From the NCBI GenBank assembly GCA_046292385.1, contig JBKBRF010000002.1:107643-171642 (forward strand): a stretch of DNA of 64,000 nucleotides, read 5' to 3'. Each line of letters starts with the position of its first letter. Position 1 is the first letter of the stretch. A model generated the notes under the pieces. The model was not told where the DNA came from and searched no databases. It was given only the letters and a program-made list of their open reading frames with translations. This document shows positions 1 to 64,000 of this stretch, in pieces. The stretch is from Armatimonadota bacterium (GTDB lineage Bacteria > Armatimonadota > SYMT01). Both the position numbers and the translations under genes were made by a program.

Positions 1-70
1 GGATGCCGAGCCAGGAGCCGATGGCCGGCTCCCCCGCGCGGAGGCGCGCTTTGACGCGGTTCTGGATCAT
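1..70 (-). CDS. HpcH/HpaI aldolase family protein (5' end only, runs off the window)
   Basis: ATG at 70-68 gives MIQNRVKARLRAGEPAIGSWLGI, the typical N-terminus (N..K..L..G....G.W) of HpcH/HpaI/GarL class II aldolases. Not in the ORF track because it is truncated. Confidence 0.7.
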   Translation of the reverse strand, partial: MIQNRVKARLRAGEPAIGSWLGI

Positions 71-242
71 GGGGTTCTCCGAAAAGCCAGGACCTCCGAG
101 GCGAAGGCTCCTACTCCTACTCGTTCTCCCACTCCTACTCAGAGGCCTGCCGAGTTACAGGAGCGCCTACGGCGGAGAGTACGCTTCGAGCAAGAGGAGT
201 CCCCGCACCCGAGGTTCGGCTTCTGCCTTTAGCCTTTAGCCT

Positions 243-701
243 TTAGCTGCCGTCCGCAGCAAGGTTCGCCAGGTAGCCCTCGCCGATCAGCACCGCAGCA
301 TAGTCGTCTACCGGCACCGGCGGCGTGAGGAGCCCGCGGGGGATCAGGCGGCGCCAGCCTCGGGGCGGGTTCTCCTGGAAGTAGCGCTCCCGGGCGCGGC
401 GGGTGGTGTGCTCCTCCGCCATCACCTCCAGCGGCAGGTCGAGCGCCTGGAGGTCGGCGCGAACTTTCCGCGGCGCGGTGCCGCTGCCGACCACCAGCAG
501 CTCCGCGCGGTGCTCCGCGGCCCACTTACGGGCGATGGTGCCGATGACGCCGGCGGGGACCACGCCCCGGGCCAGGATGCCTTTGCGCGCGTCGACGACG
601 GCGATCCCGCACTTGTCGCGGCCGGGATCGATGGCGAGCACACGGGGAAGGTCGGCGGGGGCGAGACGGGGATTACTGAGCGAAAGCTGCCGGGCGGCCA
701 A
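243..701 (-). CDS. YqgF/RuvX-like RNase H-fold nuclease (pre-16S rRNA processing / resolvase-like)
   Basis: Motifs VLAIDPGRDKCGIAVV, EEHTTRRAR and VDDYAAVL. Follows a DUF3084 gene, a known pairing. Start codon uncertain. Confidence 0.8.
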   Translation of the reverse strand: MAARQLSLSNPRLAPADLPRVLAIDPGRDKCGIAVVDARKGILARGVVPAGVIGTIARKWAAEHRAELLVVGSGTAPRKVRADLQALDLPLEVMAEEHTTRRARERYFQENPPRGWRRLIPRGLLTPPVPVDDYAAVLIGEGYLANLAADGS

Positions 702-1959
702 CGGAGCGTACCTCCAGCTCGAAGTGGAGAGGGCCCAACCGGGGGGTGTCCCGCTTGGCGCGGGCGACGACGGTGACCCGGCCTCCGATCGCCTTGACGC
801 GGTCCGCCATGTCCAGCAGGTGATCCCAGCTCGGCTTGCTGATCACCTCGTCGGACGCCGGCATGGAGCGGGGCGGCTCGGTCGCCTTGGCCCGCACGCG
901 CGCCTCCACGATGAGAAGCTGCTGCAGGATATCACCCCGGCTGGCGGCTCCGTCCACTTCTCGCCGCGTAATCTCTTCTCCGCGGAGGAAGACGAGGTCG
1001 TTGGCGTAGAGATGCACCACCGCGGGAATCGGCCGCCCCGCCACGCAGTTCTCCTGCGCCAGCACCAGCACCCGCAGCGGGCGGTCGCGCAGCTCCGGGC
1101 GCTGTGCCTGCTGCAGCAGCCACTGGCGGATCGGCTCCATGGCGGGCGACGAAGCGATGCGGCCGTCGCCGGAGGCGAGCTCCACCACCGGCGGCTGCTC
1201 GCGGAGCTGGGCGCCCTGACGGCTGGCTTCCTCCCGGAACTTCTCCTGCACGTCCGCCACCAGCGCCCCCAGCAGGCCGGCCAGCACCTCCGCGGGCGGA
1301 TTGGCGGGCACCGGCCGGAAGCAGATCTGCTGGTCCCTGCGGAAGATATAGCTCCCCGCCCGGTACTGGTCGCTGATCTCGCGGAGACCGGCGACCTGCG
1401 TTCTCAGCCCCTTCAACTTCCTCGAGAGCTGGTTCTGATGCGCCAGCAGCCGGCGGTTCCCGCGCTCCAGCCCCTCGTTGGCGGCACGGAGGCTGCCGTT
1501 CTCTCCGGAGAGCTGCCGGTTCTGCGCGGTGAGCTTCTGGTTGGCGCCGCTCAGGCGGGAGTTGTCCTTCTCCAGGCGGGAGTTGGCGGACTCCAGGCCG
1601 GCGTTCGCGCTCTGCAGACGCGTGTTTTCCGCCGCCGCCGCCTGGTTTTCCCGGATCAGCGCCGCGTTGTCGTTCCGCCGCCGGGTATTGTCCTTCTCCA
1701 GCTCCCGGTTCTCCGCCTGCAGCGACTCTCCGCGCGTCACCGCTTCCCGGAACCAGGGGACGGTCACCAGCGCCGCCCCGAACGTGACCCCGGCGATCAG
1801 CACGCCGGTGACGATCGTGAGGACGATGGCGGTGTGCTTGGGCCGCAGCCCGAACAGGCTGAGGCGCTTCTTGCCCAACCGGCGGCCGAGGAGGTCGCCG
1901 ATGTAGGCAATGAAGCCGCAGAGCGCCAGGAGCAGAAGGATGAGTAACGCGGTGCCCAT
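673..1959 (-). CDS. DUF3084 domain-containing membrane-anchored coiled-coil protein
   Basis: N-terminal GFIAYIGDLLGRRLGKKRLSLFGLRPKHTA signature, two TM helices and a heptad coiled coil (N..L...N..L). Confidence 0.88.
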   Translation of the reverse strand: MGTALLILLLLALCGFIAYIGDLLGRRLGKKRLSLFGLRPKHTAIVLTIVTGVLIAGVTFGAALVTVPWFREAVTRGESLQAENRELEKDNTRRRNDNAALIRENQAAAAENTRLQSANAGLESANSRLEKDNSRLSGANQKLTAQNRQLSGENGSLRAANEGLERGNRRLLAHQNQLSRKLKGLRTQVAGLREISDQYRAGSYIFRRDQQICFRPVPANPPAEVLAGLLGALVADVQEKFREEASRQGAQLREQPPVVELASGDGRIASSPAMEPIRQWLLQQAQRPELRDRPLRVLVLAQENCVAGRPIPAVVHLYANDLVFLRGEEITRREVDGAASRGDILQQLLIVEARVRAKATEPPRSMPASDEVISKPSWDHLLDMADRVKAIGGRVTVVARAKRDTPRLGPLHFELEVRSVGRPAAFAQ

Positions 1960-2143
1960 GGGAAACCCGGGAACTGCCCGCTGCGAAGGCGAACGGAGTC
2001 TCCCTCTCTCTCATGACGAGCGAACGGCCGCTCGGGTTGCGACCGGTCCGCCGCACGGGCGCGGGGCGAGCGCGGGAGGGGAGATGGAGTAAGTATACTC
2101 CTGCCTACGAGCGGGAGGCGGGGCGGCGTTCCGCTCGTATTCC

Positions 2144-2508
2144 GTATCGCGTATTGCGTAGCGGAGTGCTTACTCCGCTTTACGAAGCATCCTGCCGGGC
2201 GTGGCGCTGGCGGCCGGTGTTGGCAATCGTGGGCCGTACTGCCGCCCGGGAGCAGTCATTCTGACCGCAGGGAAGAATCTCGGCAGCCGTCTCGGCATGG
2301 ATTACGCATGCCGTGACGAGGAGCCGGAAAGCGCTGGCGGCTACTTCTTTCGCGGCCTCACCCCCGGCCCCTCTCCTGAGAGGCGAGGGGAGCTATGGGT
2401 GTAAGGCAGGCTGACTCCCCCTTCCATACCTTCCCGGTCCGGCAGCGCCCCGCCCGGCAGGATTTCCCGACACGAGGGATCAGCCCCTCGCTACGCAATA
2501 CGCAATAC
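2144..2508. repeat. Intergenic element bounded by inverted (CGTATTG)n arms, with an internal CTCACCCCCGGCCCCTCTCC..GAGGGG hairpin
   Basis: GTATCGCGTATTGCGTAGCG (2144-2163) matches the reverse complement of CGCTACGCAATACGCAATAC (2489-2508) at 19 of 20 positions. Confidence 0.6.
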
Positions 2509-2798
2509 TACGGAAGCTCTTCCACGTCCTGGCAGAGCATCGTAATGCCCGGCTTCAGGCGGTAGCTGTTCTGCAGGCGGCGGACGGCGCGGTGGATCCG
2601 CGGCACCTCTTCGTCCGGGAGCGAGATCAGGGCGATGTGGTTGGTGCCGGGGAAGACGGGGCTGTTCATCTTGGGGCCCCGCCCGCCCCGGCCGGGCACG
2701 TCCCGGATCCAGGTGACGCCGGGCACCTCGAGTGCCCGGAGCAGCTCGTCGAGCGACTCTTCGATGCCGCTGTCGTAGATGATGGTGAGCAGCTTCAT
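2508..2798 (-). CDS. P-II/GlnB-like small transporter-associated protein (PG0541-like)
   Basis: 96 aa, MKLLTIIYD...GVTWIRDVPGRGGRGPKMNSPVFPGTN, with a GlnB-like G.G.G pattern. Its ATG overlaps the acrB stop (ATGA). Confidence 0.75.
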   Translation of the reverse strand: MKLLTIIYDSGIEESLDELLRALEVPGVTWIRDVPGRGGRGPKMNSPVFPGTNHIALISLPDEEVPRIHRAVRRLQNSYRLKPGITMLCQDVEELP

Positions 2799-5700
2799 TC
2801 CGCGCCTGCCGGTTCCGGAGCCTCGATCGGAGCGGCGGGGGCCGGCTCCGCCAGCGCCTGCTCCACCAGGGCGCTGCGGCGGCCCTTCTTCAGCAGCCGC
2901 GCCACCCACGCCTGCACGTCGTCGAAGACGCTGTAAATGCAGGGGATGATGATGAGCGAGAGGATCGTCGACATGATGAGGCCGCCGATTACCGCCGTTG
3001 CCAGCGGGGCGCGCGCCTCGTTGCCGCGGCCGACCGCCAGCGCGATCGGCAGCATGCCGAAGATCATGGCCAGCGTCGTCATCAGGATCGGGCGCAGGCG
3101 GGTCTGGCCCGCCTCAACGATCGCCGCGTCTCGCTTGTAGCCGCGCTCCCGCAGCGTGTTGGAGTAGTCGATCAGCAGGATCGCGTTCTTCTGCACGATA
3201 CCGGCAAGCATGATGAAGCCGGTCACCGAGATGATGGAGAGCTGCTGGTCCATATAGACCAGCGCCATCACGGCGCCGATCACCGCCATCGGCAGCGAGA
3301 GCTGGATGGTAAGCGGGTGGATCAGGTTGTCGAACAGCAGCGCCATCAGGAGGTAGACGAGCACGCAGGAGAGCAGCAGCGAGAGGATCAGGTGCGGGTA
3401 CTCCGTGCGGGCGCGGTCGGCGTCACCGCCGGCGGAGACTTTGATGTCGCCCAGCGGCATCTTGCTGATCTCCGCCTCGATGGCGCGGTTGATCTCCAGC
3501 GGGACGATACCGGGCAGCACGTAGGCGCTCACCGTCGCCTTGCGGAGGCGGTTCTTGCGCTCGATCTTATTCGGGCCCTCACCCATGCGGATGTCGGCCA
3601 CCTGGCTCAGCCGGATCGCCTGCGGCCCGTGGTCGGTCATCACTCGCCCGACCACCACCGCGCCGACCTCGTCGATGCGGGAGCGGTCGAACTCGGCGAA
3701 CTGCACGCGGATGTCGAACTGCTCCCCCGCCTCGCGGAACTTGGCGTCGATGTTCCCCTCGTAGGCGCTGCGCAGCGCGGTGCCGATCTGCGTGACGTCG
3801 AGCCCCAGCTCGGAGGCCTTCTCCCGGTCGACCGTCACCTGCGCTTCCGGCTTCCCGGGGCGGAGGGAGAGGTCCGGGTTGATGACGCCCGGCATCGCCG
3901 CCAGGCGGTCGCGGATCTGCTCCGAGACCCCCTTCATCTGGTCCAGGTCGAAGCCGAGGAGCTCCACCTGCACCGGCGCGGAGATGCCGCCGAAGCCGCG
4001 GACCGGCACGATCACCAGCTTTCCGCCCGCGATGCCGCCGATCTTCTCCCGGATCTCCGCGGCGATGTCGGAGTCGGCCCGCTGGCGCCAGTCCATGATC
4101 CGCTTGTGCTCCTCGGTGAACGGGTTGATCGTCTCGAGGAGGTCCGGCTTCTCATAGAGCTGGATGGAGAGCTGCGCGTACTGGCGCCCCGTCTCCGGCG
4201 CGCCGCGCGAGCCGCCCTGGATCCGGCCCACGGTGGTGAAGACCGCGGCGACTTCCGGGGTATCGGCCACCACCTCTTCCACCTGCTTGGTGATGCGGTC
4301 GGTCTCCTCCAGGCTGGCGCCGGCCGGGAGCTCCAGCGTGAGTCCCAGCTTGCTCTGGTCGTAGACCGGGATGTAGCCGATCTTCATGTGCGGCCCGATC
4401 GTCTGCATCGTGAAGACGAAGAAGAGCGCCCCCAGGGCGAAGATCGCCATCCGGCCGGCGGTCTGCCACCATCCCGCCAGGATGAAGGCGGCCAGCGCGG
4501 CGACGCAGATCAGCAGCGTGCCGAACCAGCCCCAGCTGGTGCTGTCCGCCGGCAGCCCGCCGCGGAGCATCCAGAGCACGGTGCCCGCCAGCACCGCCAC
4601 GGCGAACCAGCGGGGGGTGTTGAGCGCCCGCTCCAGGACCCGCCGGTAGCCTCGCTCGACCCAGTTGAACATCCGCTCCAGCAGCAGGAAGCCGCCGGTC
4701 TTGTGCTCCAGGTTCTCGCCGAGCTTGTACCAGCGGGAAGCGAGCCACGGCGTGACGGTGAAGGAGACGAGGAGGGAGAAGAGGGTCGCCACCGCGACGG
4801 TGAGGCCGAACGCCCGCAGGAACTGGCCGATGATGCCGCCCATCCAGAGCATCGGCAGGAAGACGACCACGTCGACCAGCGTGATGATCACCGCCGCGTG
4901 GCCGATCTCACCGCGTCCGTTCAGCGCCGCTTCGGTGGGGGTCTCGCCCTTGTGGAGGTGCCGGTAGATGTTCTCCAGCACCACGATCGAGTCGTCGACC
5001 AGGATGCCGACCACCAGCGAGAGGCCGAGCATCGTCATGCTGTTCAGCGACTGCCCCAGGAAATACATGGGGATGAACGCCGCGATCAGCGAGAGCGGGA
5101 TCGCCACCGCGCAGATCAGGGTGCCGCGCAGGTTGTGGAGGAAGAGGAAGACCACCCCGACCGCCAGGAGCGCGCCGAGGATGAGACTGACGTTGATGTC
5201 TTCCAGCGCGTAGCGGACCCGGAGCGACTCATCCTGCGTCACCTGGAAGCGGATGTTCCCCGGCATCTCCTGCTCGATCCGGGCCAGCTCCTTGTGGATG
5301 TTGTCGACCACCTCCACCGTGTTGGCGTCGGAGAGCTTGGAGATGGTGAGACCGACGGTGTCGGCGCCGACCATCTCTTCACCCGGGTGGTCGCGCATCC
5401 AGACGCGGGTAACGGTTTGCCGCTCCGCTACCCCGTCTTCCACCGTCGCCACGTCGCGCAGCTTCAGCCGCACGGCGCCGGCGCCGCTGGAGACCGGCAG
5501 GTCGAGATCGCGGATCTGGTCGACGCTCTGGAACTCCCCGATCAGGCGCGCGTCGAAGTCACGCGAGCCTTCCGTCACGTGGCCGCTCGGGATGTTCGCG
5601 TTCGCGCGGTAGACGGCGCTGACCACGTCGTTGATCGACATGTTCCACGCCTCGAGCCGCCGCTTGTTCACGGCGATCCGGATCTCCCGCACGTCGCCGC

Positions 5701-6229
5701 CGGTCACCTCCACCTGTCCCACGCCCGGCACCTGCGCCAGGCGGTAGCGGATCTGGGTGTCGGCCAGGAAGCGGAGCTGCTTGCTGCTGCGGTCGCCCTT
5801 CATCCCCAGGTAGAGCACCGGGGAGGCGTTGACGTCGAGGCGGTCGACCACCGGCGGATCGATGTCGCGCGGGAGCTTCCGCCGCACGCCCTCCACCTTC
5901 TGCCGCACTTCCTGCGCCGCCAGCTGGGAGTTGGTCCCGATGTAGAACTCGAGCTGGACGAACGCGATCCCGTACTGGGAGCTGGAGGTGATGTTACGGA
6001 TGCCGTTGACGGAGCTGACCGCGTCCTCGATCGGCTTGGTGATCAGCGTCTCCATCTCCGCCGGACCGGTGCCGGGGTAGGTGGTGGTCACCGTGACGTA
6101 CGGAATGTCGACGCGCGGCCGCTCCTCCACCTGCATCTTGGACCGGGAGAAGAGGCCCAGGATCAGGAGGGTGGCCATCAGCACGATCACGAAGACCGGC
6201 CGCTGGATCGAGAGGCGTGTCAGCCACAT
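2795..6229 (-). CDS. RND efflux permease, AcrB/AcrD/AcrF family
   Basis: N-terminal LSIQRPV; proton-relay motifs LVDDSIVVLEN, QKNAILLID and RLRPILMTT; 1144 aa. Confidence 0.95.
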   Translation of the reverse strand: MWLTRLSIQRPVFVIVLMATLLILGLFSRSKMQVEERPRVDIPYVTVTTTYPGTGPAEMETLITKPIEDAVSSVNGIRNITSSSQYGIAFVQLEFYIGTNSQLAAQEVRQKVEGVRRKLPRDIDPPVVDRLDVNASPVLYLGMKGDRSSKQLRFLADTQIRYRLAQVPGVGQVEVTGGDVREIRIAVNKRRLEAWNMSINDVVSAVYRANANIPSGHVTEGSRDFDARLIGEFQSVDQIRDLDLPVSSGAGAVRLKLRDVATVEDGVAERQTVTRVWMRDHPGEEMVGADTVGLTISKLSDANTVEVVDNIHKELARIEQEMPGNIRFQVTQDESLRVRYALEDINVSLILGALLAVGVVFLFLHNLRGTLICAVAIPLSLIAAFIPMYFLGQSLNSMTMLGLSLVVGILVDDSIVVLENIYRHLHKGETPTEAALNGRGEIGHAAVIITLVDVVVFLPMLWMGGIIGQFLRAFGLTVAVATLFSLLVSFTVTPWLASRWYKLGENLEHKTGGFLLLERMFNWVERGYRRVLERALNTPRWFAVAVLAGTVLWMLRGGLPADSTSWGWFGTLLICVAALAAFILAGWWQTAGRMAIFALGALFFVFTMQTIGPHMKIGYIPVYDQSKLGLTLELPAGASLEETDRITKQVEEVVADTPEVAAVFTTVGRIQGGSRGAPETGRQYAQLSIQLYEKPDLLETINPFTEEHKRIMDWRQRADSDIAAEIREKIGGIAGGKLVIVPVRGFGGISAPVQVELLGFDLDQMKGVSEQIRDRLAAMPGVINPDLSLRPGKPEAQVTVDREKASELGLDVTQIGTALRSAYEGNIDAKFREAGEQFDIRVQFAEFDRSRIDEVGAVVVGRVMTDHGPQAIRLSQVADIRMGEGPNKIERKNRLRKATVSAYVLPGIVPLEINRAIEAEISKMPLGDIKVSAGGDADRARTEYPHLILSLLLSCVLVYLLMALLFDNLIHPLTIQLSLPMAVIGAVMALVYMDQQLSIISVTGFIMLAGIVQKNAILLIDYSNTLRERGYKRDAAIVEAGQTRLRPILMTTLAMIFGMLPIALAVGRGNEARAPLATAVIGGLIMSTILSLIIIPCIYSVFDDVQAWVARLLKKGRRSALVEQALAEPAPAAPIEAPEPAGAE

Positions 6230-6383
6230 AAAACCAGGCTCCCGCAGCCGCCGCGCGGCGCCGTCATGGGGGGAGAAGCTTTGAAGAAGAGAATGGGAGA
6301 GTGGGCGAATGGGAGAGTGGGTGAAGCGCTCCGCGGGAGCCGTCTCCCATTCTCAAGCTCTCCCACTCCCCCACTCAGTCTTT

Positions 6384-8114
6384 TTACTCGCCCGGTAGGG
6401 AGAGCGGCGTGCCTTCGATGATGGCGGGCGAGCCGGAGGCGATCACCTTCTGCCCCTCTTCCAGGCCGGAGAGCACCTCCGCGTGCCGGTCGTCGACCAG
6501 CCCGGTCTTGATCAGCTGGCGGCGTGCCACCCAGCCCTCGCCCTCTTCCACGGGCGCGATCAGCCAGACGAAGCGGTCTCCCGACTCGGTCTGGACCGCC
6601 GCCTTATCGACCAGCAGCGCCGCCTGGTGCCGCCCCACCCGGACGTTCGCCCGGGCGAAGCCGCCCACCGGCAGCTCCTTGCCGCCGCCGAGCACCGCGA
6701 TCCGCACCCGGAAGGAGCGGCTGTCGCGGTCCGCCACCGGGATCACTTCCCGCACCACACCGGAGAATTTCTTGCCGGGCAGGGAGTCGACCGTCACGCT
6801 CGCCGGGGCGTTCGACCGCAGCATCGAGACTTCCAACTCCGGCACCTGCGCCTCTACGTAGACGGTGTCGAGCGCCACCAGGGTCATCAGGTTGCTGCTG
6901 GTGGTGACCATCTCGCCCGCGTGCACCTGCCGCACGGAGACGACGCCGGAGACCGGCGCGCGGATCGTGAGGTCCTCGAGCTGCGTGCGGTAGAGCGCCA
7001 GGTCGGCTTCCGCCTCCGCCAGCGCGGCGCGGGCGCTCCCGATCTCATCCTCGGAGAGCTTGCTCTGCACCAGGCCCGCTTCGGTCGCCTGGACCGCGGC
7101 CTCGGCCTGCCGCAGCGCCGCGCGGGCCGCCTCGACGTTGTCCTTCGCCAGGTCGCGGCGGCGCTCGTCGCTCACCGCAATCTCCAGCGCCCGCTCCGCA
7201 GCGGCGAGCTGGCCCTGGGCGATGCGGACTTCCTCCGGGCGCGAGCCTTCATTCGCGAGCTCGAGCTGCTGCTGGCTCGCGGCGAGGCGCGCTTCCGCAA
7301 CCTTTAGCTCCGCCAGCTCCGCCTTGTGCTGGCGCTCCGCCTCGTCGACCTCTTCCTTCGCGATCGCGTCCTTCTGGAAGAGCGTCTGCCGCCGCTCCAG
7401 GACCTGACCCGCGTTCTGCGCGTCGACCTTCGCCTGCTCCACCAGGGCGCGGGCCTCCACGATTGCCAGCTCCGCCTGCCGCAGCTCCTGCTTGCGGGTG
7501 AGCTCCTTCGCAATCGAGAGCCGCTCCGTGGCGACGCGGACGCCGGACTGGGCGCTCTCCACCTTCTTACGCGTCTCCACGTCGATCAGCTTCGCTTCGG
7601 TCTCGGCCTGCTGCAGCCGGGTCTTTGCGGTATCGAGTGCGGCGAGAGCGCGCTGGTGCTCCGAGCGGGCCGAGGTATCCTTCCAGCTCGCCTGGTTCCG
7701 CGCCAGGGAGAGCTTGGCCCGCGCGGCCGCGATGGCGCCCTGCGCCCCGGCCATCTGCGCCCGCAGCTCCCGCTCGTCGAGCTGTACCAGCACCTGCCCC
7801 TGCTTGACGCGGTCGCCTTCCTTCACGGTGACCCGGACTACCTTCCCGGCGATCCGCGACCCGATCTGCACGTCCTCGTCCGCCTTGAGGCTGCCGGAGA
7901 TCTCCAGCGACTGCTGCATGTCTCCGCGGCTGACCACCACCGGCGTTACCGGGACCGCCTGCGCGCTGCTGCGCGGCTTCTCTTCTCGCGCCGCGGCGTG
8001 GACGGCCTGGCCGCCCTGCGCCGGTCCCTCCGCGCTCCGGGAGGAGCCGAGCAGCAGGAAGCCGGCGGCGGACGCGCCGACGAGCGCGATGAGGACTGAC
8101 CAACGTTTCATCAC
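6384..8114 (-). CDS. RND periplasmic adaptor (membrane fusion protein) with long coiled coil
   Basis: Lipoyl halves IGSRIAGKVVRVTVKEGDRVKQGQVL and TIRAPVSGVV; C-terminal EVLSGLEEGQKVI. Confidence 0.93.
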   Translation of the reverse strand: MMKRWSVLIALVGASAAGFLLLGSSRSAEGPAQGGQAVHAAAREEKPRSSAQAVPVTPVVVSRGDMQQSLEISGSLKADEDVQIGSRIAGKVVRVTVKEGDRVKQGQVLVQLDERELRAQMAGAQGAIAAARAKLSLARNQASWKDTSARSEHQRALAALDTAKTRLQQAETEAKLIDVETRKKVESAQSGVRVATERLSIAKELTRKQELRQAELAIVEARALVEQAKVDAQNAGQVLERRQTLFQKDAIAKEEVDEAERQHKAELAELKVAEARLAASQQQLELANEGSRPEEVRIAQGQLAAAERALEIAVSDERRRDLAKDNVEAARAALRQAEAAVQATEAGLVQSKLSEDEIGSARAALAEAEADLALYRTQLEDLTIRAPVSGVVSVRQVHAGEMVTTSSNLMTLVALDTVYVEAQVPELEVSMLRSNAPASVTVDSLPGKKFSGVVREVIPVADRDSRSFRVRIAVLGGGKELPVGGFARANVRVGRHQAALLVDKAAVQTESGDRFVWLIAPVEEGEGWVARRQLIKTGLVDDRHAEVLSGLEEGQKVIASGSPAIIEGTPLSLPGE

Positions 8115-9601
8115 TGTTCTCCCTGTGAACCCGGGGGAGGCATGGGTGGAGCCGGCACCGCCATGCCGGCGATCAATTCTTCAACGGTCTGGCCGGTGGC
8201 CGCCTCGAGGCGCACGCGGGCGGCTTCGTAATCGAACGTCGCGTTAGCTAGATTCTGCCCCGCCCGCGCCACCGCAACCTGCGCGTCGGTCACCTCGACG
8301 TTCGTGCCGACGCCGGCCTGGTAGCGGACGTTCGCCACGCGCAGCGCCTCGCGGGCGGCGCGCTGCTCCTGGGTGGCGGTCTGGATGCGCCGCTCGGCCT
8401 CGCGCAGGTCGAGCAGGGCGCTCCGCACATCTAACTCTACCTGTTGGCGGGCCAGCTCCAGTTCCTGGCGGGTCTCATCCACCAGTCCCTGTGCCTCTCG
8501 GACCCGATTGCGCGTGAGGCCACTATCAAAGAACGGGAAATCGAGAGTGAGGCCCAGGTTCCACCGGTACGCGGTCGAGGCAAAGCCGCCCGGGTTCGGC
8601 CGGTCGTACCCGGCGGAGAAGTCGATCTGCGGCTTGTTCTCCGCACGGCGGGCCCGCACTTCCTGGCGGAGCCCCTCTACCGTCTCCCGGAGCGCGGCGA
8701 GCTGCGGGCGCTCCTCCAGCGCCGCCTCCCGGGCCTGCTCGAAGGTGATCGGCGGCACCGGCGGCTCCGTCCCCAGCTCCAGCGCGATCGGCGCATCGGC
8801 CGGGCGGCCCAGGGCGGTGTTGAGAGTCGACTCCGCCAGCGCGATCTCGTTCTCCGCGTCGATCACCTCTTGCTCGGCGTTTGCCAACTCCGCCTCGGCC
8901 CGGATCACGTCGAAGCGTGGGGAGACGTCGCTCTCGAAGCGCGCCTGCGCGACCCGCAGCTGCTCCTGCGCCGACTCCCGCCGCTCCTGCGCCACCGCGA
9001 GGAGCTGCTGGCTCCGGAGCACGTTGTAGAAGCTGACCCCGACCACCAGGCGGACGTCGTTTTCGGTCTCTTCCGTGCGGAAGAGCGCGGCGTTCACGTC
9101 CCGCTCCGCCGCCCGCTGACGGGCGCTGCGCCGGCCCCAGTCGAAGACCACCTGGTTCAGGAAGACGCCGAGATCCCAGCGGTAGGCGGGAACGGCGGGG
9201 TTATCGCCCGGCCGGAACGGGGGGACGGTCGGCCCCTGCCGGATGACGAAGTTGGAGGTATTCAACTGCGGCCCCCGCTCGGCGCGCCGCTGCCCCACCC
9301 GGGCGCGCGCCTGGCGCACCTGCGCCGCCGCGCCGCCAATCCGCGGGTTGTGCTCCAGCGCGTAGCGCACCGCCTCATCCAGGGAGAACGTCTCTCCCGG
9401 ACCGGGCGCCTCGCCCGGGGGCGGGGTTGGAGCTGCGGGCGGCGGGGCCGGCGCCGCCGGGTTACCGGCCTGCGCCGCGAAGGCAAGGCCGCTCCCGGAG
9501 AGGGCTCCCGCCGCGAGGAGGCCCGCCAGCACGCCGCGCGCCGTCGAAGCCGTCGCCGGAAAGCTCTGGAAGTGCTTCCGCACCAAGTCTGTCCTTCCCA
9601 A
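8111..9601 (-). CDS. TolC family outer-membrane efflux protein
   Basis: Signal peptide, SLDEAVRYALEHNP, ARFESDVSPRFDVIRAE and RYQAGVGTNVEVTDAQ. First gene of the RND operon; the start may be the GTG at 9583. Confidence 0.92.
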   Translation of the reverse strand: MGRTDLVRKHFQSFPATASTARGVLAGLLAAGALSGSGLAFAAQAGNPAAPAPPPAAPTPPPGEAPGPGETFSLDEAVRYALEHNPRIGGAAAQVRQARARVGQRRAERGPQLNTSNFVIRQGPTVPPFRPGDNPAVPAYRWDLGVFLNQVVFDWGRRSARQRAAERDVNAALFRTEETENDVRLVVGVSFYNVLRSQQLLAVAQERRESAQEQLRVAQARFESDVSPRFDVIRAEAELANAEQEVIDAENEIALAESTLNTALGRPADAPIALELGTEPPVPPITFEQAREAALEERPQLAALRETVEGLRQEVRARRAENKPQIDFSAGYDRPNPGGFASTAYRWNLGLTLDFPFFDSGLTRNRVREAQGLVDETRQELELARQQVELDVRSALLDLREAERRIQTATQEQRAAREALRVANVRYQAGVGTNVEVTDAQVAVARAGQNLANATFDYEAARVRLEAATGQTVEELIAGMAVPAPPMPPPGSQGEQ

Positions 9602-9873
9602 CCGGTACTCCCCATCCGGGAGCCCTGAATTCTACTGCCGCCGCGCCCGGGGATCACCCGGACGCAGGCGGAGGGTTCCGCTCCCCCTGTTAAATCAACA
9701 GTTAACTAGCACCTCCAGCGACCGGCCAACGCTGCCGAAACCCAACGCGATTGGCGGAGCGCCTGACAGTCGGTGGAGAGACCGAGAAAAGCCCGAGTGG
9801 TGCCTGCCCGACGCTCCGGCAGAGGAGCGGGCGCGCGTTGACGGGTCCGGGCAAACCCGGTAAGGTGTGCTCC

Positions 9874-10323
9874 GTGAGGACGGTGGTGCAGCGGGTACTG
9901 GAGGCGCGGGTAGTGGTCGACGGCGAGACCGTCGGTCGCATCGGGCCCGGGCTGCTCGCCCTGGTGGGCGTTCGGGAGGACGACACCGCGGCGGACGTGC
10001 AGTACACCGCGGAGAAGATCGCGCACCTCCGCGTCTTCGATAACGACGAAGGGCGGCGCGACCTCAGCGCGCTCGACACCGGGGCGGAGATCCTGGTAGT
10101 GAGCCAGTTCACGCTCTACGGGGACGTGCGGAAAGGCCGTCGCCCGAGCTACTCCGAGGCAGCGCGCGGGGAGCAGGCCGAGGCGTTCTACGAGGAAGTC
10201 TGCGCGGCCCTGCGAAAGCTGAGCCTGACGGTGCAGACCGGCCGCTTCGGCGCCGACATGCGGGTGGAGATGGTGGGGCACGGTCCCGTCACGATCCTGC
10301 TCGACAGCCGGCGCGGCTTCTGA
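9874..10323 (+). CDS. dtd: D-aminoacyl-tRNA deacylase
   Basis: GTG start gives MRTVVQRV; motifs SQFTLYGD.RKGRRPS, FGADM.V and GPVTILLDS. Confidence 0.95.
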   Translation: MRTVVQRVLEARVVVDGETVGRIGPGLLALVGVREDDTAADVQYTAEKIAHLRVFDNDEGRRDLSALDTGAEILVVSQFTLYGDVRKGRRPSYSEAARGEQAEAFYEEVCAALRKLSLTVQTGRFGADMRVEMVGHGPVTILLDSRRGF

Positions 10324-10470
10324 CCGCGCGCCCACGCGCCGACAATCTCAGCGGAGACCCGCGGGCGGAGCGGCCCGGAACCTCCTTGACCCGATAGCGT
10401 GTCAATGATACTGTTCGCTCCCCCGGTCGAGCCGCCGGGGAGCTTGCGCCCGGTCAGAGTGGGAAGAAGT

Positions 10471-11343
10471 ATGTCCACCTCCGAAGAATTCAGACCGCAG
10501 GGCGGACGGAACGCCGTCGAAGGCGAAGAGCCGCCGAGCGCGGCAGGCTTCCGGGCGATGGGAGACGACCTCGCCGCGGAAGGCCGGCTGCAGGAGGCGA
10601 TCGAGCAGTACAAGCGGGCCGTCCGCGCGGAAGGGGACAACCCGGACCACCACGCGCGGCTGGGCGATGCCTACGTCTTCGCGGAGAACAGCGGCCAGGC
10701 GCTGGCGCACTACCGCCGCGCGCTGCAGTGCAATCCGAACCACGCCGACACCCACTTCTCCCTGGCAGAGGTCTACCGGCGCTTCGGCAAGATCAAGGGC
10801 GCGATCACCCTCTACCGCAAGGCGATCGACCTCGCGCCCCGCAACCCCTACTACCGCTACCGCCTCGCCACCGCCTTCAGCCAGCAGGGGAAGGTCGACT
10901 CCGCCATCCACGAGCTCCAGGAAGCGATCCGCCTGGCCCCGGAGGACGGCTTCTATCATTTCTGGCTCGGCGACCTCTACCTCGACCTCGACCGCACCGC
11001 GGAAGGAGTCCGCGAGCTGGAGCAGGCGGTGAGCCACTGCCCGTTCGACGACTACTACTGCGTCCGCCTCGGGATGGCGTACGGCATGGTGAACCGCAAC
11101 GACGACGCGGTGCCGCTCTTCCAGCGCGCCATCCGTCTCCGCCCGAACAACGCGTCGTACCACTACCTGCTAGCGGATGCCTTCGCGCGCATGGGCTACG
11201 CGCTGCGGGCGGCGATGCACTACGAGATCGCCGGCGACCTCGATCCGTACGACCGCCAGTACGTCACCCGCATGCGAGAGGGCTTCCTGAAAGGAAGCCG
11301 CCCCAGCCGGGAAGACTTCGGCCTCTCGCCGCTGGAAGACTGA
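10471..11343 (+). CDS. Tetratricopeptide repeat protein
   Basis: Several TPR units (e.g. HARLGDAY...ALAHYRRALQCNP and YRLATAF...AIHELQEAIRLAP). ATG at 10471. Confidence 0.9.
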   Translation: MSTSEEFRPQGGRNAVEGEEPPSAAGFRAMGDDLAAEGRLQEAIEQYKRAVRAEGDNPDHHARLGDAYVFAENSGQALAHYRRALQCNPNHADTHFSLAEVYRRFGKIKGAITLYRKAIDLAPRNPYYRYRLATAFSQQGKVDSAIHELQEAIRLAPEDGFYHFWLGDLYLDLDRTAEGVRELEQAVSHCPFDDYYCVRLGMAYGMVNRNDDAVPLFQRAIRLRPNNASYHYLLADAFARMGYALRAAMHYEIAGDLDPYDRQYVTRMREGFLKGSRPSREDFGLSPLED

Positions 11344-11358
11344 CCCCACTCTTCCGAG

Positions 11359-11409
11359 AAAAGACCGCCGGGGAGGAGCTGATCTCTCGCTCCTCCCCGG
11401 CGGTCTTTT
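11359..11409. terminator. Bidirectional intrinsic terminator
   Basis: AAAAGACCGCCGGGGAGGAGC-loop-GCTCCTCCCCGGCGGTCTTTT, lying between convergent genes. Confidence 0.85.
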
Positions 11410-11425
11410 GCTTCCGGCCCGGCGC

Positions 11426-12415
11426 CTACTTCGGTGCGGGCTCCGCGCCTCGCTCCGGTCTGCGCTCCGGCAGCTTGTAGTCCGGCGGCCGCTGGTCCGG
11501 TGGCAGCCAGCGCTGCGGGTTGTAGTCGAGCCCGTAGGCGTCCGCCATCCGATTGTAGAAGGCGAAGAGCGCGGTGATGAAGCTCGCCTCGAAGATCTGC
11601 TCGTCGTTCCAGCCGGACTTCCGCAGCCGCTCTACGTGCGCGTCGGTCACCTTCGCGGGCTCCAGGGTGAGCACCTTCACGTAATCGAGCAGCGCCCGCT
11701 CGCGCTCGGTGAGGTTCGCCGCCTCGGCGTCGCCCTGGCCGATCTTGTCTACGTCTTGTTGGTCTTGTCCCTGCAACTGCAGGTTATACGCGTGCGCGCC
11801 CACTCAAAACTTGCACCGGTTGAGCGCGGAGACGTAGGTCGCGATCATCTCCTTCGTGCGGCGGTCGAGCGCGGTATCGGGCCGGTGCGCCTTGCCGTGC
11901 AGCGTCTGGATCAGCCGCAGCCACTCCGGCCGCAGGCTGAAGGTGTGCATGATCCCGTTCTTCGGCTGCCGTCCCAGGATCTGCTCCACTTCGTCGTAGC
12001 GGGGATCGCCCGGCTCGGCCCAGTCGATCCGCATCACGCCCGCGGCTTGGCGGACCATGCCGGTGATGGCGGCCGCGGAGGAGGACCGGCCGACGAAGCG
12101 GCCGCGGCGGTCGTAGACCAGCGCCGTCGGCGTCTCCACGATGCCGTACTGCTTCGCCAGCGGCTCCGTACCGGACTTGAGGGGGATCTCCCGGAAGCCG
12201 ACTTTCGCCCCCGCCTGCTGCCGGAGCTCCTGGAGGAATCCCCGCTCCAGCGTGCTGGAGGGCTTCAGGAAGACGAAGACGGTCGGCCGCTCCGCCGCCA
12301 GGTGGCGGGTCAGCGGCGCCTCGCGCGCGGCGGAGAGCGGCGCAGCCGGCGAAGGCGGGCTTCCGCCCGGCGCGGCGAGCAGCGCCGCCAGCGGTAACGC
12401 GTGGAAGGGTGACAT
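11426..12415 (-). CDS. Predicted selenoprotein: Cys-less thioredoxin-like domain fused to an AhpD/CMD peroxidase-related domain with CxxU (Sec204, TGA at 11806-11804)
   Basis: ORFs 11804-12415 and 11426-11803 are in one frame and separated only by TGA. Joined, they give EMIATYVSALNRCKF-U-VGAH...LTERERALLDY...GWNDEQIFE...FYNRMADAYG, a complete AhpD-like domain with TGA at the second Cys. A hairpin follows. Confidence 0.85.
11770..11783 (-). promoter_or_regulatory. Candidate bacterial SECIS element
   Basis: On the minus strand CCUGC-AGUU-GCAGG; the loop starts 26 nt after the UGA, with G at loop position 2 followed by U. Confidence 0.65.
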
Positions 12416-12419
12416 CTCC

Positions 12420-13265
12420 TCAGTTCTCCTTGAACCAGGCCCGCGCCGCGGGGGCGAGGGTGCGCGACCATGCCACGCCGCTGGTGCTGCGGGTGCGCCA
12501 GGAGCTGCCGGGGCCCTTGAACCACTTCACGTGCCCGTCCGCCAGCAGGTAATTGGCCCCGCCGCTGTGGCGGTAGCGGGCGCCGCAGTAGTTCGCCGCC
12601 TGCCCGTTCGTCGGACCGGTAATCGGCGGGTAGCCGCTCTCCAGGCGGCTGCAGTCGGTGGTCCAGTCATCCCCGCCGGTGACATTGATCCAGCCCATGC
12701 CCTCTGCCGCCAGCACCACCTCCGCCGGGGCGTTGATGGTCGCCAGGCTGCTCGGCTTGCCGGGGAAATGGCCGAAGCTGGCGAAGCCGCGGTGCCACAT
12801 CGGGATCAGGTTGCCGTTCGCCATGTAGCTCATCGCCGGGGAGAAGTTCTGCGCCGGGAACGGTCCGGGCGCCGGCTCGCCGGGGAGCAGCGGGACCGAC
12901 CGGTTCTCCACGCTGGGACAGATCCAGAACGGAGCGTTGGCGCGCTGCGCGTTGACGCCGTTCTGGATCACGGCGCGGGCCCCGGCCCGGGCGTACGGCT
13001 CCACCAGGTCGTACCACATCTGGACCGGCTGCCCCGGCGGGTTGTAGGCGCCGAGCGGCAGCATCTCGTCGGCATCCTGCGCGTACATGATCACCGCCAT
13101 GCCGATCTGCTTCATGTTGCTGGTGCAGCTCGCCTGGCGCGCTTTCTCCCGGGCCTGCGCGAAGACCGGGAAGAGAATGGCCGCCAGGATAGCGATGATG
13201 GCGATCACTACGAGCAGCTCGATCAGGGTGAAGCCGCGGCGATAGGTGGGGAATGATTGAGACAT
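12420..13265 (-). CDS. DUF1559 prepilin-type N-terminal cleavage/methylation protein with H-X9-DG motif
   Basis: [36 protein letters not shown]-terminal [16 protein letters not shown]. Confidence 0.93.
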
Positions 13266-13486
13266 AGTGCTCCCTACGAAACCTCTGCACGCTCCTCATC
13301 TGCGTGCCGCGGGCGGCAGCCTGGGGGCGAAAGGCTCCTTGCTGATCTAGCATGGAACGGTAGGACACACCGTTAGAAAGGACTAAGCCGCCGCGCCCCG
13401 CGCCGAACACACGGGGCAGGAGCGAGACGCTTCGGGACAGAAGCCTTCGTAGTCACGTCTGCGCCAGACCCTCCCTTCCTGCACTG

Positions 13487-13744
13487 ATGCCACCTTCCAA
13501 GCCGGCCGACGATCCGGCCAACGCCCGTCCCGCCCCCGGAGAGATCGTGCTCCACGAGGGGCTCACCCTGCTCGAGACCGACGACCCGGTGCTCCTGGTG
13601 GAGCTGCAGTCCGACAGCCGGGTCGCCGCCTCGATCGTTGCGCTGCTCTCGCCCTGCGCCGCGGTGGTGAAAGCCGGAGACGCCCCGGCCCTCGCCGAGC
13701 GCCTGCTCAAGACCGGGCACCTGCCGAAAGTGAGCGAGCTGTGA
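13487..13744 (+). CDS. Small hypothetical protein resembling the C-terminal module of the downstream helicase-associated protein
   Basis: 85 aa with GC-rich codon usage; its stop overlaps the next start (GTGA). The LLSP...AL..LL..G..PK pattern is shared with the downstream protein. Confidence 0.7.
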   Translation: MPPSKPADDPANARPAPGEIVLHEGLTLLETDDPVLLVELQSDSRVAASIVALLSPCAAVVKAGDAPALAERLLKTGHLPKVSEL

Positions 13745-16074
13745 GACTCGGCTCCCTGAGCGGCGAGATCTATCCGGGCGAGCCGATGCGCTTCGACGAA
13801 TTCCTCTCGCAGTTTTCCTCCGAAGAGCTCAAGCGGCTGGCGAAGCCTTTCGTCGGAACGGAAGCGTACCGGCTCAAAAAGGACGCAGCCCTGCGGGCGA
13901 TCCTCACCGCGCTGCAGAGCCCGGACGTCCTCCGCCGGCGGGCGGCGTCCCTTTCGGAGGGCGAGCGGTTCGCGCTCACCCTGGTGCGCCGGCGCGGCGG
14001 GAGCCTGCCGGCGGCGGAGCTGGCCGGCGCGATCTGCGGCTCCGGGCACACGGTGGAAGGCTCGCAGTATGACCGCGACTCCTGGACCTCTGCCCTGAAC
14101 GGGTTGACCGACCGGCTGCTGTTGATGAACGTGGGGCCCTACACAGGCGGGTACGGCTATTCGAGCTACTCGCTGGACGGAGGCCTCGGCGGGGTGGTCT
14201 CGTTCTCGGACGAGCGTCTGCTCCCCCTGGTGGAGCACACGCCCCCGAAGACGCTGGCGATCGAGCCGGCGCCGCAGCCGGAGGTGCGGGCGAGTCGCCG
14301 CCCGGCGGAAGTACTGCTGCTGATGACCGCCGTCATGGAGGCGATCGGGCGGATGGGGGGGCTCCCGCTCACCAAGAACGGCAAGCTCAGCCGTCCGGGC
14401 CTGCACCGCCTCACCAAGGCCCTGAAGGGGCGCGAGGAGTCGCCGCACCCGCTCGCGGTATCGCTCTCCTTTGACGAATTCCTCGCTTCGGAGTTCCTGA
14501 CGGAGCTACTCGGCTCGTCCGCGCTGCTGAGCTGCGACGTCGAGGCGATGCGGGTGCTGCCCGGTCCTGGAGCCTGGGAGTGGCTGGAGGCGCCGTTCGA
14601 GATGCAGGCGCTCCAGTGGGCGATGGGGTACCAGGTCCTCACCGGCTGGGCGGAGTTCCTGCCCAGGCACTACTATGACCGCCGCGAGCTGGATGTCTCC
14701 GGCAAGGTCAACGCGCTCCGAGCCGCCCTGCTGACGGGCCTCGCGGCGCTGCCGGACCCCGCCCGCTGGTACCGCTTCTCCGAGCTCGCCGCCGCGCTGG
14801 AAGGAAGGCTCAAGGGAAAGCTGTCGCTCATGGTGATTCCTTCGACCTACTTCTACGGGAGAACGGAAGCGGAGCGGCAGGCGTTCGAGACGAAGCGCCA
14901 GGAAGAGCTGCGGAAGAACTGGGTGCAGTCGGAGCAGGTCTGGCTGGAGCGGGCGCTCCGCGGACCGCTGTTCCACCTGGGGCTGGTCGAGCTCGGCGCT
15001 GCCGCGGAGAGTCCCGACGACCTCCTGTTCCGGCTCACCGATCCCGCCGCGTCCGGGCTGCGCTTCTTCTTCCACAACGTCCAGATCCAGGTCGCACCGC
15101 CGCCGTCCGGTGGCTGCTGGGTGGTGCAGCCGAACCTCGACGTCGTCGTCTACATGGACCGCGTCACGCCGGCGCGGCTGGCGTTCCTGGGACAGGTGGC
15201 GAAGACGGAGTCGGTCCAGCCGAATGCCGCCACCTACCGGCTCACCCGCGATTCGGTCTACTACGCGCTCGAGAGCGGCTTTTCCGCGGAGCAGCTGCTG
15301 GAGGGCCTGCGGGAGGGCTCCCAGGGACCGCTCTCCCCGGTGGTGGAGCGCACGCTGCGGGACTGGTCCGCCAAACGGGAGCGGATCCGGCTGCACACTT
15401 CCGCCCGCCTGCTCGAGTTCCCGGACACCGCGGCCCGGGACGCCGCGGCGGAGCGGCTGGGAAAGGCGGGCGCTCCGGTGGGAGAGCGCTTCCTCCGCCT
15501 GGAGGCGGAGACGCTGCCGAGGGAGCTGGCAGCGCGCGTGACGCAGCGGATCGACTACCGGCTGCCGCCCCCCACCTGCCTGGAAGTGGCGGAAGACGGC
15601 ACCGTCACCGCGCGCGGGTCGCTCGACCTCCCGGCGCGATCGCTGCTCCTGCGCTGGATGGAGCCGCTCCCGGACCGGGCCAACGCCTGGAGGCTGACCG
15701 AGGCGAGCGTCCGCGGCGCGGCGGCGGCAGGACTAAGCCCGGCCTCGCTCGAGACGGTGCTGACGGAGCGGACCGCCTCCGGCGAGATCCCGGGGATCCT
15801 CCGTGTCGCGGTGCGGGCGTGGGCCTCCGGGCGCCCGCTCGAGAAAGCGACTCTCGGGGAGGCGACGCTCTTCCTCATCCAGGAGAAGGCGCTGGCGGAG
15901 GCAGTGGAGGCGAGCGAGCGGCTGCGGGCCCTCCTCGGCGAGCAGCTCTCGCCTCGCGCGTACCTCGTCCCCGATGCCAACCTGGACGCCCTCCGCGCGC
16001 TGCTGGCGGAGCTCGGCATCCAACCGAAGGAGCCCGTTCCCAGGGCGCCGCGATCCCGAAAGAAGGGCGCGTAG
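13741..16074 (+). CDS. Helicase-associated domain protein (Helicase_C_3 / XPB N-terminal-like), no ATPase motifs
   Basis: WVVQPNLDVVV...YRLTRDSVYYALESGFSAEQLL...VERTLRDW, plus a second copy WRLTEASVRGAAAAGLS. Alternative start ATG at 13786. Confidence 0.82.
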   Translation: MRLGSLSGEIYPGEPMRFDEFLSQFSSEELKRLAKPFVGTEAYRLKKDAALRAILTALQSPDVLRRRAASLSEGERFALTLVRRRGGSLPAAELAGAICGSGHTVEGSQYDRDSWTSALNGLTDRLLLMNVGPYTGGYGYSSYSLDGGLGGVVSFSDERLLPLVEHTPPKTLAIEPAPQPEVRASRRPAEVLLLMTAVMEAIGRMGGLPLTKNGKLSRPGLHRLTKALKGREESPHPLAVSLSFDEFLASEFLTELLGSSALLSCDVEAMRVLPGPGAWEWLEAPFEMQALQWAMGYQVLTGWAEFLPRHYYDRRELDVSGKVNALRAALLTGLAALPDPARWYRFSELAAALEGRLKGKLSLMVIPSTYFYGRTEAERQAFETKRQEELRKNWVQSEQVWLERALRGPLFHLGLVELGAAAESPDDLLFRLTDPAASGLRFFFHNVQIQVAPPPSGGCWVVQPNLDVVVYMDRVTPARLAFLGQVAKTESVQPNAATYRLTRDSVYYALESGFSAEQLLEGLREGSQGPLSPVVERTLRDWSAKRERIRLHTSARLLEFPDTAARDAAAERLGKAGAPVGERFLRLEAETLPRELAARVTQRIDYRLPPPTCLEVAEDGTVTARGSLDLPARSLLLRWMEPLPDRANAWRLTEASVRGAAAAGLSPASLETVLTERTASGEIPGILRVAVRAWASGRPLEKATLGEATLFLIQEKALAEAVEASERLRALLGEQLSPRAYLVPDANLDALRALLAELGIQPKEPVPRAPRSRKKGA

Positions 16075-16156
16075 CGCAGCGGGGGCAGGAGGCCGGGCTC
16101 CGGCGGGCGAATTCTGGCCCGGGAGCCGCGATGGTGCGGCCGGAGCGAGAGGTTTT

Positions 16157-17740
16157 ATGCGTCGTCTCATCAGTGCGCTGGCCGTTACCGCGAGCCTGGC
16201 GATCGGGGTTGTTTCCGCGGCGGAGGCCGGACGGTCCACGGGTCCGCACCGCATCTCGCGGGCGGAGCTGGAGGACCGGGTCCGGGGCGGCTGGGCGGGC
16301 CAGATGATCGGGGTCTCGTTCGGGGCGCCGACCGAGTTCCACTACCTCGGCCGCACGATTGAAGGCGAGCTGTCGTGGTCGCCCGACCGCGTCACCAACG
16401 CGATCCAGCAGGACGACCTCTACGTGGAGATGACCTTCGCGGAGGTGATGGACCGGATCGGACTCGACGCCACCACGGAGCAGTACGGCGAGGCGTTCAA
16501 GAATTCGAAGTACAACCTCTGGCACGCCAACGCCGGGGCCCGCCGGCTGCTGAACCAGGGGATCAAGGCGCCCTGGTCCGGCCACCCGAAGTACAACATC
16601 CACGCCAACGACATCGACTTCCAGATCGAGGCCGACTTCATCGGGCTGATGACCCCCGGGCTGCCGCGGGAGTCGAACAAGTACTGCGACCGGGTCGGCC
16701 GGGTGATGAACTACGGCGACGGCCTCTACGGCGGGATGTTCGTCTGCGGGATGTACGCGGTCGGCTACTTCGAGACCGACGTCCGCCGGGTGGTGGAGCA
16801 GGGAGTCGCCTGCCTGCCGCGGGAGAGCGGCTACGCCCAGATCATCCGGGACGTGCTGCAGTGGTCGCGCGAGCATCCGGACGACTGGCGTAAGACCTGG
16901 CAGCTCGTGCAGGACAAGTGGGACCGGGACGACTCCTGCACCGGCGGCGCCCTGCAGCCGTTCAACATCGACGCCCGCCTGAACGGCGCCTACATCGCCA
17001 TCGGGATTCTCTACGGGAACGGCGACTGGGAGAAGACGCTGGAGATCACCACCCGCTGCGGCCAGGACTCCGACTGCAACCCGGCCAGCGCGCTGGGGGT
17101 GCTCGGCGTGATGCGCGGCTACCGGGCAATCCCGGAGAAGTGGAAGTCCGGCATCCCGGCGATCGCCGACAAGAAGTTCGACTTCACCGACTACTCTCTG
17201 AACGAGATCGTCCGCTCCACCATGGACCGCGCGCTGAAGATCATCCGCGCCGCCGGCGGGAGCGTCACGGAGGCGGAGGTCACCGTTCCCCGTCAGAGCC
17301 CGAAGGCGCCGAAGCTGGAGCAGTGGAGCATGGGCGTGCCGCAGCGGATGGTGCCCGGGGCGGATGCGGCCTGGAACTGGCAGGGACCGTGGGAGGCGAA
17401 GAAGGGTGCCCTGGAGTTCCGCACGCAGGCGGAGGGCCGCGTTGCCACCCGGGCCGGCGCGGAGGGGACGCTCACCTTCGAGGGAACCGGTGTGGTGCTG
17501 GTGGGGCCGCACTCCCCCGCGGGAGGCCGCGCCGATGTGTGGGTCGACGGCAAGAAGGCGGGGATGATCGACTTCTACATCGTCCCCCGCACCACCGACG
17601 ACTCGCTCTGGCACGTCTACGGCCTGAAGCCGGGCCGCCACACCGTGCGGCTCGTCACCCGGGACGACGCCGACCCCCGCTCCACCGGCCGCGAGTGCTT
17701 CGTCCTCGGCGCCCTCACCTACGGCCCGGAGCGGAAGTAG
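16157..17740 (+). CDS. Secreted ADP-ribosylglycohydrolase family protein with C-terminal beta domain
   Basis: Signal peptide MRRLISALAV; motifs GGWAGQMIGV..G.P.E, QDDLYVE and CGQDSDCNPAS. Confidence 0.85.
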   Translation: MRRLISALAVTASLAIGVVSAAEAGRSTGPHRISRAELEDRVRGGWAGQMIGVSFGAPTEFHYLGRTIEGELSWSPDRVTNAIQQDDLYVEMTFAEVMDRIGLDATTEQYGEAFKNSKYNLWHANAGARRLLNQGIKAPWSGHPKYNIHANDIDFQIEADFIGLMTPGLPRESNKYCDRVGRVMNYGDGLYGGMFVCGMYAVGYFETDVRRVVEQGVACLPRESGYAQIIRDVLQWSREHPDDWRKTWQLVQDKWDRDDSCTGGALQPFNIDARLNGAYIAIGILYGNGDWEKTLEITTRCGQDSDCNPASALGVLGVMRGYRAIPEKWKSGIPAIADKKFDFTDYSLNEIVRSTMDRALKIIRAAGGSVTEAEVTVPRQSPKAPKLEQWSMGVPQRMVPGADAAWNWQGPWEAKKGALEFRTQAEGRVATRAGAEGTLTFEGTGVVLVGPHSPAGGRADVWVDGKKAGMIDFYIVPRTTDDSLWHVYGLKPGRHTVRLVTRDDADPRSTGRECFVLGALTYGPERK

Positions 17741-17895
17741 GCACATGCGGTGCGGAGTAAACTCCGCGCGTTGGCTCCGCCGGCAGTCAACTGCCGGCGA
17801 TCCCGGTCTCGCGTGGCGGACTCATCGGCGGGAGGGATTCCGAACCTGCAACATGCAACCTGCTAACCTGAGAACCGGACGCTGAAGTCGACCGC

Positions 17896-19206
17896 ATGGA
17901 GCCCACTACCGCCGGCCCCGAGCGCGAGACGTTCGACTACACCCCGGAAGAGCACGCCGCCGCCTCGACCGGGGACTACGTCTTTCACCAGCTCATCCCG
18001 TACATCGGGAACAAGCGGAAGCTGCTGGGCCTGATCGGCGAGGCGCTGGCGCGGACCGGGGGCACGCGGGAGGGCACTTTCCTCGACCTCTTTGCCGGCA
18101 GCGGGGTCGTCTCCCGCATGGCGAAGCGGCTGGGGTACCGCGTGCTGGCGAACGACTGGGAGCCGTACGCCCTGGAGCTCAACCGCTGCGCCGTGGAGTG
18201 CAGCACCCCGCCGCCGTTCACCGCCCTCGGCGGCTACCAGGCGGCGATCCAAACGCTCAACACCCTCCCGCCGGCGGAGGGGTGGGTCACGCGGCATCTC
18301 TGCCCCCGCGACGACCGCGCCTGCGACCCGCGCGTGGAGCGGATGTTCTACACCCGCGCCAACGGGATGCGCCTCGACGCCATGCGGGAGCAGGTGGCGC
18401 AGTGGGAGCGGGACGGCCTCCTGGATCCGGCCGAGCGGGCCTGCCTGCTGGCGCCGATGCTCTACCAGGCGAGCTACACCAGCAACACCAGCGGCGTCTT
18501 CAAGGGCTTCCATCACGGCTGGGGCGGCCAGACCGGCACCGCGCTCTACCGCATCCTCTCCCGCCTCACACTGCGCCCCGCCCTCTTCCACGAGAACGGC
18601 CGGGAGAACCGGGTCTATCGGACGGATGCGACGGCGCTGGCGCGGAAGCTGCGGGAAGAGCGGGTGGAGGTTGACGTCGCCTACCTGGACCCGCCGTACA
18701 ACCAGCACCCGTACGGCAGCAACTACCACGTGTTGAACACGGTGGCGCTCTGGGATCACCCGTCCCTCTCGGAGCGGATCGAGGGTCGGAACAAGGCCGG
18801 CATCCGGCTCGACTGGCGCACCGAGCGGCGCAGCGCCTACAACCACCGCGGCGACGCGGAGCGGGCCTACCGGGAGCTGCTGGGCGAGCTGGAGGCGCGC
18901 TGGATCCTGACCAGCTACAGCACCGACGGCATGATCCCGCTGCCGAAGCTGCTCGCCGCCTGCCTGGAGCGCGGGCGGACCGAGGTGGTGCTGCGCCGCT
19001 ACAAGCGCTACCGGGTCAGCACCCAGCGCTACTCCCGCAAGCCGCTCAACATCGAGCTGGTGGCCGTCATCGACACCCGCCGCCCCCACCGCGGCCCCTC
19101 CGCGGAAGAGCTTTGCACCCAGATCCGCCGCGAAGAGGCCGCGGCCTTGAGCGAGCACGCGGGGAGTCCGAACGTGGAAGAATCCGAACGTGTAAAAAGG
19201 GGATAG
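17896..19206 (+). CDS. N6-adenine DNA methyltransferase (D12/FokI-like), orphan
   Basis: YIGNKRKL, motif I FLDLFAGSG and motif IV YLDPPYN. Confidence 0.9.
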   Translation: MEPTTAGPERETFDYTPEEHAAASTGDYVFHQLIPYIGNKRKLLGLIGEALARTGGTREGTFLDLFAGSGVVSRMAKRLGYRVLANDWEPYALELNRCAVECSTPPPFTALGGYQAAIQTLNTLPPAEGWVTRHLCPRDDRACDPRVERMFYTRANGMRLDAMREQVAQWERDGLLDPAERACLLAPMLYQASYTSNTSGVFKGFHHGWGGQTGTALYRILSRLTLRPALFHENGRENRVYRTDATALARKLREERVEVDVAYLDPPYNQHPYGSNYHVLNTVALWDHPSLSERIEGRNKAGIRLDWRTERRSAYNHRGDAERAYRELLGELEARWILTSYSTDGMIPLPKLLAACLERGRTEVVLRRYKRYRVSTQRYSRKPLNIELVAVIDTRRPHRGPSAEELCTQIRREEAAALSEHAGSPNVEESERVKRG

Positions 19207-19525
19207 GGGGATGGAATGGGGATGAGGGGATGGGAACCTTCCGAACTCAGCTCCTTCTCATTCTCTTTCTCTTACTCCTACTCAAGAGACCAGCCGAACC
19301 GAAAGAAGCCGATCGCTTTGCGTTCGGCTTCCCCCCGCCAGAGGCTCGGATTCATCCCTCATCCTTCCGCCTTCATCCCTCAGAAACGCGCTTGGAGCGA
19401 GCTTCCGTGGACGTGCCGGAGAGCGAAGGTCGCCAGCGAGCAGGAGCAGGACCTCCCGTACACGGAGGGTCCCACTTTAGCCTTCTGCCTTTAGCCTTTT
19501 GCCTTTAAAGGCCTTCATCCTTTAG
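19202..19525. repeat. Composite intergenic repeat: (GGGATGA)/(TCATCCC) arms, a GAGCAG-rich core and a (GCCTTTA)n tail
   Basis: The core at 19412-19480 matches the reverse complement of 47068-47150; short tandem arrays are visible. Confidence 0.65.
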
Positions 19526-20550
19526 CTGTCTCGTCTCCTGAACAGCGGCTCGGCTACCTGGAGGGGCGTCAGCGTGACGGCGCGGAAGTCGATGGGGCCG
19601 TGGTCGCCCTGGAGCATGATGGGGCCGGGCTGCCCTTCACGGCTGTCGAGCGCGCCGCCGGTGATGCCGGGGATCTCCTGGCGGCAGATGATCTCCTGGC
19701 CGTTCAGCTCCACCGTCAGCTCCCGGCCCACCAGGGTGATCTCCATCGTCTGCCATTGACCCGCCGGCTTGGCCGCGTTGACGCGCGGCTTGATGAAGCC
19801 GTACACGCCGCCGATGCCGTGCGCGTCCGGCGGGCGGCCGTGGTCGTCCTGCACCTGGACTTCGTGACGGCCGCGCAGGTAGATGCCGCTGTTGCTGCCC
19901 TTGGGATAGCGGAACTCCACGTGCAGCTTAAAGTCGCGGAAGCTGCGGGTGGTGACGAGGTCGACCCGCGGCCGGCGGTTGCGGAGCAGGCCGTCCTCCA
20001 CCACCCAGCCGTGCGGCTCCCGCGTGTGGCGCGGCTTCCAGCCGGAGAGGCTCTCCCCGTTGAACAGCTCGATCGGGCTGCCGGCCGGGCGGGGCTCGCC
20101 CTGGCGCGCCAGCGTGGGCGCGCGGGTGCCGGTGAAGTTGAGCCAGTCACCGTCGATCGTGCGGGTGCGGCCGGTGATGCGGTCGCCCTGGACCCGGCCT
20201 TCCCAGCGCAGCTCCTTCAGCTTGCCGTGCTCCCACTGCGGCGGGAGGGTGAATTCGAAGCGCCCGTTCGTATGGTGCACCTCCGCGATCGGGCGAGCGC
20301 TGCCGCTCCGGTGGACGAACCGCCCCACCAGCGCGCTGTACCCGGAGCGCTCCACCTCCAGCCAGGAGGGATACGCCCCGTCCGGCGCCTGCACCGTCAG
20401 GTCCCAGCGCCCCGCCAGCGGCGGAGTCGGCTGCATCACCGGCCGCTGTGCCGGCCGCTGCGCCGCCGCGCTCACCGCGGCTCCCAGCGCCAGGGTTCCC
20501 AGCAGCACGCCGCGCCGCGTCCCCCGCCAATTCGTTATCTCGTTCTTCAC
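19522..20550 (-). CDS. DUF1080 (3-keto-disaccharide hydrolase-like) secreted protein
   Basis: LFNGESLSGW, F.DF.LHVEF, NSGIYLRG and GPIMLQGDHG. GTG start at 20550 with GGAGG upstream. Confidence 0.9.
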   Translation of the reverse strand: MKNEITNWRGTRRGVLLGTLALGAAVSAAAQRPAQRPVMQPTPPLAGRWDLTVQAPDGAYPSWLEVERSGYSALVGRFVHRSGSARPIAEVHHTNGRFEFTLPPQWEHGKLKELRWEGRVQGDRITGRTRTIDGDWLNFTGTRAPTLARQGEPRPAGSPIELFNGESLSGWKPRHTREPHGWVVEDGLLRNRRPRVDLVTTRSFRDFKLHVEFRYPKGSNSGIYLRGRHEVQVQDDHGRPPDAHGIGGVYGFIKPRVNAAKPAGQWQTMEITLVGRELTVELNGQEIICRQEIPGITGGALDSREGQPGPIMLQGDHGPIDFRAVTLTPLQVAEPLFRRRDS

Positions 20551-20614
20551 GTGTCCTCCGACAGCTGTCACAAACAATCTCAAGTCGCCACCATCCGGCT
20601 ACACCTCGGTTGGC

Positions 20615-21043
20615 CTATTCACCCGACTCGGTGATCAACTCCAGGCCGGTAACACCGAGAAAGTGGCGAGCGTTATGCGTAACAAGCGGAACCCCGAGAC
20701 TGAGCGCAGTCGCGGCGTGCCAGGCATCGCCCGCTGAGATCTGGAAACCACGGCTCCGCGTATCAGCGACTAATTCCCCATAGATCCGGCAGATACGGTC
20801 ATCCGGGTACTCAATCACGTAGGAACGGAGACTATGCTCCAACGCCTCTCGGCGAGGACGACCCCAGTTCCGCAGTAGCGGCCAGGTGTAAAGCTCGGCA
20901 CGGCTCTGGGCCGAGAGCACCAAGACCTTTCCAATCAGGTGAGGCGCGTATCGAGCCGCTCGGGAGTCTTGCTTGAATAGGAAGGAGGCGACGTCAGTGT
21001 CGACGACGATCAAGCTTAACTGTCCAGGTGAGAGCGAGGGCAT
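20615..21043 (-). CDS. vapC: PIN-domain toxin (VapC-like)
   Basis: IVVDTDVAS, DAWHAATAL and LVTHNARHF. Confidence 0.88.
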   Translation of the reverse strand: MPSLSPGQLSLIVVDTDVASFLFKQDSRAARYAPHLIGKVLVLSAQSRAELYTWPLLRNWGRPRREALEHSLRSYVIEYPDDRICRIYGELVADTRSRGFQISAGDAWHAATALSLGVPLVTHNARHFLGVTGLELITESGE

Positions 21044-21055
21044 CGTGGCCGCGTC

Positions 21056-21262
21056 TTATTCTGTCTCCACGTCATCCGTGACCCGCACTGGTTGACGCTG
21101 CTCCTCCAAGAACGCGAGGAACTCCGCAAGATCATTCGGATCGTTTCGGACCGAGTCCGGCCCGGCTAGCTCGTCGATGGAGCGGATCGGCTGACCTATC
21201 ATGAGAACTCGCCGTACCGCTCGCTCGCGCTCTTCTTCATCACGGCACTGGATGGTCTGCAT
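21056..21262 (-). CDS. Putative antitoxin of the PIN toxin
   Basis: 68 aa acidic ORF (DLAEFLAFLEEQR) 12 nt upstream of the PIN gene, with GGAGG before its ATG and the same lower-GC composition. Confidence 0.65.
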   Translation of the reverse strand: MQTIQCRDEEERERAVRRVLMIGQPIRSIDELAGPDSVRNDPNDLAEFLAFLEEQRQPVRVTDDVETE

Positions 21263-21355
21263 GGTACCTCCGCGATCAGTTCCACTCTATTATTCCGTGC
21301 CGTCGCTATCATGCCGACTCACACGGTCGTTCAATCTTCCACCGAAAGCTCACTG

Positions 21356-24300
21356 CTACGATACCGGCGACTCGTTCTCCAGGCGGGCGATGCCGTGGTC
21401 GAACATCAGCCGGTTCAGGGCGGGGATTTCCTTCTCGATGATGCCGTTCAGCGTAACCACGAACGCGCCCAGCTCCCGTGCCGCGCGCTCCATCTGCGCC
21501 CGCTGCTGCGGGGTGGGCGGGGCGGTGTAAGAGCCGAAGAGGAAGTAGGGACGTGAGGCGCGGCTGGAGATCGGGTCCGGCTCGTCCGCCAGCGGGGCGC
21601 CGGCGAAGCCGAGCGGCGTGGGAAGGCCAAACATCTGCTCGTTCAGCTTCGCCACCCGCTCCTGGAGCGAGTTGACCGTGTCGAGCACCTCTTTCGGGGT
21701 GCCCTCGCGTCGGGCGAGGGAGGTCTTCAGCTCCGTCAGGCGGGTATGGAGGGTGCGGACCGCGTCCCCGGCCATGCCGGCCCGGACCCAGAGCTTTCCG
21801 GCCTCGTCCAGCGCCTGCCGCCAGGCGGCACGCTCCGCGGGGGTGATCTCGAGGCGCGGGTCCTCTTCCACCACCACCGGCCCGCTGGCGCTCTGGTCCC
21901 CGGCCGTGACGGTGACGGTGTAGGTGCCCGGGTCGACCCACACCCCGCGCCCGCCGCCCTGGCGCGCGGTCCCGGCGGCGGCCGAGCGGCCCGGCCGCGC
22001 CGGCGCGGTGCCGCGCAGGTCCCACAGCACGCGGTTGACCCCCGCCGCTCCGGAGCCGGGAAGCTCCCGCACCACCCGGCCCGCCGCGTCCTTCACGGTG
22101 ACGCGAACCGGGGTGGCGCGCGGGACTGCCTTCTTCAGGTGGTACTGCACCAGCGCGCCGACCGGCAGGTTCGGCGCCTCGAAGAGCTTGTCGCCGGTGC
22201 TGCCCTTGCGAGAGGTGAGCCGGTACATCGCGGCGGGACGCATGTCGAAGAGGTGCAGCTCCGCCTCCCGCACCTTCGGCGTCAGGGCGCTGATCGGCTC
22301 GATGTCGTCCAGGATCCAGATCCCGCGGCCGTGGGTGCCGAGGATCAGGTCGTTCTCCCGCGGGTGGATCTGAATGTCATCCACCGGCACCGTCGGCAGG
22401 TTGCTCCGGACCGCGTGCCACTGCCCGCCGCGGTTCCAGCTCACCCAGAGGCCGCGCTCCGTGCCGGCGAACAGCACGTCGGGATTCCGCGGGTGCTCCC
22501 GGACCACGCTGACGGTGCCCCCCTCCGGCAGGTTGCCGCGCACGCTCTTCCAGCTCTTGCCGAAGTCGTCCGTACGGTAGAGATAGGCGTGGAAGTCGTC
22601 CGACCGGTGCCCGTCGAAGGCGACGTAGGCAGCTCCGTCCCCGGTGCGGCTCGCCTCCACCCGGCTCACGTAGGTGCCCTTCGGCAGGCCGGGAACGCGG
22701 GAGACCACGTTCTCCCAGGTAGCGCCCCCGTCCCGCGAGACCTGCAAGTTGCCGTCGTCGGTGCCGGCCCAGAGCACGCCCGCCCGCACCGGCGACTCCG
22801 CCAGCGTGGTGACGGTGCCCCAGTGGACCACGCCGTCGTTGCGAGAGAGCATCTCCTTCGCCTTCTTGCCGAAGATCGTCAGCTCGTCCCGCTTCTCCCC
22901 GCGGGTCAGGTCGGGAGAGACGAGGGTCCAGGTCTCCCCGCGGTCCCTGGAGCCGAAGACCCGGTTGCCGCCGTAGTAGACGGTCTTCGAATCGTGCGGG
23001 GAGAGCAGGATCGGGGAGTTCCAGTTGAACCGGTACTTCTCGTCGTCCGGCGGCTCCGGCCGGATGATCCGGGCCTGGCCGGTGCGCTGGTCCAGCCGCC
23101 GCAGGTTGCCGTCCTGGCTCTCCAGGTAGACGACGTGGTGGTCGGAGGGGTCGACCACCGTATGGAAGCCGTCGCCGCCGCCGATCACCTCCCAGTCGTC
23201 GTTGGTGATCCCCTCGGTCCAGAGGGTGCGGCTCGGCCCCGCCCAGGTGCCGTTGTCCTGCAGGCCGCCGTAGACCCAGTACGGCTTCCGGTTATCCGCG
23301 CTGACCTCGTAGAACTGTGCCAGCGCCAGGGTGTTGACGTAGTCCCAGTTGCGCCCCTGGTCGTAGCTGATGTGGATTCCGCCGTCGGAGCCGGCGAGCA
23401 CGTGATTCGAGTTGGCCGGGTTCACCCAGAGCGCGTGGAAGTCGACGTGGATCCGCCGGTAACGGTCGTTCAGCCAGCTCTTGCCCCCGTCTTCGGAGAG
23501 GTAGAGCGGCGCGCCGAGCAGCCAGACCCGCTGGTCGTTGTTCGGGTCGACGTGGATCTTGCTGTAGTAAGAGGGGCGGGGGTTGGTGTCGGAGACCTTC
23601 CGCCAGCTCTCGCCGCGGTCGTCCGAGCGGTAGGTGCCGCCCTGCGCCTGGTGCTCCACCGTGCAGTAGAGGATGCTCGGGTCCTTCCGGTAGAGGTTCA
23701 CCCCGATCCGGCCCACGTCGCCCTGGGTTGGCAGCCCGTTCGTCAGCTTCCGCCAGGTGGCGCCGCCGTCGGTCGTCTTCCACAGGCCGCTGCCGGGCCC
23801 GCCGCCGTTGAAGCCGAAGGCGGTCCGCCGCCGCTGGTAGCTCGCCGCGTAGAGGGTGTTCGGGCTGCGCGGATCGATCGCCACGTCGACGAAGCCGGTG
23901 TCGGCGTCGATGAGCTTCGTGTTCTTCCAGCTCTTGCCGCCGTCGGTCGACTTGTAGAGCCCGCGCTCCTTGTTCGGCCCCCAGAGGTGCCCCAGCGCCG
24001 CCACGTAGACCGTCTCCGGATCGGTAGGGTGCACCACGATGCGACCGATGTGGTGGGTGTCTTCCAGCCCCAGGTGGGTCCAGGTGCGGCCGGCGTCCGA
24101 GCTGCGGTAGACGCCGTGTCCCCAGGACGAGGACTGCCGGTTGTTCGGCTCCCCGGTGCCGACGTAGACGATCGACGGGTCGGAAGGGGCCAGCGTCACG
24201 TCGCCGATGCTGGAGACCAGCTCCCGGTCGAAGATCGGCCGAAAGGTGGTGCCGTGGTTCTCCGTCTTCCAGAGCCCGCTGGCGGCGGTGGCGACGTAGA

Positions 24301-24544
24301 AGGTCGACGGGTTCGACTCGTCCACGGCGAAGTCGTCGATGCGGCCGCCCATGGCGCCGGGACCGATGTTCCGGAAGACGAGCTGCCGGAACGGGTCGTA
24401 GGCGGAGTCTGCCTCCTCCTGGGCCACCGCGCCCGCGCCGAGCGTAGCGGCGAGCGCGAGCAGCAGGAGGACGGCCCGGGAGCTCCGGCGGGGAGAGCAG
24501 GCGCAGAGCATCGCGTGAATCCGGAAAGGGGTACCGGTGAACAA
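21356..24544 (-). CDS. Secreted VPS10/BNR (Asp-box) repeat beta-propeller protein
   Basis: FRNIGPGAMGGRI and many S.D.G.TW Asp-boxes; start uncertain. Confidence 0.9.
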   Translation of the reverse strand: MFTGTPFRIHAMLCACSPRRSSRAVLLLLALAATLGAGAVAQEEADSAYDPFRQLVFRNIGPGAMGGRIDDFAVDESNPSTFYVATAASGLWKTENHGTTFRPIFDRELVSSIGDVTLAPSDPSIVYVGTGEPNNRQSSSWGHGVYRSSDAGRTWTHLGLEDTHHIGRIVVHPTDPETVYVAALGHLWGPNKERGLYKSTDGGKSWKNTKLIDADTGFVDVAIDPRSPNTLYAASYQRRRTAFGFNGGGPGSGLWKTTDGGATWRKLTNGLPTQGDVGRIGVNLYRKDPSILYCTVEHQAQGGTYRSDDRGESWRKVSDTNPRPSYYSKIHVDPNNDQRVWLLGAPLYLSEDGGKSWLNDRYRRIHVDFHALWVNPANSNHVLAGSDGGIHISYDQGRNWDYVNTLALAQFYEVSADNRKPYWVYGGLQDNGTWAGPSRTLWTEGITNDDWEVIGGGDGFHTVVDPSDHHVVYLESQDGNLRRLDQRTGQARIIRPEPPDDEKYRFNWNSPILLSPHDSKTVYYGGNRVFGSRDRGETWTLVSPDLTRGEKRDELTIFGKKAKEMLSRNDGVVHWGTVTTLAESPVRAGVLWAGTDDGNLQVSRDGGATWENVVSRVPGLPKGTYVSRVEASRTGDGAAYVAFDGHRSDDFHAYLYRTDDFGKSWKSVRGNLPEGGTVSVVREHPRNPDVLFAGTERGLWVSWNRGGQWHAVRSNLPTVPVDDIQIHPRENDLILGTHGRGIWILDDIEPISALTPKVREAELHLFDMRPAAMYRLTSRKGSTGDKLFEAPNLPVGALVQYHLKKAVPRATPVRVTVKDAAGRVVRELPGSGAAGVNRVLWDLRGTAPARPGRSAAAGTARQGGGRGVWVDPGTYTVTVTAGDQSASGPVVVEEDPRLEITPAERAAWRQALDEAGKLWVRAGMAGDAVRTLHTRLTELKTSLARREGTPKEVLDTVNSLQERVAKLNEQMFGLPTPLGFAGAPLADEPDPISSRASRPYFLFGSYTAPPTPQQRAQMERAARELGAFVVTLNGIIEKEIPALNRLMFDHGIARLENESPVS

Positions 24545-24618
24545 GGAAGATACCGCCCGCTTGTTCCGCGTGCCGCACCCTGAATCCTCGGCAGCAGTAT
24601 GCCCAGCCGTGTGACCCG

Positions 24619-25551
24619 CTAGCGCTCGAAGTGCTCCCGCGCAGCCTGCACGTCGCGGGCGATCTGCGCGCGCAGCGAGTCGAGGTCGGCGAAGCGCTGC
24701 TCGCCGCGCAGGCGCTGGAGGAACTCCACCTGCACGCGCTGACCGTAGAGGTCGCCGGACCAGTCGAGCAGGTGCGCCTCCAGCACGCGGCGGGTGCCGT
24801 CCCGCGTGGGGCGGACGCCGAGGTTGACCGCGGCGGGAACCGGCGCTGGGTGGCCCGGCAGGCGGACCTGCGCCACGTAGACGCCGTCGGCCGGCAGCAT
24901 CCGCTCCGTGGGGACGCGAATGTTGGCGGTCGGGAAGCCGAGGCGGCGGCCTACCTGTTCCCCCGCGACCACCTCTCCGGGAACCGAGTAGGGCCGGCCC
25001 AGCAGGCGCTCGGCGGAGGCGACGCAGCCCTCTTCCAGGCAGGCGGCGACCCGGCTGCTGCTGATCGGATGGCCGCCCTCCAGCACCGGCTCGACCGCCG
25101 TCACGGTAAAGCCGAGCTCCGAGCCGATGCCCCGGAGGAGATCGAGATCGCCGCGGGCGCCGCGGCCGAAGCGGAAGTTGGCGCCGGCAAGCACCTCCAC
25201 GGCGCCGAGCTGCCGCACCAGGATCTCCCGCACGAACGCCTCCGGCTCCTGCGACAGGAACTCCGGCGTGAGCGGGATGACGAGGGCGATCTCGATCCCG
25301 AACCGCTCGATCAGCTCCAGCCGCTCCTCCAGGCCGGCGAGCACCGGAACCTGCGTGCCCGGCCGGAGCAGCTCGATCGGATGGCGGTCGAAGGTGAGGA
25401 CGACCGAGCTGGCCCGCTGCCGCCGCGCCGTCTCCGCGGTGCGGCGCAGCAGCTCCTGGTGACCCCGGTGGATGGCGAAGAACTTGCCGATGGTGACGAC
25501 GGAGCGCGCGAGAGGCTCGCCGAGCTGCTCAAGACCCAGAACGCGCCGCAT
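24619..25551 (-). CDS. ribF: Bifunctional riboflavin kinase / FAD synthetase
   Basis: HRGHQ, LTFDRHP, ISSSRV, GRRLGFPTAN, NLGVRPT and LEAHLLD. Downstream of truB. Confidence 0.93.
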   Translation of the reverse strand: MRRVLGLEQLGEPLARSVVTIGKFFAIHRGHQELLRRTAETARRQRASSVVLTFDRHPIELLRPGTQVPVLAGLEERLELIERFGIEIALVIPLTPEFLSQEPEAFVREILVRQLGAVEVLAGANFRFGRGARGDLDLLRGIGSELGFTVTAVEPVLEGGHPISSSRVAACLEEGCVASAERLLGRPYSVPGEVVAGEQVGRRLGFPTANIRVPTERMLPADGVYVAQVRLPGHPAPVPAAVNLGVRPTRDGTRRVLEAHLLDWSGDLYGQRVQVEFLQRLRGEQRFADLDSLRAQIARDVQAAREHFER

Positions 25552-26440
25552 CAGGTTCGGAAAACACTTTCTCCGGCGTCAGCAGCCGGTTCTCGCCGTG
25601 GCCCCGGGCACTGGCGATGGCGAGGAGCCGCCCTTCATTATCTACCACGCAGATCGGGCCGTCGGGCAGGCCGTCCGGCGCGGAGAGGAACTGGCCGTGC
25701 GCCAGCCGCACCGCCTGCTCCGGCTGCGCCGTCATCCGGGGCAGGTGCCGCAGCGCCTCCGCGGGAGGGATCAACGGCGTCTCGGGGGTCAGCTCGTCGA
25801 GCGGCACCGCCTCGGCGAGGGTGAAGTGGCCGACCGCCTCGCGCTCCAGCGCGCTCATCGCGGCGCCCGGCCCCAGCAGGCGGCCGAGGTCGTGACAGAG
25901 GGTGCGGACGTAGGTGCCGGCGGAGCAGCGGACCCGCAGCTCCGCCGCCGCGCGAGGGCCGGAGACGAAGTCGAGCAGCTCGATCGAGTAGATCGTAACC
26001 GGGCGCGCCTCCCGCTCCACCGTCTGGCCCGCCCGGGCAAGCTCGTACAGCTTCTTCCCGCCGACCTTCAGCGCGGAGACCATCGGCGGCACCTGGAGGA
26101 TCTCCCCCTCGAACTGCCGCAGCGCCTCGCGCAGCCGCTCCTCGGTGATCTCGGAGGCATCGGCTTCCGCCAGCACGCTCCCGGTGGTGTCCTGGGAGTC
26201 GGTCTCCAGGCCGAAGCGCACCGACGCCCGGTAGGTCTTCGGCAGCCCCTGCGCGTACTCCAGGATGCGGGTCCCCTGCCCCACCCCGATCACCAGCACG
26301 CCGGTCGCCATCGGATCGAGGGTACCGGCGTGACCCACCCGTCGGGTGGAAAGCACGCGGCGGACCCTCGCCACGCAGTCGTGGGAGGTCGGCCCCGCCG
26401 GCTTATGGAGGTTCAGGATCCCGCTGGGAGCGTCGCTCAC
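25529..26440 (-). CDS. truB: tRNA pseudouridine(55) synthase
   Basis: KPAGPTSHD, VGHAGTLDPMATGVL, QVPPMVSALKVGG and CSAGTYVRTL. Confidence 0.96.
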   Translation of the reverse strand: MSDAPSGILNLHKPAGPTSHDCVARVRRVLSTRRVGHAGTLDPMATGVLVIGVGQGTRILEYAQGLPKTYRASVRFGLETDSQDTTGSVLAEADASEITEERLREALRQFEGEILQVPPMVSALKVGGKKLYELARAGQTVEREARPVTIYSIELLDFVSGPRAAAELRVRCSAGTYVRTLCHDLGRLLGPGAAMSALEREAVGHFTLAEAVPLDELTPETPLIPPAEALRHLPRMTAQPEQAVRLAHGQFLSAPDGLPDGPICVVDNEGRLLAIASARGHGENRLLTPEKVFSEPDAARSGS

Positions 26441-26725
26441 CTCTGGCTCATCCTCGGCATGCTTCGCGCTGGAAGCTCCAGGTCAATCGGTCGGGCGCCT
26501 TCCGGCGGCACCATGGCAGGGTAGGCCATGCGGTCGGCCGCCGTCAATTGCCGCGCTCACACGAGCGTTTCGCGCGAATTGGGCCGCGTGGAGTGCACCT
26601 CCGCTCCCGCTAAGCTACGTATACCTTCAGGACACGGTCGATTCCGACCTGGCGGCAGGAAGCCGGGTGTCGGTCCCGGAATCGAGATGGGGCGATCTCG
26701 GCGCTCTCCTTCTTCAAGCACCTCT

Positions 26726-28411
26726 ATGAAACGAATCTTCTGGCTGCCGCTTGCCGCGGCGGCGCTGGCGCTCGGCGCCCTCAGCGACGCGCCTCGACTG
26801 GAGGCGGCGCAGGAGCGGCCGGCTCCCCGCGTGGCTCCGGCGGTCCGCCAAGCGCTCGAGGCGATCGACGCGCAGAGCATCCGCGCCCACGTGCGGTTCC
26901 TCTCGGACGACCTGCTCGAGGGCCGGGACACCTCGGAGACCGGCGGGTTCCTGGCGGCGCGCTACCTGGCGGCGGAGCTGGAGCAGCTCGGGCTGAAGCC
27001 GGCGGGCGACAACGGCAGCTATTATCAGCAGGTCCCGTTCGAAGACGGGCGCATGGACTTCGCCGCTTCTCGCCTCACCCTGGTCCGCGGCGGAAACGAG
27101 ATTCCGCTGCGCATGGGCGAGGAGTTCTTGCTGAACGGCGGCCGCAGCCAGTCGGCCGAGCTGCAGGCGCCGCTGCTCTTCGTCGGCTACGGGATCACCG
27201 CGCCGGAGTATCGGCACGACGACTACGCCGGGCTCGATCCGAAGGGCAAGGTGGTGGTGGTGCTGACGGGAGAGCCCGAGTCGGATCGCGACGACTACTT
27301 CGAAGGCAAGCGGGACACCCGCCACGCGCAGGGCGGCGCCAAGGTGCAGCTCGCCGCCTCTAAGGGCGCCGTCGGCGTGATCACGATCCTGGCGGGAGAG
27401 CGCGCCGCCTCGTTCCCGTGGGACCGGTTCCGCAGCTTCCAGGACCGCCCGTCGTTCCGCCTGGCGGACGAGCGCGCGCCTCTCCCGGCCCTGGTCGTGC
27501 GGGAGGAGGGAGCGAAGCAGCTCTTCTCCGGCGCGGGGCGCGACTGGGAGAAGGTGCGGGCGGAGATCCCGGCCGGGAAGGTCGCCCCGCAGGCGCTGCC
27601 GGGCACGATCCGGGTGGTGCTGAAGGAAGAGCGGGTCCCCCGCCCGGCGCCGAACGTGCTCGCCATGCTGGAAGGCACCGATCCGGAGCTGAAGAAGCAG
27701 GTGGTGGTCTACAGCGCGCACTACGACCACGTCGGCCAGCGCCCGCAGGGCGAGGGCGACCGGGTCTTCAACGGCGCCTGGGACAACGCCAGCGGCACGG
27801 CGGGCGTGCTGGAGGTGGCGCGCGGCTTCGCTCACCTGAAGCCGGGGCCGCGCCGCTCGATCCTCTTCCTGTTCGTGACGGGTGAGGAGAAGGGGCTGCT
27901 CGGCTCGCAGTACTACGTCCGGAACCCCGCCGTCCCGATGGAGCAGACCGCCGCGAACATCAACCTCGACATGACCGACATCTTCGGCGTGCCGAAGGAG
28001 CTGGTCGCCCAGGGCGCCGAGTTCAGCAGCATCGGCACGGACGCGGAAGTCGTCGCCGGAGAGCTGGGGGTGCGCGTCGGTAAGGACCCCACCCCGGAGC
28101 TGGGGGTCTTCACCCGGTCCGACCAGTTCAGCTTCGTGCAGGCGGGCGTGCCGAGCGTCTTCATGCGCTGGGCGAACGAGCACGAGGGAATGACCCCGGA
28201 GCAGAGCCGGCAGATGTGGCAGCAGAAGATGCAGACGATCTACCACAAGCCGGCCGACGAGTTCGACCCGTCCTGGAGCTGGGAGGGGATGCGACACCAC
28301 GCGCAGCAGTCGTTCCTCCTCGGCCTGCGCCTCGCCAACGAGGCGCAGATGCCGCGCTGGAACGAGGACTCCCGCTTCAATCGCCCGCGAGGCCTGCCCG
28401 GCGGTGATTGA
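26726..28411 (+). CDS. M28 family metallopeptidase with PA domain, secreted
   Basis: LSDDLLEGR, SAHYDH, NGAWDNASG, GEEKGLLGS, RSDQ and YHKPADE. Confidence 0.92.
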   Translation: MKRIFWLPLAAAALALGALSDAPRLEAAQERPAPRVAPAVRQALEAIDAQSIRAHVRFLSDDLLEGRDTSETGGFLAARYLAAELEQLGLKPAGDNGSYYQQVPFEDGRMDFAASRLTLVRGGNEIPLRMGEEFLLNGGRSQSAELQAPLLFVGYGITAPEYRHDDYAGLDPKGKVVVVLTGEPESDRDDYFEGKRDTRHAQGGAKVQLAASKGAVGVITILAGERAASFPWDRFRSFQDRPSFRLADERAPLPALVVREEGAKQLFSGAGRDWEKVRAEIPAGKVAPQALPGTIRVVLKEERVPRPAPNVLAMLEGTDPELKKQVVVYSAHYDHVGQRPQGEGDRVFNGAWDNASGTAGVLEVARGFAHLKPGPRRSILFLFVTGEEKGLLGSQYYVRNPAVPMEQTAANINLDMTDIFGVPKELVAQGAEFSSIGTDAEVVAGELGVRVGKDPTPELGVFTRSDQFSFVQAGVPSVFMRWANEHEGMTPEQSRQMWQQKMQTIYHKPADEFDPSWSWEGMRHHAQQSFLLGLRLANEAQMPRWNEDSRFNRPRGLPGGD

Positions 28412-29993
28412 CGCCCCGTCCGACGGCGCCGCCGGAGTCGATCCGGCGGCGCCCCCGTCTCCCAAGCGGGCCGCCGGGCAGCTCTGGCCCGCCTTCGCGG
28501 TCCCGGTGCTCCTGCTCCTGCCGACCCTCCTCTTCGCCTGGGGCCGCGACCCGGCCACCTTCGCCTACGTGGGGCAGGTGATCGTCGACGGCGGCATGCC
28601 GTACCGCGACGCCTGGGACATCAAGCCGCCCGGCATCTACCTGCTCTACGCCGCGCTGCGCCTCCTCTCGCCGGACGGCGGGTGGGGCTACATGGCGACG
28701 GTGCGGAGCTTCGACGTCCTGCTCGCCGGCGTCACCGGCCTGCTCCTCGCTCAACTGGTGCGCCACTGGGGACGGCCGGAGTGGGGAACCGCCGCGGCGG
28801 CCTGGTACGCGGCGCTCTACCTGAGCGGCACCTACTGGAGCCTGGGACAGGCGGAGGCGTGGGCGAACCCGCTGGTGCTCGGGGCGGCGCTCCTGCTGCT
28901 GCAGGCGGGCGCCTCCGACCGGATCGATACCGCGCGCCTCTGCGGCGCGGGTCTGCTGCTCGGCGCTGCGGCACTGCTCAAGTTCACCGCCGTCCTGCCC
29001 GCGCTGCCGTTCCTGATCCCCGCCCTTTACCGCAAGCGCCTGTTCCGCGCCGCGGCCCTCGTTCTGGGCGGGCTGCTGCCGCTCCTCGCCGCGTTCCTCT
29101 GGCTGCGCGCGGGGAACGCCTGGGACGCGTACCTGGAGATCCAGCGCGACTTCGTGGTCCCGTATACCCGGCTCACCGCTCCCGGCGCGGCGGAGGGGCT
29201 GCTCGGGATCGCGGCCCAAACCGGCCGCTGGCTGCTGAAGGTCTGGCCCGCCGCGCTGCTGGGACTGGCGGGCGCCTGGCTCTGGCGGAGCGCCGGCCGG
29301 GGGCTGGTCGTCGGTGCCTTCACCGCCGGATTGCTCACCGTCTGGGTGCAGCACAAGTACTTCGCCTACCACTGGCAGCCCGCGCTCCCCTGGCTGGCGC
29401 TGCTCGCCGCCGCGGGAGGTGCGTCCGTGCTGCGGCAGAGGCCGCGGTGGTCCGCCCTCGCCCCTACCCTCGCCGCCGCGGCCTGGCTCCTGGCGATGTA
29501 CGGCGGCACCTACCTGGACGCCGCCCGCTACGCCGCCGGGCTGCTCCCGCGCGACCAATGGTACGCCCGCTTCGGCCGTCCGCACGGCGGCGACTACTCA
29601 TTCCTGGCCGGCGTCTGGGCCGCGGAGTACGTGCGGGAACACACCAAACCGGGAGAGACGGTCCTGGTGTGGGGCTTTGAACCGAACGTCTACCTCTTCT
29701 CGGACCGCCGTGCCTCCAGCCGCTACTTCTTTAATGTGCCGCTTACCGCGCCGTTCGCGCCCCCCGGCTGGCAAACCGAGTACTTCGACGGCATCGTTGC
29801 CAAAGAGCCGCAACTGCTCCTGGTGCTTCGGAACGACGAGATTCCATGGGCGAGCGGCACTCGAGCTGATTCCGAGGAGATGCTGAACTTTCCACAATAC
29901 CGAATGCCCCCCATCCGCGACTTGTTTGAGGATCGCTACGTGCAGGTGGAAGACTTCACCATCCATCCCCGTTGGGTGCCGCCACCGTTCTGA
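28404..29993 (+). CDS. Integral membrane GT-C glycosyltransferase (ArnT/PMT-like)
   Basis: RD...FAY.G, PYRDAWDIKPPG, many TM helices and LLKF. Confidence 0.8.
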   Translation: MIDAPSDGAAGVDPAAPPSPKRAAGQLWPAFAVPVLLLLPTLLFAWGRDPATFAYVGQVIVDGGMPYRDAWDIKPPGIYLLYAALRLLSPDGGWGYMATVRSFDVLLAGVTGLLLAQLVRHWGRPEWGTAAAAWYAALYLSGTYWSLGQAEAWANPLVLGAALLLLQAGASDRIDTARLCGAGLLLGAAALLKFTAVLPALPFLIPALYRKRLFRAAALVLGGLLPLLAAFLWLRAGNAWDAYLEIQRDFVVPYTRLTAPGAAEGLLGIAAQTGRWLLKVWPAALLGLAGAWLWRSAGRGLVVGAFTAGLLTVWVQHKYFAYHWQPALPWLALLAAAGGASVLRQRPRWSALAPTLAAAAWLLAMYGGTYLDAARYAAGLLPRDQWYARFGRPHGGDYSFLAGVWAAEYVREHTKPGETVLVWGFEPNVYLFSDRRASSRYFFNVPLTAPFAPPGWQTEYFDGIVAKEPQLLLVLRNDEIPWASGTRADSEEMLNFPQYRMPPIRDLFEDRYVQVEDFTIHPRWVPPPF

Positions 29994-29998
29994 CTCAC

Positions 29999-30811
29999 AT
30001 GCCTGAGCTTCCTGAAGTTGAGATCCACGCCCGGAACCTGCGCGCGTGGCTGGTGGGGCGCCGCATCGAGCGGGTGGAGGTGCTCGATCCGAAGCTGCTG
30101 GACGACCCCGGCCCGCTCCCGCTGGAGACGGCGGCCGGGCAACGCGTGGAGGCGGTCCGGCGTGACGCGAAGTACCTCTTCCTGGACCTCGAGGGCGGCG
30201 TCACGCTGGTGGCGCACCTGCGGATGACGGGTCGGTTCGTCCGCGACGCCTACGTCGCCGGACCCTACCCGAAGTTCAGCCGCCTGGCGCTCTACCTCGA
30301 CAGCGGGGAGGTGGTCCGCTTCGAGGACCGGCGCCGCTTCGGCCGGGCCTGGCTGGTGCCGGCCGGTGAGGAGCGGTCGCTGCCGGAGCTGCGAGAGCTC
30401 GGGCCGGACGCGCTCCTGCAGCCGATCTCCGTGGAGCGGCTCACGGAAGCCGCCGGGAAGACCCGCCGCCCGATCAAGGTGCTGCTGATGGACCAGACGC
30501 TCCTCGGCGGGCTGGGGAACATCTGCGTCATCGAAGTGCTCTACCGCGCGCGCATCGCGCCGGAGCGCCCCGCGAACAGCCTGACGCCGGAGGAGCTCCG
30601 CCGCCTCGCGGAGGGCATACCGCTCTTTCTGGAGTGGGCGATCGAGGCGCAGAGCCGCCGGGAGCTGATCTATCTGGGCGAGAAGGGCGCGGAGAACGTC
30701 TTCACCATCTACCGCCGCGAAGGCACCCCCTGCCCCACCTGCGGCGGCGCTATCGTCTACACCACCCTCGGCGGACGAGGGACCTACGCCTGCCCCTCGT
30801 GTCAGAGTTGA
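29999..30811 (+). CDS. mutM: Fpg/Nei family DNA glycosylase
   Basis: MPELPEVE, HLRMTG, DRRRFG, H2TH GLGNI and zinc finger CPTC...CPSCQ. Confidence 0.9.
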   Translation: MPELPEVEIHARNLRAWLVGRRIERVEVLDPKLLDDPGPLPLETAAGQRVEAVRRDAKYLFLDLEGGVTLVAHLRMTGRFVRDAYVAGPYPKFSRLALYLDSGEVVRFEDRRRFGRAWLVPAGEERSLPELRELGPDALLQPISVERLTEAAGKTRRPIKVLLMDQTLLGGLGNICVIEVLYRARIAPERPANSLTPEELRRLAEGIPLFLEWAIEAQSRRELIYLGEKGAENVFTIYRREGTPCPTCGGAIVYTTLGGRGTYACPSCQS

Positions 30812-30814
30812 TTT

Positions 30815-30904
30815 GTTAGCAGGTTGCAGGTTAGCAGGTTGCAGGTTCCGAACCCCGCCTCGCGTGTTTCCAACCTGTAACCTGCAAACCTGACAACCTG
30901 CAAC
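30815..30904. repeat. Inverted heptamer arrays (GCAGGTT)n ... (AACCTGC)n between convergent genes
   Basis: Directly visible; related arrays at about 17841-17872, 32588-32648, 35470-35556 and 47213-47248. Confidence 0.75.
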
Positions 30905-31926
30905 TACCCCAGTTGATTGTGCTCGCGGGCGGCTTGCTGCGTGAGGCCGGTGAGCCAGGAGCGGGTGAGCGGCGTCTCGCTCTCGGCACCGCGGACCTTC
31001 TGCTCGCCGATGCCGCCGGGGCCGGGGAGCATCCGGTTCACTAGGCCGAGGAGGTCCGCCGTGACGCCGGGGAAGAGGCCGTGGAACCGCACGGCGATCT
31101 CCGCCGGCAGGGAGAGGATCAGCTCCGCGTCGCCGCGTCGGCAGGCCGCCACGATCTGCCGCGCCGCCTTCTCCGCGCTGATGGAGCTGCCCGGGAGGGA
31201 GTCGGCGAGCTTGAACCAGGCGTACTCCGCCTCGTGCTGCCCCTTGAACCAGGCCTGGCGCGGGCTCCCGGTGCGCATCAGGCCGGGGCAGACGGTGGTG
31301 ACGCGGATGCCGTCCTTCAGCAGCTCCGCCCGCAGTCCCTCCGAGAAGCCGACCAGCGCGAACTTGCTGGCGCAGTAGGGCAGCAGGTGCGGGACGGAGA
31401 TCTTGCCGCCGATGGAGGAGATGTTGACGATCCGCCCTTCCCGCCGCTCGCGCATCCCCGGCAGCACCGCGGTCACGGTGTTCAGCGGCCCCCAGAAGTG
31501 GACCCGCATCGCCTGCTCGTAGTCGGCGCGGGTCATCACCTCCATCGGTCCGACCTCGATGATCCCGGCGTTGTTGATCAGCACGTCGACCCGCCCGAAC
31601 CGGACCTCCGCCGCTTCCACCATCCGGGCCACCTGGTCCGGCTCGGTGACGTCGCACGGCACCGCCAGCACCTCCGCGCCCCGGGACGCCAGCTCTTCCC
31701 GCGCGCGCTCCAGCTCTTCGGGACCGCGGGCACAGATCACCAGGCGGGCGCCCTGGCGGGCCAGCTCTCGCGCCAGTACCAGGCCGAGTCCCCGCGAGCC
31801 GCCGGTAACCAGCGCCACCTTCCCAGCCAGCGGGTAGCGGCGCGCCTGCCGCACCATCCAGCCCGCTCCGAGCGCCGCCGCGATCCCGGCGCCCGCCAGC
31901 AGCGTGTTCCGCGTTCGGTGTTCCAT
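30904..31926 (-). CDS. Short-chain dehydrogenase/reductase
   Basis: TGGSRGLG, NNAG, NISSIGG and YCASKF. ATG at 31926 after GGAGGAG. Confidence 0.93.
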   Translation of the reverse strand: MEHRTRNTLLAGAGIAAALGAGWMVRQARRYPLAGKVALVTGGSRGLGLVLARELARQGARLVICARGPEELERAREELASRGAEVLAVPCDVTEPDQVARMVEAAEVRFGRVDVLINNAGIIEVGPMEVMTRADYEQAMRVHFWGPLNTVTAVLPGMRERREGRIVNISSIGGKISVPHLLPYCASKFALVGFSEGLRAELLKDGIRVTTVCPGLMRTGSPRQAWFKGQHEAEYAWFKLADSLPGSSISAEKAARQIVAACRRGDAELILSLPAEIAVRFHGLFPGVTADLLGLVNRMLPGPGGIGEQKVRGAESETPLTRSWLTGLTQQAAREHNQLG

Positions 31927-32144
31927 GGGTGCTCCTCCGGAATCGACCGGCACCGCGCCGGCTGTTCCTGGACTCCCCCGAAAGCGCGGGGCTCGAAACC
32001 GGGCGAGCTTACGGGAGCTGCGCCGCGTGTGAGCCACGCCCTGGCAGCGGGTAAAACGGAGTAAGATGGGAGTGCTACCGGGTGCCAGCCCCCGCTCCGA
32101 ACAAGCGGGAAGCGCGGCGCCCGGCGATAGGAAGGGAAAGAGCC

Positions 32145-32576
32145 GTGGACAAACAGTCGCTCATCGACGCGCTGAACGAAGACCTCGCCAACGAGTACGC
32201 CGCCATCATCCAGTACACCCAGTACGCGGCCAAGATCCGCGGCCCCTGGCGGACGGAGCTCCGCAACTTCTTCATGGCGGAGATCCCGGACGAGCAGACC
32301 CACGCCCAGTACCTGGCGGACAAAATCGCCGCCATGGGCGGAAACCCGACCACGCAGGCGGCGCCCGTCACCGCGGCCGACGCGGCGGAAGACATGCTCC
32401 GCGCCGTGCGGGACGCGGAGGAGCGCGCCGTGCGGAACTACACCCAGCGCGCGCAGCAGGCGGATGCGCTGGGCGAGATCGCCCTGAAGGTGCAGATCGA
32501 GAACTTCATCGCGGACGAGCAGACCCACATGCAGGAAGTGGACCAGATCCTGGCGGAGTGGCCGGCGCAGTCGTAG
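32145..32576 (+). CDS. Ferritin-like (bacterioferritin/Dps-type) protein
   Basis: LNEDLANEYAAIIQY, two DEQTH diiron motifs and AEERAVRNY. Confidence 0.88.
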   Translation: MDKQSLIDALNEDLANEYAAIIQYTQYAAKIRGPWRTELRNFFMAEIPDEQTHAQYLADKIAAMGGNPTTQAAPVTAADAAEDMLRAVRDAEERAVRNYTQRAQQADALGEIALKVQIENFIADEQTHMQEVDQILAEWPAQS

Positions 32577-32720
32577 CGGCGCACGGCTCCAGGTTCGCAA
32601 GTTCCAGGTTGCAGGTTGGGAACCCCGCTTTCCGGATCCCAACCTGCTTCTGGCTCCTCGCCTGCGGGCTTCAGCTCGGTGCCCGGTGGAGGTTTTCTCG
32701 CGCTATTCCCCTTCGGGGAA

Positions 32721-32827
32721 GCGAAAGCAAGCATTCGCACTCCACAGACTGCACCGAGGCAGTCTCCCTCTCGGCAAGAGGGAATCTCTCCCGAGCCGGC
32801 CTGTGGAGTGCGAATGCTTGCTTTCGC
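32721..32827. repeat. REP doublet (GGAG-foot type), perfect 27-bp inverted repeat
   Basis: GCGAAAGCAAGCATTCGCACTCCACAG (32721-32747) is the exact reverse complement of 32801-32827. Confidence 0.8.
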
Positions 32828-33121
32828 GCCCCGCGCCAGCGGGGCCGCGACCTTATCTCGGATTCCGCAGGCCGACGGCCATCCGCAGGCACAGGTGCCA
32901 CCAGCCCGGAAAAAATCCTTGCGGCCAATTGCTTGCTTAGCAGGAAATGTAGCGGGTTTCCGGTGAACTCACCTGCAATCTGGGCGTCGATTACGACCCG
33001 GAGCAGAATCAGCAGTGTCGCGGCGCTTGATTGCCGTCAGGCAGGTCGTATCCCAGGCCCTCCGGGGCTCTTGCTTCGTACCTGCGCCGTACACTGCGGT
33101 ATGGCAGGAGGAGGACTGGTC

Positions 33122-33337
33122 ATGCCGGAAGGCAAAGTAAAGTGGTTTAACAATGCCAAGGGATACGGCTTCATCGACGGAGGCGAGGGGGGCGACATCT
33201 TCGTCCACTACTCCGTGATCCAGAAGGATGGATACCGCACCCTGCGTGAAGGGGAGCCGGTCCTCTACGAGGTGACGGACGGTCCGAAGGGGCTGCAGGC
33301 GACGCACGTCTCGCCCACCGAAGCGGTCACCGCCTGA
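33122..33337 (+). CDS. csp: Cold-shock protein
   Basis: GKVKWFNNAKGYGFI, DIFVHYS and GPKGLQA; strong AGGAGG Shine-Dalgarno. Confidence 0.96.
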   Translation: MPEGKVKWFNNAKGYGFIDGGEGGDIFVHYSVIQKDGYRTLREGEPVLYEVTDGPKGLQATHVSPTEAVTA

Positions 33338-33369
33338 GCCCGTCCGGCCACGGCAGCACACTTCCCGCA

Positions 33370-33397
33370 GCGGCGGTCCTTTCGGGGACCGCCGTTT
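33370..33397 (+). terminator. Hairpin terminator after csp
   Basis: GCGGCGGTCCT-TTCG-GGGACCGCCGT followed by a short T run. Confidence 0.65.
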
Positions 33398-33643
33398 GCG
33401 TTGCTCGCCTTGTCGCCCGGTTGAGAGTTGGTGCCGGAACAGGTGCCGGCGCGGCGCGCGCGTAATATGCGCTCTGGATCGGTCGCGCTTCGGAACAGTG
33501 GGATCGCCGGGAGAGCTGCTCCGGAAGGCGGGCCTCTCTGCGGAGCGATCCGCGGGCCCGGAGCGCTGCCGAGTAAGAGTAGGATGACGAGTAGGAGTGG
33601 GAGTCCCGTCTACGAAGGGCTCCTGAAACGAAGGTGACTAGCT

Positions 33644-35458
33644 TTGAGTGCACAGGATAACAGCGGCGCGCAGGGCGGAGGCTGGCGGCTGCGCGGCTCG
33701 CTTCCGAAGATCGGGATCCGTCCCGCCATCGACGGCCGCTACGGCGGAATCCGCGAATCGCTGGAGGGCCAGACGTTCGGCATGGCGCAGGCCGTGGCCG
33801 ACTTCCTGCGGGAGAACGTGCGCCACGCCAGCGGTGAGCCGGTGGAGGTGGTGATTGCCGATACCTGCATCGGCGGCGCCTCCGAGGCGGCGAAGTGCGC
33901 GGAGAAGTTCCGCCGGGAAGGCGTGGGCGTCTCGCTGACCGTCACCCCCTGCTGGTGCTACGGCGCGGAGACGATGGACATGGACCCGCTCATGCCGAAG
34001 GCGGTCTGGGGCTTCAACGGCACGGAGCGGCCGGGCGCCGTCTACCTGGCGGCGGTCCTCTCCGCCCACACCCAGAAGGGCGTCCCGGCCTTCGGGATCT
34101 ACGGGCGGGACGTGCAGGAAGTGACCGATGCGACGATCCCGGACGACGTGCGGGAGAAGCTGCTCCGCTTCGCCCGCGCCGGCCTCGCCACCGCCACGAT
34201 GCGCGGCACCTCCTACCTGGCGATGGGCGGCGTCTCCATGGGGATCGCCGGCTCGATCGTCGACCACCCATTCTTCCAGAACTATCTGGGCATGCGGGTC
34301 GAGACGATCGACATGACGGAGTTCATCCGTCGCATGGAGCTGGAGATCTACGACCGGGACGAGTACCGGCGGGCGCTGGCGTGGGTGCGGGAGAACTGCC
34401 CGGAAGGGGCCGACCGCAACCCGCCGGAGAAGCAGCGGACCCGGGAGCAGAAGGACGGCGACTGGGAGACCTCCGTCAAGATGGCGCTGATCGCGCGCGA
34501 CCTGATGGTCGGCAACCCGAAGCTGGCGGAGCTCGGCTTCCCGGAGGAGGCGGAGGGGCACAACGCCCTCGCCGGCGGCTTCCAGGGTCAGCGCCAGTGG
34601 ACCGACCACTTCCCGAACGGCGACTTCCTGGAGGCGATCCTCACCAGCTCCTTCGACTGGAGCGGCATCCGCCAGCCCTACGTGGTGGCGACCGAGAACG
34701 ACGCCCTGAACGGCGCCTCGATGCTCTTCGGACACCTTCTCACCGGCGGCGCCCAGCTCTTCGCGGACGTGCGCACCTACTGGAGCCCCGAAGCGGTGCA
34801 GCGGGTGACCGGGCACCGGCTGGAAGGCCGCGCGGAAGGCGGCATCCTCCACCTGATCAACTCCGGCCCCGCCGCGCTCGACTGGACCGGCGAGCTCTCC
34901 CAGGACGGAGAGCCGGCGGTGAAGCCGTGGTGGGAGATCGCCCCCGAGGAAGCGGAGCGGTGCCTGCAGGCGACGAAATGGTGCGCCTCCAGCCTCGGCT
35001 ACTTCCGCGGCGGCGGGTGGTCGACCGACTTCCTCACCCGCGGCGGCATGCCGGCCACGATCTACCGCCTCAACCTGGTGGCGGGGCTCGGCCCGGTGCT
35101 GCAGATCGCGGAAGGCTGGACGGTCGACCTGCCGTCGGAGGTCCACGACACCCTCGACGCCCGCACCGACCCGACGTGGCCGACCACCTGGTTCGCGCCG
35201 CGGACGACCGGCAGCGGCCCGTTCCGGGACGTCTACTCCGTGATGAACGCCTGGGGCGCCAACCACTGCGCGGCCGCCTACGGCCACGTCGGCGCGGACC
35301 TGATCACGCTGGCGTCGCTCCTGCGCATCCCGGTCGACATGCACAACGTGCCGGAAGAGAAGGTCTTCCGCCCCAGCTCCTGGGACCGCTTCGGCGCCCA
35401 GGATCCGCAGGGCGCGGATTACCGGGCGTGCGCCGCCTACGGCCCGCTCTATCGGTAG
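33644..35458 (+). CDS. fucI: L-fucose isomerase
   Basis: [43 protein letters not shown] and WGANH. Confidence 0.95.
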
Positions 35459-35564
35459 CAACTGTCTGTCAGCAGGTTGGCAGGTTGCAAGTTGCAGGTT
35501 AACTCCCCGGAACACGGGGTTCCAAACCTGAAACCTGGAACCTGCTAACCTGAAACAGCTTCCC

Positions 35565-37001
35565 ATGTCACACTCCGCCTCCGCCGCGCTCGCCGGACCG
35601 GCGGCCGGGCTCTGGCTCCGGGCGCTTACCTGCGCTCGCGGCCCCGCCCTCTGCCTCCTCGGGCCCGGGGGAGAGCTGCTCGACGCGAGCGCCTCCGCCC
35701 GGTCGCTCTACGGGTGGGGCAGCGGGCCGCTGCCGGAGTGGTCGTTCCCCGGGTTCTTCCCTCCGGAGGAGCGCCGGCGGCTCGACGGGACGCTCGCCGC
35801 GGCCGCGGCCCTGGGCGTGCTGGAGACCGGGGCGACCCACCGCCGCGCCGACGGCAGCACCTTCCCCGCCCGGATCACGCTCACCGCCCTCCCGGACGGA
35901 GGGGCAGCGGCGGGCTTCCTGATGCAGACGGTCGACGAGACCGCCTCCGCCCGCCGGGAGGCGGTGCGGGCCGCCGCCGAGGAGCGCCTGCACGACCTGC
36001 TGCGGAGCCTGCCGGACACGCTGCTCGTCTTCGACCGGGAGCCGCGGCTGCTCTCCGTGACTCCGGAGGACGGCTGCCCGTTCGGGGCGCCGGGAGAGCT
36101 GCTCGGAAGGGGCTCGGACGATCCTGCCTGGCGCCTCGCGGGCGCTGACCCGCTGGGGGTGCGGCGGGTGCTGCGGACCGGCGGCCCTCTCGCCCCCTGG
36201 GAAGCGGAGTGGACCGGCAGCCGGGAGCCGCGCACCCTCTCCCTCGCGGCCGCCCCGCTGCAGGGCCCCGGCGGGCAGCCTCTCGGGGTGGTGGTCGCCG
36301 CGCGGGACGTAACCGGGCTCCGCGGCCGGGAGGAGGAGCGGGAGGCGCGAGAGCGGCTGGAAGAGCTTTCCCGGCGCCTGGTCGAGGAGCTGGAGGCGGA
36401 GCGCGCCCGGCTCTCGCGGGAGCTGCACGACGCGGTCGGCGGCGGCCTCGCGGCGCTCGGGCTGCTCCTCGCCGGGGACGCGGAGCCCGGCGCGAGAATT
36501 GCGGATGCGACCGCCGCGGTCCGGGAGCTGCACGCGCGGGTGCGGGAGCTGGCCCAGGAGCTGCGCCCGAAGGTGCTGGACGAGCTGGGGCTGCTGCCGG
36601 CGCTCTGCTGGCTGGCCCACCGGTACCGCGCGGCCGGCCTGGAGGTCGCGGTGACCCACCGGAACACCGGCGAGCGCTGGGAGCCGGAGGTCGAGACCGC
36701 CTGCTTCCGCATCGCGCAGGAGGCGCTGGCGAACGCCGCCCGCCACGCGGGGGCCGCCGCCGTAACGCTCCACCTGGAGGGAACCCCCTCCAGCGCGCGG
36801 CTGTGGGTCCAGGACGACGGCCGCGGCTTCGACCCGGACGCTCCCCGCCCCCGGAGCACCGGCCTGGCGGGAATGCGGGAGCGGGCGCGGCTACTGGGGG
36901 GAGCCCTGGTGGTGGAGAGCGCGCCGGGCGCCGGAACGTACGTGGAGGTGGAGCTCCCGCTGCTCCGCCAACCGGGAGCCGGAGGAGATCGATGCCCATG
37001 A
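35565..37001 (+). CDS. PAS-domain sensor histidine kinase (HisKA_3, NarX-like)
   Basis: RRADGSTFP PAS/PAC, ERARLSRELHD, FRIAQEALAN, DDGRGF and GLAGMRERA. Confidence 0.9.
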   Translation: MSHSASAALAGPAAGLWLRALTCARGPALCLLGPGGELLDASASARSLYGWGSGPLPEWSFPGFFPPEERRRLDGTLAAAAALGVLETGATHRRADGSTFPARITLTALPDGGAAAGFLMQTVDETASARREAVRAAAEERLHDLLRSLPDTLLVFDREPRLLSVTPEDGCPFGAPGELLGRGSDDPAWRLAGADPLGVRRVLRTGGPLAPWEAEWTGSREPRTLSLAAAPLQGPGGQPLGVVVAARDVTGLRGREEEREARERLEELSRRLVEELEAERARLSRELHDAVGGGLAALGLLLAGDAEPGARIADATAAVRELHARVRELAQELRPKVLDELGLLPALCWLAHRYRAAGLEVAVTHRNTGERWEPEVETACFRIAQEALANAARHAGAAAVTLHLEGTPSSARLWVQDDGRGFDPDAPRPRSTGLAGMRERARLLGGALVVESAPGAGTYVEVELPLLRQPGAGGDRCP

Positions 37002-37663
37002 ATCTGGAGCTTCCAGTGCGGGTACTGCTGGCGGACGACCATCCGCTGGTGCTGGACGGTCTGCGCCTGCGGGTGGAGGCGGACCGCCGCTTCCAGGTGG
37101 TGGGGCAGCTCACCAACGGACTGGAAGTGGTGCCCGCGGTGCAACGGCTCCGCCCGGAGCTCCTGCTGCTCGACCTCACCATGCCGGGCCTCACCGGCGG
37201 GGAGATCCTGCGCCAGCTCAACCGCCGCTTTCCGCGCACCCGGGTGATCGTCGTCTCCATGTGGGCCGACCCGGTCACCGTCGCGGAAGCGCTGCGCAAC
37301 GGCGCGTGGGGTTACGTCGTTAAGGAAGCGGGAGCGGAGGCGGTATCGCAGGCGCTCGCGGCGGTGCTGCGGGACGAGCAGTACCTGAGCGCGCCGCTGG
37401 ACGAGCACGAAGTGCGGTGTCAGCTGGCACGGCTCCGGGCGCAGGTGCCCCGCGCCGAGACGCTGACCCCGCGGGAGCGGGAGGTGCTGAAGCTGAGCGC
37501 GGAAGGCCTCTCGAACCCCCGGATCGCGGAGCGGCTCTTCCTGAGCGTCCGCACCGTGGAGAGCCACCGCGCGCGCGTGCTGCGGAAGCTGGAGCTGACC
37601 GACCAGACCGACCTGGTGAAGTACGCCATCCGGAGCGGCCTGATCCCGCCGCCGCAGGAGTAG
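36992..37663 (+). CDS. NarL/LuxR family response regulator
   Basis: LLADDHPLV, LLDLTMP, LTPREREVL and LFLSVRTVESHR. Confidence 0.93.
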   Translation: MPMNLELPVRVLLADDHPLVLDGLRLRVEADRRFQVVGQLTNGLEVVPAVQRLRPELLLLDLTMPGLTGGEILRQLNRRFPRTRVIVVSMWADPVTVAEALRNGAWGYVVKEAGAEAVSQALAAVLRDEQYLSAPLDEHEVRCQLARLRAQVPRAETLTPREREVLKLSAEGLSNPRIAERLFLSVRTVESHRARVLRKLELTDQTDLVKYAIRSGLIPPPQE

Positions 37664-37902
37664 AGACTGAGTGGGAGAGTGGGCGCAAGGGGGAGTGGGA
37701 GAAACCGACCGCGTGGGCGGTGATCCATTGGCGCAGAGCACAACTATCCCCGAGCGCCATCGAGTAAGAGTAGGAGCACGAGTAGGAGTAGGAGTCCCCG
37801 TCCCGTGAGGTTCGGATTCATCCCTCATCCTTCATCCCTCATCCCTCGACCTCCCCCACTCTCGCGCTCTCCCACTCAGTCAAATTCGACGGAGTCGATC
37901 CG

Positions 37903-39036
37903 ATGTCCGAGCTAGTTACCGGTCCGACGCAGCCGGCAGACCGCGTGCGGAAGTTCCCCTGCAAGCAGTGCGGGGCGAACCTGGAGTTCGCGCCGGGGCA
38001 GCAGGTGCTGGAGTGCCCGTACTGCGGCTTCCGGGAGGAGATTCCGGTCACCCCGGAGGCGATCCGGGAGTACGACCTGGAAGACGCGCTCCTGCGACTG
38101 CCGCACACGGAGGGCTGGGGGACGGAGCGCCGCTCGCTCCAGTGTGAGAACTGCGGCGCCGTCACCACCTTCGAGGAAGGGCAGGTGGCGGGCGACTGCG
38201 CCTTCTGCGGGTCGAGTAAGGTGGTCGAGCGCGACTCCGCCACCAACGTGATCCGGCCGGAGAGCCTGGTGCCGTTCTCCGTGAGCCGCGAGCAGGCGGT
38301 CGGGATGTTCCGGAAGTGGATCTCCGGCCTCTGGTTCCGGCCCAACAACCTCCAGCATGCCGGCCAGCTCGCCAAGATCACCGGCGCCTACCTGCCGTTC
38401 TGGACCTACGACGCCTTCTCCAGCGCCTACTGGACGGCCGACGCCGGCTACCACTACTGGGAGACGGAGACCTACTGGGAGACGGGACCGGACGGCAAGC
38501 AGGAGCAGCGGACGCGCCAGGTGCAGAAGACCCGCTGGGTCCCCGCCTCCGGCCAGCGGCAGGACTTCTTCGACGACGAGCTGGTCTGCGCCTCGAAGGG
38601 CCTGCCGCCCAACCTGATCGGGGGGATCGCCCCGTTCGACCTCGGCCGCCTCGCCCCGTATGAGGCGAGCTTCCTGGCCGGCTTCACCGCGGAGGAGTAC
38701 CAGATCGACCTGAAAGGCGGCTGGCTGGTCGCCCGGGAGCGGATGGAAGGGGAGGTCTACCGCCGCTGCGCGGGCGACGTGCCGGGCGATACCCACCGCA
38801 ACCTGAGCGTGAACACCGCCTTCAGCCAGATGACCTTCAAGCACCTGCTCCTGCCGGTCTGGGTAGCGGCCTACCTCTACGAGAACCGCAGCTACCGCTT
38901 CCTGGTCAACGGCCAGACCGGAAAAGCCTCCGGGGAGGCCCCGCTGAGCTGGTGGAAGATCGCCGGCTTCACCCTGCTGATGGTCCTGCTCGGCCTCGGC
39001 ATCTGGGGACTGGTGCAGCTCTTCGGCGGCCGCTAG
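37903..39036 (+). CDS. Double zinc-ribbon protein with C-terminal TM anchor
   Basis: CKQCG...CPYCG and CENCG...CAFCG, YLPFWTYD and VNGQTGK. Confidence 0.8.
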   Translation: MSELVTGPTQPADRVRKFPCKQCGANLEFAPGQQVLECPYCGFREEIPVTPEAIREYDLEDALLRLPHTEGWGTERRSLQCENCGAVTTFEEGQVAGDCAFCGSSKVVERDSATNVIRPESLVPFSVSREQAVGMFRKWISGLWFRPNNLQHAGQLAKITGAYLPFWTYDAFSSAYWTADAGYHYWETETYWETGPDGKQEQRTRQVQKTRWVPASGQRQDFFDDELVCASKGLPPNLIGGIAPFDLGRLAPYEASFLAGFTAEEYQIDLKGGWLVARERMEGEVYRRCAGDVPGDTHRNLSVNTAFSQMTFKHLLLPVWVAAYLYENRSYRFLVNGQTGKASGEAPLSWWKIAGFTLLMVLLGLGIWGLVQLFGGR

Positions 39037-39069
39037 CCGACCTTTCACCGCGGGGATTCCGAACCATTT

Positions 39070-39300
39070 TTCACCACAGAGCGCACGGAGCACACAGAGA
39101 CTCCGAACCGTTATTCACCGCAGAGGACGCGGAGAGCGCAGAGGGAACGCAGAGGAGAGGAACCAGAGGATTGGGCTTTCTCCGCTCCACGTGAGCCGGC
39201 CAGCGTCCCCGGGGATTCTCCTTCTGGTTCCCCTTTGCGTCCTTTGCGTTCTTGGCGGTGAATTCTGGTTCGGACTCCTCCACGCGTCTCTGCGGTGAAA
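39070..39300. repeat. Nonamer-type (TTCACCGCAGAG...CTCTGCGGTGAA) nested palindromic element, copy 1
   Basis: Paired TTCACC(A/G)CAGAG and GCGGTGAA ends; the core CCCCGG.GATTCTCCTTCTGGTTC is shared with 46061-46341. Confidence 0.75.
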
Positions 39301-39364
39301 AAGTTTCGGAGCTCACCGCAACCAGGGCCTCGCCTGTCCGTTTGGTGCAGGAGAGGGGTTCTCC

Positions 39365-40585
39365 ATGCCGAGCTATTTGGTGGAAGTGCGCGCGCCGGAC
39401 GGAGAGCTGGTGATCGGGCCGGTGACGGCGCCCAGCCTGCCTTCTCTGGCGCAGCGGCTTCGCGCAGAGGGGCAGACGCTGACCCGCGTCTTTCCGCAGC
39501 GGCAGGACCGCTCGCTCGGCGCCTACTGGCGGCGGATCAGTGAAGCGGAGCTGACGACGGCGCTGCGGCAGCTCTCTACGATGCTGCAGAACCGGGTCGG
39601 CGCGGCGGAGGCGCTGGCGCTGCTCTCCCGCGAGGCGGCGAACCCGACGCTGAAGGCGCTGCTGCTTTCGGTGGAGCGGGCCGTGCGGGAAGGCGACACG
39701 CTTTCCCACGCGCTCTCCGCTTACCCGCGGCTCTTCGGAGCGGCGCAGCTCCGCCTGCTGGAGGCGGGCGAGAGCGGCCACCGGCTGCCGGAGGTGCTCC
39801 TGCACCTGGCGGACACGATCGAGCGCTCCGGGCAGGCGGCGCTGCGGGTGCGGACCGCGCTGATCTACCCGCAGACGGTCGGGATCTTCACGCTGCTGAT
39901 GCTCGCCGGGACGCTGGGCTTCGTCACCCCGCGATTCATGGAGCTGTTCCGGGAGCTGGGACTCACCGACGAGCAGCTTCCCCTCGTGACGCGCTCGCTC
40001 CAGTGGGCGGTGACGGTCCTGGTGCCGCTGCTTGGCGCGCTGCTGCCGCTCGCGCTCCTGGCCGGCGCGGCAGCGTGGTGGTACGTCCGCCGGCGGGATC
40101 CGGTGCGAGGCGCCTACTGGAAGCTCCGGATCCCGGTGGTCGGCGCCCTCTATCACCAGCTCGCGCTGCTGCGACTCACGCGCCTGCTGGCGGCGCTGCT
40201 GCGCGGAGGGGTCCCGCTGCTGGAGGCGCTGCGGCTCGCCGGCCAGGGCGCGGGCGATCCGCTGCTCCAGGCGGCGATGTGGGACGCGATCCCGCACGTG
40301 GCCGCCGGGGAGCCGCTCTCCGCCGCCTTCTCCCACGCCGGCATCCTCCCGCCCAGCTTCTGCGGGCAGGTCGCCGCGGCGGAAGGCGGCGCGGCGCTGC
40401 CGGACGCGCTCCTGCGGGCTTCGGAGTGGTACGGCGCCCGGGTCGATTACCTGGCGGCGCGGGTGAGCGCGCTGGTGGAGCCGTTCTTCATCGTGCTCCT
40501 CGCCCTCCTGGCCGGCTGGGTGGCGCTCGGGATGTTCGCGCCGCTGATCGCGATCATCCGCGGGCTCTCCGGGGCCGGCTTCTGA
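39365..40585 (+). CDS. Type II secretion/type IV pilus platform protein (GspF/PilC)
   Basis: RQLSTML, VREGDTLS.AL, AGESG.L, ALIYP and LVEPFFIV...MFAPL. Confidence 0.9.
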   Translation: MPSYLVEVRAPDGELVIGPVTAPSLPSLAQRLRAEGQTLTRVFPQRQDRSLGAYWRRISEAELTTALRQLSTMLQNRVGAAEALALLSREAANPTLKALLLSVERAVREGDTLSHALSAYPRLFGAAQLRLLEAGESGHRLPEVLLHLADTIERSGQAALRVRTALIYPQTVGIFTLLMLAGTLGFVTPRFMELFRELGLTDEQLPLVTRSLQWAVTVLVPLLGALLPLALLAGAAAWWYVRRRDPVRGAYWKLRIPVVGALYHQLALLRLTRLLAALLRGGVPLLEALRLAGQGAGDPLLQAAMWDAIPHVAAGEPLSAAFSHAGILPPSFCGQVAAAEGGAALPDALLRASEWYGARVDYLAARVSALVEPFFIVLLALLAGWVALGMFAPLIAIIRGLSGAGF

Positions 40586-40613
40586 TGAAAGTGCTTCGGA
40601 CGGAAACCATGCG

Positions 40614-42131
40614 ATGGAAACGGTAATCGAGGGCCGCTGGAAAGGGCGCGGCGGGGCGCGGCTGTTCGTCGCTCCGGAAGGGCTGACGCTGGTCGACCAC
40701 GCCGGGGCGGTAGTCGGGGCGGTCGCCTACCCCGAAGTGGCGGGAGTGAGCGCCGGGCGCCGCGGGCGCGGCTCGCTGCTGCGCCTGGAGCTGCAGAGCC
40801 GGGAGCAGTGGGTCCTGGAGGGGCTGCACCCGCTCCAGGCGCGGTTCGCGAGCGAGCTGGTGCAGGAGCAGCTGGTGGCGCTGCAGCGGCGGCAGATGCC
40901 GCTCTACGCGCAGGCGCTGCCGCTGCCGCAGCTGGTGGAGGCGGCGCGCTCGATTCTCTCCGGCTCCCAGCGCGGCGTGATCGAGCTTCTCGACTTCCTC
41001 CTGGCACAGGCGGCGCACCACGGCGCCAGCGACCTGCACCTGGAGCCGTTTCCCGCCTCCGTCCGCGTACGGTTCCGCCGGGACGGCGTGCTGCTCGACG
41101 TCCTGGAGATCCCGGCGCTCTGGCTGCCCCGGCTCCTCGCCCGGCTGAAGATCCTGGCGGGCCTGGCGATCTACCGGTCCGACGTCCCGCAGGAGGGCCG
41201 CATGCCGCTGCGCCTGCCGGACCGCACCGTCGACCTGCGCGTGACGCTGCTCCCGACGCTGCACGGGGAGAAGGCGGTGCTGCGGCTCTTCGACCCGGCG
41301 CGGGCGCTCCTGCGGCTCGACCAGCTCGGCATGGCGCCGGAGCTCCAGGAGCGCTGGCAGCAGCTCCTCCAGCAGCCGCAGGGGATGCTTCTCCTCACCG
41401 GGCCGAGCAACCACGGCAAGACGACCACCCAGTACGCGAGCCTCTCGTTCCTCCACGAGCACCGGCGCGATCTCTCCAACCTCTGCACGGTGGAAGACCC
41501 GGTGGAGTACGACCTCCGCGTGGTGAACCAGACACAGGTGAACGACGCCGTCGGCCTCACCTTCGCGGCGGGGCTCCGGACCGTCCTCCGGCAGGACCCG
41601 GAGGTCATCATGATCGGCGAGATCCGGGACGAGGAGACCGCCGGCATCGCGATCCGGGCAGGGCTCACGGGCCACCTGATCCTGAGCACCGTCCACGCGC
41701 GTTCGTCCCCTGGCGTCTTCCCCCGGCTGCTCGATCTCGGCTGCGAGCCGCATCTCGTCGCCGGCGCCGTGTCCGCAGTCCTGGCGCAGCGCCTGGTGCG
41801 GACGATCTGCGGCGAGTGCCGCGCGCCGGCGGAGGCGACGGCGCGGCAGCAGGAGCGGCTCGGGTTGGGAGCGGAGCCGCGGGAGTGGTCGCGCGGGGCC
41901 GGCTGCGGCGCGTGCGGCGGGACCGGCTACCGGGGCCGCACCGGGCTCTTCGACCTGCTGGAGGTGGACGAGAAGATGCGGGACGCGGTACTGCGCGGGA
42001 GGTCGGTCGACGAGCTGGAAGCGCTCGCGGGAGGCGACGGCCTGCGGGCCGACGGGGTGGCGAAGGCGGCGGCGGGGATCACTTCCCTCGACGAGCTGGA
42101 GCGGGTGCTGGGGAGCCGGCCGTGGAGATAG
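40614..42131 (+). CDS. GspE/PilB assembly ATPase
   Basis: ASDLHLEP, RFRRDG, Walker A GPSNHGKTT, VEDPVE, LRQDPEVIMIGEIRD, TGHLILSTVH and a tetracysteine motif. Confidence 0.93.
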   Translation: METVIEGRWKGRGGARLFVAPEGLTLVDHAGAVVGAVAYPEVAGVSAGRRGRGSLLRLELQSREQWVLEGLHPLQARFASELVQEQLVALQRRQMPLYAQALPLPQLVEAARSILSGSQRGVIELLDFLLAQAAHHGASDLHLEPFPASVRVRFRRDGVLLDVLEIPALWLPRLLARLKILAGLAIYRSDVPQEGRMPLRLPDRTVDLRVTLLPTLHGEKAVLRLFDPARALLRLDQLGMAPELQERWQQLLQQPQGMLLLTGPSNHGKTTTQYASLSFLHEHRRDLSNLCTVEDPVEYDLRVVNQTQVNDAVGLTFAAGLRTVLRQDPEVIMIGEIRDEETAGIAIRAGLTGHLILSTVHARSSPGVFPRLLDLGCEPHLVAGAVSAVLAQRLVRTICGECRAPAEATARQQERLGLGAEPREWSRGAGCGACGGTGYRGRTGLFDLLEVDEKMRDAVLRGRSVDELEALAGGDGLRADGVAKAAAGITSLDELERVLGSRPWR

Positions 42132-42625
42132 TGCTCGGAGCGCTGCTCATCGCCGGCTTCGGCGCGCTGGGCCTCTACCTCCTGGTGCGGACGATCCTCG
42201 CCTGCCTGCCGTTCCGGCCGTGGGTGCTCCTCTCGGTCGTGGCGATTGACCTCTTCGTCTTCGGAGGCGCCGCCTTCGTGCTGCTGCTGGGATCCGCCGC
42301 CGTCGCCTGGATCCTGGAGGGGCTGCAGCAGGCGGCGATCGCGCTGGAGTGGGGCTCCCTGGCGGGGTCTCTCAACCGTTTGCTGATGGAGAGCGCGGAG
42401 GAGCCGCCGTCCGGCGCCGGCGACACGAGCTTCGTGGCGCTGCCGCTCCTCTTCGTGGCGTGGAAGATGTGTCTCCTCTTCGCGCTCGCGCGCTGGGAGC
42501 CGGTGCGCGGCCAGGGAGCAGCGCCCCGGCGTCCGGCTTCCGGCGTCACGCGGGGCGCCCGCCGGCCCCGCTACCGCGAGTTTCCGGAGCCCTCGCCGTG
42601 GCAGCGGGGCCCGCTCTCCTATTGA
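42122..42625 (+). CDS. Hypothetical membrane protein in the pilus operon
   Basis: GTG at 42122 overlaps the ATPase end; three hydrophobic segments; fills the gap between operon genes. Confidence 0.6.
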   Translation: MEIVLGALLIAGFGALGLYLLVRTILACLPFRPWVLLSVVAIDLFVFGGAAFVLLLGSAAVAWILEGLQQAAIALEWGSLAGSLNRLLMESAEEPPSGAGDTSFVALPLLFVAWKMCLLFALARWEPVRGQGAAPRRPASGVTRGARRPRYREFPEPSPWQRGPLSY

Positions 42626-42628
42626 GGA

Positions 42629-43030
42629 ATGGTCGTGGGAGCCAGTCGAAGCGATTCAACAGGGACCCACCGGAGGAGGCGCCGCGGCGGCGCGCTGCTC
42701 TGGACGGTCGGCGCGCTCGCGGTGGTCGCCGCGGTGACGCCGCTCTACGTCTCGCTCTGCACCTCCATGGCGCGCGCCACCGGCCGCGGCGCGCACCGCC
42801 TGATCGCCACGCGCCGCGGCTCCGCCGAGCTGGAGCGGCTGCGGGAACGGCCGCAGGAGAGGCGCTTTGCGGTTCCGGAGCTGCCGGACGGGCGCGGCGA
42901 GGTGAGCCTGCGTCCCGGACCGGCGCCGCGGCTGCGGGAAGCGCGGCTCGCGATCACCTGGGACGAGCGGGGAGTCCGCGCCCGCGCCGAATGGACCACG
43001 CTCGTCGCCAGCCAGGGAGACACCCGATGA
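42629..43030 (+). CDS. Minor pilin-like protein (PilV/GspI-like)
   Basis: RRRRRGG followed by a hydrophobic helix; ATGA-coupled to the next gene. Confidence 0.6.
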   Translation: MVVGASRSDSTGTHRRRRRGGALLWTVGALAVVAAVTPLYVSLCTSMARATGRGAHRLIATRRGSAELERLRERPQERRFAVPELPDGRGEVSLRPGPAPRLREARLAITWDERGVRARAEWTTLVASQGDTR

Positions 43031-43494
43031 GCGCGCGGCGAGGGATGCTGCTGACCCAGTGGATCGGCGCGCTGTTCGTCGGCGGGCTCGTCCTCGGCAC
43101 GGCGGTGCCGCTCTACCTGACCGCGCAGCGAGAGGCCGCGCTCGGGGTCCGCCGGGCACGCCTCGTCGCGGCCGGACGCGAGGCCGCGGCGCGGATCGAG
43201 CAGGACCTCCGCGAAGCGAGGGCGGCGCAGGTCTCCGCCGACGGGCGCTCCCTCCGCCTCACTTCCCGCGGAGCCGTCCGGTACGCTTCCACGGCGGAGG
43301 GGCTGCTGCGCGAGCGCCGCGATGCCTCCGGCACGATGCGGGAGCGGGCCTGGCTCGGCGGCGCGGCGCTGGAGACGCGCTTCCGGCGAGAGGGCCGGGC
43401 GGTAGCCGCGCACCTGCGGCTGCGGGATGAGCTGGAGGGGCGGCGCTCAGCGCTCGACCTCCAGGTGCTCGCGACCCCGAGGGCCGCGCCATGA
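43027..43494 (+). CDS. Minor pilin-like protein (PilW/GspJ-like)
   Basis: [17 protein letters not shown]...; the RIEQDLREA motif is typical of GspJ/PilW. Confidence 0.68.
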
Positions 43495-43883
43495 AGCGCA
43501 GGCTGCACGGCCGGCGGGGCGGGACGCTCGCGCTGGTGCTGGCGCTCTACCTGGCGCTCGGCGCGGTGCTGCTCGGCGCCGTGAGCCTGGCCGCCGCCTC
43601 CGCCGGCGCGGCGGAGCGAGACTACCGCCGATCGCAGGCCCTGGCACTCGCCGAGGCCGGCCTGGCGGAAGCGATTGCCGGCGCGGAGCCGCACCAGTCG
43701 CGTCCGCTCGGGCTCGGCCGCTACGCCTGGAGCGTCCAACCGCAGGACCCCGGCCGGCTGGTGACGGCGCGCGGGGAGGTCGAGTCGGTCTCGGGAGCGG
43801 TGGTCACGCGGACGGTCCGCGCGCTCCTGGCGCGCTCCGGCCCCGGCTGGAAGATCGTCTCCTGGGAGGAAGGAAGCCGATGA
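43491..43883 (+). CDS. Minor pilin-like protein (PilX/GspK-like)
   Basis: [10 protein letters not shown]...; [10 protein letters not shown] motif; C-terminal IVSWEE. Confidence 0.72.
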
Positions 43884-44593
43884 ACCCGCCTGCTCGCCCC
43901 CGGCGCGGCTTCACGCTCGTGGAGCTGACGGTGGTCGTTGCCGTGATCGCTATCCTCGCCGCCATCCTCTTCCCGGTCTTCGCGCAGGCTCGCGAGGCGA
44001 CCCGCCGCGCCTCCTGCACGGCGAACCTCCACCAGATCGGGATGGCGCTCCATCTCTACGGGCGCGACCACGACGGCCGGCTCCCGCCGGGCCACCACGA
44101 CCTGACGCCGCTCCTCGGGCTCTACCTGAACTCGTGGGGAGTGTTCAATTGTCCCAGCAGCCCCCACCGGATCGACCTCTCTCCGCTGCCGGCGCCGCGG
44201 TCCGGACCGATCCCGCCCGTGGGCCCCGGCCTGCTCACCGAGAAGCCCGCCGGACGGTACTCGGCGTTCCAGTACCGGGGCGGACTGACCCTGGAGGAGC
44301 GGGGAGAGACGCCGATCGCGGCCGACTGGGCGTTCTGGCACCAGGGCCGGTCGCACGTGCTGCTGCTGGGAGGCCGCGTGGAGGGAGTGCCGCCCGAGCG
44401 CTGGAAGCCGATCGCGCCGCCGCTCTTCTGGCGGCCCGGGCTCTCGATGGAGTGGCCCGACAACATCACCCCTTTCTTGCACGGCAAGCCGCCCCGCACA
44501 CCGAAAGCCGCGGAGAGGCCGCCGGAGCAGTGGGCACGCCCCGGGGTACCGGTCGGCGGCCCGCCGGTGACCCCCGGGAGCGGCAGGCCATGA
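43880..44593 (+). CDS. Short DUF1559-like prepilin protein 1
   Basis: [39 protein letters not shown]. Confidence 0.88.
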
Positions 44594-45129
44594 GACGACC
44601 GCGCGCAGGCTTTACCTTGGTGGAGCTCACCGTCGTCTTCGCCGTCATCGGCATCCTCGCCGCGATCCTCTTCCCGGTCTTCAACCAGGCACGAGAGGCG
44701 GGGCGGAAGGCAGACTGCCAGACGCGGCTCTACCAGCTCGGCGCCGCGCTGCAGCTCTACGCGCGGGACCACGACGGCAAGCTGCCGCCGGCACACAACG
44801 ACTTCCGGCCGCTGCGGGGCGTCTACGTGACCGACGAGCAGCTCTTCCGGTGCCCTACCGACAGCGGGAAAGGCGCCAGCTACCAGTACCGCGGCGGCCT
44901 CTCCCTGGAGGACCGCCCGGACATTCCGCTCGCCGCGGACTGGGACTTCCGCCACGGCGGCGGCGGCTCTGTGCTCTACCTGGACGGGCACGTCAAGTGG
45001 ATCAAGGACACCAACTGGCAGCCGGTGGCGCCGGGGCCGCGGCCGGGCGGACCCACGCCGGGAGCTACGCCGATGCCGTACCTGAACGACTGGCAGTCCA
45101 CACCGGCCCCGGCGGAGGAGGCGGAATGA
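44590..45129 (+). CDS. Short DUF1559-like prepilin protein 2 with H-X9-DG
   Basis: RAG|FTLVEL...[25 protein letters not shown]. Confidence 0.88.
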
Positions 45130-45614
45130 GCGGGATGCACTCCACAACGCGGCGGGGGTTTACGTTCCTGGAGCTGGTGGTGACGCTGGCGATCGTCCTC
45201 ACGCTTGTCGCGCTCCTGCTGCCCGCGTTCGTCTCCGGCCGCGAAGGCGCCCGCCGGACCAACTGCGGCAGCAACCTGCAGCAGCTCGGAGCGGCGCTGC
45301 AGCTCTACGCGCTCGACCACAACGGGCGCTACCCGCCGGAGCACGACCGGTGGGAGCCGCTCGCCACCTACACGAAGAACGAGGGCATCTACCGCTGTCC
45401 GACGGCAGAGCTCCGGAAGCTCTCACCGGAACACTACCGCTACCGGGGTGGGCTGGCCAACGACCAGCGGTCCGACCTCTCGCTCGCGTGGGACCGCACA
45501 CCACTGCATGAGGACGGCGCCAACCTGCTGCAGCTCGGCGGGAGCGTCCGCTGGGTGCCGCGGAATCGGCTCCCGGCCCTGCCGGGGAGAGGACCGCAGG
45601 AGACCGCGGAATGA
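45126..45614 (+). CDS. Short DUF1559-like prepilin protein 3
   Basis: [34 protein letters not shown]. Confidence 0.85.
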
Positions 45615-46048
45615 GACCCGCACGACGAGGCTTCACGCTGATCGAGCTGCTCGTGGTGATCGCCATGATCGCGATCCTCGCCGCGATCACGCTCCCGATG
45701 ATCCCGGGAGTGAACGACCAGGCGCGCATCGCCACCTGCGAGTCCCGGCTGCAGCAGATCGGCGTCGCGCTGCGCCTGTACGCGGAGGACCACCACCGCT
45801 ACCCCGCGCGGCTGGCGGAGCTGTACGACGGCCGCTACCTGGAGCAGCGGAGCCTGCTGCGGTGCGACAAGGCGGAGACGGAGTACTTCTACCGCCCTCC
45901 CTCGCTCACCGCCGAGCGGGAGCAAGTGGTCGCCGCCTGCGTCGACCCCGCCACACCCCCGGGCCGGCGCCCGCACCGCCACGGCACCACGCTGGTGCGC
46001 CTGCACGTCCACGGCGGCGCTTCCCTGGCCCAGGAGCGACCGGAATAG
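45611..46048 (+). CDS. Short prepilin protein 4
   Basis: [31 protein letters not shown]. Confidence 0.85.
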
Positions 46049-46060
46049 CCCGAATCTTAA

Positions 46061-46341
46061 TTCACCACAGAGCGCACTGAGGGCACTGAGAGGAACCAGG
46101 GGGAGGGCTGCTCCGCTTCGCGTATGCCGTACTGCGGCCCCGCTCTGAACCCGATTTCACCGCAGAGGCCGCTGAGGGCGCAGAGGGGAACCAGAGAGGG
46201 TTGGGCCTGGTCCGCCTCACCGGTCTCAGACTGCGGCCCCGGAGATTCTCCTTCTGGTTCTCCTCTCTGCGTCCTCTGCGCTCTCCGCGGTGAATTCCCG
46301 TTCCGGTTCCTCTCCGTGTCCTCTGTGCGCTCTGTGGTGAA
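46061..46341. repeat. Nonamer-type nested palindromic element, copy 2
   Basis: Perfect 17-bp terminal inverted repeat TTCACCACAGAGCGCAC / GTGCGCTCTGTGGTGAA plus an inner TTCACCGC..GCGGTGAA pair. Confidence 0.78.
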
Positions 46342-46366
46342 ACAGGTCCGGAGAGCCTGCGGTGAA

Positions 46367-47050
46367 TTACGGTTCGGAATCGGTCCGCATCGCCCAGCGG
46401 ATACCGCCGAGGAGGTGGCGGTGGAAGCGCTCGTCTGTCCAGGTTGGCATCCCGTGGCCGAGGGCGGTGTAGAAGACGCGGCCCTCCCCGTAGGGGTGGC
46501 ACCAGGCCATGGCGACGTCGCCGTCCGGCCGCTTCTCCAGGCCTTTCTCGAGCTCCACGCTGGCCGGATCGAGGCGCAGCAGCACGTGGGTCTTCTCCCG
46601 CGACCAGCTCCGGTGGGTGTAGACCTCGTCGTGGATGCGGAAGCTGGAGTCGAGGTGGCGGGTGGACGGATGGTCGGGGTCTTCCACCAGGATGCCGACC
46701 TCCTGGTGCCACGGATGTCCGTTGAAGTAGCCGCCGATCAGCTCTCCGTACGGCTCCCACTCGTAAAGGGTGTCGGTGGCGTTGTGGATGCCGATAAAGG
46801 CCCCGCCCTCGCGCGCCCAGCGGAGCAGCTCCGCGCGGCCCGCCTCCGGGATCGGGAGCTCCCCGGTGGTGCAGAACGCAATGGCGCTCCAGCGGCGGAG
46901 GTCGGTCCAGTCGACCGTGCTCACGTCGTCGGTGCAGGTCGCCTCGAACGCGCCCGACTCCGCCCCGAGCCGCGCCAGCACTTCCTGCGAGTAAGGCAGC
47001 ACCTCATGCCGGTAGCCACACGATTGCGTCACATACAGTAGCTGTCTCAC
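46367..47050 (-). CDS. ThuA-like domain protein
   Basis: GYRHE, GGAFIGIHNATDT, GGYFNGHPW, GRVFYTALGH and HLLGGIRWA. GTG start at 47050. Confidence 0.9.
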   Translation of the reverse strand: MRQLLYVTQSCGYRHEVLPYSQEVLARLGAESGAFEATCTDDVSTVDWTDLRRWSAIAFCTTGELPIPEAGRAELLRWAREGGAFIGIHNATDTLYEWEPYGELIGGYFNGHPWHQEVGILVEDPDHPSTRHLDSSFRIHDEVYTHRSWSREKTHVLLRLDPASVELEKGLEKRPDGDVAMAWCHPYGEGRVFYTALGHGMPTWTDERFHRHLLGGIRWAMRTDSEP

Positions 47051-47377
47051 AAAAACCCTCACTGAAAGGCTAAAGCCGAACCCTCCGTGCACGGGAGGTC
47101 CTGCTCCTACTCTTGCTCTTGCTCGCTGGCGATCCTCGTGCTCCGGCACGGCTTCGGCAGCCAGCCCTGTGCTGTTTCCGGTACCACGTAGAGCCCACCG
47201 GGTCCAGGGCTCGGAACCTGACAACCCGCAACCTGCCAACCTGCAACCGGAGCCGTCCGCCAGGCTCTTCGCCGTGGGACCGAGCCGGCCCTTCTGCCGG
47301 CGAGCCGTCCCGGAGAAAAGCCCGGGAACCGGCGCGGCGGGAGTGGGTCTCTCTTCCGGAACCGGGAGAGAGAAGCC

Positions 47378-48190
47378 ATGAAACGAAACTCTGTGATCCG
47401 CCTGTTTGCCGCCCTGTCCGCGTCCGCGCTCCTCGCGGCGTTCGCGCCGCCCGCCGCCGCGGTCGACCTGAAAGACTTCGGGATCGACCTGGGAGACCTG
47501 GGAACGATCCTCGGCGGCGGGAAGAAGGGGGGCGACGCCCTCGGCCTGGTGGAGAGCATCCTGGAGAGCGAGATGCCGCGCCGGGTGGGCCCCGCCCGCA
47601 GCTACGAGGTCACGCTCGGCCGGACCGGCAACGACCTCCTGAAGGGGCGTCTCGGCCGCGCCGACATCGTAGGGCTGGACGTCCGCACCAGCGACGGCCT
47701 GGTGATCCCGAAGATGGCGCTCAACCTGCAGGAGGTGCAGGTGGGCCTCGGCTCCCGGTCGCTGGAGAGCGTGGGCAAGGGGCTCTTCTCCGCCGCGCTG
47801 GATGAGAACGTGGTGAGCCGCTTCATCAGCAAGCGCGCCGGAGCCAGCGTGAAGGACGTCCGCGTCGCCTTCCGAGACGGCGAGCTCCAGGTGAGCGGAA
47901 CGCCGGAGATCATGGGCTTCGGGGTGAAGTCGGAAGTCGCCGGGCGGCCCGTGCTGAGCGGTCGCGACGCCGTCAACTTCGAGGCGAGCAAGGTCTCCGT
48001 GCTGGGGCTGCGGCTGCCCGGCTTTGCGGTGGACGAGCTGGAGAAGCGGATCAACCCGGTCGTCGATCTCTCCGGCCTCAAGCTGCCGGTCCGCATTACC
48101 GAGCTGGACGTGCGCGGCGACCGCCTCCACGCGGATGGCACGCTCGACTTCGGCAAGCTGACGAAGAGCAAGCCCAAGCGACGACGGTAG
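47378..48190 (+). CDS. Secreted DUF2993/LmeA-like lipid-binding protein
   Basis: Signal peptide; DLLKGRL, INPVVDL..L.LPVRIT.L.V..D.L...G pattern. Confidence 0.7.
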   Translation: MKRNSVIRLFAALSASALLAAFAPPAAAVDLKDFGIDLGDLGTILGGGKKGGDALGLVESILESEMPRRVGPARSYEVTLGRTGNDLLKGRLGRADIVGLDVRTSDGLVIPKMALNLQEVQVGLGSRSLESVGKGLFSAALDENVVSRFISKRAGASVKDVRVAFRDGELQVSGTPEIMGFGVKSEVAGRPVLSGRDAVNFEASKVSVLGLRLPGFAVDELEKRINPVVDLSGLKLPVRITELDVRGDRLHADGTLDFGKLTKSKPKRRR

Positions 48191-48325
48191 CACGCCGGTC
48201 ACGAGAGCAGCGGTGGGGAGCGGGACGCGAGTCCGGCTCCCCTTCGTGCGTTAGAGGCGCTGGGAACGCGGCTCCCCTTCCGTACAATGGAGTTGGGGAG
48301 CGGCCGAGCCCGGACAGGAGGGACG

Positions 48326-49954
48326 ATGCGCGTAGCGGAGTACCTGTTCCAGCGTCTGCGGGAGTGCGGGGTGGAGGTGACCTTCGGCATTCCGGGCGAC
48401 TTCGCGCTGCCGCTCTACGCGGCGCAGGAAGCGTGCGGCATGCGGACCGTGGTGATGACCCACGAGCCCTCGGCGGGCTACGCCGCGGACGTCTACGGCC
48501 GGCTGCGGGGACTCGGCGTGGCGATGGCGACCTACGGAGCAGGGGCACTGAACATGGTGAACCCGGTCGCCATGGCGTACGCGGAGGAGTCGCCGGTACT
48601 GGTGCTCTCCGGCGCCCCGGAGGCGCGGTCCCGCCTGGGCGAGGTGCTGTTCCACCACCGGGTCAAGAGCGTGGAGACGCAGCACCGGGTCTACCAGGAG
48701 ATCACCGAGGCTTCCGCGGTGCTGAACGACCCCCGCCGCGCCGCCTACGAGATCGACCGCGTCCTCGACGTGATCCTCACGCGCTCCCGGTCCGGGTACC
48801 TGGAGATCCCGCGCGACATGGTCAACGCCCCGCTCGATCCGGCGGGGCCGCGCTACGAGCGCCAGGAGCCGGAGCGGTCCGGCCTGGAGGAGGCGCTGGA
48901 CGAGATCGCCGCCCGTCTGAACGGGAGCGACCGCGCCGTCATCTACGCCGGGCAGGAGGTGGAGCGCGCCGGGCTGATGAGCAAGTTCCTGCAGCTCGTG
49001 GAGAAGCTCAACCTGCCGGTCGCCACCTCGCTGATGGGCAAGTCGGTGGTGCCGGAGCGGCATCCGAACTTTATCGGCAACTACCTGGGACAGATCAGCG
49101 ATTCCGGCGTGCGGCGGCTGGTGGAGGAGGCCGACTGCATCCTGGCGCTCGGCATGCTCTTCACCGACATGGACACGGGCGGCTTCAGCGCCAACCTCGA
49201 CCCGCGGCGGGTGATCCAGGCGACGCTCTCCTCCGTCCGCATCAGCCACCACGTCTATCCGGAGCTGACCCTGCGGGACGTGATCGGTGGCCTACTCGCG
49301 CGAGAAGGCCTCCGCCGCCCCGACTCGGTGCCGCGGGTGGAGCCGGACCCGCGCCCGGCGCCCGGCGGCGCGGAGATCACGATGAGCGGCATCTTCGCGG
49401 AGCTGAACCGCTTCCTCCAGCCGCATCACGTGGTGCTGGCCGACGTGGGCGACCCTCTCTTCGGCGCGCTGGAGCTGCGGGCGGACCGCTTCATCGGGGC
49501 GGGCTACTACGCCAGCATGGGGCTTGCCGTCCCCGGGGCGATCGGCGCGCAGCTCGCGGACCCCTCCCGCCGGCCGGTCGTCCTGGTGGGAGACGGCGCC
49601 TTCAAGATGAACGGCGTGGAGCTCGCCACGGCGGTCGATCACGGCCTGAACCCGATCGTGCTGGTGATCAACAACGGCACCTTCGCCACGCTGCGTATCC
49701 TGGACCGGGACCGCGACTACATGCGCGTCCGGCCGTGGGACTACGTCGGGCTGGCACAGTCGCTCGGCGTCTCCGGAGAGCGGGTGGAGACCCAGGCGGA
49801 GCTGGCGCCGGCGCTGCGGCGGGCGGCGGCGGCGCCCGGGGCCTACCTGATCGAGGCGGTCACTCCGGAAGAGGACGCCTCGCACGCGCTCCAGCGAATG
49901 GGAGAGCAGTTCGGCCCGCGCATCCGCCGCCTGATCGACGAGGGAAAGCAGTAG
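48326..49954 (+). CDS. ipdC: TPP-dependent alpha-keto acid (indolepyruvate/phenylpyruvate) decarboxylase
   Basis: FGIPGDF, HEPSAGYAAD, FHH, YYASMG and the TPP motif GDGAF...INN. Confidence 0.82.
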   Translation: MRVAEYLFQRLRECGVEVTFGIPGDFALPLYAAQEACGMRTVVMTHEPSAGYAADVYGRLRGLGVAMATYGAGALNMVNPVAMAYAEESPVLVLSGAPEARSRLGEVLFHHRVKSVETQHRVYQEITEASAVLNDPRRAAYEIDRVLDVILTRSRSGYLEIPRDMVNAPLDPAGPRYERQEPERSGLEEALDEIAARLNGSDRAVIYAGQEVERAGLMSKFLQLVEKLNLPVATSLMGKSVVPERHPNFIGNYLGQISDSGVRRLVEEADCILALGMLFTDMDTGGFSANLDPRRVIQATLSSVRISHHVYPELTLRDVIGGLLAREGLRRPDSVPRVEPDPRPAPGGAEITMSGIFAELNRFLQPHHVVLADVGDPLFGALELRADRFIGAGYYASMGLAVPGAIGAQLADPSRRPVVLVGDGAFKMNGVELATAVDHGLNPIVLVINNGTFATLRILDRDRDYMRVRPWDYVGLAQSLGVSGERVETQAELAPALRRAAAAPGAYLIEAVTPEEDASHALQRMGEQFGPRIRRLIDEGKQ

Positions 49955-50015
49955 CGGCGCGCTCAGACCGCCGGGCCGCAAACCGAAGCATGGGACCGGC
50001 GCTTCGAGCCGGCAT

Positions 50016-50156
50016 GTGGAGTGCGGAAGCTCGCTTCCGCTTTGTGGAGCATTTCCGCTCTGATTGCTTCTTGTAAGCGAAAGCAAGCTTCCGCAGCTAG
50101 CGGCGGTTCGGACACGAAGTCAGCGGCGAAAGCGGTAGCAAGCTACCGCACTCCAA
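50016..50156. repeat. REP doublet (GGAG-foot type)
   Basis: GGAGTGCGGAAGCTCGCTTCCGCTTT ... AAAGCGGTAGCAAGCTACCGCACTCC; related to 32721-32827. Confidence 0.75.
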
Positions 50157-50327
50157 CGACTCTACCGGTAAACTGCGCCCGCTTCCGACTCTCTGACGCG
50201 CGTGCCGGTAGGATGAGCTGCCGCGGAACGAGAGATCCTCGGGTGCTTCGGCCCCAACCAGAGCAGAAGTGGGAGACGCGCTCCTGTTCGCAGCTACTCA
50301 AGCTCTCTCACTCTCCCACTCTCCCAC

Positions 50328-51191
50328 TCAGTCGCCCGCCGGCCGAGGCAGGTCGTCCGCGTCCGGCTCGGGCGGAGTGCCGGGCCGGGGAAGCTGCTCC
50401 GCGTCAGCGCTGCGCTCGGAGGGGATCGGAAACCGGGCCAGCGCGTCGAGGTCGGGCCGCAGCGCCCGTTCGAACACCTCCCGCAGCGCAGCCAGGTCGC
50501 GCTCCGGCACCAGGAACGGCGTGGGGCGACGGTCGGCCCGGGCCAGCGAGCGGACCACGTCCCCCAGCGACCGCTCCTGGGGGTTCACCACCACTTCCCC
50601 GCGCACCATCGCGCCCTCGCGGAACAGGTCGAGGGTAATTCCGTCCAGCACCGCGTGCGCCTCGGGGTCGCGCGGCTTCAGGATGGCGCGCACGCCGGTG
50701 CCGGCGCGGACCGCCCAGCCGGAGACGGCGAGGTGGGAGAGATCCTCGAGCTCCGAGATGATCCGGAGGAAGCCGGGCGGGGGCAGGAGCTTGAAGGTGG
50801 CGCGCGCGCCGCGGTCGACCGCCCGCGGGATCTGGGCGGTCGCTCCGATGAACCAGGTGTGCTCGAACGGCCCGCCCCACGGCGCGGGGAGCCGGAACGG
50901 CAGGCGGTGGTGCTCCCCGGGGCCGATCTCCAGGCCCCGGGCCAGCTCCGCCGCTGCGTGTCCCTGGTAGTGGTGCTGGGGGACCGGCGTGCGCCCCACC
51001 ATCGTCATCGTCACCCAGTGCTGCACTACCGTGGCGGTGAGGCACGCCACCGGCTGCGGCACCGAGCCGCCGCGCAGGTGGACGGCGCCGACCGCCTCCT
51101 CCGTCCACCCGACCGCCGGCGTCTCCAGCTCCACCTCCAGCGTACACGCCCCGATCCCGACCGAAGCACCGACTTCCTGCCAGAATGACAT
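50328..51191 (-). CDS. Spo0M-like (arrestin-fold) protein
   Basis: MSFWQEVGASVGIGACTLEV, GAVHLRGGSVPQ, LPFRLPAP and A.IP.AVD. Confidence 0.75.
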   Translation of the reverse strand: MSFWQEVGASVGIGACTLEVELETPAVGWTEEAVGAVHLRGGSVPQPVACLTATVVQHWVTMTMVGRTPVPQHHYQGHAAAELARGLEIGPGEHHRLPFRLPAPWGGPFEHTWFIGATAQIPRAVDRGARATFKLLPPPGFLRIISELEDLSHLAVSGWAVRAGTGVRAILKPRDPEAHAVLDGITLDLFREGAMVRGEVVVNPQERSLGDVVRSLARADRRPTPFLVPERDLAALREVFERALRPDLDALARFPIPSERSADAEQLPRPGTPPEPDADDLPRPAGD

Positions 51192-51227
51192 GGCTCTCCT
51201 CCCGGGACCGGGGCTCGGCAGACCTGG

Positions 51228-52469
51228 CTACCGGCTGATGGTCCCGCCGCTGTACCGGGCGGAACGCACCCACTCGTATCCCCCGCCCGACTCCTGCAGC
51301 GCCCAGAAGTCGTAGTTCCCGATCGCCCGGTCGCCCGCTTCGTTCAGCACGGTCCAGCCGGTGGCGCCGAAGAAGCGGCTCGCGGTATCGGAGAGCACCT
51401 TCCGCCGGACGGCAATCTTCCCGCTGCGCGCGGTCCGGTCCGCCAGGAAGGCGACCCAGAGCGCGTCGGAAGCGGCGAGGCCGAAGGCGTCCGGAGCGAT
51501 CCCGGCGCGCGCCTCGATCTCCGTGGAGAGCGGCTCCCAGATCGGCCGCGCGTCCTCCGGGAGCCCCATCGTGGGCGCGGAGAAGCCGACCGCCACGGCG
51601 AACGCCGCCGCATCGGCATCGGTGAGAATCGCGGCGCTCCGCGCGACCCCGTCGGTGCCGTACCACTTCACGCCGGCCAGCGTCGGGTCGAGCCGCGCGG
51701 CGCGGAACAGGGCGACGAGCTCATCGAAGGAGGCGAGGAATACCGCCACGTCGTTCCCGAAGGTCGCCTGGGCGTCCAGCACCTGCTGGCGGGCGTCGGC
51801 CACTACCTGGCTGAAGTCGCTCGTCTCCGTGGAGTACTCCAGTCCCGCCGAGACCGTCCCGCCGGCGGCAGTGAAGTGCTGCCGGAGCGAGGTGGCGAGG
51901 CCCTGGTTCCCGGCGTCCGCCCGCCACAGCGGTACGGCGGCGCGGATTCCGTCGGCGCGCATCAGGGCGGCGATCGCCTCGCCTTCCGGGCCGTCGCTGG
52001 GGCAGAAGCGGAACACGTTGTCCCCCGCCACGGCGAGAGAGCCCGCGGTGCTGCCCTGGCTCAGGAGCAGAATGCCCCGCCGCTCCGCGTACGGCTTCAG
52101 CGCGGCCAGCTCGGCGCTCGACTGCGGGCCGATCACCGTCCGCACGCCCCGCGCGGCGAGCCGCTTCAGCTTCTTCAGGGCGAGGGTCGAGTCGAGCTTC
52201 GTATCCTCGACCAGCAGCTTCACGCGGTCCCGCGAGCCGGCGGCGCGCAGCTCGTCGTTGATGCGGGAGACCCCGATCTCCAGCGCCGCCTGGCTGGTGA
52301 CGCCGAGGGACTGCCACTCGCCGGTCAGCGAGAGGAGCGCGCCGACGAGCAGCGTCTTCCCACGCGGGCGGGCTTTCTTCGCGTCGGCGGAGACCGCCGT
52401 CAACAACACGAGCGCGAGCAGGGGCAAGAGTAGCCGGGCGAACGGCACACCGGCGGTGCGAAACCTCAT
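51228..52469 (-). CDS. Class I periplasmic binding protein (Liv-type), solitary
   Basis: VGALLSLTG, VEDTKLD, VIGPQSS, NVFRFCPSD and FFGATG...LNEAGDR. Confidence 0.85.
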   Translation of the reverse strand: MRFRTAGVPFARLLLPLLALVLLTAVSADAKKARPRGKTLLVGALLSLTGEWQSLGVTSQAALEIGVSRINDELRAAGSRDRVKLLVEDTKLDSTLALKKLKRLAARGVRTVIGPQSSAELAALKPYAERRGILLLSQGSTAGSLAVAGDNVFRFCPSDGPEGEAIAALMRADGIRAAVPLWRADAGNQGLATSLRQHFTAAGGTVSAGLEYSTETSDFSQVVADARQQVLDAQATFGNDVAVFLASFDELVALFRAARLDPTLAGVKWYGTDGVARSAAILTDADAAAFAVAVGFSAPTMGLPEDARPIWEPLSTEIEARAGIAPDAFGLAASDALWVAFLADRTARSGKIAVRRKVLSDTASRFFGATGWTVLNEAGDRAIGNYDFWALQESGGGYEWVRSARYSGGTISR

Positions 52470-52652
52470 CGGAGCTCCTTAGACGAGCGATGGCCCGGGT
52501 GCTAACTCTCCGGGCAGGGACCCGGTTCCCCGGAAGTCCAACGCGTAGTTGGCGCAAACCCGGGTGAACCCCTCCCCTCCCGCCTCGCCCAGGCAGAGGG
52601 CGACCAAGGGGTAGGCAGGAAGTAGCTCCAGCTTTTCGGACCGGCGGGTCTG

Positions 52653-52703
52653 AGCCCGCGCAGGCGGGCTTCGCTTTCTGTAGCCTCGACTTCAGTCCGA
52701 GGC
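52653..52703. repeat. GTAG-foot REP-like hairpin pair
   Basis: AGCCCGC-GCAG-GCGGGCT followed by GTAG-CCTCGAC-TTCA-GTCCGAGG. Confidence 0.55.
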
Positions 52704-52782
52704 GCGAATCCGGCAGAACTCCCCTCCTGCCCCTTGGCAGGCGGCCGCCCGATCGTGCAGGGTGCGGCCCCCTTCGTCCGGC

Positions 52783-54177
52783 TCAGACCGTTCGGCCGGT
52801 ATAGAGCGGCTCCATCACCTGGCCGGTGTTCAGGCGCTGCGGGCGGCCTTCGCGGTCGAGGAACTCCGCGGCGGGGTCGATGCCGAGCGCCTGGTAGACG
52901 GTGGCGCCGAGGTCGTCCGGGGTGAAGGCGTGGGTGGCGGGGGAGCCGCCCTGCGCGTCGGTGGCGCCGATCACCTGGCCGCCGCGCACGCCGGCGCCGG
53001 AGAAGACCGCCGTGAAGGCGTCGCACCAGTGGTCGCGGCCGGGGATCGTCTGCCCGGCCAGGGTGGAGATCTTCGGGGTGCGCCCGAACTCGCCGACCAC
53101 GATCACCAGCGTCTCCTCCGCCAGGCCGCGGTCGCGCAGGTCGTCCAGCAGCGCTCCCACGCCGCGGTCGAGCGGCGGCAGCAGCCGGTTCTTGAGGGCG
53201 CCCCAGTTGTCCGCGTGGGTGTCCCAGGTCTGGACGATCCCCATGTTCGCCTGCACGATCGGCACGCCGGCCTCCACCAGGCGGCGGGCGAGCAGCAGCG
53301 ATTGTCCGAACATGTGGCGGCCGTACTGGTCGCGGAGGGCGGCCGGCTCCTTCTCCAGGCGGAACGCCTCCGCGAAGGCGCTGGAGGTGAGCAGGGTGAA
53401 GGCGGAGCGCTGCTGGTCGTCCAGCGCCTGCATCTCCGCCAGGCGGCCGAGGCGGTCCTGCTGCCGGTTGACGGTCTCGAGGATCGACCGCCGCGCCTGC
53501 AGCCGCTCCACGCCGAACCCGGCGGGCAGGCTCAGGTGATCGACCCGGAAGCTCTCCTTGTTCGGATCGTCCGTGATCTGCCAGGGGTCGTACTTCGGGC
53601 CCATGCAGCCGGCGTACTGGCCGGGCCAGAGCAGCGGCGGCTCCTGGAGGTAGGTCGGCAGGTGGACGCCGGAGGGGACGCCATCCGTGCGCGGCCGGAA
53701 GTACCCGAGCGCGGAGCCGTAGCTGGGCCAGTCGCTGCGGCTGCGGATCTTGTCGACCCCCAGGTGCTCCGGGATGCCGGGGATCGCCTTGCCGGTGAGG
53801 AGCCAGTGGGTCGCGGGGAGGTGGCCGTTGTTCTTGTGGGTCATCGACCGCACCACCGCCAGGCGGTCGAGCCGCTTCGCGAAGCCAGGCAGGTGCTCGG
53901 CGAAGCGGACCCCGGGAAGCGCCGTGGGAATGGTGCCGAACTCGCCGCGCACCTCCGCGGGGGAGTCCGGCTTCGGATCGAACATGTCGAGGTGGCTGGG
54001 TCCGCCGGTGAGGAAGACCAGGATCACCGCCCGGGCACGTCCGCGCGGCGCCGGGGCCGCCGAGGCCGCACGCGCGCCGGCCAGGCTGAGGCCGAGCAGG
54101 CCGGAGTAGCCCGCCTGCAGCAGCTCCCGCCGCGTGATCCCGATCGTATGCCGATGCCCCACCGCTTCCGCCCGCAT
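52783..54177 (-). CDS. DUF1501 domain protein
   Basis: TRRELLQAG Tat-like start, GGPSHLDMFDPKP, WDTH, GEFGRTP and GRDHW. Confidence 0.92.
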   Translation of the reverse strand: MRAEAVGHRHTIGITRRELLQAGYSGLLGLSLAGARAASAAPAPRGRARAVILVFLTGGPSHLDMFDPKPDSPAEVRGEFGTIPTALPGVRFAEHLPGFAKRLDRLAVVRSMTHKNNGHLPATHWLLTGKAIPGIPEHLGVDKIRSRSDWPSYGSALGYFRPRTDGVPSGVHLPTYLQEPPLLWPGQYAGCMGPKYDPWQITDDPNKESFRVDHLSLPAGFGVERLQARRSILETVNRQQDRLGRLAEMQALDDQQRSAFTLLTSSAFAEAFRLEKEPAALRDQYGRHMFGQSLLLARRLVEAGVPIVQANMGIVQTWDTHADNWGALKNRLLPPLDRGVGALLDDLRDRGLAEETLVIVVGEFGRTPKISTLAGQTIPGRDHWCDAFTAVFSGAGVRGGQVIGATDAQGGSPATHAFTPDDLGATVYQALGIDPAAEFLDREGRPQRLNTGQVMEPLYTGRTV

Positions 54178-54520
54178 GGCCGCTCCCCCTGGTCCAGCCC
54201 CTCGCCTGGATCGTTGGAGACGCGGGCGCGCGGGAAGTTGCATGCCGTACGGCCGCCTCCAGTCCTGCGGGGCCGTTCCGCTGCGGTGCGCCTGGATCTG
54301 AGGGACGCCAATGCGGTCCGGCACAGATTCGGCACGCACTTTTCGCGGAACACTGTTACCCTGAAGGTAAGGGGTTCTCTCCCGGTTCCGGAGCACCACG
54401 GTATCCCTCCCCGCAGGGTGGCCTGGCGTGCGATTGCCCGTTTCCCGGGAAACAATTGGCGTTTCTTTCTCGTCTTAGGACTTACCAGGCGCAACCCCCT
54501 CGCGCCGAAGGGACTCTTCC

Positions 54521-54862
54521 GTGACGCTCCGGGAATTCCGCCAGCTGGTCCGCGCCGAGTTCGGCGGCGATCTGCGTTACATGACGCCTGCCAACGTGCG
54601 CGCCTTCCTGGACCGCGTGCATGATGAAGTCGAGGCCCCCCCGGGACCGGGAGAGCGCTTCTACCTCAACGAGCCGGAGCGCACCTACGAGGGGATCCTG
54701 CGGGACTTCCTCTCCCAGGCGCTGGAGATGCCGTCCGACCAGGCGGTGATCCGTCTCTGGCTCTACTGCCTGGAGCTCACCACCGCCAGCGTGACCGAGG
54801 TAGAGGCGGAGCGGTTCCGCAAGCTCTTCGCCGGCCTCGCCGCGGGAGACGGGCTCGACTAG
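54521..54862 (+). CDS. Hypothetical protein (113 aa, helical)
   Basis: GTG start after AAGGGA, host-like codon usage, fills the gap between divergent and convergent neighbours. Confidence 0.72.
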   Translation: MTLREFRQLVRAEFGGDLRYMTPANVRAFLDRVHDEVEAPPGPGERFYLNEPERTYEGILRDFLSQALEMPSDQAVIRLWLYCLELTTASVTEVEAERFRKLFAGLAAGDGLD

Positions 54863-55031
54863 CGGGTAGCGGTTAGGGTGTAGCGGGTAGGGCTGGCGAT
54901 TGGCTTTGCTGCCGTGCCCGAGCTGAGTCCCCGCACGTGGCGCTGACTCTGCAAGACACAGACGTGGAGCTGGCCGGCGAGTCCCGTGGGGGATCTCGCC
55001 GGCCAGCTCTTTTCTCGCCGGGTTGGGGCGC

Positions 55032-55979
55032 TCAGTGGCCGGGCTCGGGGGCGGGCCCCGGGTCGGCGGGCGGCAGCTCCGCGGGCGGCAGCTCCGCGGG
55101 CCCGGGGGCCTCTTCCGGGCTCTGGACCGGCAGCGGCTGGGGCTGCCGGGGATCCGGCCTGGGCTCCAGCGGCAGCGACACCGGGCGCACCGGCAGCCCG
55201 GCCGGTACGGTGGGGGCAAGCGCCATCAGATCCTCGGTCTTGCCGAACGGCGCCTCCGGCTCCGCGAGCGCGGTCTCGCTGCCGGCGCCGGTCGCCGCCG
55301 CCCCGGCACTCAGCACGCCGCGGACCCGCAGCTCACGGGTTCCGGCTCGGCTCTTCACCGTCACCGTACCGTGGTCGACCGCCACCACCCTCCAGGAGCC
55401 GTAGCGCCCGCCCGCGGGGACTACCGCCATGCCGCCTCCCGAGGCGAAGATGGCGCTGGGATGGCTCCCGAGCAGCGTCCCGAGCAGCTCCGGCGCGGGC
55501 TCCACCACCGGCTTCGAGGGTGCGACCGACGCGAACAACCCGGCCGGCTTCGCCACCGGGATCCGGAAGAGCCCGGAGCCGATCCCGGGCAGCGCCGGCG
55601 GCCGGAAGCCCGCGGGGGGCGTGAGCTGCACCGCGGCGGCGACCGGCTTCGACGCATTCGCCGCCCGCTCGTCCGGAGCCGGCGGCAGCTCCGCGAACGG
55701 GTCGGCTTCCACCGCCAGCAGCATCTCGCCCGACGCGAGCAGGGGTGATCCCGCCGGCTCTCCGGCGGGAGCCGGCACCGCCGGCGCGGCGGTCGTTCCC
55801 GGCTGCGCGCTGGTGGCCTGGGCGAGCTCCGCCCCGGAGGCCGGCTCGTTCGGCCGGCGCGGCGCCGGCTCCGAGGCGAGCGTGCTGGAGATGCTCCAGT
55901 AGGCGGCGCCCACGGCGACCACGATCCCGGCCGAGAGCATGGTCAGCTTCTTGACGTCGGTCGGCTCATTCTTCTTCAT
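55032..55979 (-). CDS. Pro-rich PilP/GspC-like pilus accessory protein
   Basis: N-terminal TM helix, ADPFAEL, and L.G.LLG..PSAIF...G..YGSWRVVAV..GTVTV resembling the PilP/GspC HR fold. Coupled to the secretin gene. Confidence 0.6.
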   Translation of the reverse strand: MKKNEPTDVKKLTMLSAGIVVAVGAAYWSISSTLASEPAPRRPNEPASGAELAQATSAQPGTTAAPAVPAPAGEPAGSPLLASGEMLLAVEADPFAELPPAPDERAANASKPVAAAVQLTPPAGFRPPALPGIGSGLFRIPVAKPAGLFASVAPSKPVVEPAPELLGTLLGSHPSAIFASGGGMAVVPAGGRYGSWRVVAVDHGTVTVKSRAGTRELRVRGVLSAGAAATGAGSETALAEPEAPFGKTEDLMALAPTVPAGLPVRPVSLPLEPRPDPRQPQPLPVQSPEEAPGPAELPPAELPPADPGPAPEPGH

Positions 55980-57877
55980 CTGGGTAGTCCCTCCGGTCGG
56001 GGCGCGCCGGTCTCCACCTCGCGCACGCGAATGACGATGATGATCTCGTTCTTGCGGCGGGTCCGGGTGCGGTTGCGGAAGAGCTGTCCGAGCAGCGGGA
56101 TCTCGGAGAGACCCGGCACCCGGCGGACCTCCAGGATGTCTTCCTCCCGCTGCAGCCCCGCAATCACGAGCGCGTCGCCCACGCCGAGCCGGATCGTGGT
56201 GTCGGCCTCCCGGCTGGCGGTCTGCGGCAGTCCCTGATCGTCGATGGCGGTGACGGAGCTCACCACCGGATGGACCTTCAGCGTCACCTCCCCATCCGGG
56301 TGCACCCGCGGACGAACCAGCAGCGCGATGCCGACCGGCACCGTCTCCGTTCCCTGCACCGCGCCGACGTCCGGGGTGATCAGGCTGAGCCCGCGGAAGC
56401 GGATCAGGTCGCCGATGAAGACGTTCGCGTCTTCGTTGTCGACCACGGTGATGTTCGGCCGCGCCAGGATGCGGGCGCGGTTCTCCACCAGGAGCGCGTT
56501 CAGCGCCACGCGAAAGTCGGTGGCGGAGCGGGTGATCCGGCCGAACCGGATCGCGCCTCCGGACGGGATCCTGAACCGCGCGTCGAGCCCGCCGAAGTCC
56601 CAGAGCACCCCCAGGTCCTTCGTGTCGCGGAGGTCGACCTCGAGGATCTCGGCCTCGATGTTCACGTTGGGCGGAGGCAAGTCGGACTGCTCGAGCAGCC
56701 GCACCGCGCTCTCCACGTCGGAGCGGGTCCCGATCAGGATGAGGCGCGTGGAGCGGTCGAGCGGCTGGATCAGGTCCTGCCCGCCTCCGGCCCCGCCGAA
56801 GCCGCCCATCCCCCCTCCGCCCCCGCCGCCAAAGCCTCCCCCGCCGCCGAAGCCCCCCCCGCCGCCGAGGCCGCCGATCCCGCCGCCGAGAAAGCTCAGG
56901 GAGAGCGGGATGAACTGTGCGGCGGGCGGAGCGACCGGCTCCGGCCCGGCGACGACCTTGAGCCCTGGGAGCGCCTCCCGCAGCGCGTCTTCCGCGGTAA
57001 TGGCGTTCAGGTAGGCGAGCTTGTAGACCCGCTCCACGCGCGGCTCGGGCTCCACCACCGGCTCGGGGGCGGGCGGCGGCTCGGCATCCAGCGCCTGCAG
57101 CGCGCGGCCGGCCGCGTCCAGGTCGGCCTGGACTCCGGAAAGGATCAGCGTGCCGGCCTGCTCGGTGACCCGCAGGACCGGGAACGCCTCCCGCAGGACG
57201 CCGACCACCCGCTCCGACTCCGCGAAGCGGAGGGTGACGACGCGCGTCTCCCGTACCGGCTCCGGCACCACCGGGGCCGGCGGGGCGACGTCGACGTCCC
57301 GCAGCGCGGCACGGGCGGTCGCCAGGTCTTCCGGCAGACCGGAGAGCACCACGGACCGGCCGGCGGTATCGACGCCGACCGCCGGCGTGACGCGGGAGAG
57401 CAGCTCCTTCGCCTCCGCCGCACTCAGGTGCCGCAGCGGCATGATCACCGTCTGCCCCAGGCCGGAAGCGGCCTCCCGGACCTCCTCCGCGGGCCCCACG
57501 ATGTACGACTCTCCCAGGCGCAGCACGCTCAGTCCGGCCGCGGCGGCGACCAGGCGGATCGCCTGGTCGGCGTCCCGGTCCCGCAGGTTGATCGTGACGG
57601 AGCCCTTAGCGCCGGGCGTCACCAGGACATCCTGCCCGGTGTAATCGGCCAGGGTGGCCAGCACGCTGCGCACGTCGAGGTCCGAGAACTGGACGGAGAC
57701 GCGGCTCGCCGGGAGGCGAGGCCGCCGGGCCGGGGCCGGAGCCGGCTTCTTCGACGGCGCGGCACGGGGCACCGGCTGGCTGTAGCCCACACCGACGGTG
57801 CCCACGGTCAGCAGTGATACAAGCAGCCAGAGCCGGCGAAGCGACGGGCCGCCTCGGGGAGGCAGAGCTCTAAGCAT
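55976..57877 (-). CDS. Secretin (PilQ/GspD family)
   Basis: SVQFSDLDVRSVL, repeated N domains, VNIEAEILEV, ARILARPNITVVDN, VPGLSEIPLLGQLF. Confidence 0.92.
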   Translation of the reverse strand: MLRALPPRGGPSLRRLWLLVSLLTVGTVGVGYSQPVPRAAPSKKPAPAPARRPRLPASRVSVQFSDLDVRSVLATLADYTGQDVLVTPGAKGSVTINLRDRDADQAIRLVAAAAGLSVLRLGESYIVGPAEEVREAASGLGQTVIMPLRHLSAAEAKELLSRVTPAVGVDTAGRSVVLSGLPEDLATARAALRDVDVAPPAPVVPEPVRETRVVTLRFAESERVVGVLREAFPVLRVTEQAGTLILSGVQADLDAAGRALQALDAEPPPAPEPVVEPEPRVERVYKLAYLNAITAEDALREALPGLKVVAGPEPVAPPAAQFIPLSLSFLGGGIGGLGGGGGFGGGGGFGGGGGGGMGGFGGAGGGQDLIQPLDRSTRLILIGTRSDVESAVRLLEQSDLPPPNVNIEAEILEVDLRDTKDLGVLWDFGGLDARFRIPSGGAIRFGRITRSATDFRVALNALLVENRARILARPNITVVDNEDANVFIGDLIRFRGLSLITPDVGAVQGTETVPVGIALLVRPRVHPDGEVTLKVHPVVSSVTAIDDQGLPQTASREADTTIRLGVGDALVIAGLQREEDILEVRRVPGLSEIPLLGQLFRNRTRTRRKNEIIIVIRVREVETGAPRPEGLPR

Positions 57878-57923
57878 CCTGGTAGTCCTTCCGGTTCGTA
57901 TGCGGCCGCGGATCGAAGAGCGG

Positions 57924-58499
57924 TCAAGCGGCCGGCGGAGCGGGAGCGGCCGTCACTCCTTCCGGAGGAGTGACGTACCGCTCGATCGTGAGCATGGCGA
58001 GCAGGCGCCGGATTCTGTCTCCCCCTACGTCCCGGCCCGGCTCGCCGCGGAGCGACAGCTCGGTGATCGTGTAGAGGCGAGGTGCCCGGCGCGTCTGGTA
58101 GATGAAGGCGCGGATCTGGCGGTAGGTGCCCTTGATCTGCACCTTGGTGAGCACCGGCTTGAGCACCGCCGCCGACTTCGCGTCGGCGGTGGCCGGCGTG
58201 GCGAGATCCATGCCGCTGAGCTCGCAGCCGGTGGCGGCGGCCAGCGTCGCCAGGTCGCCCAGGAACTGGGACGGCTCCGCCTCCGTGTCGTCCGCCGCCG
58301 CCAGCTGCTCGTGCCGCGGCGGCATCGCGGCGGCCTTGAGCTCGCCCAGCTCCATCGCGAGCGTATCGGCCCTCCGGGTGACCGACTGGTAGCGGGTCCA
58401 GGTCGGGAAGACGACGAGCAGCGAGATCGCCAGGGCGGCGAGCGGCATGCCGACCGCGAGATACTGCTGGGTGCGCGCTGAGAGCTTCAGGCTGAGCAT
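57924..58499 (-). CDS. pilO: PilO-like alignment protein
   Basis: TM helix and coiled coil; IKGTYRQIRAFI...PRLYTITEL. Confidence 0.8.
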   Translation of the reverse strand: MLSLKLSARTQQYLAVGMPLAALAISLLVVFPTWTRYQSVTRRADTLAMELGELKAAAMPPRHEQLAAADDTEAEPSQFLGDLATLAAATGCELSGMDLATPATADAKSAAVLKPVLTKVQIKGTYRQIRAFIYQTRRAPRLYTITELSLRGEPGRDVGGDRIRRLLAMLTIERYVTPPEGVTAAPAPPAA

Positions 58500-58529
58500 G
58501 ATGTAACACTCCCCCCGGAACGACCCCGG

Positions 58530-60341
58530 TTACTGCTGCGGAGCTGGCGGCACGGCTGCCGACGCGCTGACCGAAAGCGCGGGGCGGCCGTTGGCGCTGC
58601 CCGCCAGGCGGAACGTAAGCCGGCCGTTGTTCCCCTTCTGGATCATCTCGATGACCGGCCGGCGGACGACCTCGCCCTGGGTGAGCTCCAGGGCGAAGCG
58701 CTCGATGCTCCGCGTGTCGAGCGCGCGGCCGCTGAGTTTCACGGTGCGACTCGTCTCCACCGCCAGGTCATCCAGCGCGATCCCCGGGATGGACGAGGCG
58801 GCGACGCGCCCCAGCACCTCCCCGGCCGGGACCTGCGACTTCTGCTGCGCCGCGCGCGCCTGCACGTGGAGCTCGTGGGCCCGCAGGATCGGCGCGCGCT
58901 CCGCCTTGATCACGCCCATCTCGAGCTGGAGGCGCGTCACCTCCGCCCGCTTCTCCATCTCGAGCACGGTGAGGATCAGCGCGGCGGTAATGCTGATCAC
59001 CAGCCAGACCCCGGCGCCGGTGAGGCTTGCCACCACCAGCTGCCGCCGGGGCGCCGGGCCTTCCATCGCGTCCCGCTCCTGCTGCGACAGGTCGAGCAGC
59101 GGCACGCCCAGGCCGATCCCCGCGGCTCCGCACGCCGCGCCGGCCGCGGCGAAGACCGGCTCGCCCTCCGGGTCGGCCACCGCGCCCGCCAGCGGCGGCG
59201 GCAGCCGCACCGTCTCCCGCAGGTTTACCGCCAGGACGGGGCAGCGCTGCGTGCCCTGCAGCGCCCGCTCGATCAGCTCCGGCGTTCCGTCGGTCCCCAG
59301 CACCACGAGCGCCCGGGGCTGCGGCTCGCCCGGATACTCGCGGGCGTAGTAGGCGATGGAGCGGGTGATCTCCGCGACGAAGCTGGAGCCGCCGCTTCCC
59401 GCGGCTGCCGCCAGGCCGACCCCGTCCTCCGGATCCTGCGCGAGAGGGACCCCGTGGAAGGTCGGCTGCCGCTCCGGCGGCGTCTGCCGGGAGCCGGAGG
59501 GAGCCGGCGCGCTCCCCACCTGCTCCTCCAGCACGAACCCTTCGTCACTCCACGCCATGGCGGGGAGCGGCGCCTCCGCCTCTTCGCGGACCGGAAGCTC
59601 TTCTCCCGGCTTGAGGCCGAGGAACGACGGACCGGCGGGGGCCGGCGTGGGATCGGGGCGCTCCAGCTTGCGCCGCTCCGCTTCCCGCCGGACGTCCTCC
59701 GCGCCGAGCGAGATCCGCCGCAGCAGGCGGACCTCCCTGCCGTCGTGGATCGCCAGGTCGCAGTGCTTCTCCGCCGGGCAGAGGATCGCCACCGGCTCCC
59801 GGGCGTCGACCGCGCTCAGGTAGGCCCGCATCAGGGCCAGCGAGTGCGGCTCCAGCGCCTCCAGCCGCAAGCCGGCGTACTGCAGCGCGTTCCGCAGGTC
59901 GTTGACCACCCCGTCGCTGGTGAAGTACGCGTAGATGTTCGCCTGTGCTTCCTTTCCCTCGTGCTTCCAGAGGAAGTCGAAGGCGCCGCGCCCGTAGGGG
60001 ATGGCGCCGGTCTGCTCCAGCTCGCCCCGCACCACCGCACGGCGGTCCCGCTCCGGGATCTCGGGCAGCCGCAGCGTCCGCATGGAGTAGTCGGCCCGCG
60101 GCAGGACCAGCGTCACCGATCGCTCGCGAATGCGCGCCTGCCGCCAGAGCGCGCGCAGCGCCTGGCCCAGGCGCGTGACATCGTGGATCGTCGTCTCGCT
60201 CACCGCGCCGTGCGGCGTGTCGATCTGCTCCCGGAGCACCACCCCCGCGCCCGAGCCGGACTGCTGGACCCGGACGACCGTAATCGTCTCCGGCGTAATC
60301 GAGAGGGCCACCGGCCCCGTGGACGAAGAGGGATTAGCCAT
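58530..60341 (-). CDS. PilM-PilN fusion protein
   Basis: PilM-like TPHGAV...LRALW, AGLRLEALE...AL.RA and EITRSIAYY; then LDL, a TM helix and a PilN-like VKLSGRAL...IERFA domain. Confidence 0.8.
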   Translation of the reverse strand: MANPSSSTGPVALSITPETITVVRVQQSGSGAGVVLREQIDTPHGAVSETTIHDVTRLGQALRALWRQARIRERSVTLVLPRADYSMRTLRLPEIPERDRRAVVRGELEQTGAIPYGRGAFDFLWKHEGKEAQANIYAYFTSDGVVNDLRNALQYAGLRLEALEPHSLALMRAYLSAVDAREPVAILCPAEKHCDLAIHDGREVRLLRRISLGAEDVRREAERRKLERPDPTPAPAGPSFLGLKPGEELPVREEAEAPLPAMAWSDEGFVLEEQVGSAPAPSGSRQTPPERQPTFHGVPLAQDPEDGVGLAAAAGSGGSSFVAEITRSIAYYAREYPGEPQPRALVVLGTDGTPELIERALQGTQRCPVLAVNLRETVRLPPPLAGAVADPEGEPVFAAAGAACGAAGIGLGVPLLDLSQQERDAMEGPAPRRQLVVASLTGAGVWLVISITAALILTVLEMEKRAEVTRLQLEMGVIKAERAPILRAHELHVQARAAQQKSQVPAGEVLGRVAASSIPGIALDDLAVETSRTVKLSGRALDTRSIERFALELTQGEVVRRPVIEMIQKGNNGRLTFRLAGSANGRPALSVSASAAVPPAPQQ

Positions 60342-60393
60342 TGCCAGTACCTGCTGAAGTAGTGGAGCGGAGATTAACGAACGGCCGAACTGC

Positions 60394-60987
60394 CTAGAGA
60401 TAACCCGCGATGCTGTTCCGGAGGTTCACCAGGGTGCTCACCGTGGTGGTGGCCGGGGGGCGGCGAGCGGTAACCGTCACCCGCACCTCGTTCGCGCTGG
60501 CGGGCGCGCCATTCACCGGCGTGTGCTCCGTGCCGCTGGACGGCTGACGGAAGTACTCGAAGGAGACGGTCTGCACGCCCTGAATGAGGGCCAGGCCCGG
60601 CGCCGCCTGGTCGGACCGCTGCGCGTACAGCACGCCTCCGGAAACGTGGAACCGCACCTCCACGGAGGAGGAGGCGGACGCGGACGGCTCCGGCACCTCC
60701 ACGATCACCTGCGCGGCGCTGCTCGTCGTCACCGGAAAGCTCGGGCTCGTGCTGGGGCTCACCACTCGAAAGCCGTGTCGCATGCCGCGAGTGGCCCGGC
60801 GGAGCGCGTCCCGCAGGTCGGTCTGAACCTGGCCGTAAGCGCCCGCCAGGCGCTGCTGCCGGAAGCCGACCTGGTACAGGTTGGCGGTCGCGGCGAGCAG
60901 GAACCCCAGGATCATCGCGGCGATCACCACCTCGGCGAGGGTCACCCCCCGGCGCCGCTTGCTCGTTCGCACGGTGCCACGCGTCAC
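60394..60987 (-). CDS. Minor pilin (PilW-like)
   Basis: RRRG|VTLAEVVIA; C-terminal TLVNLRN. Confidence 0.85.
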   Translation of the reverse strand: MTRGTVRTSKRRRGVTLAEVVIAAMILGFLLAATANLYQVGFRQQRLAGAYGQVQTDLRDALRRATRGMRHGFRVVSPSTSPSFPVTTSSAAQVIVEVPEPSASASSSVEVRFHVSGGVLYAQRSDQAAPGLALIQGVQTVSFEYFRQPSSGTEHTPVNGAPASANEVRVTVTARRPPATTTVSTLVNLRNSIAGYL

Positions 60988-60988
60988 T

Positions 60989-61465
60989 TCAGATGCCTCC
61001 GAACGTGAGCAGCGTCCGGATCCGCTCGTACTCCACGGTGCCCGCGTTATCGGTCACCTGCACCGTGAGGAGCCGCACGTCTTCCGTGTTCGCGATGCCG
61101 TCCCGGTCGATCCAGGTGCTGATCCAGCCGCGGGCGCGGTAGCCGCGGGCCTGCGCCGCGCCGGCCGGCTGGCCCTGCCGGTCGTACCACCACTCCACCG
61201 GCGTAGAGCCGGCGGCGAGCGGCGCCCCGGTCTCCGGAAGCCCGGTGTACTTGAGCGTCTTGAGCCGCTCCAGCGCGTGCACCCCCACGTAGACCCCCAT
61301 CTCGGTGACGCGCTTGGTGGCGGTCGCCTGGAGCGAGAACCGCCAGTGCGCCATCGCGCCCGTCGCGGCGAGCACCAGCAGCAGGGAGGCGATCAGCAGC
61401 TCCAGGTAGCTGAACCCGCGCCGGCGCCGCCGGGCCGGCTTTGAGAGCGAATGACCCGTCCTCAT
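60989..61465 (-). CDS. Minor pilin (PilV-like)
   Basis: RRRRRG|FSYLELLIASLLL; ATG at 61465. Confidence 0.85.
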   Translation of the reverse strand: MRTGHSLSKPARRRRRGFSYLELLIASLLLVLAATGAMAHWRFSLQATATKRVTEMGVYVGVHALERLKTLKYTGLPETGAPLAAGSTPVEWWYDRQGQPAGAAQARGYRARGWISTWIDRDGIANTEDVRLLTVQVTDNAGTVEYERIRTLLTFGGI

Positions 61466-63072
61466 CACGGCAGCTCCGTCCAGCGCTCTATGACGTAAGT
61501 CAACAGGTCGTCCGGCCCCAGCTCCGGCGCGAATTTCTCGATCGTCGTGCCGCCGGAGACGTCGACCGTCCACGCCAGCAGCGAGCCGCGCAGGTAGACG
61601 GCGCTGGTGAACGTCACCGCTCCGTACCCGGCGCCGGCGGCGGTGCGGTTGTAGGAGAGCAGGTTGACGTTGAAGGTGAACTTCGGGCCGCTGTTGCTCC
61701 CGCGGACCTGGATCCCGCCGGAATTGGCGTTGTAGATCCGAAAACGGGACGGGAACTGCGGGTACTCCATCGAGGTGAGCCGCTCGAACCGGCTTTCCTG
61801 ATCGCTGCCGCTGGAGGCGTGCCCGATCCAGAAGCGGATGTTGCGCTCCAGCGCCATGCCGGAGTTCGGGTTGGCCGGGTCGCCCTGCACCACGAGCTGC
61901 CGGCCCGCCGACACCGTGGGATCGCTCCGGTCCCCGTCGTTGAAGGTGCGGAGGAGCAGCTTGTCCGAAGGCCCCATGTTGATCCGGGTGAAGTAGTAGT
62001 TTCCCGGATAGACGCGGATGCCGTAGGGATCCTCGTCCGACGTCATCCCGAGTGCGGAATAGGTGCCGCGGCCGGAGGGCCAGGAGAGCACGTAGTCGTT
62101 CGCGGAGTTGGCGGGGCTGTAGCTGCCCGGCAGCTCCCGGATCACGCCGGTCGTCTTGTGCTGGACGAGGTAGCGCAGGCCGGTCGCGTTGTGGTTGTTG
62201 TTCCGGAACTGCTCCACCCCGGTGGTGCCGCCGCCCCACTCGTTCGCGGCTTCGTCCGCCGTCGGCAGGCCGATCGAACGGGTGTAATTCCGCAGCCATG
62301 GGTTCGCCAGCACCCCGGTGCCGACGTGGCCGACCGGGTCGTTTGGCGCGGACTGCTTCGCGTTGCCGTTCACCGGCGGTCCCGGCGGGTTGTTGTTGCC
62401 GTTCGCGTCCGCCCAGGCGGCATTTGGCCCCGCCGCCACGAGCGGACCGTCGTAGAAGACGTTGTTGTTCCCCCACTTCATGCGGCCCTCGCCGCCGGCG
62501 GCCCCCACAATATTCGCGTCGCCGCGCAGGAGCCAGGCATCGCCGCCGCTCGGACGCATGCCCCAGAGCGCCGCCCAGTCAAAGATGCTGAACGCGCGGC
62601 CGTCCCCCCGCACGCGCCGGACGGTGCCGCGGCAGTAGCCGTACGCCACGATCGTGACGAACGCGCCGGGGGTACCGACGTGCCCCACGCAGTAGCCGGA
62701 GTCGGTGGAGCCGGGTGGGAACGGGATGAACGCCGGGGTGGAGCTGGTGGAGTAGGTGCCGTTCTGCACGCCGGTGCGGAACTCGTCCAGCGTCGGCATC
62801 GCCGCGAACTGCGCGAAGCTGGGGATCGTCCCCGCATTCGTCCCGGTGCCCGCCCCCTTGCTCAAGAGGCTGACGTAGGCGTTCAACCCCGCCTCCGCAT
62901 ACTGCAGAGCGCGCTCGTAGTCGCGGTTCGGGCGAGAGGCGCCGAGCTGGGAGAGTGTCTGGATCTGCATCCCGGCCACGAGCATCACCAGGCCCAGGAT
63001 CAGCGACAGCGCCACCACCAGCACCTGGCCGCGGCGGGTCCTGCTCTTCGATTGGACAGCACGGCTGGTCAT
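61465..63072 (-). CDS. PilX-like minor pilin with large Gly/Asn/Thr-rich (adhesin-like) domain
   Basis: RRG|QVLVVAL; ALQYAEAGL; C-terminal IERWTEL. Confidence 0.82.
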   Translation of the reverse strand: MTSRAVQSKSRTRRGQVLVVALSLILGLVMLVAGMQIQTLSQLGASRPNRDYERALQYAEAGLNAYVSLLSKGAGTGTNAGTIPSFAQFAAMPTLDEFRTGVQNGTYSTSSTPAFIPFPPGSTDSGYCVGHVGTPGAFVTIVAYGYCRGTVRRVRGDGRAFSIFDWAALWGMRPSGGDAWLLRGDANIVGAAGGEGRMKWGNNNVFYDGPLVAAGPNAAWADANGNNNPPGPPVNGNAKQSAPNDPVGHVGTGVLANPWLRNYTRSIGLPTADEAANEWGGGTTGVEQFRNNNHNATGLRYLVQHKTTGVIRELPGSYSPANSANDYVLSWPSGRGTYSALGMTSDEDPYGIRVYPGNYYFTRINMGPSDKLLLRTFNDGDRSDPTVSAGRQLVVQGDPANPNSGMALERNIRFWIGHASSGSDQESRFERLTSMEYPQFPSRFRIYNANSGGIQVRGSNSGPKFTFNVNLLSYNRTAAGAGYGAVTFTSAVYLRGSLLAWTVDVSGGTTIEKFAPELGPDDLLTYVIERWTELP

Positions 63073-63111
63073 CTCTCGGTACCTGTCCCTGGAGAAGCAC
63101 GAGAGGCCGCT

Positions 63112-63143
63112 GCGGCCCGCCGGGGGCTTCCCCGGCGGGCTGC
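63112..63143. terminator. Strong hairpin between the major pilin and minor pilin genes
   Basis: GCGGCCCGCCGGGG-GCTT-CCCCGGCGGGCTGC, with a second hairpin at 63200-63226. No U-tract, so it may attenuate or stabilise rather than terminate. Confidence 0.5.
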
Positions 63144-63285
63144 GGCGCGGTCCCTCTACTAGATGCCGCTCGCAGCGAGGATGTGCAGTGGCGCGAGGAG
63201 CCGGGCCGCCCCTCTAGCGGCCCGGCCGGTGTGGAGTGGAAGGCTCCGCGGCACCTACCCGGTGCCGCGGAGAGCGAGGCGGGCT

Positions 63286-63765
63286 CTACGGGAGGCCCGG
63301 TTCGGCTGCCGGGGCTGCCATCTCACGCTGCCAGTTCGTCGGATCTTGGTCAAGTGCCGCGGCATGGGCCGCAACATTGGCAGCGGTGCAAGAAATGGTG
63401 ATGGCTCCAGCGTTGTCGGTTACGGTGTACGTTGAAGTTCCATCCAGCGGGCAAAAGGTTGGACCGGAGAGTCCTTCCGGAGCGCCGACGAGACCACCAG
63501 TCGGAGTGGTACCATCGCCAGGATCGCTGTAATCGGTGGTGGCTACAGCTGCACCGGTCAGGTATGTGCCCCATCGAAGCGCAAATGCGGACTCGGCCGC
63601 AGCGATGGCTGCGATGTTGCCCTTGCAGGCGCGGGCCGCGGAGGAGCGGCGGGTGTTGATGTAGAGCGGGACGGCGACCGCGGCCAGCACGGCGATCACC
63701 AGCACGACTGCCAGGAGCTCCACCAGCGTGAAGCCACGGCGAGTCTTGTTCGAACGATGCGTCAT
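63286..63765 (-). CDS. Type IV pilin, probable major pilin
   Basis: [35 protein letters not shown]; short globular domain with Cys residues; first gene of the cluster. Confidence 0.88.
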   Translation of the reverse strand: MTHRSNKTRRGFTLVELLAVVLVIAVLAAVAVPLYINTRRSSAARACKGNIAAIAAAESAFALRWGTYLTGAAVATTDYSDPGDGTTPTGGLVGAPEGLSGPTFCPLDGTSTYTVTDNAGAITISCTAANVAAHAAALDQDPTNWQREMAAPAAEPGLP

Positions 63766-64000
63766 TCTCTTCTCCCTCTTGATCACAGGCGGGCGAGAGA
63801 GCCGGGCGCTACTACTCCTTCCCCATTGGAAGGCTCCGCCACGTCCCCGCCGCTTCAATCAGAGGATGCCCGCTGGCGCAGGGAATTCCGGTGTCATAAC
63901 AGCGTCGAAAATATGTCAGTGCGGTGCCCCTCTCGCAGTGCCCGGTACGCGCGCCGGGGGGGGGGGGGGTGGGGGGGGTTTCCCAGGGGGAGAGCAAGAC

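Follow-up and report, generated by a model that had tools for sequence, protein, structure and literature searches.

An AhpD-like gene of Armatimonadota with an in-frame TGA that very probably encodes selenocysteine

Introduction

On the minus strand of the window (the whole stretch of 64,000 nucleotides of Armatimonadota DNA that was analysed) two open reading frames, 12415..11804 (203 aa, ATG start) and 11803..11426 (125 aa, GTG start), lie in one frame, and the sole break between them is a TGA at 11806-11804. The question is whether this TGA ends one protein, marks a gene that has been broken, or is decoded as selenocysteine (Sec). The original prediction favoured the last of these, with a single 329-aa protein carrying Sec at position 204, at the second catalytic Cys of an AhpD-like motif.

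Results

Direct reading of the sequence bore out the shared frame, the single intervening TGA and the sequence at the join as they had been predicted. Reading TGA as U gives a product of 329 aa in which U204 lies within ...YVSALNRCKF-U-VGAHAYNLQ.... Further stops or frameshifts were not found in the joined frame 12415..11426. The features of the locus are as follows.

11426..12415, minus strand: whole gene for a two-domain AhpD-like selenoprotein (very probable reading) of 329 aa, from the ATG at 12415 to the TAG stop at 11428-11426, a single frame with one TGA
11804..11806, minus strand: putative selenocysteine codon U204, the in-frame TGA, at the second position of C201-K-F-U204; a conserved TGA column, with Cys in homologues
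11792..11851, minus strand: active-site stretch from the sequence and alignments, with E189 (11849-11851), C201 (11813-11815), U204 and H208 (11792-11794)
11770..11783, minus strand: SECIS-like hairpin CCUGC-AGUU-GCAGG, its apical loop starting 25 nt after the UGA, recognized by pairing and compensatory changes
11516..11983, minus strand: AhpD-like or "peroxidase-related" all-helical domain, predicted from PDB profile matches and Foldseek, aa ~145-300, split by the TGA
12038..12292, minus strand: Cys-less N-terminal domain of predicted thioredoxin fold, aa ~42-126, from the AF2 model, Foldseek and weak profile matches
12338..12415, minus strand: hydrophobic N-terminus, aa 1-26, a probable signal peptide by hydropathy count
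12426..12431, minus strand: Shine-Dalgarno sequence AAGGAG, read directly, 10 nt before the ATG at 12415 and within the 3' end of the upstream gene
12420..13265, minus strand: prepilin-type N-methyl/DUF1559 protein of 281 aa (PF07596 and PF07963), probable operon partner
11357..11412, minus strand: intrinsic terminator, a strong hairpin followed by UUUUCU, after the downstream half and common to the convergent TPR gene

The downstream GTG, as had been noted earlier, has no purine-rich Shine-Dalgarno sequence in the 16 nt that precede it (ccggtgcaagttttga). A strong terminator is found only beyond the downstream half; its hairpin folds with -52.1 kcal/mol (z -5.55, none of 200 shuffles as good), and the same stem was found on the plus strand. 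A scan of 11000-14200 for a sigma-70-like promoter gave no site.

The column that corresponds to U204 was followed through the relatives of the gene. It is occupied by TGA in 27 of 28 translated relatives, taken from places in 41 genomes of the phylum, and in 76 of 80 loci from named genomes (18/20 two-domain and 58/60 single-domain), the remaining four having TGC. Relatives with the TGA column include members of other phyla. That ordinary gene callers would split such a gene proved correct: 100 of the 118 database homologues stop just one residue short of the Sec column, 17 carry Cys there and one Gly, and for the source contig the public protein set holds only a 203-aa stub. Thus the expectation of either Cys or TGA at this column held good; where the database homologues reach it, it is Cys in 17 of 18, the Cys forms are continuous single proteins, and they fill the very column at which the TGA had been placed. 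Decay of the downstream half was not seen. Its amino-acid identity is 0.49-0.83 as against 0.39-0.73 for the upstream half, and its dN/dS (0.15-0.62) is the lower of the two in all 10 pairs compared, which points to purifying selection downstream of the TGA.

An error of assembly had been named as one way in which the prediction could fail. Contigs from other public runs bridge the TGA and show no change at 11804-11806 among the differences listed, this check of the site being made on assembled contigs from other runs with patchy cover. Contigs from RNA libraries also cover the TGA site, which is not proof of transcription, and independent assemblies of relatives carry the TGA as well.

The sel genes named in the original prediction are all present. 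In the draft genome (91 contigs, 98.45% complete) selA (577.9 bits), selB (367.5 bits) and selD (362.3 bits) all score over their curated cut-offs. So does a tRNA-Sec with the anticodon UCA (66.6 bits), which adjoins selD and selA on the same contig. It should be noted here that selD itself holds one in-frame TGA.

The hairpin downstream of the TGA is supported mainly by comparison. Its positions are paired in 97.2% of cells in an alignment of 18 sequences and in 96.4% in one of 77 sequences, as against 36-61% in slid controls, and its covariation score was reached by none of 500 shuffles. Pair 25-36 is C-G in 66 sequences, U-A in 6 and U-G in 3, and pair 29-32 is A-U in 55 and G-C in 12; the changes CTG to TTG and CAG to CAA are synonymous. 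Among five Cys forms four are without the hairpin, and the fifth retains the stem and has lost the GU loop. The hairpin is also common to single-domain members of the family in Planctomycetota and Acidobacteriota.

The folding energy of the hairpin is -8.4 kcal/mol with flanking bases and -6.8 kcal/mol for the 14-mer alone. A 76-nt region around the TGA is not distinguished by its folding energy from shuffled sequences (z -0.87), so that the hairpin has to be judged by the comparative data. The Rfam scan of the whole 64,000-nt window matched no family, so no curated RNA family covers the hairpin. Genome-wide there are 16 copies of its core 14-mer pattern, of which 13 have no TGA beside them, and the pattern alone is therefore not diagnostic; a TGA 24 nt upstream of the core 14-mer is found only in three AhpD-like genes of the genome. 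The stem is short (5-7 bp) and its bases also code the conserved residues L-Q/R-L/S-Q-G, so that selection on the protein may account for part of their conservation.

The rules of the bSECISearch model are given as four bSECIS constraints in the legend to Fig. 2 of PMC13188914, and the putative SECIS hairpin agrees with all four as they are quoted there. It resembles the bacterial consensus of that legend in the 4-nt apical loop, the stem of 5-7 bp, the second loop base G followed by U, the spacing of 25 nt and the energy of -8.4 kcal/mol, and the first and last loop bases co-vary (A..U, G..C) as does the N1/N2 pair of the model. It differs in lying at the small, weak end of the model range.

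The joined protein scores 95.9 bits with NCBIfam TIGR01926 (cut-off 81.8), aa 157-300 corresponding to profile positions 34-177 of 178, across the TGA, and it matches Pfam CMD. Profile matches in the PDB (3c1l, 6k40, 2prr, 2oyo and 2pfx, E 1e-21 to 1e-23) cover aa ~145-300. In the AF2 model of the protein (pLDDT 93.4, pTM 0.87) an AhpD-like all-helical fold is predicted, with a helix-turn-helix active-site motif and Foldseek target TM-scores (TMt) of 0.75-0.81 to solved peroxidase-related structures at 25-30% identity. The best profile and fold matches are thus with 3c1l (Mlr4105), 2prr, 2oyo, 2pfx and the alkyl hydroperoxide reductase of D. radiodurans, 6k40; these are single-domain proteins of ~190 aa with CxxC, whereas the protein studied here has Sec and an added N-terminal domain. 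Bmp8 debrominase (6ohj), also a Foldseek match, indicates that the same fold hosts other chemistry.

A relay motif E-x11-C-x-x-U-x3-H is formed by E189, C201, U204 and H208. C201 is invariant, E189 is conserved in at least 90%, and the 11 rows that extend to residue 208 all have His there. The same order of Glu, 11 residues, Cys-x-x-Cys, 3 residues and His is described for M. tuberculosis AhpD (Glu118/Cys130/Cys133/His137) and P. aeruginosa PA0269 (Glu36/Cys48/Cys51/His55) in PMC3141380, the difference being Sec here in place of the second Cys. F203 is Tyr in many homologues, which matches Tyr50 of PA0269 in the same source. The score with TIGR00777, the profile of true AhpD, is 22.7 bits, far under the cut-off of 191.95, and the protein is therefore not an AhpD orthologue. 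With NF041238 (AhpD_rel_CFYUT) 55.7 bits were obtained as against a cut-off of 175, the motif here being CKFU and not CFYU.

That Sec-containing AhpD-like proteins are known, as had been stated, is confirmed in print. The GOS selenoproteome lists "AhpD-like 1" (COG2128, CxxU) with 299 Sec and 902 Cys forms (PMC2398784), and a table in a 2026 review gives TIGR01926 as a CxxU selenoprotein (PMC13188914). The present gene shares with this family the score over the cut-off, Sec as the second residue of CxxU, Cys homologues in the same column and the hairpin. It is unlike the family in its extra hydrophobic leader and Cys-less domain of predicted thioredoxin fold, and in its coupling to a DUF1559 gene in part of Armatimonadota.

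It had been proposed that neither half of the gene is a complete domain. This stands for the AhpD-like domain (~aa 145-300), which is split, and it does not stand for the upstream half, which holds a complete thioredoxin-fold domain (~aa 42-126) as judged from the model. The predicted order of elements is beta-alpha-beta-alpha-beta-beta-alpha, a complete fold by itself, and Foldseek returned thioredoxins (TMt 0.55-0.68, E ~1e-4). The domain resembles thioredoxin in its predicted fold, in these matches, in weak profile matches and in having T95-P96 at the cis-Pro position. It is unlike thioredoxin in that it has no Cys at all (none occurs in aa 1-200, and hence no redox-active CxxC), in S54-x-x-E57, which is aligned with CxxC in a weak hhalign match (E 0.0085), and in giving no Pfam thioredoxin match at E <= 0.1. 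SxxE in the place of CxxC rules it out as a redox-active thioredoxin. The domain was found in just 34 cluster representatives of 1.84 billion.

Of 111 homologues that are complete at the N-terminus, 107 have, ahead of the domain, a stretch of 10 aa whose mean Kyte-Doolittle hydropathy is >= 1.6. In the protein studied no K or R stands ahead of the hydrophobic stretch. The N-terminus is probably a signal peptide; export is suggested by a crude hydropathy count, and a location in the cell envelope is slightly favoured. The combination of a probable export signal, a Cys-less thioredoxin-like domain and the AhpD-like domain is lineage-restricted. A fusion of the two domains is not mentioned in the passages considered from BSepDB (PMC13326102) or in the domain-fusion section of PMC2398784.

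The DUF1559 gene ends with a TGA 4 nt before the ATG of the selenoprotein gene. Genome-wide reassignment of TGA was considered and rejected because this adjacent gene uses TGA as a stop at the point where its homologues end. In part of Armatimonadota an orthologous partner lies directly upstream, namely in 7 of 11 and in 8 of 20 two-domain loci; the gaps between the two genes are 2-5 nt in most loci, and the pair has been duplicated as a unit. The DUF1559 partner has four invariant Cys. A statement joining DUF1559 with selenocysteine, or Armatimonadetes with a selenoprotein, was not found in the literature searched, and in the portion considered PMC4807772 draws no such link.

Discussion

The present study indicates that 12415..11426 is, with high probability, a real Sec-encoding AhpD-like gene, Sec insertion itself being deduced from the sequence. 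One 329-aa protein with Sec at 204 agrees with the conservation of the column, the hairpin, the Sec machinery and the purifying selection. If the UGA were instead a terminator, the locus would yield a 203-aa protein (thioredoxin-like domain and AhpD stub), with the 125-aa frame translated separately from its GTG, or the UGA would be read through with Cys or Trp. The 203-aa product is exactly what public gene callers give for the source contig, the N-terminal domain is a complete fold alone, and the GTG comes immediately after the TGA. Some termination at Sec-UGA codons is expected under selenium scarcity, which also counts for two products. However, the AhpD-like domain and its E...C-x-x-U...H site extend across the TGA, the Cys-form homologues are continuous single proteins, the GTG has no Shine-Dalgarno sequence, and the conserved, co-varying hairpin and the full Sec machinery would be left without a role. 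Production of two proteins is thus improbable.

It could also be that a nonsense mutation inactivated a former CxxC AhpD-like gene, the in-frame TGA being one base from TGC or TGT. A pseudogene is hard to reconcile with the same TGA in 27/28 and 76/80 relatives, other phyla included, with purifying selection on a downstream half that is the better conserved of the two in all 10 pairs, and with a frame free of further stops or frameshifts; we consider it highly improbable. An assembly or sequencing error concealing a true TGC or TGT is conceivable in a draft of 91 contigs, but the TGA is present in independent assemblies, and the contigs of other runs that bridge the site have no difference at 11804-11806 among those listed. 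The chance of such an error is very slight indeed.

Under the selenoprotein reading, UGA codon 204 would be decoded as selenocysteine by SelB with Sec-tRNA(UCA), both recruited by the hairpin CCUGC-AGUU-GCAGG, whose loop lies 25 nt downstream. If the enzyme works as AhpD does, the selenolate of U204 would be the attacking nucleophile, acting on a peroxide or on an oxidised thiol partner. A selenenylsulfide between U204 and C201 would then form and be re-reduced by a thiol partner; thus a Sec-dependent peroxidase or thiol-selenol oxidoreductase is proposed, probably in the cell envelope. Homology makes peroxidase or redox chemistry fairly likely. The AhpD-like proteins tested in PMC3141380 had weak peroxidase activity only. 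The identity of the nucleophile, the peroxidase chemistry, the export and the link to DUF1559 are all inferred.

It could be imagined that the DUF1559 pilin-like gene and the selenoprotein gene belong together as a dedicated redox pair of the envelope. In that case the enzyme would be docked through its Cys-less thioredoxin-like domain on the DUF1559 pseudopilin with its four invariant Cys, and the CxxU centre would make, break or guard the disulfides of this partner, or would remove peroxides at a surface structure resembling a pilus. Such a functional link is suggested by the arrangement of the genes, and we regard it as rather unlikely.

The gene belongs to an already known selenoprotein family (AhpD-like, CxxU), and knowledge of Sec use is therefore unchanged by it. 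The AhpD-like CxxU class comprises well-known bacterial selenoproteins that are routinely cut in two by gene callers. The correct reading restores a complete redox enzyme; public protein sets hold this gene, like most of its relatives, in truncated form. The lineage-restricted fusion to a Cys-less thioredoxin-like domain and the conserved pairing with DUF1559 are modest additions. If the envelope redox pair were real, it would be the first functional handle on DUF1559, a large family that is uncharacterised, and would exemplify a Sec enzyme devoted to a partner of pilin-like type.

Results

The two ORFs that the original prediction had placed in one frame, split by a single TGA, were found exactly as described. 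The features of the locus are as follows.

12415 (ATG) to 11428-11426 (TAG), minus strand: selenoprotein gene, frame open apart from the single TGA at 11806-11804
12415..11804, minus strand: upstream table-11 ORF, 203 aa
11803..11426, minus strand: downstream table-11 ORF, 125 aa
11783-11770, minus strand: SECIS-like hairpin CCUGC-(A/G)GU(U/C)-GCAGG, starting 20 nt past the TGA and present in every TGA-bearing member
11412-11357, minus strand: terminator hairpin followed by UUUUCU, just beyond the TAG (-52.1 kcal/mol, z -5.55)
13265..12420, minus strand: prepilin-type/DUF1559 gene, about 281 aa, its TGA stop 4 nt ahead of the selenoprotein ATG

Translation of the TGA as U gives 329 residues with U204 within ...YVSALNRCKF-U-VGAHAY.... 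This product, and the lack of a Shine-Dalgarno sequence at the GTG right after the TGA (upstream bases inspected), had both been predicted and were borne out by reading the sequence. AAGGAG lies 10 nt upstream of the ATG at 12415. The very stable hairpin and UUUUCU past the TAG indicate that the transcription unit takes in the downstream half and does not stop at the TGA. This hairpin, which is flanked on both sides by A- and U-tracts and lies between the selenoprotein gene and a convergent TPR gene (10399-11343, plus strand), is probably a bidirectional terminator.

The joined protein matches NCBIfam TIGR01926, 'peroxidase-related enzyme', with 95.9 bits (cut-off 81.8) over residues 157-300, a match which crosses the TGA, and its Pfam match is CMD (PF02627). 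True AhpD (TIGR00777, 22.7 vs 191.95 bits) and the CFYUT family (NF041238, 55.7 vs 175 bits) did not reach their cut-offs. A family profile retrieved the solved 'peroxidase-related' structures 3c1l, 6k40, 2prr, 2oyo and 2pfx over residues ~145-300 (E 1e-21 to 1e-23), and weak thioredoxin matches alone over residues ~33-113 (E 0.003-0.9). An AlphaFold2 model from 119 sequences (pLDDT 93.4, pTM 0.87) consists of a beta-alpha-beta-alpha-beta-beta-alpha domain (45-125) and then an all-helical domain (138-294). In a Foldseek comparison of this predicted model, the helical domain's matches were 3c1l, 2prr and 6k40 (TMt 0.75-0.81) and those of the N-domain were thioredoxins (TMt 0.55-0.68, E ~1e-4); Bmp8 debrominase, of the same fold, was also among the matches. 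The active site is spaced E189-x11-C201-x-x-U204-x3-H208, C201 being invariant and E189 present in at least 90% of members. The spacing is identical to that of the proton-relay residues of M. tuberculosis AhpD (Glu118, Cys130, Cys133, His137) and PA0269 (Glu36, Cys48, Cys51, His55), as given in the available text of PMC3141380.

The N-domain contains no cysteine. In a weak alignment that agrees with the fold match, S54 (at least 90%) and E57 occupy the two Cys positions of thioredoxin, with T95-P96 at the cis-Pro; E57 is invariant in a 14-row alignment and found in at least 90% of the wider family set. Among 1.84 billion cluster representatives the domain was detected in just 34, and almost all of these have a length that fits Sec-truncated or Cys forms of the same fusion. 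A short part of it was matched in 9 and 7 separate stretches of two public proteins, P0142 (614 aa) and P0147 (1691 aa), either as a repeated related module or as low-complexity noise. By a crude hydropathy count, 107 of the 111 homologues whose N-terminus is complete have a hydrophobic stretch ahead of the first domain. Many of these resemble signal peptides, with K/R, a hydrophobic run and AxA; the window's own copy has no K/R.

The hairpin was examined in 18 and in 77 sequences. The paired cells amounted to 97.2% and 96.4% respectively (slid controls 33-61% and 36-61%), and in both sets the covariation score was reached by 0 of 500 shuffles. Pair 25-36 is C-G in 66 sequences, U-A in 6 and U-G in 3; these changes are synonymous (CTG>TTG, CAG>CAA), a sign that selection acts on the RNA and not on the protein. 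Pair 29-32 switches from A-U (55) to G-C (12). Set beside the four bSECIS constraints in the available text of PMC13188914, the hairpin agrees, having a 4-nt loop with G then U from position 2, a stem within 5-7 bp, a UGA-to-loop distance of 25 nt and -8.4 kcal/mol with flanking bases. The SECIS case has several weak points: the hairpin is small, Rfam has no family for it, the region around the TGA as a whole folds no better than shuffles, and 16 copies of the 14-mer core are spread over the genome. The hairpin is absent in four of five Cys forms. The fifth, a TGC form in an Abditibacteriaceae MAG (L063:2101, plus strand), retains the stem with loop AAAU, not AGUU, and has the look of a SECIS remnant left behind when Sec was replaced by Cys.

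A search of 41 phylum genomes, including the window's own, gave matches at 34 places in 18 genomes. In 27 of the 28 places translated, TGA lies exactly at the CxxU column, the exception being TGT in a tandem paralogue (genome G031). The other six comprise one with TGA per the search, one C-terminal fragment short of the column and four weak matches (20-31% identity) without stops. Among 80 named-genome loci kept, TGA was found in 18 of 20 two-domain and 58 of 60 single-domain loci, and TGC in the other four; thus Cys or TGA fills the column, as had been predicted. The two-domain loci are labelled Armatimonadota, Abditibacteriales, Chthonomonadaceae, Capsulimonadales and Armatimonas, with three of Actinomycetota type and one 'bacterium'; the single-domain loci are mostly from Planctomycetota and Acidobacteriota. 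The three MAGs labelled Actinomycetota/Actinomycetes by submitters (L056, L059, L062) carry loci that appear to be the very stretches present in genomes placed in the window's own family, and their labels are probably outdated. A public protein collection gave 139 matches, 120 of them listed; leaving aside the window's 203-aa ORF and one 479-aa fused call, 100 of the 118 listed matches stop exactly one residue short of the column, 17 have Cys and one has Gly. In this last protein (P0030, 317 aa, CRYG) the Gly may be genuine, or the record may come from translation under a code that reads TGA as Gly.

All four components of the Sec machinery were found in the window's genome, which is 98.45% complete. 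selA (577.9 bits), selD (362.3 bits) and tRNA-Sec (66.6 bits, anticodon UCA) lie together on one contig, and selB (367.5 bits) is on another, C16.

G000:C11:87438-90122, minus strand: consecutive selA, selD and tRNA-Sec, bordered by tRNA-Ala

Since selD holds one in-frame TGA, SelD is probably a selenoprotein too. The genome (G000) has two further AhpD-like genes: a two-domain paralogue (C66:24688-25635, plus strand; 61% identity), likewise next to a DUF1559 gene of its own, and a single-domain form, NRCPYU (C5:193779-194333, minus strand), both with TGA at CxxU and the same hairpin. A weak thioredoxin-family match with one in-frame TGA (C22:80234-80512, minus strand; 23.9 bits) may be a further thioredoxin-like selenoprotein gene. 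In a Chthonomonadaceae MAG (L055:2596, plus strand), a second AhpD-related gene of CFYU type, with an in-frame TGA, follows the two-domain gene at a distance of ~350 nt. CFYU-type genes of the phylum (L030-L036, L045, L046) mostly have another, closer hairpin, CGCAGA-GUU-UCUGCG; L036 has CCUCC-GGUC-GGAGG instead.

An orthologous DUF1559 gene (50-85% identity among loci) immediately precedes the two-domain gene, in the same orientation, at 7 of 11 phylum places and, in an overlapping set, at 8 of 20 named-genome loci; it was found upstream of none of the single-domain loci (0/7 phylum, 0/60 named genomes). In most loci 2-5 nt separate the two genes, and the DUF1559 gene is translationally coupled to the two-domain gene in part of Armatimonadota. 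The pair occurs in the window and at L021, L023, L024, L025, L038, L039, L055, L057, L064 and L065 (a Cys form), with two cassettes each in G000 and another phylum genome, G005. Four Cys are invariant in the partner family, and DUF1559 matches in the window's genome number 43 overall. In one public gene call (P0083, 479 aa) a DUF1559/prepilin protein and the selenoprotein's N-terminal half form a single fused product, so both genes are adjacent on that contig.

Discussion

An in-frame TGA could also reflect decay of the downstream half, an assembly error or a reassigned codon. Decay is contradicted by the conservation of residues 205-300, which exceeds that of residues 40-203 in 10 of 10 pairs with two-domain relatives (identity 0.49-0.83 vs 0.39-0.73), with lower dN/dS (0.15-0.62 vs 0.23-1.0). 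As to an assembly error, contigs of other public runs bridging the TGA (X2 record 3; RNA-library X8 records 21-23) have no difference at 11804-11806 among those listed. TGA is not generally reassigned, since it closes the frame of the neighbouring DUF1559 gene at the point where that gene's homologues terminate. The interpretation originally proposed, Sec at the TGA of an AhpD-like gene, is supported by the family match across the TGA, the conservation, the hairpin and the machinery, and it is very likely that this is a genuine Sec-encoding gene.

AhpD-like CxxU proteins are among the commonest prokaryotic selenoproteins; 'AhpD-like 1' CxxU has 299 Sec forms in GOS (available text of PMC2398784), 'AhpD-like protein TIGR01926 CxxU' is catalogued (PMC13188914, part compared) and BSepDB includes an AhpD-like family page (PMC13326102, part compared). 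Every testable family feature was found, and the studied gene thus belongs to this known family. The protein is predicted, with fair likelihood, to be a peroxidase or thiol-selenol oxidoreductase. Judged from its N-terminus, it is probably exported, and a place of work in the envelope would be slightly favoured. The parts of the selenoprotein literature that were compared make no mention of the thioredoxin-like fusion, the probable export or the DUF1559 pairing, and no paper was found linking DUF1559 or Armatimonadetes with selenoproteins. The outcome is a sound correction of annotation: the selenoprotein family is already known, and the architecture and neighbour of this member are modestly unusual.
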